Shown here: positions 1 to 64,000 of the stretch, in pieces
Layout: every line of letters begins with the position of its first letter
Numbering within the stretch: position 1 is the stretch's first letter
NCBI GenBank assembly: GCA_965223265.1
Contig: OZ244999.1
Coordinates: 5,568,001 to 5,632,000 of the forward strand
Length of the DNA: 64,000 nucleotides
Source: Planctomycetota bacterium
Lineage (GTDB): Bacteria; Planctomycetota; UBA8108; SXIK01
Reading direction: 5' to 3'
Notes under the pieces: model-generated
Seen by the model: only the letters and a program-made list of their open reading frames with translations
Databases searched by the model: none
What the model was told of the DNA's origin: nothing
Made by a program: the position numbers and the translations under genes

Positions 1-20
1 CGTGCGGAGATACCTGACTC

Positions 21-914
21 ATGACCGCTGACCCTACTCCTGCGGCACAAAGCGCCACACACGAACTCGCCAAAAATCCGCATTCGAACTTTCTCGACAC
101 AATCAGAGACGTGATCGCCGCACGCTACGGGTTCTGGGTACAGGATCTTTGGTTCGAGAAGCTCGAAAAAGTCGTCGCTCAACGCATGGGGCGGCGAGGC
201 GCTCGCCATCAGCCGGCTTATCTCGATCTACTCACGGCCTCGGCGCGCGGGGAAGACAACGAGCTTCAAGAGCTCACCGAAGAGCTACTCATCGGTGAGA
301 CCAGTTTTCATCGCAATCCGCCGCAGTTCGATGCGCTTCAAAAGATCGTACTACCGGAACTTCTTCGACTGCGAACGTACGGAAGAATTCGCATTGCGAG
401 CTTCGGTTGTTCCACAGGCGAAGAACCTTACAGTGTAGCTATTGCGGCTTTGGAGACGTTGGGACCGGAGGCCGCGAGCCGCCTTGAAGTTGTCGGCATC
501 GATGCTCGCCGCCGAGCGCTCACGCGCGCCCGAGAAGGCCGCTACTCAGAACTCCAGCTGCGCGAGTATGACGACGCCCGACGTGAACGCTGGTTCACGC
601 GGAACGGCCGCGAGTTCGAAGTGCGCCAATCGCTGCGAGAATGTGTACGCTTTCTGTGCGCAAACCTCGCCGATCCGCTACCGCTGACAGGTATCGACGT
701 CGTGTTCTGCCGCAATGTTATGATCTACTTTCAAAAACCGTTCATCGCGACGCTCATGCAGTCCTTCCATGGAGCGATGAATCCCGGCGGCTACCTGTTC
801 CTCGGCCATGCAGAGACAGCCTCCGACTACCGCGACCTGTTTCATGTCGTCTACACCGATGAGACGTACTTCTTTCGACGCCGAGGCGTGACCGGTCCGC
901 CGGCACCGCAGTGA
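21..914 (+). CDS. cheR: CheR-type protein-glutamate O-methyltransferase
   Basis: IGETSFHRN, 'IASFGCSTGEEPYS', 'DVVFCRNVMIYF' and 'GGYLFLGHAE' CheR motifs. Confidence 0.9.
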   Translation: MTADPTPAAQSATHELAKNPHSNFLDTIRDVIAARYGFWVQDLWFEKLEKVVAQRMGRRGARHQPAYLDLLTASARGEDNELQELTEELLIGETSFHRNPPQFDALQKIVLPELLRLRTYGRIRIASFGCSTGEEPYSVAIAALETLGPEAASRLEVVGIDARRRALTRAREGRYSELQLREYDDARRERWFTRNGREFEVRQSLRECVRFLCANLADPLPLTGIDVVFCRNVMIYFQKPFIATLMQSFHGAMNPGGYLFLGHAETASDYRDLFHVVYTDETYFFRRRGVTGPPAPQ

Positions 915-1012
915 GGCTTCCCAGCCGGACGACCTGCGCAGAAGCGCGACAATCCCACGCTTTCGACTCTGAGCTGTGGTATTCTCGCCGCAAGAAACGC
1001 GAGAGGTGAACC

Positions 1013-1309
1013 ATGCCGGCTTACGTCATAGTGGATGTCCAGGTTAGCGACGCCGCGACCTACGAAAAGTACAAGCAAGCCGTTTTGCCAACGATAGAAG
1101 CTTTCGGTGGTCGATTCGTCGTTCGCGGCGGAGCCATCGAAAGCCTTGAGGGCGACTGGCGCCCAGAGCGCCTCGTCGTCATCGAATTCGACGCCGCAGA
1201 GCGCGCTCGAGCTTGGTGGGACTCTGACGCCTACCGCGGCCCTAAGGCGCTTCGACGCAGTGCGTCGACGGCAAACATCGTGCTGGTGGAGGGCGGGCCG
1301 GCGCAGTAG
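1013..1309 (+). CDS. DUF1330 domain protein
   Basis: MPAYVIVDV...GGRFVVRGG...LEGDW.PERLVVIEF...WWDSDAY pattern; GAGG upstream. Confidence 0.85.
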   Translation: MPAYVIVDVQVSDAATYEKYKQAVLPTIEAFGGRFVVRGGAIESLEGDWRPERLVVIEFDAAERARAWWDSDAYRGPKALRRSASTANIVLVEGGPAQ

Positions 1310-1326
1310 TCGCCTTGTGAATCGCC

Positions 1327-1376
1327 AGTGGGCGTTTGCGTGGGCGTTCTCGTTTGCGTGGGCGTCTACGTGGGCG
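1327..1376. repeat. degenerate hexamer tract (GCGTGG/GCGTTT)
   Basis: direct reading of the sequence. Confidence 0.7.
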
Positions 1377-1465
1377 CCCGCGCCTCTTCAACATATCGGC
1401 ACATGCTGTGTGCACCGTTCCGGACGTGACCGTGACCGTGCGTCATGACGGTTCATTCTAAAAAA

Positions 1466-1527
1466 CTCACGGCCTCTCCGTGTGCCGTCCGGTCTCGTCG
1501 GTGTGGGCGTGCGCGTCGGCCGTTCCC
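1466..1527. repeat. ~60-bp dispersed intergenic module, second copy at ~9541-9599
   Basis: actcacggcctctccgtgtgccgtccggtctcgtcgg...gcgtgcgcgtcggccgttcccg vs actcacagcctctccgtatgcggtcccgtcttgtcgg...gcgtgcgcgttcggccattcccg. Confidence 0.65.
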
Positions 1528-1691
1528 GTTTGCGTGGGCGTGGATCCTCGAGCGTCTGCCGCTTCTCTGCCTGATCTTCGTTTGCTTCTGTTCAAGATTC
1601 AATAGATCAGAACAAGAGTTGAACGAAAGGAATCCAAGTCAACGAAGGAAGACCGTCCAAAGGAGCAGGCACACGCCGCTTCAAGGCCATG
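1521..1691. repeat. ~170-bp dispersed repeat, copy A (copy B at 5141-5409)
   Basis: near-identical ggatcctcgagcg...cttcgtttgcttctgttcaaga...ttgaacgaaagga...aacgaaggaagaccgtc.aaaggagcaggca, with an internal imperfect inverted repeat. Confidence 0.85.
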
Positions 1692-1760
1692 GGCGTGGGA
1701 ATATTCTGGTTCTGAATCTGTAATATCCGCCTCTGCCTCCGCCTCCCCCTCCGCCCGCTA

Positions 1761-2549
1761 TCAGTCCGGCACGTCGTTCACGGCCTTGAGCCCGACGTTC
1801 GCTCCGTTCGTAAGGTAAAACCGATCGCCACCGTACCACGCCCCGTCTGGCGAGAGGAGGTAACAGATCGCGCGCGCGACGACATCAGGCGGAATGAGTG
1901 CATGGAGAAGCTGACTTCCGAACATGTCGTGTCGCGCCTCCTCCGAGCTCTCGGCACGGGCCACGGCGCTCGCGGTGCCGACCCGAGAGGCGAGCATCGG
2001 GATCGAGCGAATGCCTTCGTGAGAATGTTCTTGAGCCATCCCGAGCGCAAAGGTAGTAATCGCCGCCTTGCTCGCACTGTAAAACGTTTTGCGGACTGCC
2101 GGCAGCTCGGCTGCAATCGAGGTGAACGGTAGAAAGACACCGAACCCCTTCTCCCGCCAATGTGGATAGAGTTGCTGAAAGACGCGGACAGGCCCTAAGT
2201 AGTGAACGTCGAGCTGCTGCTGCATCGTGTCGATCGACGTCTCAGCGATGCTGCCCGAGTGCACGATCCCAGCCACGTTCACGAACGAGTGAATCTGATC
2301 GTGCTGCTGTATTAGCGAACCGATCGTGGCACGACAGTTCGCATCGCTCGTCACGTCCAGATCCACATAGATGCCTTTGCCGCCAGCTGCCTCAACCGCA
2401 GCCAACGTCTCGCGACCGCTCTCGGCACTTTGAGGCCGCTCAGCGAGAATCACGAACCCACCTTGCCTGGCGATTTCAACGGCGGCTGGACGGCCGATTC
2501 CCCCACCCGCACCGACGATCAAAACGTTCTGCTGATGGACTTCGAACAT
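1761..2549 (-). CDS. SDR family NAD(P)-dependent oxidoreductase
   Basis: GAGGGIG Rossmann motif, NVAG, YSASK catalytic motif; start moved to ATG 2549. Confidence 0.85.
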   Translation of the reverse strand: MFEVHQQNVLIVGAGGGIGRPAAVEIARQGGFVILAERPQSAESGRETLAAVEAAGGKGIYVDLDVTSDANCRATIGSLIQQHDQIHSFVNVAGIVHSGSIAETSIDTMQQQLDVHYLGPVRVFQQLYPHWREKGFGVFLPFTSIAAELPAVRKTFYSASKAAITTFALGMAQEHSHEGIRSIPMLASRVGTASAVARAESSEEARHDMFGSQLLHALIPPDVVARAICYLLSPDGAWYGGDRFYLTNGANVGLKAVNDVPD

Positions 2550-2755
2550 ATCGGATCCCGATAGAAAAACTGTAGTCGCGTAGGCTTCGGATCTCACCAC
2601 ATTGTGATCATGCTCGCAACCGTGGTCCATGCCGATTGGGCGCTACGGGCGCCGCTTCGCGGCGTGCTCGCCCCCACGACATCAAACGCGCCCTCGTTTC
2701 CATGAGCGCGAGCCCAGCCAACCGCCACACGCAAACGCCCTGCTGAACCGAGAGA

Positions 2756-4978
2756 TCAAGGCCGCAAGGTCTCTTCGAAGAGATCAAACGCGACATCACC
2801 GTTCCATCGATGCCCACCGTCGAATCGATCGAATCGAAGGCTTTCTTCGGCAGCGAGCGACACGTAAGCACGCCGCAGTCGGCGCTCAAACGTGGCGTCC
2901 CAGTCGCGAATGATCAAAGGGTCGCTGGATCCGACCTCCCAGACGCATGGCCTCGGGGCGATCAAAGACCCGATCTCGGAATAGTCGCCGAACTTCAGGA
3001 GTCCCGGAATGATCTGGGACCCACAACTGTATCGCAGGCTGACTCTTTCTTGGAGGAGATTGAGGGCACCACTCACCGCGGCAACGCGAATTCGGTCATC
3101 GAGAGCTGCAGCGAGCATGGTCATTCGACCGCCGTACGATAAACCCGCGCAGCCAATGCGCTGAGGATCGACCTCTCGGCGACTCACAAGAAAATCGATG
3201 GACCAGAGCAGGTCACGAAGGTTCGCGGCGATCGAAACTTTGCCCAGCGCCTGCATACGCACAAATGTCACAGCGCACGGGTCACGCCCCCCGTAACGCT
3301 GTCGATCGACGCGGCGCCCAAATGGGACCATGCACGGAGCAGCGACAACGTAGCCGCGTCGCACGAACTGCAGTCCGTAGTCATAATTCATGCGATCGAT
3401 GTCGTTGCCGACGCCCGAAATGTCGCGGCGGCCGACGATCGGGTGGTGGCCGTAGGCACCGTGCCCGTGAACGCAAAGCACAGCGGGAGCTCGTCGGCGT
3501 TCGGCAGAATTGGTAGAGTCGGCAGCGGCTCGGCGCGGAATCAGCAAATAGAGAGGAAGCGAAGAAACTCCGTCGGCGACGAGCAGCACGTCGAGACGGG
3601 TGTGATCGTCAAAGTCGGTGCGGCCTTCTTCCTCGACACGCCACCGACGCGGCGGCGTGAAATCCCCCAGCAACTTTGCGAGCTGCGAGCGAAACGCAGT
3701 TTGCCAGTCACGGCACTCCTGCGCCGTCGTGCCGACATACCTCATCGCAGGCTCAGACTGCTCAAGAGTCAAGCGGATGTCGCTGTGCACCGGCAAGTCT
3801 GGATGCGGCGGTGTGACAAAGCTCTCCTCCTCGAGCTCGATCCGTAGGTCTTCGACACGGCCGCCCGAGTTCGACGTGATGCGCGTGCTGATCCAGAGCC
3901 GCCCCGGCGAAGGCTCGAAGATGTCCGGGTACGCAAGACTGCCCTCGCGCTGCCGCGCGACCACGATCGGCTCGCTCCACCTCTTGCCGTCATCGCCCGA
4001 GAATGCAATCGACAATTCCTCTCGGTGCCACGAGGCGCTCACCTCGGAGTAGTCCCCGGCGCGGCGGCCACCGGGCCGCTGGTTCCACTCGGTCGCCGTC
4101 ATGCCTTCGGGATACAGCCGGTTCCAGGCCAAGACCAGACGACCACTCGCTAGCCGAGTGAGAAACCCAGGGGCGCTACTGGCGTCGATTCCACTTGGCT
4201 CGAGTCGCCGCCACGAATGGCCTTGATCGTCCGACATTGCCCTCCAGAACTGGTCGAGATTGGTCCGCAGGAGCATCAGCAACTTGCCATCGCGGCGCTC
4301 GACGAGCGTCCCCTCCATGGCGCCGTCGTGATGACCGTGACCGTTCAGGTCGATCGTGTTGCTCGCTCGCCAAGACTTTCCTTGGTCGTCCGACGTGTAC
4401 GTTCGCATGACGTGGCGCGCCGGTGCACGCTCGAGTCCTTGCACCGGGACGACAAGCCGTCCGCGACCCGTCACGACCATGTCGAAGAGCGCGCCGCAGT
4501 AGCCGCGTTCGACCGGTTGCTGGTCGATCCAGGTCGCGCCACCGTCAAGGCTGCGCGCACACCACACCTCGAGACGCGTGTCGTGGGACGGCTCCTTGGT
4601 CTCCGAGTTCCATTCGAAACGCTGAGTCGAAAGATCCATGAAGACGAGCACGACGGCCCCCGAGGGCGTACGCGCCAGGGCTCTCCACTCCCGAGCGATG
4701 CGCGGATCGCGCTCCGCAAGAATACGCCCTGAATCAGTCCACGTCTTGCCGTCGTCGTCGCTCCAGTGCGCGGCGTTGCCTTCGACTGTCAAAAGTCGAC
4801 CGTCATCCAGGCGGACGAAAGGCCCGCTCTTTGAGAGATTGGCGCGCCGAACAAGACGATGGAGCTCGGGTCCGTCGCTCTCAGTGGCGGTCTGACTCTG
4901 CAGAGAACCCGGCGTCGCAAATGGGAGGATGAGGACGATCCATCCTGAAGCAAGACGCTGGAACTGAATACTCCGCAT
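2756..4978 (-). CDS. secreted sialidase-like (BNR/Asp-box) propeller fused to an alpha/beta-hydrolase (dienelactone hydrolase/acetylxylan esterase-like)
   Basis: five SxDxGxxW Asp boxes; C-terminal 'LCVHGHG', GLSYGG nucleophile elbow, 'GGHRW'; ATG 4978 with GGAG RBS and a hydrophobic N-terminus. Confidence 0.8.
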   Translation of the reverse strand: MRSIQFQRLASGWIVLILPFATPGSLQSQTATESDGPELHRLVRRANLSKSGPFVRLDDGRLLTVEGNAAHWSDDDGKTWTDSGRILAERDPRIAREWRALARTPSGAVVLVFMDLSTQRFEWNSETKEPSHDTRLEVWCARSLDGGATWIDQQPVERGYCGALFDMVVTGRGRLVVPVQGLERAPARHVMRTYTSDDQGKSWRASNTIDLNGHGHHDGAMEGTLVERRDGKLLMLLRTNLDQFWRAMSDDQGHSWRRLEPSGIDASSAPGFLTRLASGRLVLAWNRLYPEGMTATEWNQRPGGRRAGDYSEVSASWHREELSIAFSGDDGKRWSEPIVVARQREGSLAYPDIFEPSPGRLWISTRITSNSGGRVEDLRIELEEESFVTPPHPDLPVHSDIRLTLEQSEPAMRYVGTTAQECRDWQTAFRSQLAKLLGDFTPPRRWRVEEEGRTDFDDHTRLDVLLVADGVSSLPLYLLIPRRAAADSTNSAERRRAPAVLCVHGHGAYGHHPIVGRRDISGVGNDIDRMNYDYGLQFVRRGYVVAAPCMVPFGRRVDRQRYGGRDPCAVTFVRMQALGKVSIAANLRDLLWSIDFLVSRREVDPQRIGCAGLSYGGRMTMLAAALDDRIRVAAVSGALNLLQERVSLRYSCGSQIIPGLLKFGDYSEIGSLIAPRPCVWEVGSSDPLIIRDWDATFERRLRRAYVSLAAEESLRFDRFDGGHRWNGDVAFDLFEETLRP

Positions 4979-5140
4979 GGCGTTCTCCGTCGACGGGTTG
5001 ATTGCGAGCGTTCGAACGATGAGCGGCGCTGTCGGAGCTCGCTCAAACCTCCAGAAGGATATCCCGGGCTGGTGTTGGCTCACCAGGTTTTTGAATGAAG
5101 GCGCGGTTGTCGTTTGGGAGGGCGTCCCCGTTCCCGTTTG

Positions 5141-5409
5141 CGTTCCCGTTTGCGTGGGCGTGGGCGTGGATCCTCGAGCGCCTACCGCTTCTCTGCCTGA
5201 TCTTCGTTTGCTTCGTTTGCTTCTGTTCAAGACTCAAGAGATCAGAACAAGAATTGAACGAAAGGAAACCAAGTCAACGAAGGAAGACCGTCTAAAGGAG
5301 CAGGCAACGCCGTGTGTCGTCCGGACGGCACATAGCAAGTGCCTGCTACTTTGAAGATTGGCGGCGATACGTGTCTATAGTAGCAGGCACACGCCGCTTT
5401 AAGGCCATG
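5141..5409. repeat. ~170-bp dispersed repeat, copy B, containing an extra REP-bearing segment
   Basis: matches 1521-1691, with ~80 extra bp between two agcaggca direct repeats. Confidence 0.85.
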
Positions 5410-5648
5410 CGCTTTTGCTTTTGCTTTTGCTTTTGCGTTTGCGTTTGCTTTTGCGTTTGCTTTTGTGTTTGCTTTTGCGTTTGCGTTTGCGTTTGCGTGG
5501 GCGTGGGCGTTTGCGTGGGCGTGGGCGTTTGCGAGGGCGTGGGCGTGGGAGATTGTGAGTGCGAGTGCGGCCCGTTTCCGTCTCTGGATCCGTATCCGCT
5601 TCTGATGCTGCCTCCGCCTCTGTCTCTGCCTCCGCCTCTGCATCTGTA
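5410..5648. repeat. hexamer microsatellite tract (GCTTTT/GCGTTT/GCGTGG grading into TCCGCC/TCTGCC)
   Basis: 6-bp periodicity visible throughout. Confidence 0.85.
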
Positions 5649-5788
5649 GCAGGGGTCACCGTACGGCGGCGGTCATTCTCGAGTGTACGCGGTGCTCGGG
5701 GCCGTCAGGGGTGCCTTCGCTGCGCTCGGCGTTTCGCGCCCTGGCTGTGAAGGTTTTAAAACGTGCCGTCAAAACTCGCGCTCACGTT

Positions 5789-5877
5789 CGGAACGGCACA
5801 CGGCGTGTGCCTGCTACTTTGAAGAGCGCGTTGGCGACGTCTCTATAGTGGCAGGCACACTCCCGTGTGCCGTTCCG
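5789..5877. repeat. GTAG-family REP pair (inverted)
   Basis: cggaacggcacacggcgtgtgcctgctac ... gtggcaggcacactcccgtgtgccgttccg. Confidence 0.75.
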
Positions 5878-5950
5878 GAGGGTTCCGTGAGTTGCGACGG
5901 TGACTCTGCGTCTGGCGCCGTATCTGTATCTGTAGTACTGGCCCTTGGAA

Positions 5951-8128
5951 TCAGCGCTCGTCGAATCCCGCTTCGTCTTCCGTCGATGAGGAAGCTGCCG
6001 GAGAGGTCGATGCCGCGGCACGAGCTTGACATGATCGAATGCGATCGTCGACGTCTCGAAATCCGGGGCGGCGCTTGCCGCAGCGTCGAAATCGCTCGAT
6101 CGCTTCGTCGTACTGCTCACGCTCTTCGAACGCACAGCCTTCCGCGTAGTCGACTTCCAGCTCGAGAAGCGGAATGCGCTCGTCGACGTCTTTGTACCCA
6201 GTACACTGCTTGCGGATTTCCTTGGCGTACGAGTACGCAAGGGAGAACTGCGCCTTCCGCTGCGCCTCAACCATTGCCTCGTAGCCGACTTCGAGACGCT
6301 CGACAGTGCTATCGATCCGCTCCGCCAATCTCCTGGCTTCTGTGTGGCTGCTGTACTTGTCGAGAACGAGTTGGAACTGTTGGCGCGCTTCGACAAGTCG
6401 ACGATCATCATAGAGCTTTCGCGCGATGTCCAGATCCTCCATCGCACTGCGGATCCGCCTCAATCGATCCTTGGCGTCCCGGCACGGTGTAGAAATCGAC
6501 AGGCACTCGTCATAGAGAGCACGAGCGCGCTTCAGATTCGATTGCCGTTCTGCATCTACCGCGCGGTCGTAGATGTTGTACGCTGTCTCGATGCCCGATT
6601 CCACATCACGCAGTCGAGACTCCACGTCGCGATACTCTCGCTCTTCTTCCCTGCAGGTCAGAAAGAGTTTTCGCGCTTGCTCGAGATCCTTCGATGATTG
6701 AGCCTGGCATGCTGCTTCGTAGCGTTCGTGCAGTGCCGCTCGATCGATCAAAAGATCGCGAATCGCGGTCAATCTCTCCGGAACGTCTCGAAACGGGGTC
6801 ACGATGGTTAAGCATTCCTCGTAGAGAACTCGCGCCCGTTCGTGGTCGCCACGCCCCTCTGCTTGCACACCACGCGCGTAGAGGCTCTCGGCATGCGACA
6901 ATTCACGCTGCACGTTCTCAAAACGTTCAGCGACGTCTTGATAGCTCGAAATCGTCGCCTTGCACATGCGATACTGCTCGCGCGCTTCGATGAGATTCCT
7001 TTCCTCTTCAGCTCGGCGCCCAGCCGTATAGGTTCGCTCGGCGGTTCGAAGTGCGACATCGATCGCCGTGGCTCGATCGTTGGCGTCGCGATAGTTCGGG
7101 TAGAACTGCGAGATCGATCGGTATTGAGACAGCGCTTCACGCAGACTTCCTTCTCGTTCGGCTCGCTGCGCGTCACGATAGACTTCCTCGGCGCGGTTGT
7201 CGCGCGCCGTCTCGAAGCGAGTCATGAACTCTTTGTTGTCAGTGAGCTCTTGTGCCTGAGCAAATCGCTCGTACGCTGTGCGCCAGTCACGGCTCTCGTA
7301 GGCATCATTTCCTTCTTCAATCAGTTTCGCTGCGCGCTTCTCACGGTGCGCTCGACGCACTCTCTGTGCCAGGCCTGGCAATCTAGGGTTGTAGTTTTGT
7401 GCCTTGCGATATGAGGTCAGCGCTTTCACCCACTGCTCGCGTGCGAGTGCAGTATCGCCATCCATCATGAAAGCTTCTGCGCATGCGATCTTGGCGTCTT
7501 CGAGCTCGCGCACGGCGGAAGGATGGTGCGGGTTGAGGTTGAGCGCCGTCGTAAAGTGACGCACGGCCTCTTCGAGGTTCTGGTCCGAACGATCCTGAAG
7601 TCCCTCTTGGAATTCTGCCTCGGCCTGTCCCTCGCGCTCGCGCTTCTCGTCGATGGCACGCTCGAGCGACTCCTGAGCGCGCGGGTGATCCGGGAAGAAG
7701 GTCAACGCCTGCTCGAACTCGCTGATGGCGTCAAACGGATTGCCTCGACCGAGGAACTGCTGCCCGCTACGAAAGTGCTCGTTTGAGCGCTTCTCTTGGA
7801 GACGCCTCACGTGGTCCGGCAGCTCCGCATTTGTCGGATCCAAGTCGCGGACCTGGTCATAACAGCGCTGTGCGACTTCCCACTGACTACGCTCAACGGC
7901 TTGGTCGCCGCGACGCAGGTACATGTGGGCTTCGGCCTTCACGATCTTCTGTTCGATGCCGATCAGCGCGGGGTCCTTTCGCTGCGCGGAGCGATACTCT
8001 TCGAGCGCGAGATCGTACTTGCCGCGCTCGAACAAGAGGTCGCCTCGCGTCATCCGAGACTCCGCACTCAAGCACCCCACAAAAGTCATCAAGATCAGAG
8101 GTGCCACCAAGCGGAGATGGGAACCCAT
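5951..8128 (-). CDS. TPR-repeat lipoprotein (725 aa)
   Basis: lipobox-like FVGC after a hydrophobic stretch; repeated helical A..Y..A...P motifs. Confidence 0.8.
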   Translation of the reverse strand: MGSHLRLVAPLILMTFVGCLSAESRMTRGDLLFERGKYDLALEEYRSAQRKDPALIGIEQKIVKAEAHMYLRRGDQAVERSQWEVAQRCYDQVRDLDPTNAELPDHVRRLQEKRSNEHFRSGQQFLGRGNPFDAISEFEQALTFFPDHPRAQESLERAIDEKREREGQAEAEFQEGLQDRSDQNLEEAVRHFTTALNLNPHHPSAVRELEDAKIACAEAFMMDGDTALAREQWVKALTSYRKAQNYNPRLPGLAQRVRRAHREKRAAKLIEEGNDAYESRDWRTAYERFAQAQELTDNKEFMTRFETARDNRAEEVYRDAQRAEREGSLREALSQYRSISQFYPNYRDANDRATAIDVALRTAERTYTAGRRAEEERNLIEAREQYRMCKATISSYQDVAERFENVQRELSHAESLYARGVQAEGRGDHERARVLYEECLTIVTPFRDVPERLTAIRDLLIDRAALHERYEAACQAQSSKDLEQARKLFLTCREEEREYRDVESRLRDVESGIETAYNIYDRAVDAERQSNLKRARALYDECLSISTPCRDAKDRLRRIRSAMEDLDIARKLYDDRRLVEARQQFQLVLDKYSSHTEARRLAERIDSTVERLEVGYEAMVEAQRKAQFSLAYSYAKEIRKQCTGYKDVDERIPLLELEVDYAEGCAFEEREQYDEAIERFRRCGKRRPGFRDVDDRIRSCQARAAASTSPAASSSTEDEAGFDER

Positions 8129-8333
8129 GCTGTTTCTCCTTGCTATTCCTTACGCGCGTGATCCTGCCACCGAAGAACACCTAATGCCTTTTCGGTCTTT
8201 CATCGGATGAAGCGAGCCGTTTCTGCACGACGGTCACAAGACGCCGATTTATCGGTTCTCGAGCCCGCATGAACTGTCGGGTATTCTGCTGTGCCATGGC
8301 TTAGCTTTTCGACGCATATTCAAGGAGCAATCC

Positions 8334-9410
8334 ATGCACGCCCGACACGTGTCTCTCGTCACCCTCATCGGCATCTGCATCGTCGCGTCCCTGTTCGCCG
8401 GCTGCGCCGCTTCTCGCCAGGGCAGCGACAACTCCCGTGCGGTACCGATCATCTTCGATACCGACATCGGCAACGATATCGATGATCTTCTCGCCCTCGC
8501 TATGCTGCACGCTTTGGAGAGAGAAGACCGTTGCCGTCTCCTCGCCGTTACGATCAGCAAGGACAACGATCTGTGCGCCCCATTTGTCGACATGATCAAT
8601 ACCTTCTATGGGCGCCCGAACGTTCCGGTCGGGGTCGTCCGGGACGGCGAAACGCCGGAGGAGGGGCGCTACCTTCGCCCTCCACTCGAAGCAAGAAACG
8701 GCAACGAGCTCTTATTCCCGCGTGACATTCACAGCAGCAAAGATGTGCCTGACGCGGTTTCTCTGCTGCGAGAAACGCTTGCCAGTCAGTCAGATCGCTC
8801 GGTTGTCATCGTTGTCGTCGGCTTCTCGACGAACCTTGCACGTTTGCTCAAGTCACCACCAGACGAGCACTCCGAGCTTCGCGGCGACGAACTCGTACGG
8901 CGCAAGGTCCGATCGCTCTCAATGATGGCCGGGCAGTTCGCGCCGCCTTTCGAGCGCGAATACAACGTCTACACCGACCGCGACGCGGCAGCGAGTGTGT
9001 TCTCGAAGTGGCCAACGCCGATCGTCGCCAGTGGCTTCGAGATCGGTCGCGCAGTTCGTTACCCGGCGTCGAGCATCGAGAACGACTTTTTGGATCCAGC
9101 GGGCCTTCCACAGATCCACCCGGTGCCATGGTGCTACCGACTCTACATGGACATGCCGTACGACCGGGAGTGCTGGGATTTGACCTCGCTTCTCCAAGCG
9201 GTCGAGCCCGACGCCGACTACTTCGGTCTGTCTGCGCCGGGCACGGTCACGGTCGATGAGAACGGCGTGACCCACTTCACCCCGTCGCCGACGGGACGCG
9301 TTCGCCACCTGACCATCTCGGAGCAGCAGATCGAGCGTGTCCGCCTTCGGCTCGTCGAGCTCGTGACCGCACCAAGCCCCGAGACGGCGGCGATGCCTGA
9401 TTTCGAGTAG
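8334..9410 (+). CDS. inosine/uridine-preferring nucleoside hydrolase family lipoprotein
   Basis: IIFDTDIGNDIDD (DxDxxxDD) motif, EYNV, WD; lipobox FAGC; AGGAG RBS. Confidence 0.85.
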   Translation: MHARHVSLVTLIGICIVASLFAGCAASRQGSDNSRAVPIIFDTDIGNDIDDLLALAMLHALEREDRCRLLAVTISKDNDLCAPFVDMINTFYGRPNVPVGVVRDGETPEEGRYLRPPLEARNGNELLFPRDIHSSKDVPDAVSLLRETLASQSDRSVVIVVVGFSTNLARLLKSPPDEHSELRGDELVRRKVRSLSMMAGQFAPPFEREYNVYTDRDAAASVFSKWPTPIVASGFEIGRAVRYPASSIENDFLDPAGLPQIHPVPWCYRLYMDMPYDRECWDLTSLLQAVEPDADYFGLSAPGTVTVDENGVTHFTPSPTGRVRHLTISEQQIERVRLRLVELVTAPSPETAAMPDFE

Positions 9411-9918
9411 CGCTCGTCCTCGAGCCCGATCGTTCGTACGAGGGCTCATGCCGCGTGCCGTCGGTCTTGTTTGCGTTTGCGTGGGCGTGGGCGGCGTCCG
9501 TGGACCGTGCCCGTAACCGCGGGGCACGACGGCGTAAACGACTCACAGCCTCTCCGTATGCGGTCCCGTCTTGTCGGCGTGCGCGTTCGGCCATTCCCGC
9601 TCCCCGTTGACACGTGGGCGGTGGTGGGCGTACCTAACATTTTGTTTGTGTGACCCCGTATTTCTCAGGTCCACCATCTCATCCGCTTTCGAGCGCCGAT
9701 TGACACTGTTCTTCAATTCTTCGCGGAGAATGAAAAAAGCGTTTTACAGCCTCAACGAGAGAGAGCACCAGGTGAGTCTCTAACCTTTTGATCGCAACGG
9801 GTTACGGAATCAAACCGGGCAAAGAAAAAGCGTTCGCGCGGCGGCACGCGATTTGTACTCATCGCTCATCGAAAGATCAGGGTCGGAGACGAGCCAGTAC
9901 AATGAAAGGTGTCAAACC

Positions 9919-12900
9919 ATGTTTCTGCCCACCCTGCTGAGCGCCGTTCTCACGCTGAACGCCGGCGTCACGACGGACGGAGCGCCGGACTTCCTTGCAC
10001 AGATCGACGCACGGACCCAGTTCGATGCGATCGCCGTCGAAGCCACCAGCCCTTACGCCGCGCGTGTGACGAAGTACTTGCTGCCCGCCCGCGAGGACCC
10101 GGAGCTGCTGGCAACGCTCTTTCAAAACGTCAACCTGCACCGCTTCCACTACGATTTCCTCGTCGCGGTCTTTCCCGATCGCTTCGCCGGGCTGACGTTC
10201 GACGATTACCTCGACTTAGTCATGCGGCGGGTGAGCCGCGACTACTACGCCGGGACGATCACCCACTACTTTGGGCCGACCGGACAGACGTTCGGGTTCA
10301 CGGTGCTCGCCGACGGTGCCGATCCGGGGGAACTCCTCACGCCCGAAGAGGTCAAGTACGTGTACGAGCAGCTTGGGGAGAGTTTCAAGCTCGAGCCCCT
10401 GGAGTACGCCCCGCAGCGGACCGCCGCAATCCTGGAAGCTCGCAGCTGGGTTGACCCCGGCTTTCCCATCCGCGACCGAGGCGATCAGGAACTGCCCGAC
10501 GCGATCGGCTACCACCCTGCAACCAACTACGGCGTAATGCGTCGTTACACCCTCGCGCAGCTCACGGCTGCCGAAGGGGCGGGCGAACTGGACCGGCAGA
10601 CGATCGTGGTCGTCGACGACGTCCCTGAAGACATCGAGACAGCCATCGCCGGCCTGGTCACGGGTGTACCGCAGGGCGAGCTGAGCCATCTCGGGATTCG
10701 ACTCGCGCGCCGCGACGTCCCCAACGTCTTTGTGGACGACGCGATGACTCGCTTCGCGGACGTCGACGGAACCCTCGTGCGCTTCGAAGTCACCGTGGAC
10801 GGCTACGATGTCCGCGCCGCAACGCTCGAAGAGGCCGAGGCCTGGTGGTCGGAGCACCGTCCCAGCTTGCCGCCGATCCCCGCAGTCGACGAGGAATACG
10901 CGGCGTTCGATCGAATCACGGACATCGACCTGGCGTCCGGGGCGGCCGGCGCTCTCAAACTCTTCGGCGGCAAGGCTGCCGGGCTGGCGGCGCTCTACGA
11001 ACACCTGCCGCCGCAGTACCAGACGCCAGGCTTTGCCATCCCCTTTCGCTACTACTTGGAGTTCATCCGCACGAATACAATCCCCTCACTCACGAATCCC
11101 GCCGTCGAGGTCAGCTACGAGGCCTATATCGACGAACTCCTCGCCGACACCCGATTTCGTACTGACGGCGCCTACCGCCGCACAACGCTGGAGGGGCTAC
11201 GCGACCACATGCGCGCGCACGGCGTGGTGCCCGCATCTCTTCTCGATGCGCTGCGCGACAGGATCGTCGAGGTTTTCGCGGATCCGCAGGTGAAGGTGCG
11301 CTTTCGCTCATCCTCGAACGGTGAGGATTCCCCGGAATTCACCGGCGCGGGTCTCTACGATTCGACGTCAGTATGTCTGCCCGATGAGCTCGATGATGAC
11401 AACACGGGACCGTCGCTGTGCGACACGTCGAAACAAAACGAGCGCACCATCGAGCGGGCACTCAAGAAGGTGTGGGCCAGCCTCTGGAACTACCGCGCCT
11501 ACGAAGAGCGGGAGTATTTCCAAATCGACCACCGGCGCGCTGCCATGGGGCTTGTGGTGACGCTGGCTTACCCAGCTGAAGACTCAAACGGCGTCGCCTT
11601 CACCGGCGACCCCGCCAACCGGGAGTCCCCCCACTACGTCATCAACGTCCAGCTTGGTGACGAGAGCGTCGTGCGACCCGGCGTCGGCATCGAGTCGGAA
11701 AAGGACGTCCTAGTGATGGACGGCAGCAGCGTGCGCAAAGTGGTGCGGGCGCGCGCGTCCTCGCTGACAGTGCCCGATCAATACGTGCTCTCTGAAGAGC
11801 AGCTGGATGAACTCGGAGGCGTCCTCGCGTCGGTGCGAGACGGATATCTGAGTCACTACGACTTCGGTGCCCACCCGCCGGGCGACGTTTTGGTCGACTT
11901 CGAATTTAAGTTTCAGGACGGCCAACTCATCGTCAAGCAGGCACGGCCGTTTCTAGTGAGTGACCCCGCTCCCCCGGGACCTGTCTTCGCCATCGATCTC
12001 GATCCCGACCTCTCCATGTGCGCCCTCTTCCAGGATGACCGTTCCGCCTACGACGAGTACCGCTTCAAAAGCCGCATCGAGTTAGCGGAGGGACGCATTG
12101 AACTTCCAGCGCGCTCGGTCTACGTCGTCGCAGACTTCATCGATCGTTTGGAGTTCGGCCCGGAGCAACAGGTTCTCGAGCCGCTGGGTTCAGGACTCTT
12201 CGAGGTGAGTGTGCGCGCGTCGTGCTGTCCCGAAGGTCTGACGTACACTTGGGACTACACGCAGGACTTCGACCTGGACGGTGAACCACTCCGGGTCAGT
12301 CTGTTTAGGTCATTCCGAGTGATCGCCGGCACCCCTGATGAATTCGAGTGGAACGTCGACTCGGTTGCTCTTCGCGGCACCCGCTTGTTCGCGCCGGGAA
12401 TCACCTACGCTCCCTGCGAGTTCGACCATCTGCCGCTCTGGGAGATGTCCGCCGAGCTTGAGGGAGGCGACCGCGTGCGATTTCTCAAGCGATTCGAGGA
12501 GCCGGTGGCGGGCTCGGGTCCTGTGTCCCTGCCGTTCGGTGAGGCTCAGCTGGGTGGTGTGACTTACAGCGAAACAAGCTACTGGCGGCTCGTCTACGCC
12601 GCGGATCATCACAACTTCAACGAGAAGTTCGTGCAGGTGTTCGACACTCCGATCACCGTCGGCGAGACAACGGGCGTCGCGGCGCTCTTTCTTCTCGAAG
12701 AGTTTCGCGGCAGCCCCCCGGCCGCCGCGCTGCTCGACGCGAATTTTAACGTACTGCGCGAGCTTGACGTGATCAGCTACTCCGAGGAGCTTGCGCCACC
12801 TCGCTTCATCCGCGGCGACTGTAACGACGACGGCGCGGTCGACATCTCTGATGGCATCTTCCATCTCAACGCGCTCTTCGTTCCCGGCACGGACGAGCCA

Positions 12901-13080
12901 ACATGCCTCGAGGCGTGCGACACCAACGACGATGACTCAGGCGACATCTCCGACGCCATCTTCACGTTCAACTTTCTCTTTGTCGCCGGAAGTGAAGTGC
13001 CAGCCGCACCACATCCGCTCTGTGGATTGGACCCGGAACCGGAGGCGAGCCTTGGGTGCGGCGGCGTGGCGTGTGACTGA
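9919..13080 (+). CDS. exported PEP/pyruvate-binding (PPDK_N ATP-grasp) dikinase-like protein with a phospho-His domain and C-terminal dockerin-like domain
   Basis: signal peptide MFLPTLLSAVLTLNAG; GELSHLGIRLARRDVP; GGKAAGL; RFRSSSNGEDSPEFTGAGLYDS; DFEFK...KQARP; FIRGDCNDDGAVDISD. Confidence 0.8.
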   Translation: MFLPTLLSAVLTLNAGVTTDGAPDFLAQIDARTQFDAIAVEATSPYAARVTKYLLPAREDPELLATLFQNVNLHRFHYDFLVAVFPDRFAGLTFDDYLDLVMRRVSRDYYAGTITHYFGPTGQTFGFTVLADGADPGELLTPEEVKYVYEQLGESFKLEPLEYAPQRTAAILEARSWVDPGFPIRDRGDQELPDAIGYHPATNYGVMRRYTLAQLTAAEGAGELDRQTIVVVDDVPEDIETAIAGLVTGVPQGELSHLGIRLARRDVPNVFVDDAMTRFADVDGTLVRFEVTVDGYDVRAATLEEAEAWWSEHRPSLPPIPAVDEEYAAFDRITDIDLASGAAGALKLFGGKAAGLAALYEHLPPQYQTPGFAIPFRYYLEFIRTNTIPSLTNPAVEVSYEAYIDELLADTRFRTDGAYRRTTLEGLRDHMRAHGVVPASLLDALRDRIVEVFADPQVKVRFRSSSNGEDSPEFTGAGLYDSTSVCLPDELDDDNTGPSLCDTSKQNERTIERALKKVWASLWNYRAYEEREYFQIDHRRAAMGLVVTLAYPAEDSNGVAFTGDPANRESPHYVINVQLGDESVVRPGVGIESEKDVLVMDGSSVRKVVRARASSLTVPDQYVLSEEQLDELGGVLASVRDGYLSHYDFGAHPPGDVLVDFEFKFQDGQLIVKQARPFLVSDPAPPGPVFAIDLDPDLSMCALFQDDRSAYDEYRFKSRIELAEGRIELPARSVYVVADFIDRLEFGPEQQVLEPLGSGLFEVSVRASCCPEGLTYTWDYTQDFDLDGEPLRVSLFRSFRVIAGTPDEFEWNVDSVALRGTRLFAPGITYAPCEFDHLPLWEMSAELEGGDRVRFLKRFEEPVAGSGPVSLPFGEAQLGGVTYSETSYWRLVYAADHHNFNEKFVQVFDTPITVGETTGVAALFLLEEFRGSPPAAALLDANFNVLRELDVISYSEELAPPRFIRGDCNDDGAVDISDGIFHLNALFVPGTDEPTCLEACDTNDDDSGDISDAIFTFNFLFVAGSEVPAAPHPLCGLDPEPEASLGCGGVACD

Positions 13081-13309
13081 GCGCTGACGACGGAGTCCGC
13101 GTTCAGTGCAAGGACACGAGCGGCAATTCAGGGTCATGCCGCCGGTTCGGTTCTTCACTGCGTGGCGCTCGCTCCTGTCCCCCTGCCGAAATACCTGAAG
13201 GGGCATCTCGACAATCGAATAGAGAAATCGCCGCGGAGTACGTAGCCTATCAGGATCATTCGGTTCAGGGGTCAATCTCGCGTGTCCATCCCAAACGGAG
13301 ATAGGTAGA

Positions 13310-14404
13310 ATGTCCGTTCATGCCAGCCGCGCGGCGCTCGTGTCGATTCTTCTCGGAGCTAGCGGAATCCCTAGCGTATCGGCCCAGGACTTCGTGCGAG
13401 GGGACGCCAACGGCGACGGTCTGATCACCGCGGCGGACGGGCACTTCATCCACATGTACCTCTTTCGCGGCGGACACGAGCCCGCCTGCCTGAAAGCTGC
13501 GGACGCGGACGATTCGGGCCATGTGGATCACGCCGATGGAGTGTTCGTGTTCCACTTCGCGGTCTTCGGCACGGAAGCGATGCCCGCCCCGGGACCGGCG
13601 GTCGGACCTGACCCAACGGACGACGAATTGACTTGTCTGGCCTACGGTGGAGGGTCGCCCACCAGCGACCCCGATTCAAAGATGGAGATCGTCGATGCGA
13701 CAGCGGTGGTCGGAGGGTCGGCGACGATCTCACTGCGAGCGACGTACTCCGATTTTCTCGGTGGGTACTCGGGAACGATCATCGACGAAGCTGGAGTGCT
13801 GGCCGATTCTGCCAACGACCTCGCGGTTGACCCGACGCCGCTCACCATCGAAAACCTCGGCCCTATCGACAGGAACAACCAGCCGCCTTTCCTGGCTGCG
13901 CGACTGCACGACGGGAAGCTCCGGTTCGGCTGCAACGTCGCGATCGGAAATTCATCGTTTTTGCCCGGGAGCGACGTTTCGCTCGTGTCGATCACCATCC
14001 CGCTCCGCAGCGACACGGTACCGGGTCAGTACGAACTCACGCTCGATGCCGCCGAGTTGATCCACCTCGACGACGGCTCGATCCAGCCCACTGTCGCTTC
14101 GGGTGTCCTCGAGGTCTTGCCCACTCGAAGCTTCCGTCGCGGCGACTGCAACGATGACGGTGCGGTCGACATCTCCGACGCCATCTTCACGCTCGGGTCC
14201 CTGTTCCTTGACGATGGAATCCCGAGCTGCGACGACGCCTGCGATTCCAACGACGACGGCGCGGTGGACATCTCCGACGCCATCGCGACCCTCGGAGTGC
14301 TATTCCTCGGAGACGGAGTGATCCCGCTCCCTGGAATGAACGATTGTGGTGTCGATCTGACTGACGATCCGATCGGCTGCGACGCCGTGGAGCGGTGTCC
14401 GTAG
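13310..14404 (+). CDS. secreted dockerin - cohesin-like beta-sandwich - dockerin protein
   Basis: signal peptide; FVRGDANGDG...DADDSG and FRRGDCNDDG...DSNDDG duplicated Ca-loop modules flank a ~150-aa beta-rich domain. Confidence 0.7.
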   Translation: MSVHASRAALVSILLGASGIPSVSAQDFVRGDANGDGLITAADGHFIHMYLFRGGHEPACLKAADADDSGHVDHADGVFVFHFAVFGTEAMPAPGPAVGPDPTDDELTCLAYGGGSPTSDPDSKMEIVDATAVVGGSATISLRATYSDFLGGYSGTIIDEAGVLADSANDLAVDPTPLTIENLGPIDRNNQPPFLAARLHDGKLRFGCNVAIGNSSFLPGSDVSLVSITIPLRSDTVPGQYELTLDAAELIHLDDGSIQPTVASGVLEVLPTRSFRRGDCNDDGAVDISDAIFTLGSLFLDDGIPSCDDACDSNDDGAVDISDAIATLGVLFLGDGVIPLPGMNDCGVDLTDDPIGCDAVERCP

Positions 14405-14501
14405 CCGACGGTGGGTGAGCGTTTAGCTACGAGCCGGACGTCGACTCTCTCGATCGCCGTCCGCCGGACGACCAGAATACAAACTCGACCGACCTCTTAG
14501 C

Positions 14502-14686
14502 TTAGCAGCCCGCCTGAAAAAGTCATTCGGCCGAGAAACTGGCCTCTTCACGCCCAGCTCGACGGCGTCAATACTCGCCGTATGCCTTATAGAAGAGGGC
14601 TCGGAGATTACCTGCATTTGCCGCAGCCGATCTGGACGCGAAGAGACCAGTTTTCCGCTCGAAGCACTTCTTCAACAGGCTGTTAG
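14502..14686. mobile_element. non-autonomous MITE with IS5/IS1182-like ends
   Basis: TTAG|CAGCCCGCCTGAAAAAG ... CTTCTTCAACAGGCTG|TTAG; internal inverted repeat aaactggcctcttcacgcccagctcg / cgatctggacgcgaagagaccagttt. Confidence 0.65.
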
Positions 14687-14924
14687 ATCAGGCCAGAGTG
14701 TCAGACGCGAACAACTCCCTCGCGACGCCGGAGTCGTTTTTCAGAAGCCGGTGCTGGGGGTTGCATGTACAGTGAGTGGGCACAGCGACGCCCCGCCAGT
14801 TTTTTCCGACGTGCAACGGTCTCAACGATAAACTTGGGACAAGCAGACTCGGACCGGGACGCGGAGACGCAGACTCGTGCGGCACGCGCGGTGTGCCCGG
14901 CGCAAAGAGAAGGAGGATCAGCCG

Positions 14925-15821
14925 ATGAAACTCGGAGCGGTTCTTGCTGGTAGTGCGCTTCTCCTCGGGGCGGCCGTGGTCGCCGCCGTGGCGGTCAACA
15001 ACGGTGAAAACGCCGCCAGCGTTCCGGCGGCGAGCTCGATCGAGCTCGCTCAATTGGCGGGCGAAGTGGAGAAGCTCAAGGAACGACAATCGGAGTTATG
15101 GGAGCGGATCGCAGAGCTCGAAGAGTCCCGACCCTCTTCTCCTTCCCCGGGCCCGGTGACAGCCGACGCAGTCCCCGCTGTCGCGCAGGCAGAGGAAATC
15201 GAGGCGTCCGCCGATGAGGCAGAGCTCATTCTTGGCGAAGCGCTCGACGTTATCCTCAGCGACGCCCCGCACAGTGAGCAGCAACAAGAGTGGAGGCGGC
15301 TTGCGCAAGCGGGGCTTCTCGACCAGGCAGTTGCAGCGATCGAAGAGTACGCGACCGAGCATCCCAATGATCCCAACGCTCAAACGGACCTGGGACACGC
15401 GTTCATCCAAAAGGTCCTTGCCGTGAACGACCTCGAAAAAGGCCTCTGGGCGATGAAAGCCCACGGTGCGTACGATAAGGCGCTGGCTCTCGACGATCAC
15501 CACTGGGAGGCACGGTTCTCCAAAGCCATGAGCTTCGCCTTCGCGCCGCTTGCTTTTGGCCTCCAGCCCAAAGCCGTCGAGCACCTCGAGATTCTACGAG
15601 CGCAGCAGCAAGAACAGCCGCCGCAGGAGCACTTCGCGCAGACATACACGGTCCTCGGCAATCTCTACCAGAACATGGGGCAGCCGGAAAAGGCGCGGGG
15701 TGCGTGGAACGAGGGCCTCGAGCTGTTTCCAGAGAACAGCGAACTGAGCGAGAAGCTTGAGACGATTTCAAAGGGCCAGGTCGTGGACCAACAATCCCAA
15801 GGTACAACGACACCGAGATGA
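14925..15821 (+). CDS. membrane-anchored TPR protein
   Basis: AGGAGG RBS; N-terminal hydrophobic helix, coiled coil, C-terminal TPRs. Confidence 0.75.
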   Translation: MKLGAVLAGSALLLGAAVVAAVAVNNGENAASVPAASSIELAQLAGEVEKLKERQSELWERIAELEESRPSSPSPGPVTADAVPAVAQAEEIEASADEAELILGEALDVILSDAPHSEQQQEWRRLAQAGLLDQAVAAIEEYATEHPNDPNAQTDLGHAFIQKVLAVNDLEKGLWAMKAHGAYDKALALDDHHWEARFSKAMSFAFAPLAFGLQPKAVEHLEILRAQQQEQPPQEHFAQTYTVLGNLYQNMGQPEKARGAWNEGLELFPENSELSEKLETISKGQVVDQQSQGTTTPR

Positions 15822-15919
15822 GTGAGTCCAATCTGGTCTACCATTCACTTGGACTGACGTGTTCGCACGCCTCATCGGCCGATTATTGACAAGATTCATT
15901 CCGAAGGGATCCCTCAAAA

Positions 15920-17215
15920 ATGTTCCGACGACGAAGCGTACCGCTGTATTCTTCGAGGTCTCGCCTGACGAGTACCCTCTTGACGATTCTCTCCCTGTCC
16001 ACCTCTTGCGCTGCTCAGCTCGGTGCTGCCGATTGGCCGCAGTGGCGCGGCCCGCAGCACAGCGGCATCTCCATCGAGACAACCTGGAGCGCTGATTGGA
16101 GCGCCGGCCCGCCGCAGGCGATCTGGGAAGCGGCGGTCGGCATCGGCTTCGCGTCGGTGGCGGTCGCCGAGGGACGTCTCGTCACAGCTGGTCACGCGGA
16201 CGGGAAGGACACGGTCTGGTGCTTGAGCACGTCCACCGGCGAGGTTCTCTGGACGCACCGCTACGCCTGCCCGATCTGGGACCGTCAGCACGAAGGAGGC
16301 CCCGGAGCTACACCCGCGATCGCCGACCGACGCGTCTACACTCTCAGCCGTGAAGGGCACCTCTTCTGCCTCGACATGCGGACCGGTGCGGTCCACTGGC
16401 AGACGAACGTGCGTCAGCGGTACAACGTCGCGCCGCGGCCGTCCGAACCGCAAAAGGACTACGGCTACACGGGTTCGCCCCTCGTCGCAGGTCGGCTGCT
16501 CGTCGTGCCCGTCGGTGGCAAGAACGCCAACACCGTAGCGTTCGATCGCATGTCGGGGGCGGAGGTCTGGGCCTCGGGCAACGAGTCGGGGCAGACGGGC
16601 GCCGGCTACGCAACGCCGGTTGCGTTCTCGTGGAAGGGCGTCGATTACCTCGCGATCTTTTCGCTCAAGGAGCTTGAGGTGCTCGAGCTGAAAAGCGGGC
16701 GTCGCCGAACGCTCTTTCCCTGGCCAACGTCATACGGGGTGAACGCCGTGACGCCGTGCATCGAGGAGAACCGCATCTACATCGCGTCCGATTTCGGCTC
16801 CGGCATTGCGGGGATTGAGTTCGACGGGTCCACTCTGCGCGAACTCTTCCGCCGCAACGATGTCCTCTGTAAGTTTACGAACCCGATTCTACGCGGCGGT
16901 TCCATCTACGCTACGACGACAGCCGGGGTGTTCAAGTGCATCGACGCGACGAGCGGCGAGCTGCGCTGGCAACACCGTAGCCTCCCTAATGCCTCGCTCC
17001 TCCTAGCGGGCGACCGATTCCTCTGCCTGGGAGATCGCGGCAACCTCATCGCCGCGGAGATGAACGCTCAGGGCTATCGGGAAATCGCCCGCACTCAGGT
17101 CCTCGACGGTCGCTGCTGGACGCCCCCCGTACTCGCGAACGGCATCCTCTACGTGCGTAACGCGGCAGGCAAACTCCGCGCACTCGACGTCACCTCGCCC
17201 GGATCAAGCCAATAG
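15920..17215 (+). CDS. PQQ-binding-like beta-propeller protein (BamB-like)
   Basis: DWPQWRGP N-terminus, repeated GEVLW/GAVHW/GELRW, WTPPVLANGILYVRN. Confidence 0.85.
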   Translation: MFRRRSVPLYSSRSRLTSTLLTILSLSTSCAAQLGAADWPQWRGPQHSGISIETTWSADWSAGPPQAIWEAAVGIGFASVAVAEGRLVTAGHADGKDTVWCLSTSTGEVLWTHRYACPIWDRQHEGGPGATPAIADRRVYTLSREGHLFCLDMRTGAVHWQTNVRQRYNVAPRPSEPQKDYGYTGSPLVAGRLLVVPVGGKNANTVAFDRMSGAEVWASGNESGQTGAGYATPVAFSWKGVDYLAIFSLKELEVLELKSGRRRTLFPWPTSYGVNAVTPCIEENRIYIASDFGSGIAGIEFDGSTLRELFRRNDVLCKFTNPILRGGSIYATTTAGVFKCIDATSGELRWQHRSLPNASLLLAGDRFLCLGDRGNLIAAEMNAQGYREIARTQVLDGRCWTPPVLANGILYVRNAAGKLRALDVTSPGSSQ

Positions 17216-17421
17216 ATCGATGCCGGCGATGGGTGTCGCAGAGACCTCGTCCGACATCTGAACCGCGACGCCCGCTCTTGATTTCGCCCCGCTTCAGGAT
17301 GCGAACGCTGCGCGTCGACACTAGCGGATCTCTGTGTGAGGCGATCCGGTAGCCCACTGCTCGGATCTCTTTGCCGTTCTGAATAGAGGCGGAGGATGTA
17401 ACATATCGCGAGGGAAGCATC

Positions 17422-17829
17422 GTGCTGGGGTATCACCACATGGGTGGTGTCCAAGACAACGAAGGTCGCTACGGGGAGTTTAGGTTCGTGTGCGTCGGTG
17501 ATGTGATGAACACAACAGACGGCGACGAGTGCCTTCCTCCGCGCTTCCTGCGAGGCGAGTGCAATGACGACGGTGCGATCGACATTGCCGACGCGGTTTG
17601 CATCCTGAATTGGCGTTTTTCGGGCACGGAGACTCCCGGCTGCGTGGCCGCGACGAACGTCAACGGCGACGAGGTCGTCGACCTTTCGGACGCGGTCTGG
17701 CTGCTCAACTACCTGTTCGTCGGCGGTTTCCCTCCTCCGGTCGCGCCGTATCCCGACTGCGGGTCCGGGTGGTTGGTAGCTGACAGCGAGCTGGGGTGTC
17801 TGACGGCGCCCAAGGTCTGCCAGCCCTGA
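17422..17829 (+). pseudogene. orphan dockerin-like module (probable 3' remnant of a secreted-protein gene)
   Basis: FLRGECNDDGAIDIAD...NVNGDEVVDLSD...LGC; no signal peptide or cargo domain. Confidence 0.55.
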
Positions 17830-18326
17830 AAGCGTCGCGGAGAACCGCTGCGTTCGTCCGTCAGATCGGCGCCAAGATTCTCCCTGCTCGAGTCGGAGAT
17901 CAAGCTTCCGACCTGAACAGATCCCGCCAGCGAATCGCGCCGAACGTCATTTGGAAGAGAAACCCACGAAAAGCGGCGATCTCTGACTTTAACTGGAGTT
18001 TGACGCCTACAAAAAAACGGCGAGTAGGACGGCGAATGCTGCGTCAATAGCGGTGTTTCGAGACGCGGCGGCACGCGAAGCATACTTCACCATACGTGAG
18101 CATCGCCGACCGAGTCGCGTTTCCTGCCGTCACTTTCTTCGCAGACGTTGAGGTCTGAGACCAATGAATCGTCTGCGAAGATTCAGACGTCGAATCTGAT
18201 CTCCAACGACCCCGTGGAAATCTCTTCCGCGATAGCTGAAGATACATGCAGTGATAGAGACTGCTCCCTGCGGCGGGCCGCCGGATCGTCCCGCGGCGTA
18301 GTGGACGAAACGACAAGGAACTTGCG

Positions 18327-18533
18327 ATGGATTTGAAGGTCATTCTGGAACCTGGAGAGGACGGCGGCTTCGTCGCGCACGTTCCCGCCCTGCGAGGATG
18401 TTGGTCACAAGGACGGACGCGCGACGATGCAGTTCAGAACGTCAAGGGAGCGATCAAAGCTTGGCTCGAGGTCGAGCAGGACAAAGCTGACACGAGCGAC
18501 AAGGGTGGAGAGATCGAACTGGTGCAGGTGTAG
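18327..18533 (+). CDS. hicB: type II TA antitoxin, HicB family
   Basis: VILEPGEDGGFVAHVPALRGCWSQGRTRDDAVQNVKGAI. Confidence 0.85.
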   Translation: MDLKVILEPGEDGGFVAHVPALRGCWSQGRTRDDAVQNVKGAIKAWLEVEQDKADTSDKGGEIELVQV

Positions 18534-18553
18534 CCTGTAAGGAGGCCGGCCAC

Positions 18554-18778
18554 ATGCCGAAGCTCCCGGTGATCAGTGGACGGCAGGCAAGGCGTGCCTT
18601 CGAGCAAGCCGGCTGGGTATTCAATCGCCAGCGAGGGAGCCACATGGTACTCGTCAAGTCGGGCGCTCGATTCAACCTGACGATCCCCGACCACAGGGAG
18701 CTGGACAGAGGCCTCCTGCGCGGCTTGATCCGCGACGCTGGCCTGACAGTCGACGAGTTTGTGGCCTTGTTGGACTGA
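18554..18778 (+). CDS. hicA: type II TA toxin, HicA family mRNase
   Basis: MPKLPVISG...RQRGSH...IPDHREL..GLLRGLIRDAGLTVDEF; AGGAGG RBS. Confidence 0.9.
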   Translation: MPKLPVISGRQARRAFEQAGWVFNRQRGSHMVLVKSGARFNLTIPDHRELDRGLLRGLIRDAGLTVDEFVALLD

Positions 18779-19084
18779 CAGCCCCCCATGGTGCCTCGAG
18801 GTATCACGATCTGTCGACTCGCCGAGCCCGACGCAACCCACGAAAGCCGTATCAACTTCGTCGAGAATTCGACCCTTTCGACGGATCGTCTCTCCGCTGA
18901 AGGCGCCGCGGAATCCGGGTTTGGGAGACGTGATCCGCTTCGACGAAAGGCTCGTTGGAGGACGTAGCGTTCACCGTGTGAGTCCACAAGGCGCCGTTAG
19001 TTAGGCTACATACCAAAGACTCTCTGAGTCTTTTTTCGCAGAATTCGCGAGACTTTTGAGCGTCTCGAGCGATCTGTGGCTGAC

Positions 19085-19704
19085 ATGATCGATGAAACGC
19101 GTCGAAGACAACAGATCGAACGGGCTCGCAGCGGTGACCAAGCGGCGCTCGAGGAGCTGTTCGCGCCGCTCCGAGAGCGTTTGCTCGCGACGATCCGCGC
19201 TCGCCTGAGTCCGCCGGTGCGGCGAAGTGTCGACCCTGAGGATGTCCTCCAGGACACTTTCATCCGAGCGCTTCACTCACTGAAGCGTTTCGAGTGGAGA
19301 GGAGAGGAGAGGAGTCGCTCCGCCGCTGGCTATAATCCATCGCGACCCACGTGGCGCTGGATGCGGCCCGGCATCAAGGCCGACGGAAAGTGCTACAAAT
19401 CGACCGGGACATCACCGGCGCGGCTCCGTCTCCGAGCAAGACGCTGCGGAGAGCGGAGCGATTCGAGCGTCTGAGAAAGTCGATGGAGACATTAGCTGAG
19501 GACTACCAGACCGTCCTCAAGCTCTCGCGCATCGAAGGCTGTTCGCTGAAGGAAATCGCGGCGCGAATGGACGGATCTGAAAGCGCCGTCAAGAATCTCC
19601 TGCTACGGGCGACGAGGCAGCTCAAACGATCTTTCGGCGATACCGAGAGCCTGAACCTTGGTGACGAGCATTTCGAAGGTGAGGGTGATTCAGATGCTCT
19701 CTGA
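19085..19704 (+). pseudogene. ECF sigma-70 factor, frameshifted and with an internal stop
   Basis: region 2 (DPEDVLQDTF) and region 4 (SLKEIAARM..SESAVKNLLLRA) lie in different frames; extra GGAGA unit at 19296-19314; TAA at 19333-19335 in the restored frame. Confidence 0.8.
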
Positions 19705-22700
19705 TTCAAATGAACCGAAGCGCGACTCGCTCGAAACCGACAACGAACTCGAAAATCTGTTCGCCGTTTACGTCGACCGGTTGAACCGCGGCGAACGGTT
19801 CCACCGCCAGGAGATTCTGGCGAAGCACCCCCTCGTCGGCGAGGAGCTGATTCAATGCCTTGAGGACTACGTCGAGTTGGAACGGGTCCCGGAGTGGAAT
19901 GAACCCCTCAGTACGCTCGGCGACTACACCCTCTGCCGGCAGATCGGCCGCGGCGGCATGGGGGTGGTGTACGAGGCATGGCAAGGCTCTATGGACCGGC
20001 GCGTCGCACTCAAGGTTCTACCACCGGGCGTTGCCGCGGACGACAAAGCATTCCACCGCTTCATGCGCGAGGCAAAGGCGGCTGGGAAGCTCGACCATCA
20101 GAACATCGTCTCAGTGCACGCGGCAGGGTTTGACGACAGCACGCCATACTTTTCCATGGAGTACGTCGAGGGGGAGACGCTCGCGCAGGTGCTCAGGGTA
20201 CTCACGGATGCTGAGGCCGAAACCGCCTCGCCGTTCGGGCCGAAGGATCAGGGCGACTATTTCATCCGACTCGCGCACGCCTTTGCCGATGTCGCCGACG
20301 GTCTCCAGCACGCGCACTCCAAGGGTGTCATCCACCGCGACATCAAACCGTCGAACCTGATTCTGGATGTTGGAAGCGACCAAGGAGGGAGCTTCCAAGG
20401 TCGACTCCGCATTCTCGACTTCGGCCTGGCGCATCTGGAGGGACAGGATTCCCTCACTCTCTCAGGTGACCTTGTCGGCACGCCCGCCTACATGAGCCCC
20501 GAGCAGGCACGGCGGCAGAAGATTCCGGTCGATCATCGCACGGACATCTACAGCCTCGGCGCGACGATGTACGAGGTGTTCACCGGGCTGGCGCCGTTTC
20601 GCGGCAGAGACCACGCCGAGACGCTCTCGCAGATCATCGACCGCGACGCCCGGCCTCTGCGGCAGTTGAATGCGCGGGTGCCAGAGGATCTTGAGACGCT
20701 GGTCCTCAAGTGTCTTCGCAAGGATGCCGGAGAGCGTTACGGAAGTGCTGAAGCTTTGGCGCAAGATCTGCGGCGGTTTGTGCGCGGGGATCCGATTGAG
20801 GCGCGGCCGGAGGGGCGATGGACAAGATGCGTTCGCCGCGCGCTCGGGCAACGCCGTCGCATCGGCACAGCTGCCGTGACGGTTTTCGCGTGCGTCGCCG
20901 GGGCGCTCCTTCTGCGAGACTCTCAGGCTCGGCGGCAGGATCAGATCCGGCGCGACTACGAGGAGAAGGTGCTGGCGGCGCTCGTTCAGTTCGAAGAGGC
21001 ACGGCTTCTCGAGAGTGCCGATGCGACCGGAGCGCTCTCCATCCGGCAACCCGAGCTCCTGGCGGCGGACGAGACGGTCCTCCGTCGTACGCACCGTGTC
21101 CTCGAGGGAGTCCGCAGACTAGAGGACGCCACGCGATCGCTGCCGGGGCGTCCGGAAGCTTACTACTCCAAAGCGAGAGGGCTGGTCCTCCTCGATCAGG
21201 CCGACGAAGCCGAGAAGGCGCTCGACCGTGCCCTGGCTGCCGATCCCAACTTTCTTCCCGCCATCCTCCTCAGGAGCGAGCTGCGCGGGGAAGAGTTTTC
21301 GCGGGCAGTTACCGGAAAAGAGGAGCCTCGGCAAAGGGAATGGGTTCGCGCCTTGCTCCCGGCTCACCGAGCTGTGCGTGAGGCTCGCCCGCGCGAAACC
21401 GCAAAAGCCTTCACGGAGCTCATCCGCTTCGAGGAAAAGCATGGTGAACCTTACCTCGGGGCCTCCATCGAAGCACGTCTTGGGCGGGGTATCGCCCACC
21501 TCGAAGCTCAGAACCAGTCGCAGGCGATCGAGGATTTCGCCGTCTGCCGGGATCGGTACCCCACCTACCTCGAGCCCGTTCTACTTCTGGCTCGAGCCTA
21601 CTACCAGAAAGGTGAGGAGCACGAGTCGGCGAGGGCCTTCGCGCAGTCCTACGACAACGCCGAGGCAAACCGGAGAGATGGCATCGCGCTGTGGATCGCC
21701 ACGATCTACAGTAGCGAAAGAGACTTCGCGCGCGGGCTGAACTGGGCGAAGAAGATCAGCGACGATTTCCTCAAGGCCAGCCTCACGTCCTACTTCTATT
21801 GGTCCCTCGGCCAGCTGGAAGAAGCGGAGCGCACGGCGCGAGACGCGATACGGCTCAGGCCTGACGAGGCCATCCCTTGGCAGCGACTCGCGCTCACGCT
21901 GTTCTTCAAGAGTGACTTTAGCGGTGCTCTGGAAGCGGCTTCCAAGGCCGTCGCGCTGCGTCCAGAGCTTGCTGATGGGCACTTCCTGCGTAGCGCGTGC
22001 CTCGTCTGGCTTGAGAAACCGAACGAGGCGGTGGTGGCGATTGAGGAGGCGATCCGCCTTCGCCCGGAGGCGGCGCACTACCACGCTCGCCTCGGCAGGG
22101 CTCTTCACCGAGCGGGTAGAGCTCGAGAAGCGAAAAAGGTCTGTGAAGACTTTCTCCGGCGTGCTCCGCGCTCGGCGGGTGTTCTCTCGCTTCTCGGGCT
22201 CTTACTCAAGGAGGAGAAGGATTGGGAGAGAGCCGAGGTCGAGCTGCGTAAGGCGGTCGAATGCTGGGAGGCCTTCCGCACGATGAATCCAAACGCCCGG
22301 GCGGTTTACTCCTCGACGTTGGTCCACCTCGGCGATGTTCTGCGCAGGAAGGGAGACCCTCTGCGGGCGTTTGACTGCTACCGAAAGGCCATAGAGAGAA
22401 TGCCCGACGATGCATTCGCCCATCGAAGGCTGTGCAAGCTGGCTCGTTCAGAGCACGCTCCAACATTGAGCGGCCGATGGGACGCATTCATCGGCGCGCT
22501 CGAGGAGAAGCTCGAAGCCTCGAGCCCGGGCGCCGTGCCCCTCAACACCCTGGCCGTGGCGCGTATGCAGGCGCAAGAAGCCAGGGACCTTGAGAAGGCG
22601 CTCGCGTTCGCTCGGCTGGCGGCAAGGAGGAGCGGCGAGAAGAACGCCGCTCTTCTGCTGACGCTCGCCGAGGCGCAGTACTTTGGCGGTGACAAAGAGT

Positions 22701-22801
22701 CTGCACTGAAGACGTTGAACAAGGCGCGGACCCTCCCGAACCCATCGCGCAAAATCGGCAAGCGACTCGAAGAGTACTCGCGGGAGGGAGTCTCTAACTA
22801 A
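19694..22801 (+). CDS. Ser/Thr protein kinase with TM segment and TPR repeats
   Basis: GRGGMGVVY, VALK, HRDIKPSN, DFG, GTPAYMSPE, DIYSLG. Confidence 0.92.
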   Translation: MLSDSNEPKRDSLETDNELENLFAVYVDRLNRGERFHRQEILAKHPLVGEELIQCLEDYVELERVPEWNEPLSTLGDYTLCRQIGRGGMGVVYEAWQGSMDRRVALKVLPPGVAADDKAFHRFMREAKAAGKLDHQNIVSVHAAGFDDSTPYFSMEYVEGETLAQVLRVLTDAEAETASPFGPKDQGDYFIRLAHAFADVADGLQHAHSKGVIHRDIKPSNLILDVGSDQGGSFQGRLRILDFGLAHLEGQDSLTLSGDLVGTPAYMSPEQARRQKIPVDHRTDIYSLGATMYEVFTGLAPFRGRDHAETLSQIIDRDARPLRQLNARVPEDLETLVLKCLRKDAGERYGSAEALAQDLRRFVRGDPIEARPEGRWTRCVRRALGQRRRIGTAAVTVFACVAGALLLRDSQARRQDQIRRDYEEKVLAALVQFEEARLLESADATGALSIRQPELLAADETVLRRTHRVLEGVRRLEDATRSLPGRPEAYYSKARGLVLLDQADEAEKALDRALAADPNFLPAILLRSELRGEEFSRAVTGKEEPRQREWVRALLPAHRAVREARPRETAKAFTELIRFEEKHGEPYLGASIEARLGRGIAHLEAQNQSQAIEDFAVCRDRYPTYLEPVLLLARAYYQKGEEHESARAFAQSYDNAEANRRDGIALWIATIYSSERDFARGLNWAKKISDDFLKASLTSYFYWSLGQLEEAERTARDAIRLRPDEAIPWQRLALTLFFKSDFSGALEAASKAVALRPELADGHFLRSACLVWLEKPNEAVVAIEEAIRLRPEAAHYHARLGRALHRAGRAREAKKVCEDFLRRAPRSAGVLSLLGLLLKEEKDWERAEVELRKAVECWEAFRTMNPNARAVYSSTLVHLGDVLRRKGDPLRAFDCYRKAIERMPDDAFAHRRLCKLARSEHAPTLSGRWDAFIGALEEKLEASSPGAVPLNTLAVARMQAQEARDLEKALAFARLAARRSGEKNAALLLTLAEAQYFGGDKESALKTLNKARTLPNPSRKIGKRLEEYSREGVSN

Positions 22802-22918
22802 CGATCACGTCGCTTCGAAAGAGCCCCGCGGAGAGTGCGTCCAACCTGGGCCCCAAGATCGAAGGTTGTCGGCGCTCTCCCGAGGAACGCTCGCAATCTC
22901 AAAAACAGGAGTCTTGTT

Positions 22919-24133
22919 ATGCGTACACATCTCCAGAACCGCTTCACTTCTTGGACTGCCCGGTTCTCTTGTTCTCTGTTCTTGGCATGTCCGTGGGGCT
23001 TCGTTGGTGCTTCGGAGGGCGGCCAGTTCGTTGACGTCGAGGAGCTGGGTTTTCCTGTGAACACAGAAGAGAGCGAGCTGAGTCCCCGACTGGCGGCCGA
23101 TGGCGTCACGCTCTACTTCGGCCGGCGGGCTCCGGGCGGCGGCCAATTGGACATTTACACGGCAACACGGGGCGAAGACGGCGTCTTCGACGAGGTCGCG
23201 AAGCTAGAAGGAGACGTCAACAGCGATTTCAACGACAGCGGCGCATGCGTCTCAGCGAACGGTCTGACCTTGTTCTTCCACTCGACTCGGCCCGGTCCTG
23301 AGGCTCAGGGAGAAGCTGACCTCTACCAGGCGACACGGAGCGCGATCGGCGAACCATTCGGCGAGGTCATCAACCTGGGCCCCGAAGTGAACAGCCGCTT
23401 CATCGACAACACACCCTCCGTTTCAGCCGACGGTCGGACGCTCTATTTCTCATCCTTCAGGCCCGGCGTTGGCGGACGCGACCTCTTCCAGGCCAGCCGC
23501 GAAAACGACGAGGAGCCGTTCGGCAACGTGGTCAACCTCGGCAAGCTGATCAACACCGAGTTTAACGAAGGTGGGCCGTCCATTTCGCCGGACGGCTGCG
23601 CGTTGTTCTTCCACTCCCAGAGAGCGAGCGGCAACGGAGGCTTCTTTGGCCTCTTCATGGCAATACGAACCACAACCGATGAGCCGTTTGACCGGGTCGT
23701 AAGTCTTGCGAGTGCTCTCGACGGTCCCGTCGCCGAGTTGGCGCCGAGTGTTTCGCCCGACTGGCCGGCGGCGGGGTCGGTGCTCTACTTCGCCCAGGCA
23801 AGTAGCAGCTTTGACGGGGACCTCTTTCAAGCCACCTGGGTTCCTGCCGTGCCGAGTTTCCTCCGCGGCGACTGTAACGGCGACTCCGCGGTCGACATCT
23901 CCGATGGTATCTTTCATCTGAACGCGCTCTTCGTCGCGGACGCTGAGCAGACGACATGCTTCGAAGCGTGTAACACCAACAACGACGACGCAAGCGACGT
24001 CTCCGACGCGATCTTCACCTTCAATTTTCTCTTTGTCGCCGGTAGCGAAACTCCGGCGGCGCCCTACCCCGATTGTGCGGTGGATCCTGAGCCGGCGGGA
24101 AGCCTTGGTTGCGAGCGGCTGGCGTGTGAGTGA
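22919..24133 (+). CDS. secreted PD40/WD40-like propeller protein with C-terminal dockerin-like domain
   Basis: repeated VN....D..PSVSADG.TLYF.S motifs; FLRGDCNGDSAVDISD; AGGAG RBS. Confidence 0.8.
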   Translation: MRTHLQNRFTSWTARFSCSLFLACPWGFVGASEGGQFVDVEELGFPVNTEESELSPRLAADGVTLYFGRRAPGGGQLDIYTATRGEDGVFDEVAKLEGDVNSDFNDSGACVSANGLTLFFHSTRPGPEAQGEADLYQATRSAIGEPFGEVINLGPEVNSRFIDNTPSVSADGRTLYFSSFRPGVGGRDLFQASRENDEEPFGNVVNLGKLINTEFNEGGPSISPDGCALFFHSQRASGNGGFFGLFMAIRTTTDEPFDRVVSLASALDGPVAELAPSVSPDWPAAGSVLYFAQASSSFDGDLFQATWVPAVPSFLRGDCNGDSAVDISDGIFHLNALFVADAEQTTCFEACNTNNDDASDVSDAIFTFNFLFVAGSETPAAPYPDCAVDPEPAGSLGCERLACE

Positions 24134-24169
24134 GCGGCAACGCCTCGAAGCACTTTCTCACACCGGCTG

Positions 24170-25573
24170 CTAACCAACCAGCTGCGCGATCGGCTCAACG
24201 GTCGTGATCGAGCGGTAGACTTCGTTGGAGAAGCCGCGCTGACGGCGAAAGACGTCCGGATCGATCAGCGAGTGCATGATCGTCGCGAACACCTGGTCGA
24301 TCGAGACGTGATCGCTCTCCGGCACCGCGGCGAAACGGTCGGACGCGCCAACCACCTCCCCCATGCGCAGGCCACCTCCGGCGAAGACCAGCGGGCAGAG
24401 GTTGCCCCAGTGGTCGCGGCCACCTTGGTCATTGATCTTCGGGGTGCGGCCGAATTCGCCCGTGATGATGAAGAGAACTTTGTCCGACAACCCGCGTCTG
24501 TCGATGTCTTCGATGAACGCGCTCGCGGCCTTGTCGACCGCCGGACAGAGAACCGGCACGGAACCGGCGACATTGAAAGCACCCCCGTGCATGTCCCAGC
24601 CATGGGAGCGCACCGTGACGAAGCCACACCCAGCCTCGACCAAACGGCGCGCGAGCAGCAGCTGCTTGCCCAACGCCGTCGGTTCGAAGTTGGCGCGCAA
24701 ACGCTCCGGGTCGTCGCTCTTCGCCAAGACCGAGGCTGGTATCTTCATAGCGCTCGTATCATAGCGCTCGATCGTGCGCGGATCCTCGCGCGTGATATCG
24801 AACGCCGAGCCCACGCCTCTGAAAATCACATCGAATGCCTGCGCTTCGAAGCGGTTCATGCCGTCGACGACCGGGGAGTTCTCGAAGTCGCGACGGTGGC
24901 GGTCGAGCTGCGAGAGAAGATCGCGGCGGCGCAGCATTCTGCCCTCCGGCAAGCTGAGCTGCATGTCTTCGAGAAGGCGCGATCCGGCGCTTGGGTCGAA
25001 CGCCAAAAACGCTGGCGGCAGATGCCCAGTGAAGTTGATGCGGTCGGTCGGGACGTGGCGCCTTTTGTACTCTTCATTGAAGATGCCCGGACTCACCAGC
25101 ATGTTGCGCGGCATCCCGGTTTCCGGATGCGTCAAGCCCGCGATGTGGGCGTAGAGCGCCCCCATGTGCGCCTTCGTCGGATTGCCGCCGGCGCCGTAAA
25201 GGCGCATGGCGCTGCCGTGCCGATGCACACCATGCTGAAAGGAGCGCACGATCGCCAAACGGTCCGCGAGCGCAGCGAGGCGGGGAAAGTGCGCACCAAA
25301 GCGAACACCGGCGAGCTTCGTCGCCACATCGCCAAACATCGGACGGTAGTCCGAGGGCGCGTCCATCTTGGCGTCAAACGTTTCGGCTTGGGGCGGTCCA
25401 CCGTCAAGAAACAGAAGGACGACGGATCGATCCTTCGCCAGTGCCCCCGTCGTACCTGCCGCGGCGGTACGCGCCAAGAGCTGCGCCAGCGAGAAACCGC
25501 CGAGCGACAAACTGCCGATGCGAAGAAACTCGCGGCGGCTGCCGGTTCTTGTGCCCGCACTGAGAGTCAACAT
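24170..25573 (-). CDS. DUF1501 domain protein
   Basis: SRREFLRIGSL, LFLDGGPPQ.ETFD.K, QLLLARRLVEAG, GEFGRTPKIN..GGRDHW. Confidence 0.9.
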   Translation of the reverse strand: MLTLSAGTRTGSRREFLRIGSLSLGGFSLAQLLARTAAAGTTGALAKDRSVVLLFLDGGPPQAETFDAKMDAPSDYRPMFGDVATKLAGVRFGAHFPRLAALADRLAIVRSFQHGVHRHGSAMRLYGAGGNPTKAHMGALYAHIAGLTHPETGMPRNMLVSPGIFNEEYKRRHVPTDRINFTGHLPPAFLAFDPSAGSRLLEDMQLSLPEGRMLRRRDLLSQLDRHRRDFENSPVVDGMNRFEAQAFDVIFRGVGSAFDITREDPRTIERYDTSAMKIPASVLAKSDDPERLRANFEPTALGKQLLLARRLVEAGCGFVTVRSHGWDMHGGAFNVAGSVPVLCPAVDKAASAFIEDIDRRGLSDKVLFIITGEFGRTPKINDQGGRDHWGNLCPLVFAGGGLRMGEVVGASDRFAAVPESDHVSIDQVFATIMHSLIDPDVFRRQRGFSNEVYRSITTVEPIAQLVG

Positions 25574-25802
25574 CGAAACGCAACCTCAACTCAAGAGAAA
25601 GTCGCGATTTACAGCGTCACAGTCTACGGTTGTGCCGTCGCGGTATCAACCGTCTCCAAGGCGCTGGTGGCACGGGTCGAGGTCTACGCGACGCCGAAGA
25701 AAGCTCACGGACGCTTGCAACCCTTGATCACCGGTCGCCGCGGGCTGCAGAATGATCCTTTTAGCGCGCGCAGCGAAAAACCCGAACCCGAAGAGGCCCC
25801 AC

Positions 25803-26732
25803 ATGACGCGAGTGGCAACGCGACGAAGATTCCTCCAGTTGACGGCGGCGGCAACAGCAGCAAGTGCGCTCGGCGGTGTCGCCCCACGGGCCGCCTTCGG
25901 AGCGAAGGATTCGACCGGAGAGTTCCGCGGCCGCATCTACAAATCCATTAAGTTCGGGATGTTCTCGGAAGATCTGCCCATGACCGAGAAGTTCCAGCTT
26001 CTCAAAGCGATGGGCTTCGACGGCGTGGAACTGAGCAGTCCGGGCGGCGTGGACAAGGCTGCGGCGATCCGCGCCAGCCGCGAGACCGGCCTGCGCATCC
26101 ACGGTGCCGTCAACACGGTGCACTGGAATACACGTCTCTCGGACCCCGACCCTGCCGTGCGCGAGAAGAGCCGCGAGGCGCTAGAAACATCGATCAAGGA
26201 CGTCCACGTCATCGGCGGCACCTCGGTCCTCCTCGTCCCCGGCAAAGTCACCGACCCGAGGAATGAGAACCAGGAGCAAGTGTGGGATCGCTCGATCGAG
26301 CAGATTCGCAAGACCCTGCCGCTCGCGTCGCGGCTCGGCGTGCACATTCTCATCGAGAACGTGTGGAACGGTTTCTGTTACATCCACGACGGCCCGGACA
26401 ACCAGACCGCCGACCTTCTCGCACGTTATATCGACACGATCGCGAGCCCCTGGGTCGGTGTCTACTTCGACATCGGCAACCACCAAAAGTACGGCAAGCC
26501 GGCCGAATGGATCCGGACGCTGGGATCACGCATCGTCAAGCTGGACGTCAAGGACTGGGGAAAGAAGAACGGCTTTTCCAAGATCGGCGCCGGCGATGTC
26601 GATTGGGCAGAAGTCCGCAGGGCGCTTCACGACATCAGGTTCACCGGCTGGGCGACGGCGGAGGTGCGCGGCGGCGACCGCGAACGCATTCGCGAGATCG
26701 CCGCCAACATGGATCGTGCGTTAGGGTTGTAA
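25803..26732 (+). CDS. Tat-exported sugar phosphate isomerase/epimerase (xylose-isomerase-like TIM barrel)
   Basis: TRRRFLQ Tat motif; GFDGVEL, IENVWN, YFDIGN, KLDVKD. Confidence 0.85.
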   Translation: MTRVATRRRFLQLTAAATAASALGGVAPRAAFGAKDSTGEFRGRIYKSIKFGMFSEDLPMTEKFQLLKAMGFDGVELSSPGGVDKAAAIRASRETGLRIHGAVNTVHWNTRLSDPDPAVREKSREALETSIKDVHVIGGTSVLLVPGKVTDPRNENQEQVWDRSIEQIRKTLPLASRLGVHILIENVWNGFCYIHDGPDNQTADLLARYIDTIASPWVGVYFDIGNHQKYGKPAEWIRTLGSRIVKLDVKDWGKKNGFSKIGAGDVDWAEVRRALHDIRFTGWATAEVRGGDRERIREIAANMDRALGL

Positions 26733-26806
26733 CGCTCGGCTTGCGCGCTGAGGCGAGTGAGCGCGCGAGAACCAGCTGTCGAAGACAACGTCGCGCCAGC
26801 AGGACA

Positions 26807-27319
26807 TCACGCCGAGGGGAACATATCCTGTTCGTCCGCGGACGGACCGTACACCTGAGGCAGCGGTATGTCTTTGAGCCGCAAATAAACGTCGAGCTGA
26901 CCGCGATGATGGATCTGGTGGCTGATGATGAACGTCCGCAGCACCGCGATCCTCGGCATCGAGAAAACGACCTGATCACCGACCTTCATCGTCCACGTCT
27001 GCAGCAGCTTTTCGTCCGTCGCCTTCGACATCGTCTCTGTCGCCGCACCGACGTTCTTGTCGAACGTCTCGAGCACTTCGCCAACGTTGGCACCAACCCA
27101 TGGCTTGTATGTGGACGGATCCATCACCATCTCGTCCTGCTCGAGCGTTGGTCCGACCCAATTGATGGCATCGACGATGTGCGAACCCAGCGCTCCAAAC
27201 GTCATCGACTTCGTGTGCGGCGCCCAATCGAAGTGCTCTTGGGGAATGCGTTCGAGAAGCTTGCGAGTTGTCGCCGTCTCGTGCTGAAACTCCAGGATGA
27301 ATCCGTCGATGATGTTCAT
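26807..27319 (-). CDS. DinB family protein
   Basis: PHTKSM..G.LGSHI, HQIHHRGQLDVYLRL.DIPLPQVYGPSAD. Confidence 0.88.
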   Translation of the reverse strand: MNIIDGFILEFQHETATTRKLLERIPQEHFDWAPHTKSMTFGALGSHIVDAINWVGPTLEQDEMVMDPSTYKPWVGANVGEVLETFDKNVGAATETMSKATDEKLLQTWTMKVGDQVVFSMPRIAVLRTFIISHQIHHRGQLDVYLRLKDIPLPQVYGPSADEQDMFPSA

Positions 27320-27534
27320 AGGGTCTCCTTTCGCGCAGCGAACCACTGTTTTCCACCTGAGCGCCCGCCGCAGGACATTAGCCGGTTGCCGACTCAGCGG
27401 CCTTCCGGACGCGGGTTTTGATTTCTCAACCTCCTCAGCTTACGGCCCGATCCGTGCGGGCGCGACGATTTTCACGTCAATCCACTCGACGTTGGCCATC
27501 TCGATGGAAAACGGAACGATGGAAACGACGCGCG

Positions 27535-28494
27535 TCAGCGGAGCTTGAAGCCGAAGAGACGCGCCGCGTTGCCTCCGAGTACCTTTCGCTGGTCACCGGC
27601 TCCCAGCGAAGAGAGAAGCTCGCGCACCCGATCGCGGTATTCGCGGTACGAACGACCGGTGGCGTTCAAGCCAAAGCCGCCACCATAGATCATCCTCTCG
27701 GGGCCAAATCGCTCGATGACACGTTCGACAACCGGCCGGATGTCACGGTGCGGGTACTTGTGTGCAGACGGGATCGAGGCGAGCTTGATGATCGTGTTGT
27801 CGAAGCGCGCCCAGTCCAGCACGACGCCGTGCTCCTCTTCCGTGCCTTGGAACGGTCTTCCCAGGTGATCGATGATCACCGTCGTGTCATGAAACTCTTT
27901 GATCAGAGGCTCAAACCCGGGGGCGTACCGCGGCTCGAAGTGTAGCTGCATCGCGAGGCCAAGCTCTGTCGCACTCTTCCATAACGCACGCAGCTCGGGC
28001 TTGCCAAACGGCGGCAGGCGATTGGGGACGTAGGCATGGACTCGCGCCGCTACGATGTCGAGCTCACGCGCCAGTCGCGGCAGCTGCTCCGCGGAACCGG
28101 GGCGGTCGGCGAACACAAGACAGGTGCCCTTGAGACGTCCACGGCCGATCTCGAGGCAGTGTTCAAGATAGCGGTGATCGTCCTGGTACGGTTCGGGGTG
28201 AACGACAATGGCGAAGGCGACACCCGCTTCCTCCATGCAGCGAAGCAGATGCTCCGGCGTCGCAGCGCTCTCCGGACGGTACGGCGCTCGCTCGTGGTAC
28301 GGAAAGCGCGTGTCGTCGGGACCTGCAAAACAGTGCAAATGTGTGTCGACAACAATGGCGTCGGCCGGCATGGGTGGCCTCGTTCGCCGCCCGGCACAAC
28401 CCGTACTCCACGCCGCGAGCGCAGCGGTGGCGACAAACTCGCGCCGCGTGACGCGTCGCCCGTGAGCGTCCTCGATCTTCAGTTCGTTGTTCAT
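27535..28494 (-). CDS. amidohydrolase family (Amidohydro_2) protein with Tat signal
   Basis: TRREFV; VDTHLH; IDHLGRP; FGPERMIYG; GGNAARLF. Confidence 0.85.
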   Translation of the reverse strand: MNNELKIEDAHGRRVTRREFVATAALAAWSTGCAGRRTRPPMPADAIVVDTHLHCFAGPDDTRFPYHERAPYRPESAATPEHLLRCMEEAGVAFAIVVHPEPYQDDHRYLEHCLEIGRGRLKGTCLVFADRPGSAEQLPRLARELDIVAARVHAYVPNRLPPFGKPELRALWKSATELGLAMQLHFEPRYAPGFEPLIKEFHDTTVIIDHLGRPFQGTEEEHGVVLDWARFDNTIIKLASIPSAHKYPHRDIRPVVERVIERFGPERMIYGGGFGLNATGRSYREYRDRVRELLSSLGAGDQRKVLGGNAARLFGFKLR

Positions 28495-28789
28495 GCGTCC
28501 AAGGATACGACGAGCGGCGTCGAGATTCGATCACGATCGCGGCGACTGCACGTGGGCCTGCCGCAGGCGCCTTCGAAACGGTGAATTCGAGAGAGCGCAG
28601 CGCGAATCCCCAAGGTCACCCGACGCGCCCTGGGAAAGCGTCTCGACCGCGGTAAGCGCCCGTCGCTGACAGGCGTGAGTCGACAGAAATCACGGCCCCT
28701 GACGCGCTGCACGCTTGCACCATACGCCGCAGACACCATACGATCGTTCCTTTCTCCAACTGGTGATTTCTACGACCTGGGAACAGCAG

Positions 28790-30058
28790 ATGACGACGAC
28801 GCAGCAGACAAACAGTCTTGTCACTCTCTCACTCCTTCTGATGATCGGTACCGCCGGAACTTCAGAGCTCGGCGCCGCCGAGGCGAACTGGCCGCAGTGG
28901 CGTGGCCCGAATCGAACGGACGTCTCAAGTGAGACCGGCTTCCTCAAGTCGTGGCCCGCGGCGGGGCCGAAACTCGTATGGCGTGTCGAGACGTGCGGCC
29001 GGGGTTACGCCGGGCCAGCGGTGGTGGGCAATCGGCTCTACACCCTGGGCGGCCGATCAGGCCGCGACGAGCTGCTGGCACTCGACGCGACGACAGGCAA
29101 CGAGGTGTGGAGCGCGCGAGTCGGCGACATGCTCGAGCACGACCGCGGCGACGGCCCGAGGAGCACCCCCACTGTCGTGGGCGATCGCGTTTTCGCGCTC
29201 AGTTCGAAGGGGGATCTGATCTGCGTCAAAGCGGCCAGCGGCGAACGCGTGTGGAACGTCTCGTTCGAGGAGATCGGCGGCACGCCACCGAACTGGGGTT
29301 ATTGTGAGAGCCCGCTCGTCGACGCCGGCCGGGTCATCTGCACACCGGGCGGCGGGGATGGGACGGTTGCCGCGTTCAGCGCGGCGAACGGCGATCTACT
29401 ATGGCGCACGGAACAGCTGACCGATGACGCGCAGTACGCCTCGCCCATCGCCGTCGACCTCAACGGCACGCGCCAATACATCCAGCTGACGATGAAGACG
29501 CTGGTCGGCCTGAACCCGAGCGACGGCAAACTGCTGTGGAAGTCGGAGTGGCCCGGGCAAGTCGCCGTCGTTCCGACACCGATCTTTCATGATCGCCATG
29601 TCTTCATCACGTCGGGTTACGGCGTCGGCTGCAAGCTGGTCGAGATCGACGACGACTACGACGTGCGGGACGTCTACTTCAACAAGAACATGAAGAACCA
29701 TCACGGCGGAGTCATCCTCGTTGACGGTCATCTCTACGGCTACTCAGACGGCTACGGCTGGATCTGTCAAAACTTTGAGTCCGGCGAGATCGTCTGGAGC
29801 GAAAAGAAGAAACTCGGCAAGGGTGCCATCGCTTACGCTGACGGTCGCCTCTACTGCTTCGCCGAAAGTGACGGCACGACCGTGTTGATCGATGCCTCAC
29901 CAGCTGGCTGGAAGGAACGGGGACGATTCAAACTGCCGAAGGACTCGGAGCTGCGGCAGGCGCGCTGGCTAATCTGGACTCACCCCGTCGTTACCGGTGG
30001 GCGTCTCTATCTGCGCAACCAGGAACTTCTCTACTGTTACGACGTTGCGGCGAAGTGA
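28790..30058 (+). CDS. PQQ-binding-like beta-propeller protein
   Basis: NWPQWRGPNR, GPRSTPTV, WTHPVV.GGRLYLRNQ. Confidence 0.85.
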   Translation: MTTTQQTNSLVTLSLLLMIGTAGTSELGAAEANWPQWRGPNRTDVSSETGFLKSWPAAGPKLVWRVETCGRGYAGPAVVGNRLYTLGGRSGRDELLALDATTGNEVWSARVGDMLEHDRGDGPRSTPTVVGDRVFALSSKGDLICVKAASGERVWNVSFEEIGGTPPNWGYCESPLVDAGRVICTPGGGDGTVAAFSAANGDLLWRTEQLTDDAQYASPIAVDLNGTRQYIQLTMKTLVGLNPSDGKLLWKSEWPGQVAVVPTPIFHDRHVFITSGYGVGCKLVEIDDDYDVRDVYFNKNMKNHHGGVILVDGHLYGYSDGYGWICQNFESGEIVWSEKKKLGKGAIAYADGRLYCFAESDGTTVLIDASPAGWKERGRFKLPKDSELRQARWLIWTHPVVTGGRLYLRNQELLYCYDVAAK

Positions 30059-30085
30059 ACGGCGTTCGGACAGGAGTTTCCTAGG

Positions 30086-30871
30086 ATGGGACAAAACCTG
30101 ACAGGTCGGTGCGCGCTCGTCACCGGCGGCGCTCGCGGTATCGGCCGTGGAATCGCACTCGCACTTGCGCGTGCCGGCGCCGATGTGGCTGTCGTCGACT
30201 GGCAGCCAGAAGCCGCCGACACAGATGTCATCGCAGAGATCGAATCTCTGGGACAGCGAGCCGTGCTTTTCAAAGCCGACGTGAGCGACCGCGCCGCCGT
30301 GGAAACCACACTGGCGCAGACGACGGAGCGACTCGGCGCAATCGATATCGCCGTTGCCAACGCGGCGTTCTCTATCCGCGAGCCGGTCGAGAGTGCCGCG
30401 TGGGAGGACGTCAAACGGACGATCGAAGTCACTCAGTTTGGAGTCTTTCACACGTGCCAGCTGGCGGCGCAGCAGATGATTCGCCAACATGCCTCGGGCC
30501 GGAGCGGCGGCAAGATCATCATCACCGGCTCGATCCATGAAGAGATCGCAGTGCCGGAAAGCGCGGCGTACAACATGGCGAAGACGGCCGTCAACCACCT
30601 GGCGCGCACTATGGCGTCGGAGCTGGCGCGCCACCGCATCAATGTCAATGTGATCAACCCCGGGTGGATCGACACTCCCGGCGAGCGCAAGTACGCCACG
30701 GAGGAGGAGCTGCAGGAGATCGCCAAGGACCTGCCGTGGGGTCGCATGGGCACGCCGGACGACATCGGCAAAGCGGCGGCGTTTCTCGCTAGCGACGACG
30801 CGGACTACATCACTGGGGCATCCCTCCGTATCGACGGCGGCCTGACGCTAGCGTGGCGCAGTCACAAATGA
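30086..30871 (+). CDS. SDR oxidoreductase (glucose-1-dehydrogenase-like)
   Basis: TGGARGIG, NAA, YNMAK, PGWIDT, ITGASLRIDGG. Confidence 0.9.
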   Translation: MGQNLTGRCALVTGGARGIGRGIALALARAGADVAVVDWQPEAADTDVIAEIESLGQRAVLFKADVSDRAAVETTLAQTTERLGAIDIAVANAAFSIREPVESAAWEDVKRTIEVTQFGVFHTCQLAAQQMIRQHASGRSGGKIIITGSIHEEIAVPESAAYNMAKTAVNHLARTMASELARHRINVNVINPGWIDTPGERKYATEEELQEIAKDLPWGRMGTPDDIGKAAAFLASDDADYITGASLRIDGGLTLAWRSHK

Positions 30872-32148
30872 CGGACGCGGAGAGTTCCATCCCGCCGCGC
30901 AGCCGCGCCTGGACGCAGGGGCTGTTGGCGATACTGCTCGCCGCCTCGCTTCTCAACTACGCCGACCGACAGGCATTCCCCGTCGCCGCGGTGACGCTCA
31001 AGGCGGACCTCGGCCTGAACAACGCGCAGTACGGCGACATCGTCGGCGCGTTCGGGCTGGCATTTGCGGCGGGTAGCCTCATCGGCGGCATCGTCGCCGA
31101 CATGATCAGCGTCCGCTGGCTCTTTGTCTGCGTGCTTCTCGGGTGGTCTGCGGCCGGTATCGCGTGCGGTTTCGCCAACAGTTACGAGTCGGTCAAGTGG
31201 TGCCGCGTCGCTCTGGGAGCCTGCGCCGCCATGCATTGGCCCTGTGCCCTTCGCACCACGCAGCGGCTGTTCGCGCCTGAAAACCGTCCGTTTGCGAACG
31301 GATTTCTGCAAGCAGGTGCGCCTCTCGGTGCCATCCTGCCGTCGCTGTGTATGCTGCTGCTTCCGGACGGAGAAGAACGCTGGCGGCAGATGTTTTGGCT
31401 CCTAGGCGCGCTCGGTGTTCCGTGGACGATCATCTGGCTGAGCTGGGTACGCCAGCGTGACTTCGAGCAGCCCGCACTGCAAACAGTCGAAGCCACCGGT
31501 CCTGGCGTCGGCGGCAACGCGATCTTCGTCGAGATGCCGCTCGGCCGACTCTTTCTTTCGCGACGATTCGTGCTCCTGATCTTTGTGGTCATCTGCATCA
31601 ACACCTGCTGGCACTACATCCGCGCGTGGATGCCGCTCGCCCTTGAGGAACAGCTCAAGTTTTCCAGCGATCAAACGCAAGTCGTTCAGACCGCCTACTG
31701 GATCGCAGCCACGGTGGGCGCCGTCAGCGTCGGTCTGCTCACACGCTTCTTCCTCGCCCGCGGCGCCTCGACTCACGGTGCACGCCTCGGAGCGTTTTCG
31801 TGCTTTACTGCGGCGACATGTTTGACGCTCGTCGCCGCGTTTGTCGGTTCCGGTCCGCTGTTCGTCGCTCTCATGATGGTGATCGGCTGGGGTGCACTGG
31901 GATTCTTCCCCATCTACTACTCGCTCGTGCAGGAACTTTCCGCAAAGCACCAAGGAAAGGTCGGCGGTGTGCTCGCATTCTCGACGTGGGGGGTGCTGTA
32001 CTTCGTTCACCCTGCAGTCGGCCGGCTGACGGACGCCAACCCGGACGTCTGGGTCTACCTGTTTGCCGCCGCTGGAATCCTGCCGTGCCTGGCTCTCGCC
32101 GCTCTCGTTCTCTTTTGGAGAGAGCGACCCAAAGCGGTAGAACAGTAG
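30868..32148 (+). CDS. MFS transporter (ACS/hexuronate-transporter-like)
   Basis: LNYADRQ motif, ~12 hydrophobic segments; ATGA overlap with the SDR gene. Confidence 0.85.
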   Translation: MTDAESSIPPRSRAWTQGLLAILLAASLLNYADRQAFPVAAVTLKADLGLNNAQYGDIVGAFGLAFAAGSLIGGIVADMISVRWLFVCVLLGWSAAGIACGFANSYESVKWCRVALGACAAMHWPCALRTTQRLFAPENRPFANGFLQAGAPLGAILPSLCMLLLPDGEERWRQMFWLLGALGVPWTIIWLSWVRQRDFEQPALQTVEATGPGVGGNAIFVEMPLGRLFLSRRFVLLIFVVICINTCWHYIRAWMPLALEEQLKFSSDQTQVVQTAYWIAATVGAVSVGLLTRFFLARGASTHGARLGAFSCFTAATCLTLVAAFVGSGPLFVALMMVIGWGALGFFPIYYSLVQELSAKHQGKVGGVLAFSTWGVLYFVHPAVGRLTDANPDVWVYLFAAAGILPCLALAALVLFWRERPKAVEQ

Positions 32149-32214
32149 AGGTGTCGCTAACACTTCGCTCCGACCTATCGGTCGGTTACACCATTGCATC
32201 GGGAACGTTCTGCC

Positions 32215-33141
32215 ATGCATGTCATGCGATTCCTCTTCGCCGCGGCGCTCCTAGCGCCACTGGTTCGCTTGCCGGCAGAGACGCCACCGAAGGAAGAACC
32301 ACAGACCGAAGACCCGGCGCCCGTCTCCAAGCTACTCCTCGAGGCCGACAGACTGACGCGCCGTGGCGACTACGACGCGGCGCTAGCAATAGCAAAACGC
32401 GCCGCGGCGAGCGATCCCAAATCGGTCGACGCAGCGGCGGCCATCGGCATGATTCAGGCGCTCAAGCGCGACTACAAAGCAGCGATCGACGCGTTCAACG
32501 GCGCGCTCAAGCTCGACCCCGAGCGCGGTCGGCTATACGACCGACGCGGCGACCAGTACTTCAAGCTCGGCGAGTTCAACAAAGCCATCGACGACTACGA
32601 TGCGTTCCTGCGTCGTGAGCCACGCCACGCGCGCTCGCACTGGCGGCGCGGCATCGCCTACTACTACGCCGGCGAGTACGACAAAGGGCGCCTGCAGTTT
32701 CGCGGCTACCAGAAGTTCGACTCCAACGACGTCGAAAACGCGGTGTGGCATTATCTCTGCATCGCCCGCGCCCACGGCACGGAGCTGGCGCAAAAGTCGA
32801 TGCTCAAGATCGGCGACGATCGTCGCGTCCCCATGCGTCAGATCTACGAGCTCTTCGCAGGGCGGCTGAAGCCCGCGGCAGTACTCGAGACCGCAAGGGC
32901 GGGCGATCCATCGTCTGAAGATCTCAACCGCCGACTCTTCTACGCACACCTCTACCTCGGACTCTACTGGCAAGTGAAGAAAGACCCGGAGAAAGAACGC
33001 CAGCACATCGCATTGGCCGCTGAGAAGCACCGCATCGGTCACTTCATGTGGGACGTCGCACGAGTCCACGCGGAGACGTGGAAGAGACGCGGGCGCGCAG
33101 ACACGCCGAAGGGAGGCGACAGCGAGAAGAAGCGCCCGTAG
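32215..33141 (+). CDS. secreted TPR protein (NlpI-like)
   Basis: signal peptide; RGIAYYYAG, DVENAVW, FYAHLYLGLY. Confidence 0.8.
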   Translation: MHVMRFLFAAALLAPLVRLPAETPPKEEPQTEDPAPVSKLLLEADRLTRRGDYDAALAIAKRAAASDPKSVDAAAAIGMIQALKRDYKAAIDAFNGALKLDPERGRLYDRRGDQYFKLGEFNKAIDDYDAFLRREPRHARSHWRRGIAYYYAGEYDKGRLQFRGYQKFDSNDVENAVWHYLCIARAHGTELAQKSMLKIGDDRRVPMRQIYELFAGRLKPAAVLETARAGDPSSEDLNRRLFYAHLYLGLYWQVKKDPEKERQHIALAAEKHRIGHFMWDVARVHAETWKRRGRADTPKGGDSEKKRP

Positions 33142-33194
33142 CGCTGAACGACTCGGTTTGCGCTTGCGTTCAAAGCCGCAGGCACGCGCCGCGT

Positions 33195-33347
33195 GCGTTT
33201 GCGTTTGCGTTTGCGTTTGCGTTTGCGTTTGCGTTTGCGTTTGCGTTTGCGTTTGCGTTTGCGTTTGCGTTTGCGTTTGCGTTTGCGTTTGCGTTTGCGT
33301 GGGCGTGGGCGTGAGCGTGGGCGTGAGCGTGGGCGTGGGCGTGGGCG
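33195..33347. repeat. microsatellite (GCGTTT)17 followed by ~8 GCGTGR units
   Basis: direct count. Confidence 0.95.
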
Positions 33348-33355
33348 CTTCTCAA

Positions 33356-33424
33356 AGTAGCAGGCACTCTCCGAGTGCCGTGGCCGGAGAGAAGACGGAC
33401 GGCACTCGGAGAGTGCCTGCTACT
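33356..33424. repeat. GTAG-family REP doublet (REPIN)
   Basis: AGTAGCAGGCACTCTCCGAGTGCCGT ... ACGGCACTCGGAGAGTGCCTGCTACT, perfect inverted arms. Confidence 0.85.
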
Positions 33425-33528
33425 ATGGGGCGCTTCTGTCGTTTGCGTTTGCGTGGGCGTGGGCGTGCTCCTCTGTTCCTGAGTCTGCCTTAGCCGTCCG
33501 TCTCAGTCCCTCCGCGTGGGCGCATCTT

Positions 33529-33646
33529 GTGTCTCCGTCGTGGACACTTCGTCCCGGCCGACCTTGCGATGTTCACGCGGGGCGCAAGCCTCACGCCCAC
33601 GAAGAGCTCACTTCAAGCTCTTTGCGACACCGGCACGAAAATCGCA
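33529..33646 (+). promoter_or_regulatory. putative sigma-54 promoter with upstream TGT-N11-ACA enhancer box
   Basis: cGGcacgaaaatcGCa (GG-N10-GC) at 33632-33645; GTGTC-N9-GACAC at 33529-33547; lies upstream of a PEP-CTERM gene. Confidence 0.55.
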
Positions 33647-33712
33647 GTGTCAAAAAACATGGGAAACTCCCATAGGGTCGTCCGCCGTGCCCCTTCAACC
33701 TACGAGAGAAAC

Positions 33713-34144
33713 ATGCGTCGAAACATTAGCTTTGTCGTTGCACTCCTGGTCACCATGCACTTCACCGCCACCCCGGCTTACGCCGAGAACTTCGTCGACG
33801 AGATCCTGATCCTTCTCGGTCTCGAGGACAAGAAGAAGAGCCCGAGTGGCGGGATCGTCCCGAACGTCATCGAAGACGGCGGCGGTTCGAACGACGAGAT
33901 ACCGGAGCGCATCATCGATCACTTCGAAGAGAACGATGGCAACCCACCGCTTCCTGGGGACGACGAAGAGAACGACCTGCCCTTCAACGAAAACCAGGAC
34001 CCGCCGATCTTTGGCCTGCAGCAGGAGCCGGGTCTGCCGACGACGCCTGAGCCGCTGACGTGTCTTCTCGTTACTTTGGGCGCTGGTGCTGGCCTTGTCG
34101 TTCGTCGCAAGCGAGCCGCCAGTTCTACGACAGACGATCTCTAA
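33713..34144 (+). CDS. small PEP-CTERM sorting-domain protein
   Basis: signal peptide ...TPAYA; C-terminal TPEP-hydrophobic-RRKR. Confidence 0.75.
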   Translation: MRRNISFVVALLVTMHFTATPAYAENFVDEILILLGLEDKKKSPSGGIVPNVIEDGGGSNDEIPERIIDHFEENDGNPPLPGDDEENDLPFNENQDPPIFGLQQEPGLPTTPEPLTCLLVTLGAGAGLVVRRKRAASSTTDDL

Positions 34145-34170
34145 GAAACTCCTCTCGAAACCAAAACAAT

Positions 34171-34218
34171 GGCGACAAAGACCAACCCTCCCTGTGGTCT
34201 TTGTCGCCGTCTTTTTTT
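34171..34218 (+). terminator. rho-independent terminator
   Basis: 14-bp stem ggcgacaaagacca/tggtctttgtcgcc followed by a T tract. Confidence 0.8.
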
Positions 34219-34243
34219 CCCGCTTCGCCGAGGTGCGACGGAA

Positions 34244-35428
34244 TCAGCGTGCCGCGGTTTCCTGCTGAGCCTGGTAGGTGATCCAGGAAACCTGCGTGAT
34301 CAGCTGATCGATCGAAGCGAAGGAAACGGCGGCGTTCGTGGCGTACTTCGGTGCGCTGTTGGCGGGAAATGTCGCCAGTGTAGCGTCGCCCACCAAAAAC
34401 ACGTTGAAGTCCTTCGACAGATTCTCGTATCCAGCCGTCGTCTTGCAGTAGCACATGTCTGTGGCGTATCCCGTCATGAGGACGTGCCGAATTCCCTCGT
34501 CTTTGAGAAACTTTTTCAGCGGCTCATAGCCCGGCGCGTCGTAAATCACGACATCGTCCTCATGGACGTCGATATCACGCGTCACCGGAATCGGGAGGTC
34601 CCAAAAGCCCGCGCTGTTGAATTGAGGTCCGGCGTCAAGGCCGCGGAATTGGCGGAAATAATCGATGACCGGGTGCGCCTTCGAAAGCTTGAGCGTCGCC
34701 GGCAGTGGCTCGCCGGTATAGTCGAACCCGTTTAACTTGCGATCGAGCTCTTTCGCTCCTTCACGGCGTTCCTCGGCCGATGGTTTGTGCGTGAACGACC
34801 GGTAGAGCTTGCGGCGGATCGGATCCTTGTCGCCGGGAAGGCTATAGAGGATGAGTTTCACCTTGCCGCGCAGCGACTTGAGGAACGGGTTGATCACTTC
34901 GCGGGTGTGCTTCCCAGCGAGTGCGTTCTTTGTCGGTGTACAGAAATCAGCGGCTCCCGCCGGCTGCGGCGTGCGCCACCCCTGTCCGTCGTCGACGCCC
35001 CAGGGGTGCACCATGACGATCGCTGTCTCGGCCGCGCGTAGTCGATTGGGCATCTCGATGATGCCGCGCGCGTTGTACGAGAATCGCCATGCACGCACAA
35101 AGAGGTCGGCCCCTTCGTCGTCCACGAGTATGGGAGCTTCATAGCGCTGCACCTCCTCAACGGGCGCGACATAATCGGGATGGTCCGCGAGGATCGGACG
35201 CGGGCTATCGATGATTTTGAGCGTATTTTTGTACTCGCGGGTCTCCTCCGTCCCTGCAGCGACATCGGAGGGGGTCTCGGCGCCAGCGGCGGCATGCGAG
35301 AGCATCTCACGTGTCGAGCAGTAGAGAGCCAACACAAGCGCCGCCGCACATACGAAGGTGAGGCAGCGACGAACGCACGGGAATTGCGATTCAAATCGAC
35401 GGCAGCGGGAAAGCGACTGAGCGCGCAT
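34244..35428 (-). CDS. isochorismatase/cysteine-hydrolase-like protein
   Basis: GIRHVLMTGYATDMCY...FNVFLVGDAT; N-terminal hydrophobic segment. Confidence 0.65.
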   Translation of the reverse strand: MRAQSLSRCRRFESQFPCVRRCLTFVCAAALVLALYCSTREMLSHAAAGAETPSDVAAGTEETREYKNTLKIIDSPRPILADHPDYVAPVEEVQRYEAPILVDDEGADLFVRAWRFSYNARGIIEMPNRLRAAETAIVMVHPWGVDDGQGWRTPQPAGAADFCTPTKNALAGKHTREVINPFLKSLRGKVKLILYSLPGDKDPIRRKLYRSFTHKPSAEERREGAKELDRKLNGFDYTGEPLPATLKLSKAHPVIDYFRQFRGLDAGPQFNSAGFWDLPIPVTRDIDVHEDDVVIYDAPGYEPLKKFLKDEGIRHVLMTGYATDMCYCKTTAGYENLSKDFNVFLVGDATLATFPANSAPKYATNAAVSFASIDQLITQVSWITYQAQQETAAR

Positions 35429-35464
35429 GGTTCCTCCGCGGAAGACAGACCAAACGAGTGGGCA

Positions 35465-36586
35465 CTACGCTAAATCGACGCGACACGAGGCCACTTGATC
35501 GTCGTCGAGCTCAACACCGAGACCTGGTCCCGACGGCGGCATGGCACGGCCGCCACTGAGCTCAAGCGACTCGGCGAGCAAATCTGTGTCGTAATAAAGC
35601 GGCCCGATGATATCACAAGGGAACTCCTCCGAGCCGATCCCTGATGTCGCCATGGCGAGGTGGATCATCGCCGCGCTCGCCACACCGAGCTCCAGATTGC
35701 TCCCGATCGTGCACGTCGCCCCGGCTGCTTGGGCGACCGCCGCGATCTTCAGCCCGGCGCTGATGCCGCCGCCCTTGCCGACATAGACCGACAGGACGTC
35801 TGCGGCGTCGGCGCGCAAGACCGCCATCGCCTCCTGGAGATTGAAGACGCTCTCGTCGGCCATGATGGGAACGCGCACGCTGCGGCGCACGTCAGCCAGC
35901 CACGTGACGTCGAGCGGCTGAACGGGCTGCTCGGCAAAGAAGATATCGTACTCCTCAAGCTCGCGAATCATCCGGATCGCGACGCGCGGCGACCATCCAC
36001 CATTGGCATCGATGCCGAGGCGCACATCCGGTCCGATCGCCTGGCGAATGGCACGCACACGGGCGATGTCCTCCTTGGGGTCAATCCCGACCTTGACCTT
36101 CATGGCACGAAAACCAACGTCGATCGCCCACGAAGCGATGTCGGCTGCACGTGCTGGATCGGTACCCGAAATCGAAAACTTCGTCGTCACCGCGTCGCGC
36201 GCTGGCCCGCCGAGCAAGCGGTAGAGCGGAAGTCCAGCGACCTTCCCGAGAATGTCCCAAAGTGCCATCTCAAGAGCTGACTTGGTGAACACATGACCGA
36301 CGATCGGCGCTTCGATACGCGCAACGAGTCGTTCGATCTGCAGTGGATCCTCGCCGATCAGGAGGGGCGACAAGACTCGCTCAATGAAGTGCGCCGATGT
36401 GACGTAATCCTCACCGCTCCAGATCGGGTCGCAGGAAACTTCGCCGAGTCCGACGACACCGTCGTCGGTGTGCATCTTGACGAGAAGGAAAGTGTTCTCC
36501 GCGGTGAACTTCTTGCTCGAACGGATCGCACGCTCCGGATTCTTCTTCAGACGTACAGGGATCGTCTCGATGCGGGTGATCTTCAT
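35465..36586 (-). CDS. mandelate racemase/muconate lactonizing enzyme family (enolase superfamily)
   Basis: KSALEMALWDILGK, KVKVG, DANGGW, EQP, DES; start set at MKITRIE. Confidence 0.9.
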   Translation of the reverse strand: MKITRIETIPVRLKKNPERAIRSSKKFTAENTFLLVKMHTDDGVVGLGEVSCDPIWSGEDYVTSAHFIERVLSPLLIGEDPLQIERLVARIEAPIVGHVFTKSALEMALWDILGKVAGLPLYRLLGGPARDAVTTKFSISGTDPARAADIASWAIDVGFRAMKVKVGIDPKEDIARVRAIRQAIGPDVRLGIDANGGWSPRVAIRMIRELEEYDIFFAEQPVQPLDVTWLADVRRSVRVPIMADESVFNLQEAMAVLRADAADVLSVYVGKGGGISAGLKIAAVAQAAGATCTIGSNLELGVASAAMIHLAMATSGIGSEEFPCDIIGPLYYDTDLLAESLELSGGRAMPPSGPGLGVELDDDQVASCRVDLA

Positions 36587-37056
36587 GCGAGGTCTCGAGG
36601 CTGACGGAACAGACCCATCGGGGGCAGCGGGTCTGCTCCAACATAACAGGAAGCTATAGAGCTGGGACAATGAAATGAAGTTCGCGCGCTGGTCCACCGC
36701 GTCGGGAGGAGTCATCGGTGACGGTTTTCTTGGGGAGGAACTGTGGGTGACTGCGAGGGCGAGGGCACCCTTGAGGCCGGCTTTCGTTCGGTTACGATCG
36801 ACAAAACCGCCGCACGCACGCCCGGAGCAGCAGAGCTCTTCTCTCCGTTCGGCTCGATCGCCGCGGTCGCACCGGTGTGCGGGGGCGTTCTCCGAATCCG
36901 TCTCTGCCTCCGACTCTGTCTCTGCGAGCGGCAATGAGTCCGCACGCGAAGCGTCTCGTTTGGCGGCCAGGCAGCAAATGCCCTTGCTGCCTGGCCAAGA
37001 CCGTTTTGGTGCGCTGAGGTTTCCTGAAGTTTTCGAAAGAGTCTATCGCGCGGTTG

Positions 37057-37224
37057 AAGCCAGCCTTCCATACGCACTTTGGGTGAGGAGTCTGTCCTGG
37101 AGTCCTCTGTGCAAGTTGGGGTCCGAACCGTCGTGGTGCTGCACACTCCGTCGCGAACTCCTGGTATGATCGAAGGAAGTTTGGACGCCCTCGATCGGTT
37201 CAGTGCAGAGGTCGCAGTCACCAA
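37057..37224 (-). ncRNA. predicted bridge/seek RNA, copy 1 (boundaries approximate)
   Basis: 3' non-coding region with guide-like matches to the target and donor junctions and internal hairpins. Confidence 0.55.
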
Positions 37225-37291
37225 GACGAGACTTTTCACGCGGGTAGATCCTTCAGAGGTTTTTCAGTCGCCTCGTAATGACACAGGAGGC

Positions 37292-38368
37292 TCAGGCCGA
37301 GCGACGCGTCGAGCGCGAGGCGTTGTAGAGTGGATCGTAGCGCTCGCCGCTGGCCCAGAGGTGATGCATCAGCACGGCGAGCTTTCGTGCCACGGCGACC
37401 GTGGCTTGCTTTTTGCCCCTGGCAGCGCCGCGCTGTCCCAGCCGCTCACCGAAGCGCCTTAGATCGCAGTCCTCCCCGAACGGCCCCAAGATATAATGCG
37501 CGCTGCCGACAAGCAGTCGGCGTAGGTAGCCGTTGCCATACTTCGAAATACGAAGCTGTGGAGTCCTCGACGAAGAGTCGTGCTGCTTCGGGACGAGTCC
37601 GAGATAGGCCCCGACCTTGCGGCTCTTGGAGAAACGCTCCGGGCTCTCCAGGCTCAAGACAAACGCCAGTGCCGTCAGTGGCCCTACGCCGTTGATCTCT
37701 TGAAGGCGCTTGGTCTCTGGGTACTTCTCTGAGAGCGCCTTGATCTCTCTGTCGTAGCTGCGCACCGTGGCGCTAAGCTGTCCGATCTGCTCGAGCATCG
37801 GTAGCACCGCCGCCTCGAGCTCCTCGGGAATATCCTCCCTGACTTTGTAGTGGAAGGCGGCGCTTGAGCAGCTCTTGAGGCGATACCCGCTCGACTTGAC
37901 GAGACCTCGCACGCTGTTGATCAGTGTCGTGCGAGTGCGCACTACCGCGTCACGCGCACGGATGACTGCCAGGTCGTTTTGCGCTGAAAGCTGGCGGTGA
38001 CGAACCGGTCGCAACAGGCGCGGGCTGCCCCAGCCCAGCGTCGCCAGGGTGACGGCGTCGAGCTCGTCGTTCTTGCGACCGTTGGCGGCAAGAGCGCGCC
38101 CAGCGCAGACAGGATTGGCAACGATCACCTCGAAGCCGAGCTCTTCGAGCACCGCACTGACCCACGGCGAGTGCGTGCTCGCCTCGCAGACCACGCGCGA
38201 GCCTCGCGGGAACTCATCAAAGCGCTTAGCGAGCGCCGAGCGTGTCGTCGCCACGCGCTCGTTGGCGAGGATCTCTCCATCGAGCGTTATCGCCACCAAG
38301 TGGCTAAGGCGGTCGCCGAGATCAAGGCCGATAGACAACATACGCTGAGTTTGATTACTTTGGGACAT
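37292..38368 (-). CDS. IS110-family transposase/recombinase
   Basis: IGLDLG, VCEAS, KNDELDA (DEDD); GVGPLTA, AYLGLVP.QHDS, RISKYGN, VAVARKL. Confidence 0.95.
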   Translation of the reverse strand: MSQSNQTQRMLSIGLDLGDRLSHLVAITLDGEILANERVATTRSALAKRFDEFPRGSRVVCEASTHSPWVSAVLEELGFEVIVANPVCAGRALAANGRKNDELDAVTLATLGWGSPRLLRPVRHRQLSAQNDLAVIRARDAVVRTRTTLINSVRGLVKSSGYRLKSCSSAAFHYKVREDIPEELEAAVLPMLEQIGQLSATVRSYDREIKALSEKYPETKRLQEINGVGPLTALAFVLSLESPERFSKSRKVGAYLGLVPKQHDSSSRTPQLRISKYGNGYLRRLLVGSAHYILGPFGEDCDLRRFGERLGQRGAARGKKQATVAVARKLAVLMHHLWASGERYDPLYNASRSTRRSA

Positions 38369-38784
38369 GGTCAGTCTCTCCTTCTGGGCTCAAAGCCCGG
38401 TTAATGTTGCAGATCCTTCTTCGGATACTGCGTGGAGGGACTGGCCTTCTCATCCCATCTCCGTCTCCGTCCGTCTGTCTCTGCCTCCGACTCTGCCTCC
38501 GACTCCGACTCTGTCTCTGCCTTCCATGAGAAGGCCAAAAAGTCAAGAGAGGCGAACGTGGTCGCCGCCCGAGCGCAGCGAGGTCAATCGTTCTCTGCGC
38601 CCAGCGAAGGTCAGTTGTAGGGTGGGAGGCCTGCGCGGCAGGGAGGGGCCCGCGAGCGGCAACGAGTCCGCACGCGAAGCGTCTCGTTTGGCGGCTGGGC
38701 AGCAAATGCCCTTGCTGCCTGGCCAAGAGCGTTTTGGTGCGCTGAGGTTTCCTGAAGTTCTCGAAAGAGTCTATGGCGCGGTTG

Positions 38785-38952
38785 AAGCCAGCCTTCCATA
38801 CGCACTTTGGGTGAGGAGTCTGTCCTGGAGTCCTCTGTGCAAGTTGGGGTCCGAACCGTCGTGGTGCTGCACACTCCGTCGCGAACTCCTGGTATGATCG
38901 AAGGAAGTTTGGACGCCCTCGATCGGTTCAGTGCAGAGATCGCAGTCACCAA
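38785..38952 (-). ncRNA. predicted bridge/seek RNA, copy 2 (boundaries approximate)
   Basis: 5'->3' order TCTCTGCACT, GACGGAG, CCCAACT, ATGGAAG matches target-left, target-right, donor-left, donor-right. Confidence 0.6.
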
Positions 38953-39019
38953 GACGAGACTTTTCACGCGGGTAGATCCTTCAGAGGTTTTTCAGTCGCC
39001 TCGTAATGACACAGGCGGC

Positions 39020-40096
39020 TCAGGCCGAGCGACGCTTCGAGCGCGAGGCGCTGTAGAGTGGATCGTAGCGCTCGCCGCTGGCCCAGAGGTGGTGCATCAG
39101 CACGGCGAGCTTTCGTGCCACGGCGACCGTAGCTTGCTTCTTACCGCGAGCGGCGCCGCGCTGCCCCAGCCGCTCACCAAAACGCCTCAGATCGCAGTCC
39201 TCCCCGAACGGCCCCAAGATGTAATGCGCGCTGCCGACAAGCAGTCGACGTAGGTAGCTATTGCCGTACTTCGAAATACGAAGCTGTGGAGTCCTCGACG
39301 AAGAGTCGTGCTGCTTCGGGACGAGTCCGAGATAGGCCCCGACCTTGCGGCTCTTGGAGAAACGCTCCCGATTCTCCAGGCTCAAGACAAACGCCAGCGC
39401 CGTCAGTGGCCCTACGCCGTTGATCTCTTGAAGGCTCTTGGTCTCTGGGTACTTCTCTGAGAGCGCCTTGATCTCTCTGTCGTAGCTGCGCACCGTGGCG
39501 CTAAGCTGCCCGATCTGCTCGAGCATCGGTAGCACCGCCGCCTCGAGCTCCTCGGGAATATCCTCCCTGACTTTGTAGTGGAAGGCGGCGCTTGAGCAGC
39601 TCTTGAGGCGATACCCGCTCGACTTGACGAGACCTCGCACGCTGTTGATCAGTGTCGTGCGAGTGCGCACTACTGCGTCACGGGCACGGATGACTGCCAG
39701 GTCGTTTTGGGCTGAGAGCTGGCGGTGACGAACCGGTCGCAACAGGCGCGGGCTGCCCCAGCCCAGCGTCGCCAGGGTGACGGCGTCGAGCTCGTCGTTC
39801 TTGCGACCGTTGGCGGCAAGAGCACGCCCTGCGCAGACAGGATTGGCAACGATCACCTCGAAGCCGAGCTCTTCGAGCACCGCACTGACCCACGGCGAGT
39901 GCGTGCCCGCCTCGCAGACCACGCGCGAGCCTCGCGGGAACTCATCAAAGCGCCTAGCGAGCGCCGAGCGTGTCGTCGCCACGCGCTCGTTGGCGAGGAT
40001 CTCTCCATCGAGCGTTATCGCCACCAAGTGGCTAAGGCGGTCGCCGAGATCAAGGCCGATAGACAACATACGCTGTGTTTGATTACTTTGGGACAT
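39020..40096 (-). CDS. IS110-family transposase/recombinase (second copy)
   Basis: same motifs; differs from copy 1 at only about eight residues. Confidence 0.95.
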   Translation of the reverse strand: MSQSNQTQRMLSIGLDLGDRLSHLVAITLDGEILANERVATTRSALARRFDEFPRGSRVVCEAGTHSPWVSAVLEELGFEVIVANPVCAGRALAANGRKNDELDAVTLATLGWGSPRLLRPVRHRQLSAQNDLAVIRARDAVVRTRTTLINSVRGLVKSSGYRLKSCSSAAFHYKVREDIPEELEAAVLPMLEQIGQLSATVRSYDREIKALSEKYPETKSLQEINGVGPLTALAFVLSLENRERFSKSRKVGAYLGLVPKQHDSSSRTPQLRISKYGNSYLRRLLVGSAHYILGPFGEDCDLRRFGERLGQRGAARGKKQATVAVARKLAVLMHHLWASGERYDPLYSASRSKRRSA

Positions 40097-40186
40097 GGTC
40101 AGTCTCTCCTTCTGGGTTCAAAGCCCGGTTAATGTTGCAGATCCTTCTTCGGATACTGCGTGGAGGGACTGGCCTTCTCATCCCAT

Positions 40187-40456
40187 CTCCGACTCTGCCT
40201 CCGACTCCGACTCTGCCTCCGACTCCGTCCGTCTGTCTCTGCCTCCGACTCCGACTCTGCCTCCGACTCCGACTCTGTCTCTGCCTCCGACTCTGCCTCC
40301 GACTCCGACTCTGCCTCCGACTCCGTCCGTCTGTCTCTGCCTCCGACTCCGACTCTGCCTCCGGCTCCGACTCTGTCTCTGCCTCCGACTCTGCCTCCGA
40401 CTCTGCCTCCGACTCCGTCCGTCTGTCTCTGCCTCCGACTCCGACTCTGCCTCCGC
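40187..40456. repeat. CT-rich hexamer array (CTCCGA/CTCTGC/CTCTGT) with a higher-order unit
   Basis: direct reading; the same units occur at 36895-36925 and 38461-38520. Confidence 0.9.
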
Positions 40457-40536
40457 CCGGAAACCCAGAACCCAAGCAGGGAAATGCGTTCGGCGGGCTC
40501 GAACCAGCCGAACGTCGTTTCCCGCCGGCGTTGAGC

Positions 40537-43500
40537 TCAAGCTTCAGGGCACGCGTCGTGCACGTTGCAAGGCAGCCCGTCGGGAGTCGGGTCGGTGCCG
40601 CAAGAGTTCGGCACAGGGAGTGGCCCGTGCGCAGCGAAGAGATGGAGAAGAACAGCGACTCCGTCCGTGACGTTCACGCGTCCATCATCGTTGGCATCGG
40701 CGCTGCGGAGGCACGTGGGAGCTGCGCCGCGGCGGAAGAGATAATTAAGGATGTGCAGGGCATCGTTCAAGTCGACATTCCCACTCGCATCGCTGTCGCC
40801 TCGCCGAAACTCAATGACACCGGCGCCAAATGGAACCTTGACAAACGAGAGCACACGAGGCTGCGCGATCGTCTCAAACTGCTCGTCGAGGTAGGAGATC
40901 ACCGCCTCTTCCGGCGGCTCTCCCGGTCGCGCGTCATCTGGAGCTTCCAGCTCCACGGCGCGAATTCGACGCGACAGAGTCGCCACGTCGACCGGCGGGT
41001 CAAAAATGATCCAATAGCGCACATCTTGATTGTGTCGCTGCGCGCTGTACACCAAGCGAAAATAGTCAACTACGACGCGGCGCACCCCGGCGATCTCTAC
41101 AGCCGCCAAGGTCAAGGCAGCGGGAGCAGATTCGAACGTACTCAACTCGTCGAGAAATCGTTCTCTCAGCTGCAGCATCGTGCCATCCTCCGCCGTCACT
41201 GAGATTTCGAAGAGCGGCAGAGCCTCATAAAGGCAGGAGGAGAATCCCATCACAGGAACGCTGTCGCGCGCTCCGAGTAGCTCGAGCTCGAAGGTCAGGA
41301 ACTCTTCGTCGATCACACGACTGGCAACAATCGGGATTTCTCCACGCCCGCGGTAGTTCAAGTTCGAAAGCGTCAGCGTGAAGAGGTCCCCGGTCGGCAA
41401 GTCGAACTCTTGTCGATATCGAAATCGATAGATCGTCTCGCTCCCGTCACTTATCTCCCGAACCTCGAATCTCCCGTCTTCGCGCGGCGTTGCGACCATC
41501 CGCTCCGGTCCGACCTCGACATGCTCGAAGATGTCGGCAGTGAACGAGCCTTTACCGGCGGGCAGCGACACGGTCCCGGGAGTGAACTCCACCGTCGCCT
41601 TGAACTCATACTCGGTAGCCGGTGGACGCCCGTCACGCTCCTTGCTGAACACCGCACAGGCAATAGCTCCAGTCGGAATCTCGAGCTCAAATACAGGCTT
41701 GCGAGGAGTCGTCGAGGCGATCAGGAAGGGGCGAACCTGTTTGATCGCCAATGAGCCGTCAGCCTCGATCTTGAACTCGAAGTCGAGAAGCACTTGTTCT
41801 GGATCAAAGCCCTCCGGATCGACCGGAAATCGTTCCTCGATGCGCCACATAAGGCTCCCCAGTTCCCGGAGCTGATCGTCGGATAAAACGTTCTGGTCTG
41901 GCCCTACGAGCGAAGAGCGTCGGCTGCGAACGATGCGTACGACTTCACCATCCTCGACTTCGAGCAGGTTCCGTTCGACAAGTTCACCGGGCTGCGGGCT
42001 GACGACGCTCGCCTCACCGATCTGCGCCGCGATCACGAACCGCTGATCATCGACGTTCGCGGGGTTGCCAGTGAACGCAACGCCGTTTGCGGCCTCGTCG
42101 AGGAACGTGCGGCTAACGAGGATTCCCATGGCCGCAAGATCTTGGGGTATCTGAAAGAAACTTCGCTCTTCGTACGCTCGAAACGTCCACAAGCTCGTCC
42201 ATACTTTCTTCAAAGCTCTTTCAACCGTTCGTTCATTAGAACGGAGCGGATCGCAGTGTGAGCCCTCGCGCTCCTCGACATCGATCGTGTCTTGTGCGCA
42301 CACAGAAGTGGACTCGTAGAGGCCTGCGCCGTTGAACTCGAGCTGGTCCTCAACGTTGGACGACGACCGAAAACGCACCATGGTCCGCGTGTCTCCGAAC
42401 ACCGTGGCAATCCGCTCCACGAGCGCGCCGACAAGCTCGGGTGCCACGACGCCGTGATCGCGGGTGAACTCCCGAAACTCGTCCAGCAAACGAAATCTCG
42501 TCTCGGAATCCGTCACGAATTCTGGCGACTCCATCAGATCCCGCAAAAACTGTTCGTAGGTCACCACTTCACCGTTGACGACACGTGTGTTCGAACGCAA
42601 GAACTCAAGGTAGTGATGCATCGGAATAGCGAATCCAACTTCTCGATAGGGCGTGAGCTCGTCGGTCAAAACGCTCTGCAGGCGCGCGAAGTTGGCCGCC
42701 TTGCCGCCAAATCGCGACACCGGCGCGGCCGCTGCGTCCGTATCGATCTCCACCAGCGAATCAAGTACTGAGTAATCGGGGTCGACTACTGGATCGGCCG
42801 CCAACTTCGGTCGTCGGAGTGACCAGAAGGTCTCGGCCTCCTCTATAGAAGCGACGTCGACCATGTAGTCGGAAGCGGTCACCTCGAGCCGCACAAGCTC
42901 ACCTTCGAGCTCGCGGAACTTTTCCGTCGCGCCGTCGACGAACGCGTTCGGTGTACCGCGACGCGCCGTCCGCACCGCGATGTGGCTCAACTCGCCTTGC
43001 ACCTCACCGGTGAGCACACCTCCGACAACTCCTTCGATGTCGCGCGGCGCCTGATCGACAACGACAACATCTTGGAAAGTGAAACGCCCGCTCCGATTCG
43101 CCGCCTCAAACTCTTCAAGGTTAAAGATGCGTACACGTCCGTAGCCGACGGCGAGCGTATACGGCTCGAATGTGAAGCCAGCGCCGCCGTCCGATTCGAA
43201 AATGCGAAACGGCACGCCGGCCCACGTCGCCGCGGCCTCCCGCGCCGCCTGTCCAAGTGGCTGATATGCCAGCGACCCAAGGTGAAACGCGGCACTCAGC
43301 TTCGTGTACACGTCTTCCACTTCGTCCTGGGTCAGCTGCTCGCGAAAATCAAAGCCCGTGTCCGCGAACACCGAGAAAGCGTAGATCGGTGCCCCATCTT
43401 CGATGTGCATCGAGATCGAACCGACGAAGTACTCGCGACTCTGACGCCGGCCGACAAGTTGGTTGTACGTTTCGCGGTCGCTTACGACGTCACCGAACCG

Positions 43501-45942
43501 ATCGGGAAACACTTCGGAAAGAAACTCCTCATGGAGGTCGAAAAGCGTTGCGTTTTGAAAAAGTACCGGGAGCAGCCCCGGCTCCTCCCGCGCTGGAGCT
43601 ACGTACTTTCCGAAGCGCACAGTCAGACGCGATGGCACCGTCAGTGAATAGAACTCTTCGGCAGTGCAGATCTGCTCCAAGAACTCGACTTTCTCTTCGG
43701 TAACGGAACGATTGATAAACACGGTAATGTCACGACCGGTTCGGTTGATGCCAATCACGTCATTGAGTCCATTGCCGTCAAGGTCGCCGACGACGCTGAA
43801 ACGCGGCCCCGCGCCAATGGGAAGCACTCTGCCGAGCGTCAACTCACGATTCGTCGCGTTGGCCAACATCGAGATGCTGTTGCCTTGCTCAGAAACGGTG
43901 ACCACGTCTGCGGTGCCGTCGGAGTTGAGGTCCGCCGTCAGTAGCGAATACGGTGGCGCATGAACAGGAGTCGTGTTTCCAAGAAAGAGACTGCCTCGAG
44001 AGTTCCACACGAACGTCACGCTCGAGATGTTGTTCGCGGTGACGAGGTCCGGGTAGCCATCTTGATCGAAATCGGCCGTACCGACATAGCGAGGTGGCAC
44101 TGGCAGAGGCAACGTCTCTGGATCGCTGTAGGTGTGCTGGCCGCGTCCGCGAACGATCGACAGCTCTGCGGAGTTTTGATTGGCCACCGCGATATCAGCG
44201 TTGCCGTCTTGGTCGAAATCAGCCACGGCTGCGGCAACCGGCCCGTTCCCAACGGGGAGGTCATGGCGTTCGCCGAACACTCCGTCGCCTTGATTCAGGA
44301 GAATGGAAATGGTGTTTGCGGCGACGTTCGAGGTGACCAAATCCGTCCTCATATCGCCGTCAAAATCCCCGAGCGCGATATGAAACGGATTCGCGCCAAC
44401 GGTGTAAACGATTGGCGAGTCGAGGATGCCAGTTCCTTGATTACGGACGAAGAGCAGAATGCCGTCCGCACTCAACGTCACACCGACGACGTCGAGATCT
44501 CCGTCAGCGTCAAAATCATCTGATGTAAGAAAGAAGTAAGTCGCTCGCCGGTAGCGATCCTGAGCCGCGAGAGGTTCGAGAGTGCCGTCACCACGGCCAC
44601 GAAGAAGCGTCAAGCCTTCGTCGTTGTTTCCGGTGAGAATATCGAGATCTCCGTCACCGTCGAAGTCACCAATCGTCGCCGTGTGCGGGTCCCCCGCAGT
44701 CGAGTACTCGACCGGCGGGTCGAACGCTAGGCCCGTGTCGCGACCGACGTCGTTCCAGAACACGGTCACGAGTGGCTGCCCAAAGAAAAGGAGTAGTGCC
44801 TCCTCGAGGCCGTCAACGTCGACATCGACGGCGGCGACGTTGAAGACCCTGCCCTGAAAGTTGGTACGCACTCCACGGTTGAACTGGCCGTCACCACGAT
44901 TGGCGAACACGGCGACTGCAAGCGGCTGAACAAACGAGCCGACGAGATCGAGATCGCCATCGCCGTCGTAGTCGAGCGCTGTCACACCGGTATTGTTTTG
45001 AGCGTCGGCGACGAGGATCGCCGAAGAGACGTACTCCCCTGCTCGGCGATGAAGCAAAACCTCGATCCCGGGCCGTCCTGCCGCGACCAAGTCGTCGGCC
45101 CCGTCGCTGTTTAGATCGCAGACAAGAAGACGTTCGGGTCGCTCGAAGCGAAGAGCTTGCTCGCCTGCGATCTCAAAACTGCCCGAGCCACTGCCGCGCA
45201 GCAGCGACAACGTGGCGTCCGCTCGATTGACCAGGGCGATGTCGAGATCTTCGTCGCCATTGAAATCGACAAGGACGATTCCGCGCGGTTCATTGCCGAC
45301 AGGATACGTCACCGGCGCCGCGAAACCACCCTCACCATTGAGCACGACCGCGACCGCCGCCGTGCTGCGTAGCGTCGCGACGATATCCGAACGTCCATCG
45401 CCGTCGAAATCGCCGACGGCACCAGCTCCGAGGGCGTCGCCAATCGTCACCGTGTTCGTAGGACGCAACCCACCAGAGCCGTCGCCGACGAAGATCTGCA
45501 CTGCTGCATCGTCGAACACTGCGATGTCGGCGTGCGCGTCGGCATTGAAGTCGCCGAGTCGGATGTGTGAGGCGCTTTCCGAAGCTTCAAACTCGGTCAA
45601 TCCGTAGCCTTCGACTTGCGAGCCCGGCCCGCTAAGGCGGACCGACAACACTCCGCGCTGAATAGCGATCAAGTCTGGGGCCTCGTCGCCGTTTAGATCA
45701 GGTGCGAGGACGTCCAATACCCCAAGCGCGGAGTCATTGAACGGGACGTTCGTGAGCGCATGAAACGGGATCGGAGGCACTTCGCAGTCGTCGGGAACGC
45801 CATTGGCGTTGCAATCAATGCTGAATCCGCCCGTGAGGTCTGCGGCGTCGTCAACGCCGTTGCCGTTGCAGTCGGCTGCGCTGCACAAGAGCGGAGCCCA
45901 CAACCAAACGACAAGAAGCGCAGCGAACGGTGGATGCCGCAT
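40537..45942 (-). CDS. 1801-aa exported protein: FG-GAP/VCBS repeats, phospho-His domain, PPDK_N ATP-grasp domain, dockerin-like domain
   Basis: signal peptide; many GDFDGDG..D repeats; GELSHIAVRTARRGTP; GGKAAN; RFRSSSNVED..EFNGAGLYES; KQVRP; FRRGDSDASG. Confidence 0.85.
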   Translation of the reverse strand: MRHPPFAALLVVWLWAPLLCSAADCNGNGVDDAADLTGGFSIDCNANGVPDDCEVPPIPFHALTNVPFNDSALGVLDVLAPDLNGDEAPDLIAIQRGVLSVRLSGPGSQVEGYGLTEFEASESASHIRLGDFNADAHADIAVFDDAAVQIFVGDGSGGLRPTNTVTIGDALGAGAVGDFDGDGRSDIVATLRSTAAVAVVLNGEGGFAAPVTYPVGNEPRGIVLVDFNGDEDLDIALVNRADATLSLLRGSGSGSFEIAGEQALRFERPERLLVCDLNSDGADDLVAAGRPGIEVLLHRRAGEYVSSAILVADAQNNTGVTALDYDGDGDLDLVGSFVQPLAVAVFANRGDGQFNRGVRTNFQGRVFNVAAVDVDVDGLEEALLLFFGQPLVTVFWNDVGRDTGLAFDPPVEYSTAGDPHTATIGDFDGDGDLDILTGNNDEGLTLLRGRGDGTLEPLAAQDRYRRATYFFLTSDDFDADGDLDVVGVTLSADGILLFVRNQGTGILDSPIVYTVGANPFHIALGDFDGDMRTDLVTSNVAANTISILLNQGDGVFGERHDLPVGNGPVAAAVADFDQDGNADIAVANQNSAELSIVRGRGQHTYSDPETLPLPVPPRYVGTADFDQDGYPDLVTANNISSVTFVWNSRGSLFLGNTTPVHAPPYSLLTADLNSDGTADVVTVSEQGNSISMLANATNRELTLGRVLPIGAGPRFSVVGDLDGNGLNDVIGINRTGRDITVFINRSVTEEKVEFLEQICTAEEFYSLTVPSRLTVRFGKYVAPAREEPGLLPVLFQNATLFDLHEEFLSEVFPDRFGDVVSDRETYNQLVGRRQSREYFVGSISMHIEDGAPIYAFSVFADTGFDFREQLTQDEVEDVYTKLSAAFHLGSLAYQPLGQAAREAAATWAGVPFRIFESDGGAGFTFEPYTLAVGYGRVRIFNLEEFEAANRSGRFTFQDVVVVDQAPRDIEGVVGGVLTGEVQGELSHIAVRTARRGTPNAFVDGATEKFRELEGELVRLEVTASDYMVDVASIEEAETFWSLRRPKLAADPVVDPDYSVLDSLVEIDTDAAAAPVSRFGGKAANFARLQSVLTDELTPYREVGFAIPMHHYLEFLRSNTRVVNGEVVTYEQFLRDLMESPEFVTDSETRFRLLDEFREFTRDHGVVAPELVGALVERIATVFGDTRTMVRFRSSSNVEDQLEFNGAGLYESTSVCAQDTIDVEEREGSHCDPLRSNERTVERALKKVWTSLWTFRAYEERSFFQIPQDLAAMGILVSRTFLDEAANGVAFTGNPANVDDQRFVIAAQIGEASVVSPQPGELVERNLLEVEDGEVVRIVRSRRSSLVGPDQNVLSDDQLRELGSLMWRIEERFPVDPEGFDPEQVLLDFEFKIEADGSLAIKQVRPFLIASTTPRKPVFELEIPTGAIACAVFSKERDGRPPATEYEFKATVEFTPGTVSLPAGKGSFTADIFEHVEVGPERMVATPREDGRFEVREISDGSETIYRFRYRQEFDLPTGDLFTLTLSNLNYRGRGEIPIVASRVIDEEFLTFELELLGARDSVPVMGFSSCLYEALPLFEISVTAEDGTMLQLRERFLDELSTFESAPAALTLAAVEIAGVRRVVVDYFRLVYSAQRHNQDVRYWIIFDPPVDVATLSRRIRAVELEAPDDARPGEPPEEAVISYLDEQFETIAQPRVLSFVKVPFGAGVIEFRRGDSDASGNVDLNDALHILNYLFRRGAAPTCLRSADANDDGRVNVTDGVAVLLHLFAAHGPLPVPNSCGTDPTPDGLPCNVHDACPEA

Positions 45943-46299
45943 GGAGTGTCGCTATGCCTCCGAAGGCCGGATCCGCTCGCAACCCCGCTTGGACACCAGA
46001 GAGGCCGTCGCGAGCCGTAAAGCCGCCCAAGACGCATGAGTCCTGAATTGTCTGCTCACCTTCAAGTCGCTACAAGCGAATTTCGATGCCGCAGACGATA
46101 GCGGGTTCAGCGAGCACCAACGCAAACGGTCATGACGCTTCCAGCCGATTGAGCAAACTGACGAGTTGTCGCCCCCCGAGACCGTCAGGAATCCAAGAGA
46201 AGAGCCCTCACTCATAGATGCAGCAAGTCTCGGCGACGCCGGTCGGGTAGACGTCGCCGAGACATATCGGAGTGTGATCTCAGGGGTGAGACCTTCGTC

Positions 46300-47238
46300 T
46301 CAAGGCGTGCAGTCAGGACAAATAGCGTTCTGCGGGCATCCCTGGAAGTACGCGCAGGACGTTCCCTGCGCTGGCGGCGGGCCGTTGACAAACATCCAGA
46401 CAAGGAAGTAGACGCCGTCGGAGATGTCGAGGGTGAAGTCGCCGTTGGCATCGAGGAATAGAATGTTGCGCGGATCCCCGCTCGAGCCGTCGCCACACGG
46501 CAGCACCGGTGGCACCCCTGCGAAGAGGTTGCCGAAGAGACAGACCGGGTCGGCGATGTCGAGGTTGCCGTCTTGGTTGCAGTCGTTCGGCAGCTGATTC
46601 CGGCAGCCACTGCCGCACGCCGACGCTGGGTAGCTCCCGCAAGTCAGGACACCAGGAGTCGGATCAGCACCGCACGTGAGTGGGCCAGGTGCTGGCGACG
46701 GCGGCCCTCCTGTGCTGCAAAAGTTGGCGATGTAAGTCACATCTTGGATGTCGACGATATCATCGTCGTTCGCATCGGCCGCGAGCATACACAGCGGTGC
46801 AGGTCCACCCGTGAAGAGAAAGTTGGAGACGAATGTGGCGTCATCCACGCTGACGCAGCCGTCTTGGTTCGCGTCGCCACGTTTGAAGAGAGGGCACGGC
46901 GACGGATATCCCACACAGCCGAGAGGCGGCCCAGTCGGGTCCGGTCCGCACAATGGAAACGGGCTTGGCGGTGGCGGACCCGCAAGGACGATGAAGTTCA
47001 GCAGAGTGATGCTATCGATGATGCTAAGAAGCCCATCGTCATTGGAGTCGCGCGCCTCAGGACAGTTGCAGGAAGGCGGCACCCCCAGGAAAAGGATGCG
47101 GCTAATGTCGACAGCATCGATGAAGTTGACCACACCATTACAGTCGGCATCGCCGCGAATGAAATCGTTTTGCGCGGCCACGGGGGCGCTCGAAAGCACG
47201 ATCGCGGCCATCACGGCACGAGTTGTCCACTTCGTCAC
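46300..47238 (-). CDS. secreted protein made of three tandem dockerin-like modules
   Basis: GTG start with AGGAGG RBS; signal peptide; FIRGDADCNG, FKRGDANQDG and PNDCNQDG modules. Confidence 0.75.
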   Translation of the reverse strand: MTKWTTRAVMAAIVLSSAPVAAQNDFIRGDADCNGVVNFIDAVDISRILFLGVPPSCNCPEARDSNDDGLLSIIDSITLLNFIVLAGPPPPSPFPLCGPDPTGPPLGCVGYPSPCPLFKRGDANQDGCVSVDDATFVSNFLFTGGPAPLCMLAADANDDDIVDIQDVTYIANFCSTGGPPSPAPGPLTCGADPTPGVLTCGSYPASACGSGCRNQLPNDCNQDGNLDIADPVCLFGNLFAGVPPVLPCGDGSSGDPRNILFLDANGDFTLDISDGVYFLVWMFVNGPPPAQGTSCAYFQGCPQNAICPDCTP

Positions 47239-47459
47239 GGTAAACCTCCTTCCGTCAACGACGGGTCCAATTGATCGTTCGTCTATTTGTGGAAACGCCG
47301 TGACGCAGGCCGCCTGCCCCGAAAACCACAAAAATTCTGCAAACACCTCAACGTGGACACCGAGCGAGGACCCCCAGCCTCCTTGCGCCTGCTGCGGTAC
47401 CGGGCTATCGTGGCAAGGCGTAGCGAACAAACATCCCACCAACGATACGAGGAGAGGCC

Positions 47460-48893
47460 ATGCGGCGCCGATTCCGTTCGATTCTTGTCGCGGCTGCGCT
47501 CAGCTGCAGCCTGTTAAACGCCGGCGAATGGCCACAATTCCGTGGCCCCAACTGCAGCGGCCTGGCCGCAACCTCCGCGCCCCTGCCGACGGAGTTCTCG
47601 GGCGAGAAAAACGTCACCTGGTCGCACCAACTGGGTGACGGAATCGCATGCCCCATCGTTGCGCGAGGCCGACTCTACACGACAGCGATGAGCGCCGAAA
47701 ACCGATTCGCGCTCTATTCGTTTGACGCAGAGACCGGTGAAGAGAAATGGAAGAACGAACTGTCGACCGGCCCACTACCCGAGATCACGCCGCCGAACAG
47801 CCATGCCTCATCGACGCCGGCGAGCGACGGAGAGCGCGTTTACGTCTACTTCAGCACTCTTGGGCTCCTCGCGTTTCATCGTGACGGACAACTTCTCTGG
47901 CACCGCGCGCTGCCCCAGCCGCACTACTTGCTCGACTGGGGCGCGGCGGCCTCACCGATCGTGTACAAGGACCTCGTCTACTTCAATCAAGACGACGACC
48001 TATCGCCCTTTCTCATTGCGATCGACAAACACACCGGAGAGGTCCGCTGGCGCACGGAACGGCCCGAGATGCTCGGCGGTTACGCGGTGCCGGTCGTGTG
48101 TGAAGTCGGCGGTCGTGCCGAGCTCGTTATCGCCGGCACCGGCAAGCTCAAGGGATACTCTGCCACCACAGGAGAGGAGCTCTGGACGTGCAACACTCTC
48201 CTCAGGACGATCATGACAACGCCTGTGGTTCACGACGGCATCGCGTATCTCTCCGTGCAGAGCTACGGCGACAGCGAACGCATCCTCAAATACGCCCTCC
48301 TCCAATGGAAAGACACGGACCAAGACGGCAAGTTGAGCCGGGATGAGCTACCGCCAGAGTTCGAGAAGAAGTTCACGGCGGGAGATGCCAACGGCGACGG
48401 CGTGCTCGAGGACGCGGAAATCGACACGGCATTTCAGAGTGTGACGAATCTTGTCGGCGGTGGCAACACCGTGCAGGCGGTGAGGTGCGGCGGCAGCGGC
48501 GACGTCACAGAATCTCATGTCCTCTGGAACATTGACAATAAAGCGCCGTCCAACATCTCGTCCCCGCTGCTCGTCAGTGGACGCCTGTTCATGGTGAAGA
48601 AGGGCGGAATTTCGAGCTGCTTCCAAGCGTCGTCGGGTAAGGAAGTGTGGTACCAAAAGCGAATCCCAAACTTCGGCAACTACTACGCGTCACCGGTCGC
48701 CGGCGACGGCAAGATCTACATCACAGGCGAAAACGGCGTCGTAGTGGTCCTGGAGGACTCGCCGGAGCTCAAGGTTCTGTCGGAGAATGATGTGGGTGAC
48801 AGCTGCGTAGCCACGCCGGCCATCTCAAACGGCCGCCTCTACCTGAGAACGCGGAGCAAAATCATGTGCGTGGCAGAGGAAGTTAAGTCTTGA
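47460..48893 (+). CDS. PQQ-binding-like beta-propeller with an EF-hand insertion
   Basis: EWPQFRGP; DTDQDGKLSRDE and DANGDGVLEDAE; ATPAISNGRLYLRT. Confidence 0.85.
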   Translation: MRRRFRSILVAAALSCSLLNAGEWPQFRGPNCSGLAATSAPLPTEFSGEKNVTWSHQLGDGIACPIVARGRLYTTAMSAENRFALYSFDAETGEEKWKNELSTGPLPEITPPNSHASSTPASDGERVYVYFSTLGLLAFHRDGQLLWHRALPQPHYLLDWGAAASPIVYKDLVYFNQDDDLSPFLIAIDKHTGEVRWRTERPEMLGGYAVPVVCEVGGRAELVIAGTGKLKGYSATTGEELWTCNTLLRTIMTTPVVHDGIAYLSVQSYGDSERILKYALLQWKDTDQDGKLSRDELPPEFEKKFTAGDANGDGVLEDAEIDTAFQSVTNLVGGGNTVQAVRCGGSGDVTESHVLWNIDNKAPSNISSPLLVSGRLFMVKKGGISSCFQASSGKEVWYQKRIPNFGNYYASPVAGDGKIYITGENGVVVVLEDSPELKVLSENDVGDSCVATPAISNGRLYLRTRSKIMCVAEEVKS

Positions 48894-48960
48894 GGAATCA
48901 GCGATGACGCGATGCGGTGCTGCACGCCAAAATATCAACTTGTTGAATGGCAACGGCAAA

Positions 48961-51183
48961 TTGAAACGTGATCGCCAGAAATTCCTGTCTCTCGTCGCGG
49001 TTGTCTTCGCCGCGGCGACGTCAACCGCGGCCGCTGCCACGAAGATCGAAATCGTGACAGGATCGACCCCACCAGCGATCGTCAGCGCCGCGGTGGAGGA
49101 ACTCTCGCGTCACCTCGAGCGGATGTACGACGCCGACTGCGACATCGTCCGCGCCGCCTCGGGAGAGGCGGCGCACGTGATCGTTGTTGGCGAACGAGAG
49201 ACACACGCAGCTGTCGCAACGATCACCGGCGTCACTTGGCCGCAGCTCAGCGATCAGGGGATCGTTCTACGCGGCGTTGCGAGAAGCGATCAGCAGGTTG
49301 TTGTCGCCGGCGGCGGCTCCCCGGTTGCTGCGGCCTGGGCGATCTACGAGCTCGGATACCAGCTCGGCATTCGTTACCTACTCAGCGGTGATGTGCTTCC
49401 AGCGAAACCGCCCGATCTCGAGTTTGCACAGTTCGACTTGGTCCTCGAACCCAAGCTCAGAGTGCGAGCATGGCACACCATCGATGCCCTACCGATCAGC
49501 GCCGAGTCATGGAGCCTGGACGAGCACGTGCGCCTACTTCGCCAACTCGCCAAGAGGCGGATCAACCGCGTCGTCTTGACCTTTCACCCGTGGCAGCCGT
49601 TTGTTCACTACACATTTGGCGATATCAAAAAGAGCACAGCGACGCTCTGGTACGGCGAGAAGTATCCTGTGGACGGCGACACCGTGGGCAAAGTGGTGTT
49701 CAACAATGCCAAAGAGTTCGTCAACCCACACTTTACGGGGAGGGAGAGCTACGAGGAACGCATCGCCGCCGGCATGAAGCTGGCGCGTTCGATCATCGAA
49801 GCGGCAGAGCAGCATGGCATGTCGACCGGCATTCTCATCTCCCCACTCGAGATGCCGCGTGAGTTCGCAGCCTTGCTGCCGAACGGTTTCGTGCCACCTG
49901 GCAAAAATGACTTGGTCGTCCAACCAGGAGCAGAGCAATCGCCGGACGACGATGGGCTGCGCCGCCTCGTGAGCACAAAGATTCGCGCCTATCTCGAGGC
50001 TTATCCGCAAATCGACTCTCTGTATCTCAAACTGCCGGAGCTACCGGCGTGGGCTAAACACGGACGCGCGAGTTGGAAACATTTGGCGGCACGTGGAGGA
50101 TTCTCCGGCGCAGACCTCGGCGACGCAATGCGCCGAGCCCGACAAGCCAGCGCAAAGCAAACGCAAAAGCAAAAGCAGCACGAAGAAACGTTCTTGGGTG
50201 GAATCGCAGGCCTCGATTTCGTTCTCACACTGCTCGATCAGAAGGATCTTCTGACACGACGCGACGCGCAGACACCCAGCGTGACTCTCTGCAACAGTGA
50301 TCCAAGGCTCGCACCGTATTTCGACCGGCTCCTGCCTGAGGGTGTGAGCCTTCTCCACTTCATGGAGTACGCGGCACAGGCTGAAAAGCAGATCGCCCAA
50401 GTGGCAGACGCGACGCCGCGCACCGCAGGGCGCAGCTCGGCGATTCTTCAGCTATCGACGCGGAGCGCGGGAGTTTTGCCGCAGGACACTACACGTCATG
50501 TCGACAGAGTTCTGGTCGCACTGGAAAGAGCCGGATGGAGTGGCTTCGAAGCTCGCAGCTGGATGATCGGCGAACTGGACCGCTCCATGCATCACATCGC
50601 GCGTCGGTCGTTCGATGGCACGGCCACGGTCGAGAAGAGCGACGCGACGCTCTTCGGTGCGATGTGCGGCTCCGGTGTCGTGACGCGCTTGTCGCTGGGG
50701 CTGGACGCCATCTCACGAGCGGTCGACCTCATGAGTACGAACGCGGAAAGCTTCGCCTTCCCCGCGGCTGGTATGGGACTGCAGCACCTTCACAGCCGAC
50801 AAGCGCCGCCGCCTTGGCTGTCGGAGGTGAACCAGCTTTATACTGATGCGATGATTGAGATGTATCGGAGTAACGACCGCGCCCACCCAAATGGCCGCCC
50901 GTTACTGCGCTACATGGCAAAGCGCACTGAATTCGCCCTGGCTTATCTCGCTGCGATCGAAGCGCTCAGGTCCGCCGGCGTCGCCGCAGGCTCCGACGAC
51001 CGCGCCGCCGCTGCCGAGTCACTCGGCGTCGCCGCGGAGTCGATGTTCAACGCCATTGACGCCATGCGCGAGGCGGCTCGAGACTCGTGTGACAAGGGAG
51101 CGATCGCCGCTCTGAACGCCTACGCTTTTCGACCGATCGTCCGTGAATGGGAAGTCGCGCTCCAGGCAGAATCGGGGAACTGA
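48961..51183 (+). CDS. secreted hypothetical protein with a GH20b/GH67-like N-terminal domain (possible glycoside hydrolase)
   Basis: signal peptide; VVAGGGSP.AAAWAIYEL...LGIRY...DVLP...P.LRVR pattern; start uncertain (48904 or TTG 48961). Confidence 0.6.
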   Translation: MKRDRQKFLSLVAVVFAAATSTAAAATKIEIVTGSTPPAIVSAAVEELSRHLERMYDADCDIVRAASGEAAHVIVVGERETHAAVATITGVTWPQLSDQGIVLRGVARSDQQVVVAGGGSPVAAAWAIYELGYQLGIRYLLSGDVLPAKPPDLEFAQFDLVLEPKLRVRAWHTIDALPISAESWSLDEHVRLLRQLAKRRINRVVLTFHPWQPFVHYTFGDIKKSTATLWYGEKYPVDGDTVGKVVFNNAKEFVNPHFTGRESYEERIAAGMKLARSIIEAAEQHGMSTGILISPLEMPREFAALLPNGFVPPGKNDLVVQPGAEQSPDDDGLRRLVSTKIRAYLEAYPQIDSLYLKLPELPAWAKHGRASWKHLAARGGFSGADLGDAMRRARQASAKQTQKQKQHEETFLGGIAGLDFVLTLLDQKDLLTRRDAQTPSVTLCNSDPRLAPYFDRLLPEGVSLLHFMEYAAQAEKQIAQVADATPRTAGRSSAILQLSTRSAGVLPQDTTRHVDRVLVALERAGWSGFEARSWMIGELDRSMHHIARRSFDGTATVEKSDATLFGAMCGSGVVTRLSLGLDAISRAVDLMSTNAESFAFPAAGMGLQHLHSRQAPPPWLSEVNQLYTDAMIEMYRSNDRAHPNGRPLLRYMAKRTEFALAYLAAIEALRSAGVAAGSDDRAAAAESLGVAAESMFNAIDAMREAARDSCDKGAIAALNAYAFRPIVREWEVALQAESGN

Positions 51184-51210
51184 GAGCAAACGAACTGCTA
51201 CAATACTCTC

Positions 51211-52308
51211 ATGCTCCGTATTTCAGCACCGTCGTCCGGACGATCCGCCCAGAGCCGCAGCGGGCAAGCCTGTCATCACTTCCTGCTCTCGATTGCGGTG
51301 TCTGCGCCAGTCCTACTCGCGGGCTGTCAATCGGCGTATGTCCTCAGCCAAGGATGGCACCAGCTTCAACTTGGTCGACAACAAAGGCCTCTGAAGGAAG
51401 TACTCGGCGATCCTCAAACCAGCGCCGAGCACGCCGAAAAACTCAAATGGGTGCCGAAGGTCCTCGACTTCTGTCGAGACGAGTTGGGACTGGACCCCGG
51501 CGACGCTTACACATCGTATCTCGACACCACGGGGACCCCGGTCAGCTATGTTGTCACGGCGTCGCATCAACTGGCTCTCATCCCGTACCGCTGGCGATTT
51601 CCGTTCGTCGGCAAGGTCTCGTACAAAGGGTACTTCGCGCGCGACGATGCCGACGCCGAGGCATCCCGGTTGCGCGAACAGGGATACGATGTGCAGGTGT
51701 CGCCAGTGAGGGCGTACAGCACCCTCGGCTGGTTCAAGGATCCCGTGCTCTCAACCATGCTCGAGGACGATGTCGTCGAGCTCATTGACCTGCTGATTCA
51801 TGAGACGACCCATCGCACGGTCTATCTGCCGGACGCCACCAGTTTCAACGAGAGTCTCGCCACCCACATCGCCTACGAAGGCACGCAGCGTTTTGTCGCG
51901 AAGCACCCCGATTTACAGCCTCTCCTCGCTCAATACGAAGCCCGCCGCCGACGCACAAAGCAACACCGCGAGCTGTTGTTCCGATTGCGACGCGACCTTG
52001 ACGCACTTTTTCGGTCACAGATTCCGGACAGCGATAAAGTGAAACAAAAGAAAGCTTTGTTTCGCACCGCGTCGCGCGCGATTCGCACGCTCTCCTCAGA
52101 GCCAAGCAACTACGAGCTACCGGCAAACAACTGCGTCATCTTGGGCGTCGCTCGCTACCACGAATACGAGGAGTTCCTCACGCATCTGCAGCGAGACGTC
52201 GGTGGCCATCCGAACCAACTGACGGCATACTTAGTTGCCTTCGCACAAACTGGGCAGGCGTTACCGGAACTGCTGAACAAAGGAAAGGGAGCGGTAGTCT
52301 TGCCGTAG
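51211..52308 (+). CDS. putative aminopeptidase (HExxH) lipoprotein
   Basis: LAGC lipobox; W.FPFVG.V.YKGYF, AYSTLGWF.DP, LIHETTH, FNESLA. Confidence 0.85.
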   Translation: MLRISAPSSGRSAQSRSGQACHHFLLSIAVSAPVLLAGCQSAYVLSQGWHQLQLGRQQRPLKEVLGDPQTSAEHAEKLKWVPKVLDFCRDELGLDPGDAYTSYLDTTGTPVSYVVTASHQLALIPYRWRFPFVGKVSYKGYFARDDADAEASRLREQGYDVQVSPVRAYSTLGWFKDPVLSTMLEDDVVELIDLLIHETTHRTVYLPDATSFNESLATHIAYEGTQRFVAKHPDLQPLLAQYEARRRRTKQHRELLFRLRRDLDALFRSQIPDSDKVKQKKALFRTASRAIRTLSSEPSNYELPANNCVILGVARYHEYEEFLTHLQRDVGGHPNQLTAYLVAFAQTGQALPELLNKGKGAVVLP

Positions 52309-52322
52309 CCACAACGCCTGCA

Positions 52323-54254
52323 ATGACGCCGCACGTTCGAGGCGCGAGTTTCGAACTCGCGTGTCCCCCACCGACGACGAGCCGAACGACCGCTGTGCGC
52401 GAAGCTAACGATTCGACAGACCTCTCCAGAACGACTCCTATGACACCGCCACCAGCGCCATCGGATCTGGCCGCGCCGGGAATCATGGGATCTCATGCGC
52501 CCGACGGAACGCGGCAGCCGTCGTCGACTAAGCCACTGCAGGCTTCCAATCTGCACTACGTGCTTCACGTTGCCAGGCTTCGGTATCGGCAATGGAAGAA
52601 CAACCTCGGACATGTCCGACGGGATTCGCTCACCAGGATCATCGTGGTGCTGTTCGGGCTCTTGAACGTCTTTTTGCTCGGGTTCGCAGTCTCCTATAAA
52701 TCGTTTCGGTTTATCGAGGAGTTCGAAGCGTTTGGCGTCGCGCTCAACTCTAGAATGATATCGCTGCTATTCTTTGCGCTCTTCGCCCTCGTCGTGCTCT
52801 CGACCATCATCGTTACTTACGCGACTCTGTTCCTCGCTAAGGAGACGAGCTTCTTCTATGAGCATCCGCTACCACCGCGGAGCATTCTGACGATCAAGTT
52901 GACCGAGTCGATCGCATTCAGTTCGTGGGCAACACTTTTCCTCGGCTATCCCGTCCTCGTTTCGTTCGGGGCACTGCGTGGAGCAGGATTCGTCTACTAT
53001 TTCGAGGCAGCGGCGATCCTCGTGTTGTTCCTAGCTTTCGCGGGCCTCACCGGCGCGTTCTTCAGCATCCTCCTCGCGCCTGTGATTCGGCGTCTGTCAC
53101 TGCGTCAAATCGCACTCTTTTGCCTGCTCGCGTTCGTTGCTGTTTGTCATGCGTTTCTCAAGTCGTTCAATTTCGGCGATGTCGGCGAGCAGGACCAACT
53201 GCTTCTCCTCGATCGTTTCACCTCCAGCCTCTTGATCATTCACTCACCGTACTTCCCAAGTTACTGGGCATCGGCGGGCGTCCTTTCAGCGGCCGCCGGC
53301 AATCACCAAGAGTCGCTCATCCATACGGCCACACTCTTAGCCAACACACTGATATTTCTTCCGTTCATCGCTTGGTACGGAAACCGCTTTTACGGCACCT
53401 CTTGGCTCGTAGGCCGCTCGCTTCCATTCGCGAGAAAACGCCGCGCGAAGGGCGAACCCGCGGCAGCGCAGATCTCGACGGTGGTGCGCGCGTTCAACCG
53501 GCGACGCCTCTCTGCGCTCCTCTTGAAAGACATGCTCGTGTTCTTACGCGACCCGGCCCAGCTCAGCCAGTCCGTGCTCTTCTTTCTCCTCATGGCGATC
53601 TACTCGCTCAGTCTGCTGCGGGTGCCAACGTTTTTCTCAACGCCGGTCCTGCAGAAAATCCTTTTCTTCGCCAACCTGACAGCCCTTTGCATGATCCTCT
53701 CGTCGTTCACGTCACGTTTTCTCTTTCCGCTCATCAGCCTCGAAGGAAGGGCTTTCTGGATCGTCGGTTTGGCGCCGATGCGTCGATCGGCTCTGCTGAT
53801 CCAAAAGGCGGTTTTCGGTCTCGCGATTACGCTCGCGGTGGGCATTCCGATGACGATCGTCTCGAATCTCGCACTGAATATGCCCTTTGAGATGGTTTTG
53901 AGCGCGGTCTACATCGTCACTCTTGTTGGCCTTTGCCTGACCGCACTCGCGATTGGGCTCGGCGCGGCCTATCCAAACTTTGCTGAAGACAACCCCTCAA
54001 GAATCGCAGTTGGAGTAGGTGGGACCCTCAACTTCTTTGCGAGCGCGCTCTCGGTCGCTGTCATCATCACCATCATCGCGCTCCCTCACCTGATACCGCG
54101 ACTCGCTTCGGAAGAGCCAATGCTCGGAAGCATGCCGCCGCCCTCCACGATCGCGGTTTTCGCCGCCCACGCCGGCGCCACCGTTGCCGCCGCGGTACTC
54201 TCATTGTTTTGCTACCACTTCGGCTCACGTCATCTCGAAGGATACGAGTTTTGA
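52323..54254 (+). CDS. putative ABC transporter permease
   Basis: multi-TM protein; KDMLVFLRDP.QLSQ, FPLISLEGRAFW; start uncertain. Confidence 0.8.
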   Translation: MTPHVRGASFELACPPPTTSRTTAVREANDSTDLSRTTPMTPPPAPSDLAAPGIMGSHAPDGTRQPSSTKPLQASNLHYVLHVARLRYRQWKNNLGHVRRDSLTRIIVVLFGLLNVFLLGFAVSYKSFRFIEEFEAFGVALNSRMISLLFFALFALVVLSTIIVTYATLFLAKETSFFYEHPLPPRSILTIKLTESIAFSSWATLFLGYPVLVSFGALRGAGFVYYFEAAAILVLFLAFAGLTGAFFSILLAPVIRRLSLRQIALFCLLAFVAVCHAFLKSFNFGDVGEQDQLLLLDRFTSSLLIIHSPYFPSYWASAGVLSAAAGNHQESLIHTATLLANTLIFLPFIAWYGNRFYGTSWLVGRSLPFARKRRAKGEPAAAQISTVVRAFNRRRLSALLLKDMLVFLRDPAQLSQSVLFFLLMAIYSLSLLRVPTFFSTPVLQKILFFANLTALCMILSSFTSRFLFPLISLEGRAFWIVGLAPMRRSALLIQKAVFGLAITLAVGIPMTIVSNLALNMPFEMVLSAVYIVTLVGLCLTALAIGLGAAYPNFAEDNPSRIAVGVGGTLNFFASALSVAVIITIIALPHLIPRLASEEPMLGSMPPPSTIAVFAAHAGATVAAAVLSLFCYHFGSRHLEGYEF

Positions 54255-55081
54255 AATATCTGTGGCCAGTGCTCTCGGTGTTGATTTTTATCTTCTGGGC
54301 GACGATGAACACCGTCGTCGTGCTGCGTGAGAGGCAGATCGCGAAACAGGATCGATATCAACGCCATCTCAACGAGTTCCTCGACAAAAATCATCGACGC
54401 GAGAGGTGGATGGGCATCTACCAACGATCGCCAGATTTTCGCCGCAAGCTTGGCTACACCGGCATGGTCATCGAGCGTCTTCCTGGCACACGTGGCATCG
54501 AGTATCACACAGACATAGAGACCGTCGTCGATACCGATGCATTCAACACACGCGTCCCGCTGCTCAACTGGTTGCTTGGCGAGGGGCGCCTTTCCATCAA
54601 GGCAAGACTGATTCAGGACGACGAGCTCAAGCCGGAGTTCCTCTCGGTTGAGTTACAGCTTCCAAAGGGCGGGCGCTTGTCGCTTTCGGGGAGACGCGAC
54701 GGCGACGTTTTCCGCATTCAGACCCAGGGGGGTCAGTCCGTCAAGATCCCCGTCAACAAGTTCGTGTTAGGAAACGGATTCGTTCCGACTCTTCCACTCG
54801 CAGGGCTGAACGAAGGTGATTCGTTTCAAGTGGCGGCCTTCGACACGGTTTCGATGCGACCGCAAAACGCCACCGTGACCGTGACGGACCTGCGTGCAGA
54901 ACAGATCGACGGAGTCTTCGTGGACGTCTACGAGCTGGAGACGGATCTGGGCGGTCGTAAGAGCTCGTCGCTTGTCACACAAGATGGGACCTTACTACGC
55001 GTTCACCTCGGTGCCCCCTTCGCGGGAATCGAGCTGCGACGGGAGCGCCGTGAGTCGGCACGACGGGGCATGAAGAAATGA
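54251..55081 (+). CDS. hypothetical membrane-anchored beta-rich protein
   Basis: overlaps both neighbours by 4 bp (TTGA, ATGA); N-terminal TM; WMGIY...KLGY motif. Confidence 0.7.
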   Translation: MKYLWPVLSVLIFIFWATMNTVVVLRERQIAKQDRYQRHLNEFLDKNHRRERWMGIYQRSPDFRRKLGYTGMVIERLPGTRGIEYHTDIETVVDTDAFNTRVPLLNWLLGEGRLSIKARLIQDDELKPEFLSVELQLPKGGRLSLSGRRDGDVFRIQTQGGQSVKIPVNKFVLGNGFVPTLPLAGLNEGDSFQVAAFDTVSMRPQNATVTVTDLRAEQIDGVFVDVYELETDLGGRKSSSLVTQDGTLLRVHLGAPFAGIELRRERRESARRGMKK

Positions 55082-55800
55082 TCGAGATTCAGGGCCTGAT
55101 CAAGAAGTACCGCGGCCAAGAACGTGCTGCTGTCGACGATCTGAATCTCGACATCGGGGCTGGTGTCTTCTACACGTTCCTCGGCCCCAACGGAGCGGGC
55201 AAGACGACCACGATGCGCATCATGGCCGGACTGCTGCAGCCAACCGCTGGAAGTGTTCGTATCGCAGGCTTCGACGTCCTCAACGACCCTGTGAGCGTCA
55301 AAGCGAGTATCGGATACATTCCGGACCACCCCTACCTCTACGAAAAGCTGAGTGGCTGGGAGTTTCTCCACTTCATCGGAGGAATCTACCAGCTGCCGGA
55401 AGAGCACGTGACGACCCGCGGCCACACGCTGCTCGAAGTCTTCGATCTCAGGGCAGAGGCTGACAAGCTGATCGACAGCTATTCCCACGGCATGCGGCAG
55501 CGCCTCGCGTTCGTCGCCTGCTTTCTCCATGACCCAAAGGTCGTCATCATCGACGAGCCCTGGGTCGGACTCGATCCGAAGAACATTCGGACCGCGATCA
55601 ATTTCCTCCGCGAGCAAACCCGCGTCGGGGTGACCATTTTCATGTCGACACACTCCCTGGGAATCGCAGAGCAAGTCGCCGAGCGCATCGGGATCATTCA
55701 CAAGGGAAAGCTCCTCTACGACGGTGACGTCAGCGGGCTGAGAGAACTCTCGGGCGCGGAGGACTTGGAAGACGTCTTTCTCGAGCTGACCGAGGGATAA
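55078..55800 (+). CDS. ABC transporter ATP-binding protein
   Basis: GPNGAGKTT, YSHGMRQR, IIDEP, STH. Confidence 0.95.
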   Translation: MIEIQGLIKKYRGQERAAVDDLNLDIGAGVFYTFLGPNGAGKTTTMRIMAGLLQPTAGSVRIAGFDVLNDPVSVKASIGYIPDHPYLYEKLSGWEFLHFIGGIYQLPEEHVTTRGHTLLEVFDLRAEADKLIDSYSHGMRQRLAFVACFLHDPKVVIIDEPWVGLDPKNIRTAINFLREQTRVGVTIFMSTHSLGIAEQVAERIGIIHKGKLLYDGDVSGLRELSGAEDLEDVFLELTEG

Positions 55801-55810
55801 GTCGGGGGCC

Positions 55811-55869
55811 CCAGGGTTCCCCGGCCAGGGTTCCCCGGCCAGGGTTCCCCGCCAGGGTTCCCCGGCCAG
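55811..55869. repeat. 14-bp tandem repeat CCAGGGTTCCCCGG x4
   Basis: direct reading; one unit lacks a G. Confidence 0.9.
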
Positions 55870-56026
55870 ACGTCCGCTGGCGCCGCCTTGAGACTCTCTT
55901 GAAACGCGGCGCTGCCCGCCCTCAGCCGGCCGATGACGTCGCAAAACGGGGTCCGCCGGCAGCGACAAAAGCCGCGGCGCTCCTCCATCGGAGCAGGAAA
56001 TCTCTTGCAAAGACGCCCCATCTTCA

Positions 56027-56051
56027 ATAAAAGACAAAAAGATCTTTTTAT
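56027..56051 (+). promoter_or_regulatory. AT-rich palindrome, candidate Rrf2 operator
   Basis: AAAAGAC-N6-ATCTTTT in a GC-rich background, downstream of a TTGCAA hexamer; an Rrf2 gene lies 2 kb downstream. Confidence 0.45.
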
Positions 56052-56082
56052 CTTTTCCGATGCGGCCGTTGAGACAGGAACG

Positions 56083-57639
56083 ATGAAAGAGAAGACAAAG
56101 GTCTCACAAACCATTCTATTTACGACACTTGCGTCCTTGTCGCTGATCGGCGCAACCGTCTTGGGTCAAGCGACGGAAGGCGCCGCGGGCCTCACAAGGT
56201 CGCCAGCAGCGGCGCATGAATCGGAGGTGCTGAAGTTCGTCGCACGCTTCCATCTGGTTCTCCTGCACTTTCCGATCGGGCTACTGGGAGGCGCAGCACT
56301 CTTAGAGCTCTATTCTCTGTTCCGGCCGGCGCGAAACCTCGCCGGCGTCAAGGCCTTCGTCCTCACGATCACATCGGTTTCGGGGATCATCGTCTCGCTG
56401 ATGGGACTCGCGCTGGCACAGGAAGGCGGATACGACCCAGAGACTCTGAGTCGCCACCAGTGGCTAGGTCTGACGGTTGTGGCGCTCGTCGTCGTCACAA
56501 CCCTCGTCCACCGCAAGGTGAGCCGACAGGGCGGCCCAAGACGACTCACATTCGCCTATCGCGGGCTCCTCGGTTCGGCAGTGTTCGTCCTCATGCTTGC
56601 CGGCCACGAAGGCGGCAACTTGACCCACGGCTCCCAGTACCTGCTCCAGCACGCCCCCTCGTTCGTGAAACGCCTCTTTGCCGAAGGCACGTCAACCCTC
56701 GGCTCGGCACATCAGGCGGGCGACGAAAACCGCGGCATGCCGAAGGCCATCGCGACGATCTTGGAGTCCGCGTGCGTTCAGTGTCACGGCAGGGAGAAAC
56801 AGAAAGGCGGCTATCGTCTCGACGTCAAATCCGTCGCTTTCGCCGGCGGCGACAGCGAACTCACCGCCATTGTTCCCGGGCGCCCCCTGGAGAGCAATCT
56901 TGTGCGCCTCCTGCTTTTATCGCCGACTGACGACGACGTCATGCCGCCCCAAGGCAAGGGAGACATGACCGCCGAGGAGATCCTGACCGTGATTCGTTGG
57001 ATCGAAGCGGGCGCCCCGTTCGGCGACGATGCGTCATCACCCAAAAGCGATCCTGCCGACCCGACTCATCGAGCGACCACGACGCACGCCGAGGGCCTCG
57101 TGACGGCGACGGTGGGATCACTCGTGGCGGTCGAAACGGCGCCAAGTTCCGGCGTCGTCTCGAACGAGCTAACTCCACGAATCGACGACACCCCCAAGGC
57201 AGACGCCGCACGGAGATTGCCGGCAGAAGGAACCAGTCCAGCTGTCGGCGAGACCGCCACGGGCGCAGAACGGACAGGGAAGGTCGATTTCCAAAGCGAG
57301 ATCCAACCAATTCTGGCTCGCCACTGCGTCCGCTGCCACGGCGCCGACAAACGTCGGGGAAGACTTCGCCTCCACACGTGGGACGATGCCCTCGACGGCG
57401 GCAAGAAGAAGGGGCCTGCCATTGTCGCCGGCAAGCCTGAAGAAAGCCCACTCTACCTCCTCGCGGCGATCGATCCGGCCAACGACGACGACGAAGAGCT
57501 CATGCCGCCCGACGGCAAAGGGAGACCGCTGACCGAAGACGAGCTCGAAACGCTAGCGCTCTGGATCAAGCAAGGAGCCGAGTGGCCAGAGGGGCTAAGT
57601 ATCGAAGAAGAAAACGAAGAAGAGGTGGAGGCGAAATGA
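56083..57639 (+). CDS. membrane protein (DUF2231-like) with two planctomycete cytochrome-c domains
   Basis: HLVLLHFPIGL TM domain; CVQCH and CVRCH heme motifs, each followed by G..RL...MPP...WI..GA. Confidence 0.85.
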   Translation: MKEKTKVSQTILFTTLASLSLIGATVLGQATEGAAGLTRSPAAAHESEVLKFVARFHLVLLHFPIGLLGGAALLELYSLFRPARNLAGVKAFVLTITSVSGIIVSLMGLALAQEGGYDPETLSRHQWLGLTVVALVVVTTLVHRKVSRQGGPRRLTFAYRGLLGSAVFVLMLAGHEGGNLTHGSQYLLQHAPSFVKRLFAEGTSTLGSAHQAGDENRGMPKAIATILESACVQCHGREKQKGGYRLDVKSVAFAGGDSELTAIVPGRPLESNLVRLLLLSPTDDDVMPPQGKGDMTAEEILTVIRWIEAGAPFGDDASSPKSDPADPTHRATTTHAEGLVTATVGSLVAVETAPSSGVVSNELTPRIDDTPKADAARRLPAEGTSPAVGETATGAERTGKVDFQSEIQPILARHCVRCHGADKRRGRLRLHTWDDALDGGKKKGPAIVAGKPEESPLYLLAAIDPANDDDEELMPPDGKGRPLTEDELETLALWIKQGAEWPEGLSIEEENEEEVEAK

Positions 57640-57707
57640 GAGAGAAAGACAACCGTCTGGCACTGCTTTACTACACGTAGGACCAAGATAGGAATAGGAG
57701 TCGTTTC

Positions 57708-57965
57708 ATGGGCGCCATATTGCTCTTTCCGATTTTCCTCCTGGTCGTCGCGATCCCCCTCGCAGCTACTTTTTTCATCGGCGCGGTTCTATCGTCCGTC
57801 CCGGAAACCGAATCGGTTCCGTCGGCACCACGGGAAACGCGACCTGCGAAGCGAATCGAGCCGACGAGAACGACGACTGCACGACCCAGAGCGCAGAAGC
57901 GGCGCCGCGCCGCGAGCAGAAGTCAGAGCCGCGCGCGACCTGCCCTTCACGGCGCCGCACGCTGA
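57708..57965 (+). CDS. small membrane protein
   Basis: AGGAG RBS; hydrophobic N-terminus, basic tail. Confidence 0.5.
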   Translation: MGAILLFPIFLLVVAIPLAATFFIGAVLSSVPETESVPSAPRETRPAKRIEPTRTTTARPRAQKRRRAASRSQSRARPALHGAAR

Positions 57966-58032
57966 ACGGGAGACCCTCAGCGGGACGCCAGGGCTCATTG
58001 CATATCCACAGACGGCTGCGATACACTGTGGC

Positions 58033-58482
58033 ATGCTTTACTCGAGCGCCTGTGCCCATGCGATTCGCGCCTTGTCGCAGCTCGCGTTGATGGCGCCGAG
58101 CGGCAACGTACTCTTGAGCGAGCTCTGCGACAGCGCCGGCCTCCCACGTCACTACGTTGCCAAAGTGTTCCAAACCTTGGTCCGGCAGGGTCTCCTCAAA
58201 AGCAGTAAGGGACGGGGCGGAGGATTTTCCCTGGCGCGAGCGCCGACGAAGATCACGCTCTGGGATATCGTCGAAAGCGTTGACGGCACCAGCGAGCTCG
58301 AGCAGTGTGTCGTCGGAATCGCGCCCTGCGACGATCTGCAGCCGTGTCCACAGCACGACCAATGGAAGGCGATGCGCTCACAGATCAAGTCGTACCTACA
58401 GGAAACGACGCTCGATGAGCTGAGCCGCACCCTGCAGCGAAAGCTCGAACGCCTTCAAAGCTCTCCGTCGACGCCGGGCTGA
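58033..58482 (+). CDS. Rrf2 family transcriptional regulator (Cys-ligand type)
   Basis: AIRAL, YVAKVFQTL...S.KGRGGGF.LAR, ITL.DIVE; CVVGIAPCDDLQPCPQH. Confidence 0.92.
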   Translation: MLYSSACAHAIRALSQLALMAPSGNVLLSELCDSAGLPRHYVAKVFQTLVRQGLLKSSKGRGGGFSLARAPTKITLWDIVESVDGTSELEQCVVGIAPCDDLQPCPQHDQWKAMRSQIKSYLQETTLDELSRTLQRKLERLQSSPSTPG

Positions 58483-58568
58483 GTCATGTCGTGAACGGCA
58501 GAGCGAGCGCGCAGGCACAGCCGTAAAGCCCATGCGCCGCCGTCACGATCGCATCGATGTGTCATCCT

Positions 58569-60344
58569 TCAGGGCTCATCCGAGGCGGCGACTGACGCCC
58601 CGTCCTCGAGCTCATGCTGGAGAGCTCGCACCAAACCCGCCAGCTCCTCGCGCTCCGTCTGCCATCGTTCGAGCGCGCTCTCCGCGGTCCGCATCCTCGC
58701 CTCGCCGCACTCGCTCGCCTCAACGCCAGACTCCGCTTCCGTGCGTCGAAATGTCCGTTCGAGCCGCTGCAGCTGGCGTGTCCAGGCAACCACCGCGGCT
58801 AGCACATAAGCAAGAACCAACGACAGCACGAATCCAGCGAGAAAGAGTGGGTTCAATCCGCCGCTGACGAAGCTAACGGCTAACTGACTCCCCACGTCCC
58901 CCCACGGCACAGAGCCGCTCTCCCTCCACGTCTCGATTCCGATTCTGAGCGCCGGATGAACCAGCGTCAACACGAACCCAAGCGCCACGACCAGCGCCGC
59001 GGCGTGATTCCAAATCGACCATCGCCGCTTCAGACGATTCTCCCATTCACGCACTCGACCTTGATGCTCCGCGATCGTGCGCACGAACAGATTCTCTGGC
59101 TCGTCTGTCTCGCGTGCGGGCAGCTCCACAACTCCTGCAACCTCGAGCCGAGCGCTGCGAACAGTGTTGTCGACCGATTCCAGATATGGGCGAAAATGCC
59201 GGCGCAATCGCTGCGACGTGAGTCCCGCGAGATGGCGGCGACCCTTGGCCGACTTCCAGCGTAAGAACCCCTTGAATGTCAGCAAGAAATCGACGGGAAA
59301 CCCGAACGACTGCGCGTTCTGTCGCAGCCGCTCCACGGCCATGAGGTGGCGTTCGTCGGCGGACAGCACTGTCGCGCCAAGCGTCGCCACCGTGCGCTCA
59401 TGCTCTGCGCGCCGATCACGCAACGACTCGAGCGCCCTGGCAACCTTCATGGCGCTGAGTCCCTCGCCGGCGAGCGGTGCCAGCTCGTTCGCCAAATCGA
59501 GCTGGCGAGCCTCAATATTCAGCTCCTTGGCGGCGCGTCGTCTCTGCTCCTGGCGATAAGCTTCGAGCAGTTTCACGCAGGCCCCGAACTCCCCGGCGCC
59601 TGCGCTCAGTGCAGAAAGCGCCGTTCCCTCTCGCCTCGCTTCGAGTGCCACGCGCGCAGAAATCGCCAGGAATCGCTCGTCGGGAACGTCGAGGTGAGCG
59701 TAGTGGACAAGCTTTGCGCGCAGGTCCGAGAGAATCCCGTCGACGACGTTTTGCCACTCTTGCGGATATCGATCCTGAAGCGAGTCGATCTTGTTGAGCA
59801 CGATGTAAAAGTTCTCGCGGCTCTGCGGCAACTGTTTGAGAAACTCGTACAGTCGTTCGTCGGCGTATTTGACGTCATCCACGAGGAGGAAGAGAACGTC
59901 CAATCGCGGTTGAAATCGCCCCAGCACCTCATGATGAAGACGGTCGACGGAATCGAAGTCGGGGAAGTCGAGCACCACGACACGCGACAACGCAGCGTTG
60001 TTGTGCAGCCGCTGCGGCTCGACGATGTCCGCGATCGGCATGCCATGTGGCAATGGAGTGCTCTCATGGCGATAGACGATAACGCGGTCCGTCGTCGGAC
60101 GCCGGTCACTGCTCGTGGAGATCACTTCACCCGCAAGCGCGTTGATGAGAGTCGACTTACCGACTCCAGTGCCCCCGACCAGCCCCACCACGAGCAGGTC
60201 GTCGAGGCTGCGTTCGTCGGCAGCGATCCTCTCCCACTCGGCTTGCAAACGGTGGCTCGTCGCGGGTGACAGGAGCGTCAACTCACGGGTGAGGAACTCA
60301 CCGAGACGACTCCAACTCGAACGATCGGACAACGCCACAATCAA
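58569..60344 (-). CDS. dynamin-like/YfjP-like GTPase with C-terminal TM hairpin
   Basis: GGTGVGKS, DFPDFDS, NKID; two hydrophobic segments. Confidence 0.8.
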   Translation of the reverse strand: MIVALSDRSSWSRLGEFLTRELTLLSPATSHRLQAEWERIAADERSLDDLLVVGLVGGTGVGKSTLINALAGEVISTSSDRRPTTDRVIVYRHESTPLPHGMPIADIVEPQRLHNNAALSRVVVLDFPDFDSVDRLHHEVLGRFQPRLDVLFLLVDDVKYADERLYEFLKQLPQSRENFYIVLNKIDSLQDRYPQEWQNVVDGILSDLRAKLVHYAHLDVPDERFLAISARVALEARREGTALSALSAGAGEFGACVKLLEAYRQEQRRRAAKELNIEARQLDLANELAPLAGEGLSAMKVARALESLRDRRAEHERTVATLGATVLSADERHLMAVERLRQNAQSFGFPVDFLLTFKGFLRWKSAKGRRHLAGLTSQRLRRHFRPYLESVDNTVRSARLEVAGVVELPARETDEPENLFVRTIAEHQGRVREWENRLKRRWSIWNHAAALVVALGFVLTLVHPALRIGIETWRESGSVPWGDVGSQLAVSFVSGGLNPLFLAGFVLSLVLAYVLAAVVAWTRQLQRLERTFRRTEAESGVEASECGEARMRTAESALERWQTEREELAGLVRALQHELEDGASVAASDEP

Positions 60345-62059
60345 CTCGGTTCCCCCTCCGTCGCATTCTCAGCCATGCAGAGGAGCGCCGGCGCGCGACC
60401 CGCCTCAAACGCCGACTGTATCTCGGCGGGATTAGCAGCAAGTTCACGCGCATGACGACGCAGCGTTTCGAACTGCTCGCGCCACGACGCCAGCTGTAAA
60501 AGTCGCCTCTCAATCTCACGCGCGACCCCATCGAGCACCTCCGCGAGGAGTCGATGGTGCTCCGTGCGCGCCTCCTCTTCGAACTTGGCGACGCGCTCGC
60601 TTGACACCGCGAGCCCAACCGCCTTAGCAACGATTGGGCTGACGATCGCATCGGTCACCACCTCCCCGAGCATCAGACCGCCACCAGTATGGATCTGTAC
60701 CCCCAGCACGACGCCGTTGTAAAGAACCTGAGCGAGCACGAACTTCAGTTTGTTCTCGCCAGTGACGGAACTCGCGGTTTCGGCTGCGCTCTCCTTTAGC
60801 CACGAGCGAAATCTCTCCTCACGCTGTCGAAACGTCTCACCCAGATCGGCGTGCGAAGGCTTCACCGCCTCGAAGAGCTCGCTCCACGTCTCAACGGGTA
60901 GTCGAGTCTCCTGCGAGAAGACGTCCCGAAGCTCTTCGATCGTCTCGAGGAGCCTCCGCTCAAGAATCTGAAAGGTATCAGAGGTGGCAGCAGGATCGGC
61001 CTCTGGCTCGTCCGCGACACTTGAATCACCGGGGAACCACTTTGCCCAGAGCGTCTTGACACCTTGGACGGGGAGATAGAGGAGCTTTCGCGGGTAGCGA
61101 AAGATATCGATGCGCTCCAGCGTTGCGAGGACACCGGCGAAGACCTCCGCCTTGACGCGCGGATCGACTTCAACGGACATCTCTTCCTGCAGCCTGCGAG
61201 CCGACACCTCGAACTCGCGCTGCGTGGCGGCGACGAGCTCCTCGACGGCCTCGAGGTAGCCCGCAAGCGACGCCTCGCTCTCCTGCCAGAGATCTGAGAA
61301 ACGGCGATGCTCGCGCGCGAGTCCGCGCTGGCGAAGCTCCCGGCGTGAAGCATCCGAAGCAACGAGCTCGGTGAGGGCGTCCGCCAAGGCGCAGAGCCCT
61401 GCGTCATCTGCTGGAATCAACTCCTGGTCATCGATACTGTGCTGCACGACGCTCACTCGTCGCGCAGCCGGCACGGCATTCGCGTCGAGCTCATCCAGCC
61501 GCGAGAAGAAATCGCGCCGCGGCTCTTCGCTGCGCACCTTGTTCAGCACGATGACGGCCGGCTGACCGCTGCGAACGATCTTCTCGAGGTAAGTCCACGT
61601 CGATTGGTCACCGTACTTATGGACGTCGGTGACAAAGAGAAACGCGTCCGCGGTCCAGAAGATCCTCTCGGCCTCGTCACGATTCTCCGCCTCAACGCTA
61701 TCGAAATCCGGAGTGTCGATGAGGACGACGTCGCGCCACTCATCGCGGCGGTGAAAGTGCAGAGTCACCTCACGGGGGAGCGACAGCGTAACGTGCGCTT
61801 CATGAGCGACGAAAGCAGCCCGGCGCGTGCAAGGACGGCGAAACCCGGCTGGGCTGACATTCGCTCCGAGGAGCGAATTGAACAGCTTGCTCTTACCCGC
61901 GCCCGTGGGGCCGAAGAAAGCCACGCGGATCGGCGCGTCTGGTCCCTCGCGCAGGCGAGCATTGAGACGCCGCACGGCCTCGAACACCGCCTGGCGGTAG
62001 GGCCAATGGTCGGCCGGCGCCTCGCAGAGCAGAAGCTGTTCCTCAAGCTCGGTATGCAC
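60341..62059 (-). CDS. dynamin-like GTPase (partner)
   Basis: GPTGAGKS, DTPDFDS, LNKV; long helical region; GTG start with GGAG RBS; 4-bp overlap with the next gene. Confidence 0.8.
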   Translation of the reverse strand: MHTELEEQLLLCEAPADHWPYRQAVFEAVRRLNARLREGPDAPIRVAFFGPTGAGKSKLFNSLLGANVSPAGFRRPCTRRAAFVAHEAHVTLSLPREVTLHFHRRDEWRDVVLIDTPDFDSVEAENRDEAERIFWTADAFLFVTDVHKYGDQSTWTYLEKIVRSGQPAVIVLNKVRSEEPRRDFFSRLDELDANAVPAARRVSVVQHSIDDQELIPADDAGLCALADALTELVASDASRRELRQRGLAREHRRFSDLWQESEASLAGYLEAVEELVAATQREFEVSARRLQEEMSVEVDPRVKAEVFAGVLATLERIDIFRYPRKLLYLPVQGVKTLWAKWFPGDSSVADEPEADPAATSDTFQILERRLLETIEELRDVFSQETRLPVETWSELFEAVKPSHADLGETFRQREERFRSWLKESAAETASSVTGENKLKFVLAQVLYNGVVLGVQIHTGGGLMLGEVVTDAIVSPIVAKAVGLAVSSERVAKFEEEARTEHHRLLAEVLDGVAREIERRLLQLASWREQFETLRRHARELAANPAEIQSAFEAGRAPALLCMAENATEGEPS

Positions 62060-62373
62060 TTCTCTCCGCTCCAGTTGCACGCGCCCGGCCGCGTAACCTC
62101 TTGACGTTGACGACCCTGTTTCGATCCCGGTACACCAGTGATCGGCTGGGCCGCCACCGAGCCGTGAAAGAAACGGCAAGACAAAGCCCATAGGGAAGTT
62201 ATAAACTATCGTGACTCGACTGGCTGGAGGCCGATTGTGTCAAACCAGGGTCGAGGCAGCAAGGATCCCCCGACGAATCCCGCCGGTCGCGGTCGCGCCG
62301 GCCCGGGTCTGGGGAAGGCTCGGAAAGCGGTGCCTGCCGGGAACTTTCGGGACGTCGCATCCGTTATAGCAGG

Positions 62374-62970
62374 GTGAAGCTGACTCCCATGTGGAAGGGA
62401 AAGCGTCAGAAATTCGAAGTCGCAGCCCTCTCCCACCTTGGGGCAGTTTTTCGTTTCGCTGTATATCTGACCAAAAACGAGATCGACGCCGAAGACTTGG
62501 CCCAGGACGCGTTTGTTCAAGCGCTCCGCAAGTACGAGCTGTTCCGCCCGGGGACAGATCTGAAGGCGTGGCTCTTTCGGATAACGCGCAACCTCTACAT
62601 CGATCAGCTGCGCCGCAAGAAGTTATCGCCACAGGCAACGGATCTCGCCGACCAAATCGGAGATGACAAATTCCACGCTCCGGAGACGTGGTCTTCGGTG
62701 CAGATGATGACCAAGGACGACGAAGAATCTTTCTACGAGCTTTTCGGTGACGAGGTTCGTAAGTTTCTCCAGGAACTTCCGGACACTTTTCGCTTGGCAC
62801 TACTTCTCTGCGACGTCGAGGGTCTCAGCTACGACGAGATTGGAGTAGCGCTCGATTGCCCCGTAGGTACGGTGCGGTCGCGGATCTCGCGTGCGCGACA
62901 GCACCTCCGTGAAAAGCTCTACAACTATGCACGGGACTTAGGGTATCTCCGCGAGCGTAAAGAAGAGTAG
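62374..62970 (+). CDS. ECF sigma-70 factor
   Basis: DAEDLAQD, LKAWLFRI.RN, EGLSYDEI...GTVRSRISRAR. Confidence 0.92.
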   Translation: MKLTPMWKGKRQKFEVAALSHLGAVFRFAVYLTKNEIDAEDLAQDAFVQALRKYELFRPGTDLKAWLFRITRNLYIDQLRRKKLSPQATDLADQIGDDKFHAPETWSSVQMMTKDDEESFYELFGDEVRKFLQELPDTFRLALLLCDVEGLSYDEIGVALDCPVGTVRSRISRARQHLREKLYNYARDLGYLRERKEE

Positions 62971-62995
62971 TCAAGAAGAATAAGCGCCGCGCCGC

Positions 62996-63826
62996 ATGAG
63001 CATGGACTGTCAGCAAGTCAAAGAACGCATCGACCAATTGATCGACTTCGCGCTACCGGAAGACGAACGCGCAGCGGTGCGCGCGCATATCGCGACCTGT
63101 GAGGATTGTCAGGCACTCCAGGAGCACGAACTCAGACTCAAGAGGCTCGTACAACTGAAGGCAAGGCGGCCTGATATGCCTCCGGGACTGCATGCGGCGG
63201 TAGTGCAGCGCTTGCAAGGAGCTAAAACAGAGGGGCGCTATGAATCTCGCTCGACAACGCGTCGGCTGCTGTTGGCAGCAGCGATGGTGACCGTAGCGAC
63301 CTTGGTGTCGTACGTGCTGCTCAATTGGGACGCTGCTCGGCTCGAACATCACGCCGCGGCGGAGGGCTGTGCGGATGCTTTTCTCGATCGACTGAAAGCC
63401 GCTGACAGCGCCGAGGTGGAGAATCCACCTCCTGGATGGGAGGCGCAACTCCGCGAGACGGTCAAGCGTGAGACGGGTGTGGAATTGGCGGCGATTCCGG
63501 CGATTCCGAACAGCCGCTGCGTTGGCTGGGAATCTGTCGAGATCGGCGGCCATCGCGCCGTGCGCGTTGACTTTCGACCGCAGCCAACGATCCAAGTGAA
63601 AGTGTTCGGATCATCGCGAGCGCTCGTCTCGGTCTTCCTGTTGCCGATGAGCAGCACGGCGTTCTCGCCGGACTTTTTGGAAAAGCTGCGGGGTGGCCAC
63701 TCGTGCGGCGGCTGTGTCGGGTTCAGCCGGAGCGGCTCGATCTTCTGCGTGCAGCGCAGCGACTTCTACGTCGCGACCGTCTCGAACATGGATGAGAGCG
63801 GGCAAGCGGGCTTCCAGCCGCGGTAG
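62996..63826 (+). CDS. zf-HC2 (ZAS) membrane anti-sigma factor
   Basis: HIATCEDC motif, one TM segment; follows the ECF sigma gene. Confidence 0.85.
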   Translation: MSMDCQQVKERIDQLIDFALPEDERAAVRAHIATCEDCQALQEHELRLKRLVQLKARRPDMPPGLHAAVVQRLQGAKTEGRYESRSTTRRLLLAAAMVTVATLVSYVLLNWDAARLEHHAAAEGCADAFLDRLKAADSAEVENPPPGWEAQLRETVKRETGVELAAIPAIPNSRCVGWESVEIGGHRAVRVDFRPQPTIQVKVFGSSRALVSVFLLPMSSTAFSPDFLEKLRGGHSCGGCVGFSRSGSIFCVQRSDFYVATVSNMDESGQAGFQPR

Positions 63827-63915
63827 GGTCGAGCGCCGTGCAGACGGAATCGATGACCCTATCGAGCGCTCCGCGGTCGGTGTCAGCAGATCGTGCTCGC
63901 GGGCGCGCCGTGCTG

Positions 63916-64000
63916 TCAACCGCGCAGCCAGTGGTTGAGATCGATGCCATCGAACGCGTCGTAGATGGCGGTCGCCTCTCGGAGCTCATCGCGACGATGA
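63916..64000 (-). CDS. 3' end of a gene running off the window (possibly HAD-like)
   Basis: open frame ...ELREATAIYDAFDGIDLNHWLRG*. Confidence 0.3.
   Translation of the reverse strand, partial: HRRDELREATAIYDAFDGIDLNHWLRG

Follow-up and report, generated by a model that had tools for sequence, protein, structure and literature searches.

A complete IS1111-type insertion sequence with a very probable bridge RNA matched to hexamer arrays in a Planctomycetota genome

Elements of the IS1111 type are characterized by subterminal inverted repeats and an extended non-coding stretch 3′ of the transposase gene (PMC11187229, PMC11208160). The seekRNAs of this family carry two guides, of which the 5′ one is complementary to the top strand and the 3′ one to the bottom strand (PMC11187229). 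The element described below has the same guide order. We propose that its right-end non-coding region encodes a structured bridge RNA, or seekRNA, which guides the element to hexamer arrays, and we regard this as very probable. At the level of sequence the proposal is based on the anatomy of the element, its family, the target found in all copies, the covariation of the guides with DNA and the conserved helices. All coordinates refer to the window, the whole 64,000-nt stretch of DNA that was analysed.

Anatomy, relatives and insertion sites of the element

The element at 38521-40188 is a complete insertion sequence of the IS110 family, IS1111 type (Table 1). Its left end begins 92 nt upstream of the transposase gene and its right end extends 499 nt downstream. 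The transposase matches the Pfam families PF01548 and PF02371 (E = 7e-18 for each) and the NCBIfam model NF033542, "IS110 family RNA-guided transposase", with 195 bits at a cut-off of 140. The residues D16, E62, D101 and D104 are invariant across 15 aligned transposases. The motif GLVPKQHDSS corresponds to GLxPxxxxS(G/S/A); its serine column contains S in 14 of the 15 proteins and T in one, followed by G, S or A. The DEDD domain, PF02371 with its motif, the NF033542 score above the cut-off and the insertion at a shared core place the element in the IS110 family. Subterminal repeats within the 7-17 bp range (12 bp here) and the longer non-coding region downstream place it in the IS1111 subgroup, as the initial annotation had claimed.

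Table 1. Features of the element and its surroundings in the window
Feature	Position	Strand	Remarks
IS copy 2, complete	38521..40188	minus	1668 nt, AG core at both ends counted
IS copy 1	36924..38460	minus	without last 131 nt of right end
Copy 1 transposase ORF	37292-38368	minus	intact, 358 aa
Transposase gene	39020..40096	minus	358 aa, DEDD (RuvC-like) domain and C-terminal Tnp domain
Left subterminal inverted repeat ATGAGAAGGCCA	40170..40181	minus	12 bp; preceded by AG-ATGGG (40182-40188)
Right subterminal inverted repeat TGGCCTTCTCAT	38526..38537	minus	12 bp; followed by GGA-AG (38521-38525)
Right-end final 198 nt	38521..38718	minus	within ~180 nt absent from most homologues
Predicted bridge/seek RNA, ~200 nt	38764..38966	minus	conserved block in right-end alignment; approximate ends
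Target-loop closing helix, 5′ strand	38942..38951	minus	partner 38862-38870
Guide 1, TCTCTGC + core columns AC	38931..38939	minus	target loop 5′ strand; complements right flank GCAGAGA
Guide 2, GACGG + AG, then TGTG	38870..38880	minus	target loop 3′ strand; equals left flank + core
Guide 3, CCCAACT	38842..38848	minus	complements left-end start AG-ATGGG, 6/7
Guide 4, ATGGAAG	38793..38799	minus	identical to right-end terminus CATGGA-AG
Outward-facing -35-like box TTGACT	38541..38546	minus	just inside right inverted repeat
Hexamer (GNCNGA-type) array with target	40189..40455	.	Tandem Repeats Finder and genome census
Further array pieces	38461-38520 and 36890-36925	.	

The solved ISCro4 and IS621 transposases are distant matches only; the match to the IS621 transposase (E = 3e-10) spans the C-terminal domain. 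Identity to the best match is at most 52% among genome contigs and 61% among metagenome contigs. In a plasmid collection the best match has about 34% identity and is annotated just as "IS110 family transposase". A match at E <= 1e-40 is present in 8 of the 101 searched genomes of relatives, the own genome included. Among these 101 genomes, matches above 50% identity were restricted to the copies in the own genome, and none of them held a close relative whose guide is re-aimed.

Beyond the window, the genome contains two further complete copies, and three right ends occur alone. One full copy (G000:C1:402104-403771) is 100% identical to copy 2 over 1668 nt and lies 5.2 Mb away, which implies that the element has been active recently. 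The other, referred to as cB (C1:5870051-5871723), is 97% identical. The transposase ORFs of all four copies are intact, encode 358 aa and retain the DEDD residues. Copy 1 in the window is broken at CGCTCGC|AGAGACAG, with GC common to the break and the flank.

Outside the inverted repeats, the element carries the terminal extensions ATGGG (left) and GGA (right). The left repeat is kept as ATGAG[AT]AGGC in 17 homologous loci and also in 53 of the 85 loci of a larger set. AG is present at both junctions of every full copy as a short core, with no longer duplication. The left junction reads GACGG, GTCGG or GACAG, followed by AG-ATGGG-ATGAGAAGGCCA, in all copies; the right junction reads TGGCCTTCTCAT-GGA-AG|GCAGAGA. 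The right end is 499 nt long here versus about 290-330 nt in most homologues, and its final 198-nt unit is present as a tandem triplicate at another copy. The segment 38521-38651 (131 nt) was also considered as a separate repeat. This was rejected because two other full copies carry the same segment with the same inverted repeat and AG|GCAG junction. A search for a circle junction or an empty site in fragmented contig pieces from one study (four contig sets) aligned to 38440-40320 yielded neither. A single joint of 38538 to 39888 was seen in one contig only, with a 20-letter side.

On the transposase strand, every copy is inserted at GACGG-AG|GCAGAGA inside GNCNGA hexamer arrays. The left flanks before the AG are GACGG, GACGG, GTCGG and GACAG in the four copies. 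The right flank is GCAGAGA in both copies that are bordered there by host DNA; of the remaining two, one is followed by a tandem unit starting with GCAGCAA and one is without a right end. The three solo right ends terminate as CATGGAAG|GCAG. The target TCTCTGC-CT-CCG(A/T)C and the circle donor CCCAT-CT-TCCATG, which the initial annotation had reconstructed on the plus strand, agree with the junctions of all copies. Its proposal of microsatellite targeting is supported as well: copies in unrelated sequence would have spoken against it, and the three other full or truncated copies and the three solo right ends all lie in the same type of hexamer array. Further sites are present in the genome, five with the exact 14-mer, of which about 0.07 occurrences are expected by chance at this genome size, and 25 with the relaxed pattern. 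On the transposase strand the core reads AG, so that any resemblance to the CT core described for IS621 depends on orientation.

Guide segments and their match to the target and the element ends

Each of the short motifs proposed in the initial annotation is present on the minus strand: TCTCTGCACT at 38939-38930, GACGGAG at 38880-38874, and CCCAACT, ATGGAAG and TTGACT at the positions in Table 1. The first four correspond to guides 1 to 4, whose aligned columns in homologues track the DNA with which they would pair. For each exact 7-mer, 0.015-0.034 chance occurrences are expected in the 487-nt right end. The 6/7 match of CCCAACT is not significant by itself. For the comparison among homologues, the aligned guide columns of 45 distinct insertions, which represent 32 different guide pairs, were matched to the flanks and ends of each element.

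Guide 1 of the window copy agrees with its own flank at 7/7 positions. Across the 45 insertions, the final four positions of guide 1 match the own flank in 78-87%, versus 28-50% for the flanks of others. The match is 4/4 in 31 insertions, 3/4 in four and at most 2/4 in ten. At least five of the misses of guide 1 look by eye like one-base register shifts. The final five positions of guide 2 match the own flank in 87-98% of the 45 insertions versus 30-42% for others, with 5/5 in 32 insertions, 4/5 in six and at most 3/5 in seven. Copy 2 in the window has one guide-2 mismatch (flank GTCGG, guide GACGG), and cB carries GACAG in both guide 2 and its left flank. None of 20,000 permutations each reached the observed sum of matches for guides 1, 2, 3 and 4 and for the handshake columns, nor for guides 1 and 2 when each guide pair was represented by a single element, nor in an alignment-free longest-match test of 17 elements; these figures overstate the significance because related elements do not count as independent observations. 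The covariation of guides with flanks, put forward earlier as a check, is thus found among the homologues.

These figures also bear on a reading in which the matches arose by chance or from misplaced element boundaries and the protein alone chooses the site. The guide segments are short, 7 nt, and partial matches are easy to find since the target is of low complexity. Yet in 300,000 mononucleotide shuffles of the right-end sequence, TCTCTGC, GACGGAG and ATGGAAG never occurred in this order, the permutations failed to reach the observed match for any guide, and the boundaries are set by four copies with different flanks and by conserved ends at 53 loci. This reading is rejected at the sequence level by shuffles, permutations and junctions, and we consider it extremely improbable.

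The evidence for the donor guides is uneven. In all 45 insertions, the three variable positions of guide 4 equal the right end of the same element, across four variants (GGA, AGA, AAG and GAA). The first three positions of guide 3 track the left end in 87-98% of the 45 versus 58-98% for others, and its positions 4-5 perform no better than controls. Guide 3 is the weakest of the four and qualifies only partly as a donor guide; its columns covary only in part, because the left end hardly varies. It is conceivable that the RNA selects the target alone, as in a seekRNA of the ISEc11 type, with the protein reading the ends through the subterminal repeats and guides 3 and 4 acting as scaffold. The imperfect guide 3, with 6/7 matches and two positions at control level, would fit this explanation, as would the retention of ATGAG[AT]AGGC among transposases with just 36-52% identity, which is expected of a protein-binding site, and the short seekRNA with target matches alone that is described in the excerpts of PMC11187229. 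It is opposed by the agreement of guide 4 with the own right end in all four variants and by the first positions of guide 3, which follow the left-end variants. Furthermore, the excerpts of PMC11208160 place donor-binding nucleotides in the multiloop of many IS1111 orthologues, and the layout is the same here. We therefore hold target-only guidance to be unlikely and retain the four-guide reading.

Some core-adjacent columns are unusual. The left target guide had been proposed to need a 1-nt bulge; its position stands, but the bulge is less likely, since T38930 forms a pair within a conserved helix and the core columns hold AC, against CT in 36 of 45 relatives. Guide 1 probably has a mismatch at these two core columns instead. 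Guide 2 is followed by four handshake-type columns, TGTG here, in which relatives usually have the letters of their left end (ATGG, ATAG or TTAG). The AC and TGTG columns are confined to two entries of the own genome among the 45 insertions, and these oddities could reflect weakened function. Accordingly, a genuine IS1111-type element with a bridge RNA gene might be represented in this genome by weakened or dead copies whose guide matches are relics. Besides the unusual columns, this would be in line with copy 1 lacking its right end, with several solo right-end stumps, with the presence of just four copies although 25 relaxed target sites are free, and with the sigma-70 promoter scan of the linear element (38400-40300), which returned no promoter-like sites. 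On the other hand, distant copies are 100% identical over their whole length, all four transposase ORFs are intact, and cB differs in guide 2 while its flank matches. The variant of cB suggests that guidance worked after the copies had diverged. We judge it decidedly unlikely that the copies are weakened or dead and the guide matches relics.

The copies of this genome might further be read as a natural reprogramming series tuned to the microsatellite, with the arrays as expandable landing pads that co-evolve with the guide RNA. The guide variants (GACGG/GACAG and TCTCTGC/CCTCTGC) may then track variants of the repeat unit, the AC and TGTG columns may be adaptations to a direct-repeat target, and the 198-nt tandem units may come from the recombinase acting on the internal look-alike CCAG|GCAGCAA. 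This extension of the bridge RNA proposal is speculative, and we consider it rather doubtful.

Predicted RNA structure and proposed mechanism

The predicted RNA consists of a closing stem, a target-binding internal loop and a donor-binding multiloop. The consensus fold has 16 pairs, seven with compensatory changes. The cells are paired in 98.5%, versus 89.4% in shuffles (0 of 500 reach the observed value) and at most 50.4% with slid partners. The helix closing the target loop has nine pairs, six with changes on both sides, and 99.3% of its cells are paired. A constrained minimum-energy fold of 38750-38975 (minus strand), with the guides held single-stranded, has -50.6 kcal/mol and yields the closing stem, the target loop and a hairpin with guides 3 and 4 on either side. 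Hairpins lie between the guides, as described earlier. In the unconstrained fold, guide 1 pairs with guide 2, and its energy is not better than that of shuffles (z = -1.0). Alignment and modelling together point to a conserved secondary structure in which the guides would be placed in loops. No Rfam 15 family matched 36500-40600 at E <= 1.

A promoter formed upon circularisation had also been suggested. Its -35 part is supported by conservation: 18 of 20 elements keep TTGAC, at a distance of 16-22 nt from the right end. The -10 box is weak, GAAGAT matching TATAAT at 3/6 positions.

By analogy with ISEc11 and IS621, we infer that the RNA is made, is bound by the DEDD transposase and directs the reaction. 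The internal loop would offer guide 1, which would pair with the transposase-sense strand to the right of the insertion point (GCAGAGA), and guide 2, which would pair with the opposite strand to its left (GACGG + AG). Guides 3 and 4, offered by the multiloop, would pair with the junction (CATGGA-AG-ATGGG) at which the two ends meet in the excised circle. The element would then recombine at the AG core and come to lie at GACGG-AG|GCAGAGA, a site that recurs in intergenic GNCNGA hexamer arrays.

Comparison with known systems

The element is a clear natural example of the guide-RNA system first described in 2024. Since the mechanism is already known, the result is a confirmation and extension rather than a discovery. 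The locus had been put forward as a candidate new programmable recombinase; it would be an additional element of the known system, not a new kind. It provides a predicted natural bridge/seek RNA, annotated in full, from a clade met here only in uncultured-genome and metagenome records, and the family alignment assigns the guide, core, handshake and scaffold columns, a map needed to test or re-aim the recombinase. The hexamer microsatellite would join REP sequences, attC sites and transposon ends as harmless landing repeats for IS110-family elements. No published report of microsatellite targeting by an IS110-family element was found in a search of full-text literature. A relative that has the ATGAGAAGGC repeat or a tandem-repeat target may already be listed among the predicted RNAs and targets in the supplementary tables of PMC11208160 and PMC11187229. 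A literature search with the inverted-repeat string gave unrelated primer matches only.

The closest described systems are the IS1111 seekRNA elements ISEc11, ISKpn4, ISPa11 and ISPst6 (PMC11187229). According to the excerpts of that paper, they likewise have a DEDD transposase with the GL-P----S motif, subterminal inverted repeats and a long downstream non-coding region, and they are naturally redirected through changes in the guide segments. The present transposase differs in having 358 aa, slightly over their range of 330-350 aa, and SS instead of SG in the motif. Its right end is unusually long, and it targets a hexamer microsatellite in place of attC sites, transposon ends or REP sequences. 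With the bridge RNA of IS621, the predicted RNA shares the two-loop logic, separate target and donor guides with one guide per strand, and a 2-nt core common to target and donor (PMC11208160). The core-adjacent columns that match the product junction (handshake guides) and the outward -35 box with a possible promoter upon circularisation are likewise described for IS621. The RNA of IS621 lies in the left end, in contrast to the right end here, and its donor guides are in a simple internal loop, whereas those of the present element would surround a hairpin in a multiloop. The handshake-type stretch comprises four nucleotides in this clade and dinucleotides in IS621 (PMC13626964). ISPpu9 of Pseudomonas putida, likewise of the IS110 family, uses a dispersed host repeat as its insertion site and carries a separable module downstream, which is found solo in the genome as well (PMC12288879). 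In the present genome, the solo and tandem right-end modules may be simple products of deletion or duplication. For ISPpu9, the host repeats are REP sequences and the additional module is a gene for an sRNA (PMC12288879), whereas the element described here is found in hexamer arrays.

The element and its copies

The element in the window is a single complete insertion sequence of the IS110 family, IS1111 type. Its transposase carries PF01548 and PF02371 (Pfam, E = 7e-18 each), a pair typical of IS110-family transposases, and scores 195 bits with the NCBIfam equivalog 'IS110 family RNA-guided transposase' (cut-off 140). By sequence its only solved relatives are the ISCro4 and IS621 transposases, and the match spans the C-terminal domain. 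Alignment with 14 homologues shows D16, E62, D101 and D104 to be invariant; the serine column of the C-terminal motif (GLVPKQHDSS in this protein) holds serine in 14 of the 15 sequences and threonine in one.

The element ends consist of 12-bp subterminal inverted repeats, short terminal extensions and a common AG core. On the transposase strand all copies start AG-ATGGG-ATGAGAAGGCCA and all full copies finish TGGCCTTCTCAT-GGA-AG. The two-nucleotide core proposed in the initial annotation is confirmed, but on this strand it reads AG and not CT. The non-coding ends measure 92 nt (left) and 499 nt (right). Subterminal repeats and a long non-coding region downstream are hallmarks of the IS1111 group (PMC11187229, PMC11208160).

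Of 20 elements, 18 keep an outward TTGAC box, which lies 16-22 nt from the end. Elements of this group are known to have junction promoters; PMC13626964 cites a report of one for ISEc11. The junction promoter suggested for this element retains its conserved -35-like TTGAC, whereas the hexamer formed at the junction matches TATAAT at only three of six positions. A promoter scan of the linear element found no promoter-like site.

The host genome is one contig (C1) of 9.18 Mb with 60.8% G+C and contains three full copies, including that of the window. The three solo right-end stumps measure 38-140 nt and are remnants of additional insertions. Behind the 100%-identical copy, the end of the right end is repeated in tandem, and every junction of the units reads CATGGAAG/GCAGCAAGG, precisely at the AG core. 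AGGCAG is common to the internal site of these units and the true end/flank junction. The triplicate could have arisen by slippage, by unequal exchange or by action of the recombinase at a look-alike internal site.

Coordinates of the element, its copies and other features of the window and of C1
Feature	Position	Strand	Remarks
Element	window 38521-40188	minus	complete
Transposase ORF	window 39020-40096	minus	358 aa
Copy 1	window 36924-38460		adjoins window copy; transposase gene intact; last 131 nt of right end gone
Full copy	C1:402104-403771		100% identical to window copy
Full copy cB	C1:5870051-5871723		97% identical to window copy
Solo right-end stump	C1:9028002-9028081		ends CATGGAAG/GCAG in repeat-array sequence
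Solo right-end stump	C1:5652439-5652528		ends CATGGAAG/GCAG in repeat-array sequence
Solo right-end stump	C1:1962301-1962338		ends CATGGAAG/GCAG in repeat-array sequence
Tandem units (L002/L005/L006)	C1:403572-404167		last 198 nt of right end, three times head to tail
Guide 1-guide 2 complementarity	window 38870-38939	minus	CUCUG/CGGAG
Dispersed repeat	window 36759-36890		~130 nt; adjoins GNCNGA arrays
ORF adjoining array	window 40537-45942	minus	1801 aa
L057	C1:2060356-2061405	minus	second same-clade element; protein 43% identical

Insertion into hexamer arrays

All insertion sites of the element fall in imperfect GNCNGA hexamer arrays. The left flanks end in GACGG at two copies, GTCGG at the window copy and GACAG at cB, and the right flank is GCAGAGA in both copies having host DNA there. 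The flanks found at the junctions are the target previously reconstructed, TCTCTGC-CT-CCG(A/T)C on the window plus strand, and the further copies and the three stumps all lie in the same array type and not in unrelated sequence, an outcome that favours the reading of the initial annotation. A genome census counted 92 in-register GNCNGA runs of at least four units, spread over 66 loci; the exact 14-mer target is unoccupied at five genome sites and its relaxed form at 25.

The dispersed repeat of the window has 22 more BLAST matches in the genome and no match in Rfam, and at several loci another hexamer array (CCCACG/CAAACG) comes after the GNCNGA array. It thus seems that the microsatellite target belongs to a larger composite repeat of the host. 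By eye, the product of the long ORF adjoining the array contains repeated Asp/Gly-rich segments and a C-terminal segment like calcium-binding dockerin-type repeats.

Guides and predicted RNA structure

The right end holds the predicted target guides (1 and 2) and donor guides (3 and 4). The guide and promoter-box motifs of the initial annotation were all found in place. The expected occurrence per exact 7-mer in the right end is 0.015-0.034, and TCTCTGC, GACGGAG and ATGGAAG in this order appeared in none of 300,000 shuffles. The motif TCTCTGC(A)CT is present, but its extra A, formerly taken as a 1-nt bulge, is better read as a mismatch at the core columns, because a conserved helix has T38930 in its first pair and the two core columns, AC here, are CT in 36 of 45 relatives. 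One-base register shifts seen in relatives are compatible with a bulge. AC at the core and TGTG in the handshake columns occur in this genome's copies only and could be a sign of weakened copies. In cB both guide 2 and the left flank read GACAG, and guide 2 of the other copies reads GACGG. This agreement fits RNA guidance; a chance match is not unlikely, because the arrays contain many units of either type.

Of the 16 pairs in the consensus fold, seven show compensatory changes. Paired cells make up 98.5% of the total, compared with 89.4% in shuffles, none of which (0 of 500) attains the observed value, and with at most 50.4% when the partners are slid. An internal loop, closed by a nine-pair helix, carries guide 1 on its 5' strand and guide 2 on its 3' strand, and an invariant GCAC/GUGC helix lies between guides 3 and 4. 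When pairing of the guides is disallowed, the RNA region of the window copy is predicted to fold into a closing stem, a target loop and a donor multiloop. In the unconstrained fold, which is no better than shuffles, guide 1 pairs with guide 2; the two are partly complementary because the target itself is a direct repeat.

Covariation among homologues and relation to known systems

A genome-contig scan yielded 32 related loci (transposase identity 36-52%), of which 17 have the inverted repeat ATGAG[AT]AGGC marking both ends; the right ends of homologues align as a conserved block. A metagenome scan added 80 loci. Both repeats were present in 53 of 85 loci examined for ends. Ten were removed because their ends were reversed or atypical or their flanks short, and five because RNA anchors were not found, and the remaining 38 were joined to an 18-row alignment. 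Seven rows with guide-column gaps or short flanks were then removed and duplicates merged, giving 45 distinct insertions with 32 distinct guide pairs. The guide columns were set by alignment, independently of the flanks.

Guide matches to own and other elements (45 insertions)
Guide positions	Compared with	Own	Other elements
Guide 2, last 5 nt	left flank	87-98% per position	30-42%
Guide 1, last 4 nt	complement of right flank	78-87%	28-50%
Guide 4, 3 variable nt	own right end	45/45, four variants	49-73%
Guide 3, first 3 nt	left-end variants	87-98%	58-98%

The covariation of guides with flanks, put forward earlier as a check, is seen as an excess of own-element over other-element matches. The four columns 3' of guide 2 mostly equal the left-end start (ATGG, ATAG or TTAG). 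In each comparison 0 of 20,000 flank permutations among elements reached the observed totals, figures that overstate significance owing to kinship among elements, but the data include 24 distinct guide-2 words; for guides 1 and 2 the outcome was the same with one element per guide pair. Guide 1 matched at two or fewer of four positions in 10 insertions, several of them one-base register shifts by eye, and guide 2 at three or fewer of five in seven.

L057 has its own RNA block, in which the guide-2 columns ACGAAG+AATG equal left flank plus left end. Its left flank is a (GCAAACGAA)n tandem repeat, a second tandem-repeat target in the same genome, and its right end has the inverted repeat without CATGG. 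CATAGAAG is the right end of many homologues (L028-L040, L126-L137) that occupy the palindromic target GGTGCC-AG-GCACC, and their two target guides are therefore almost the same word. At L116, L118 and L127 the right flank starts GACCTTCTCATG, resembling a second right inverted repeat, possibly another duplicated right end.

The mechanism and the element type have been known since 2024. Of the two target guides, the complement of the top strand comes first (5') and that of the bottom strand second, an order that PMC11187229 gives for IS1111 seekRNAs. PMC11208160 reports a donor multiloop for many IS1111 orthologues, and the columns after guide 2 resemble the handshake guides described for IS621 in PMC13626964. 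Particular to the present system are the microsatellite as target, for which full-text literature searches found no report, a clade that the genome, metagenome and plasmid searches turned up only in records of uncultured genomes and metagenomes, and the complete map of four guides and handshake columns.
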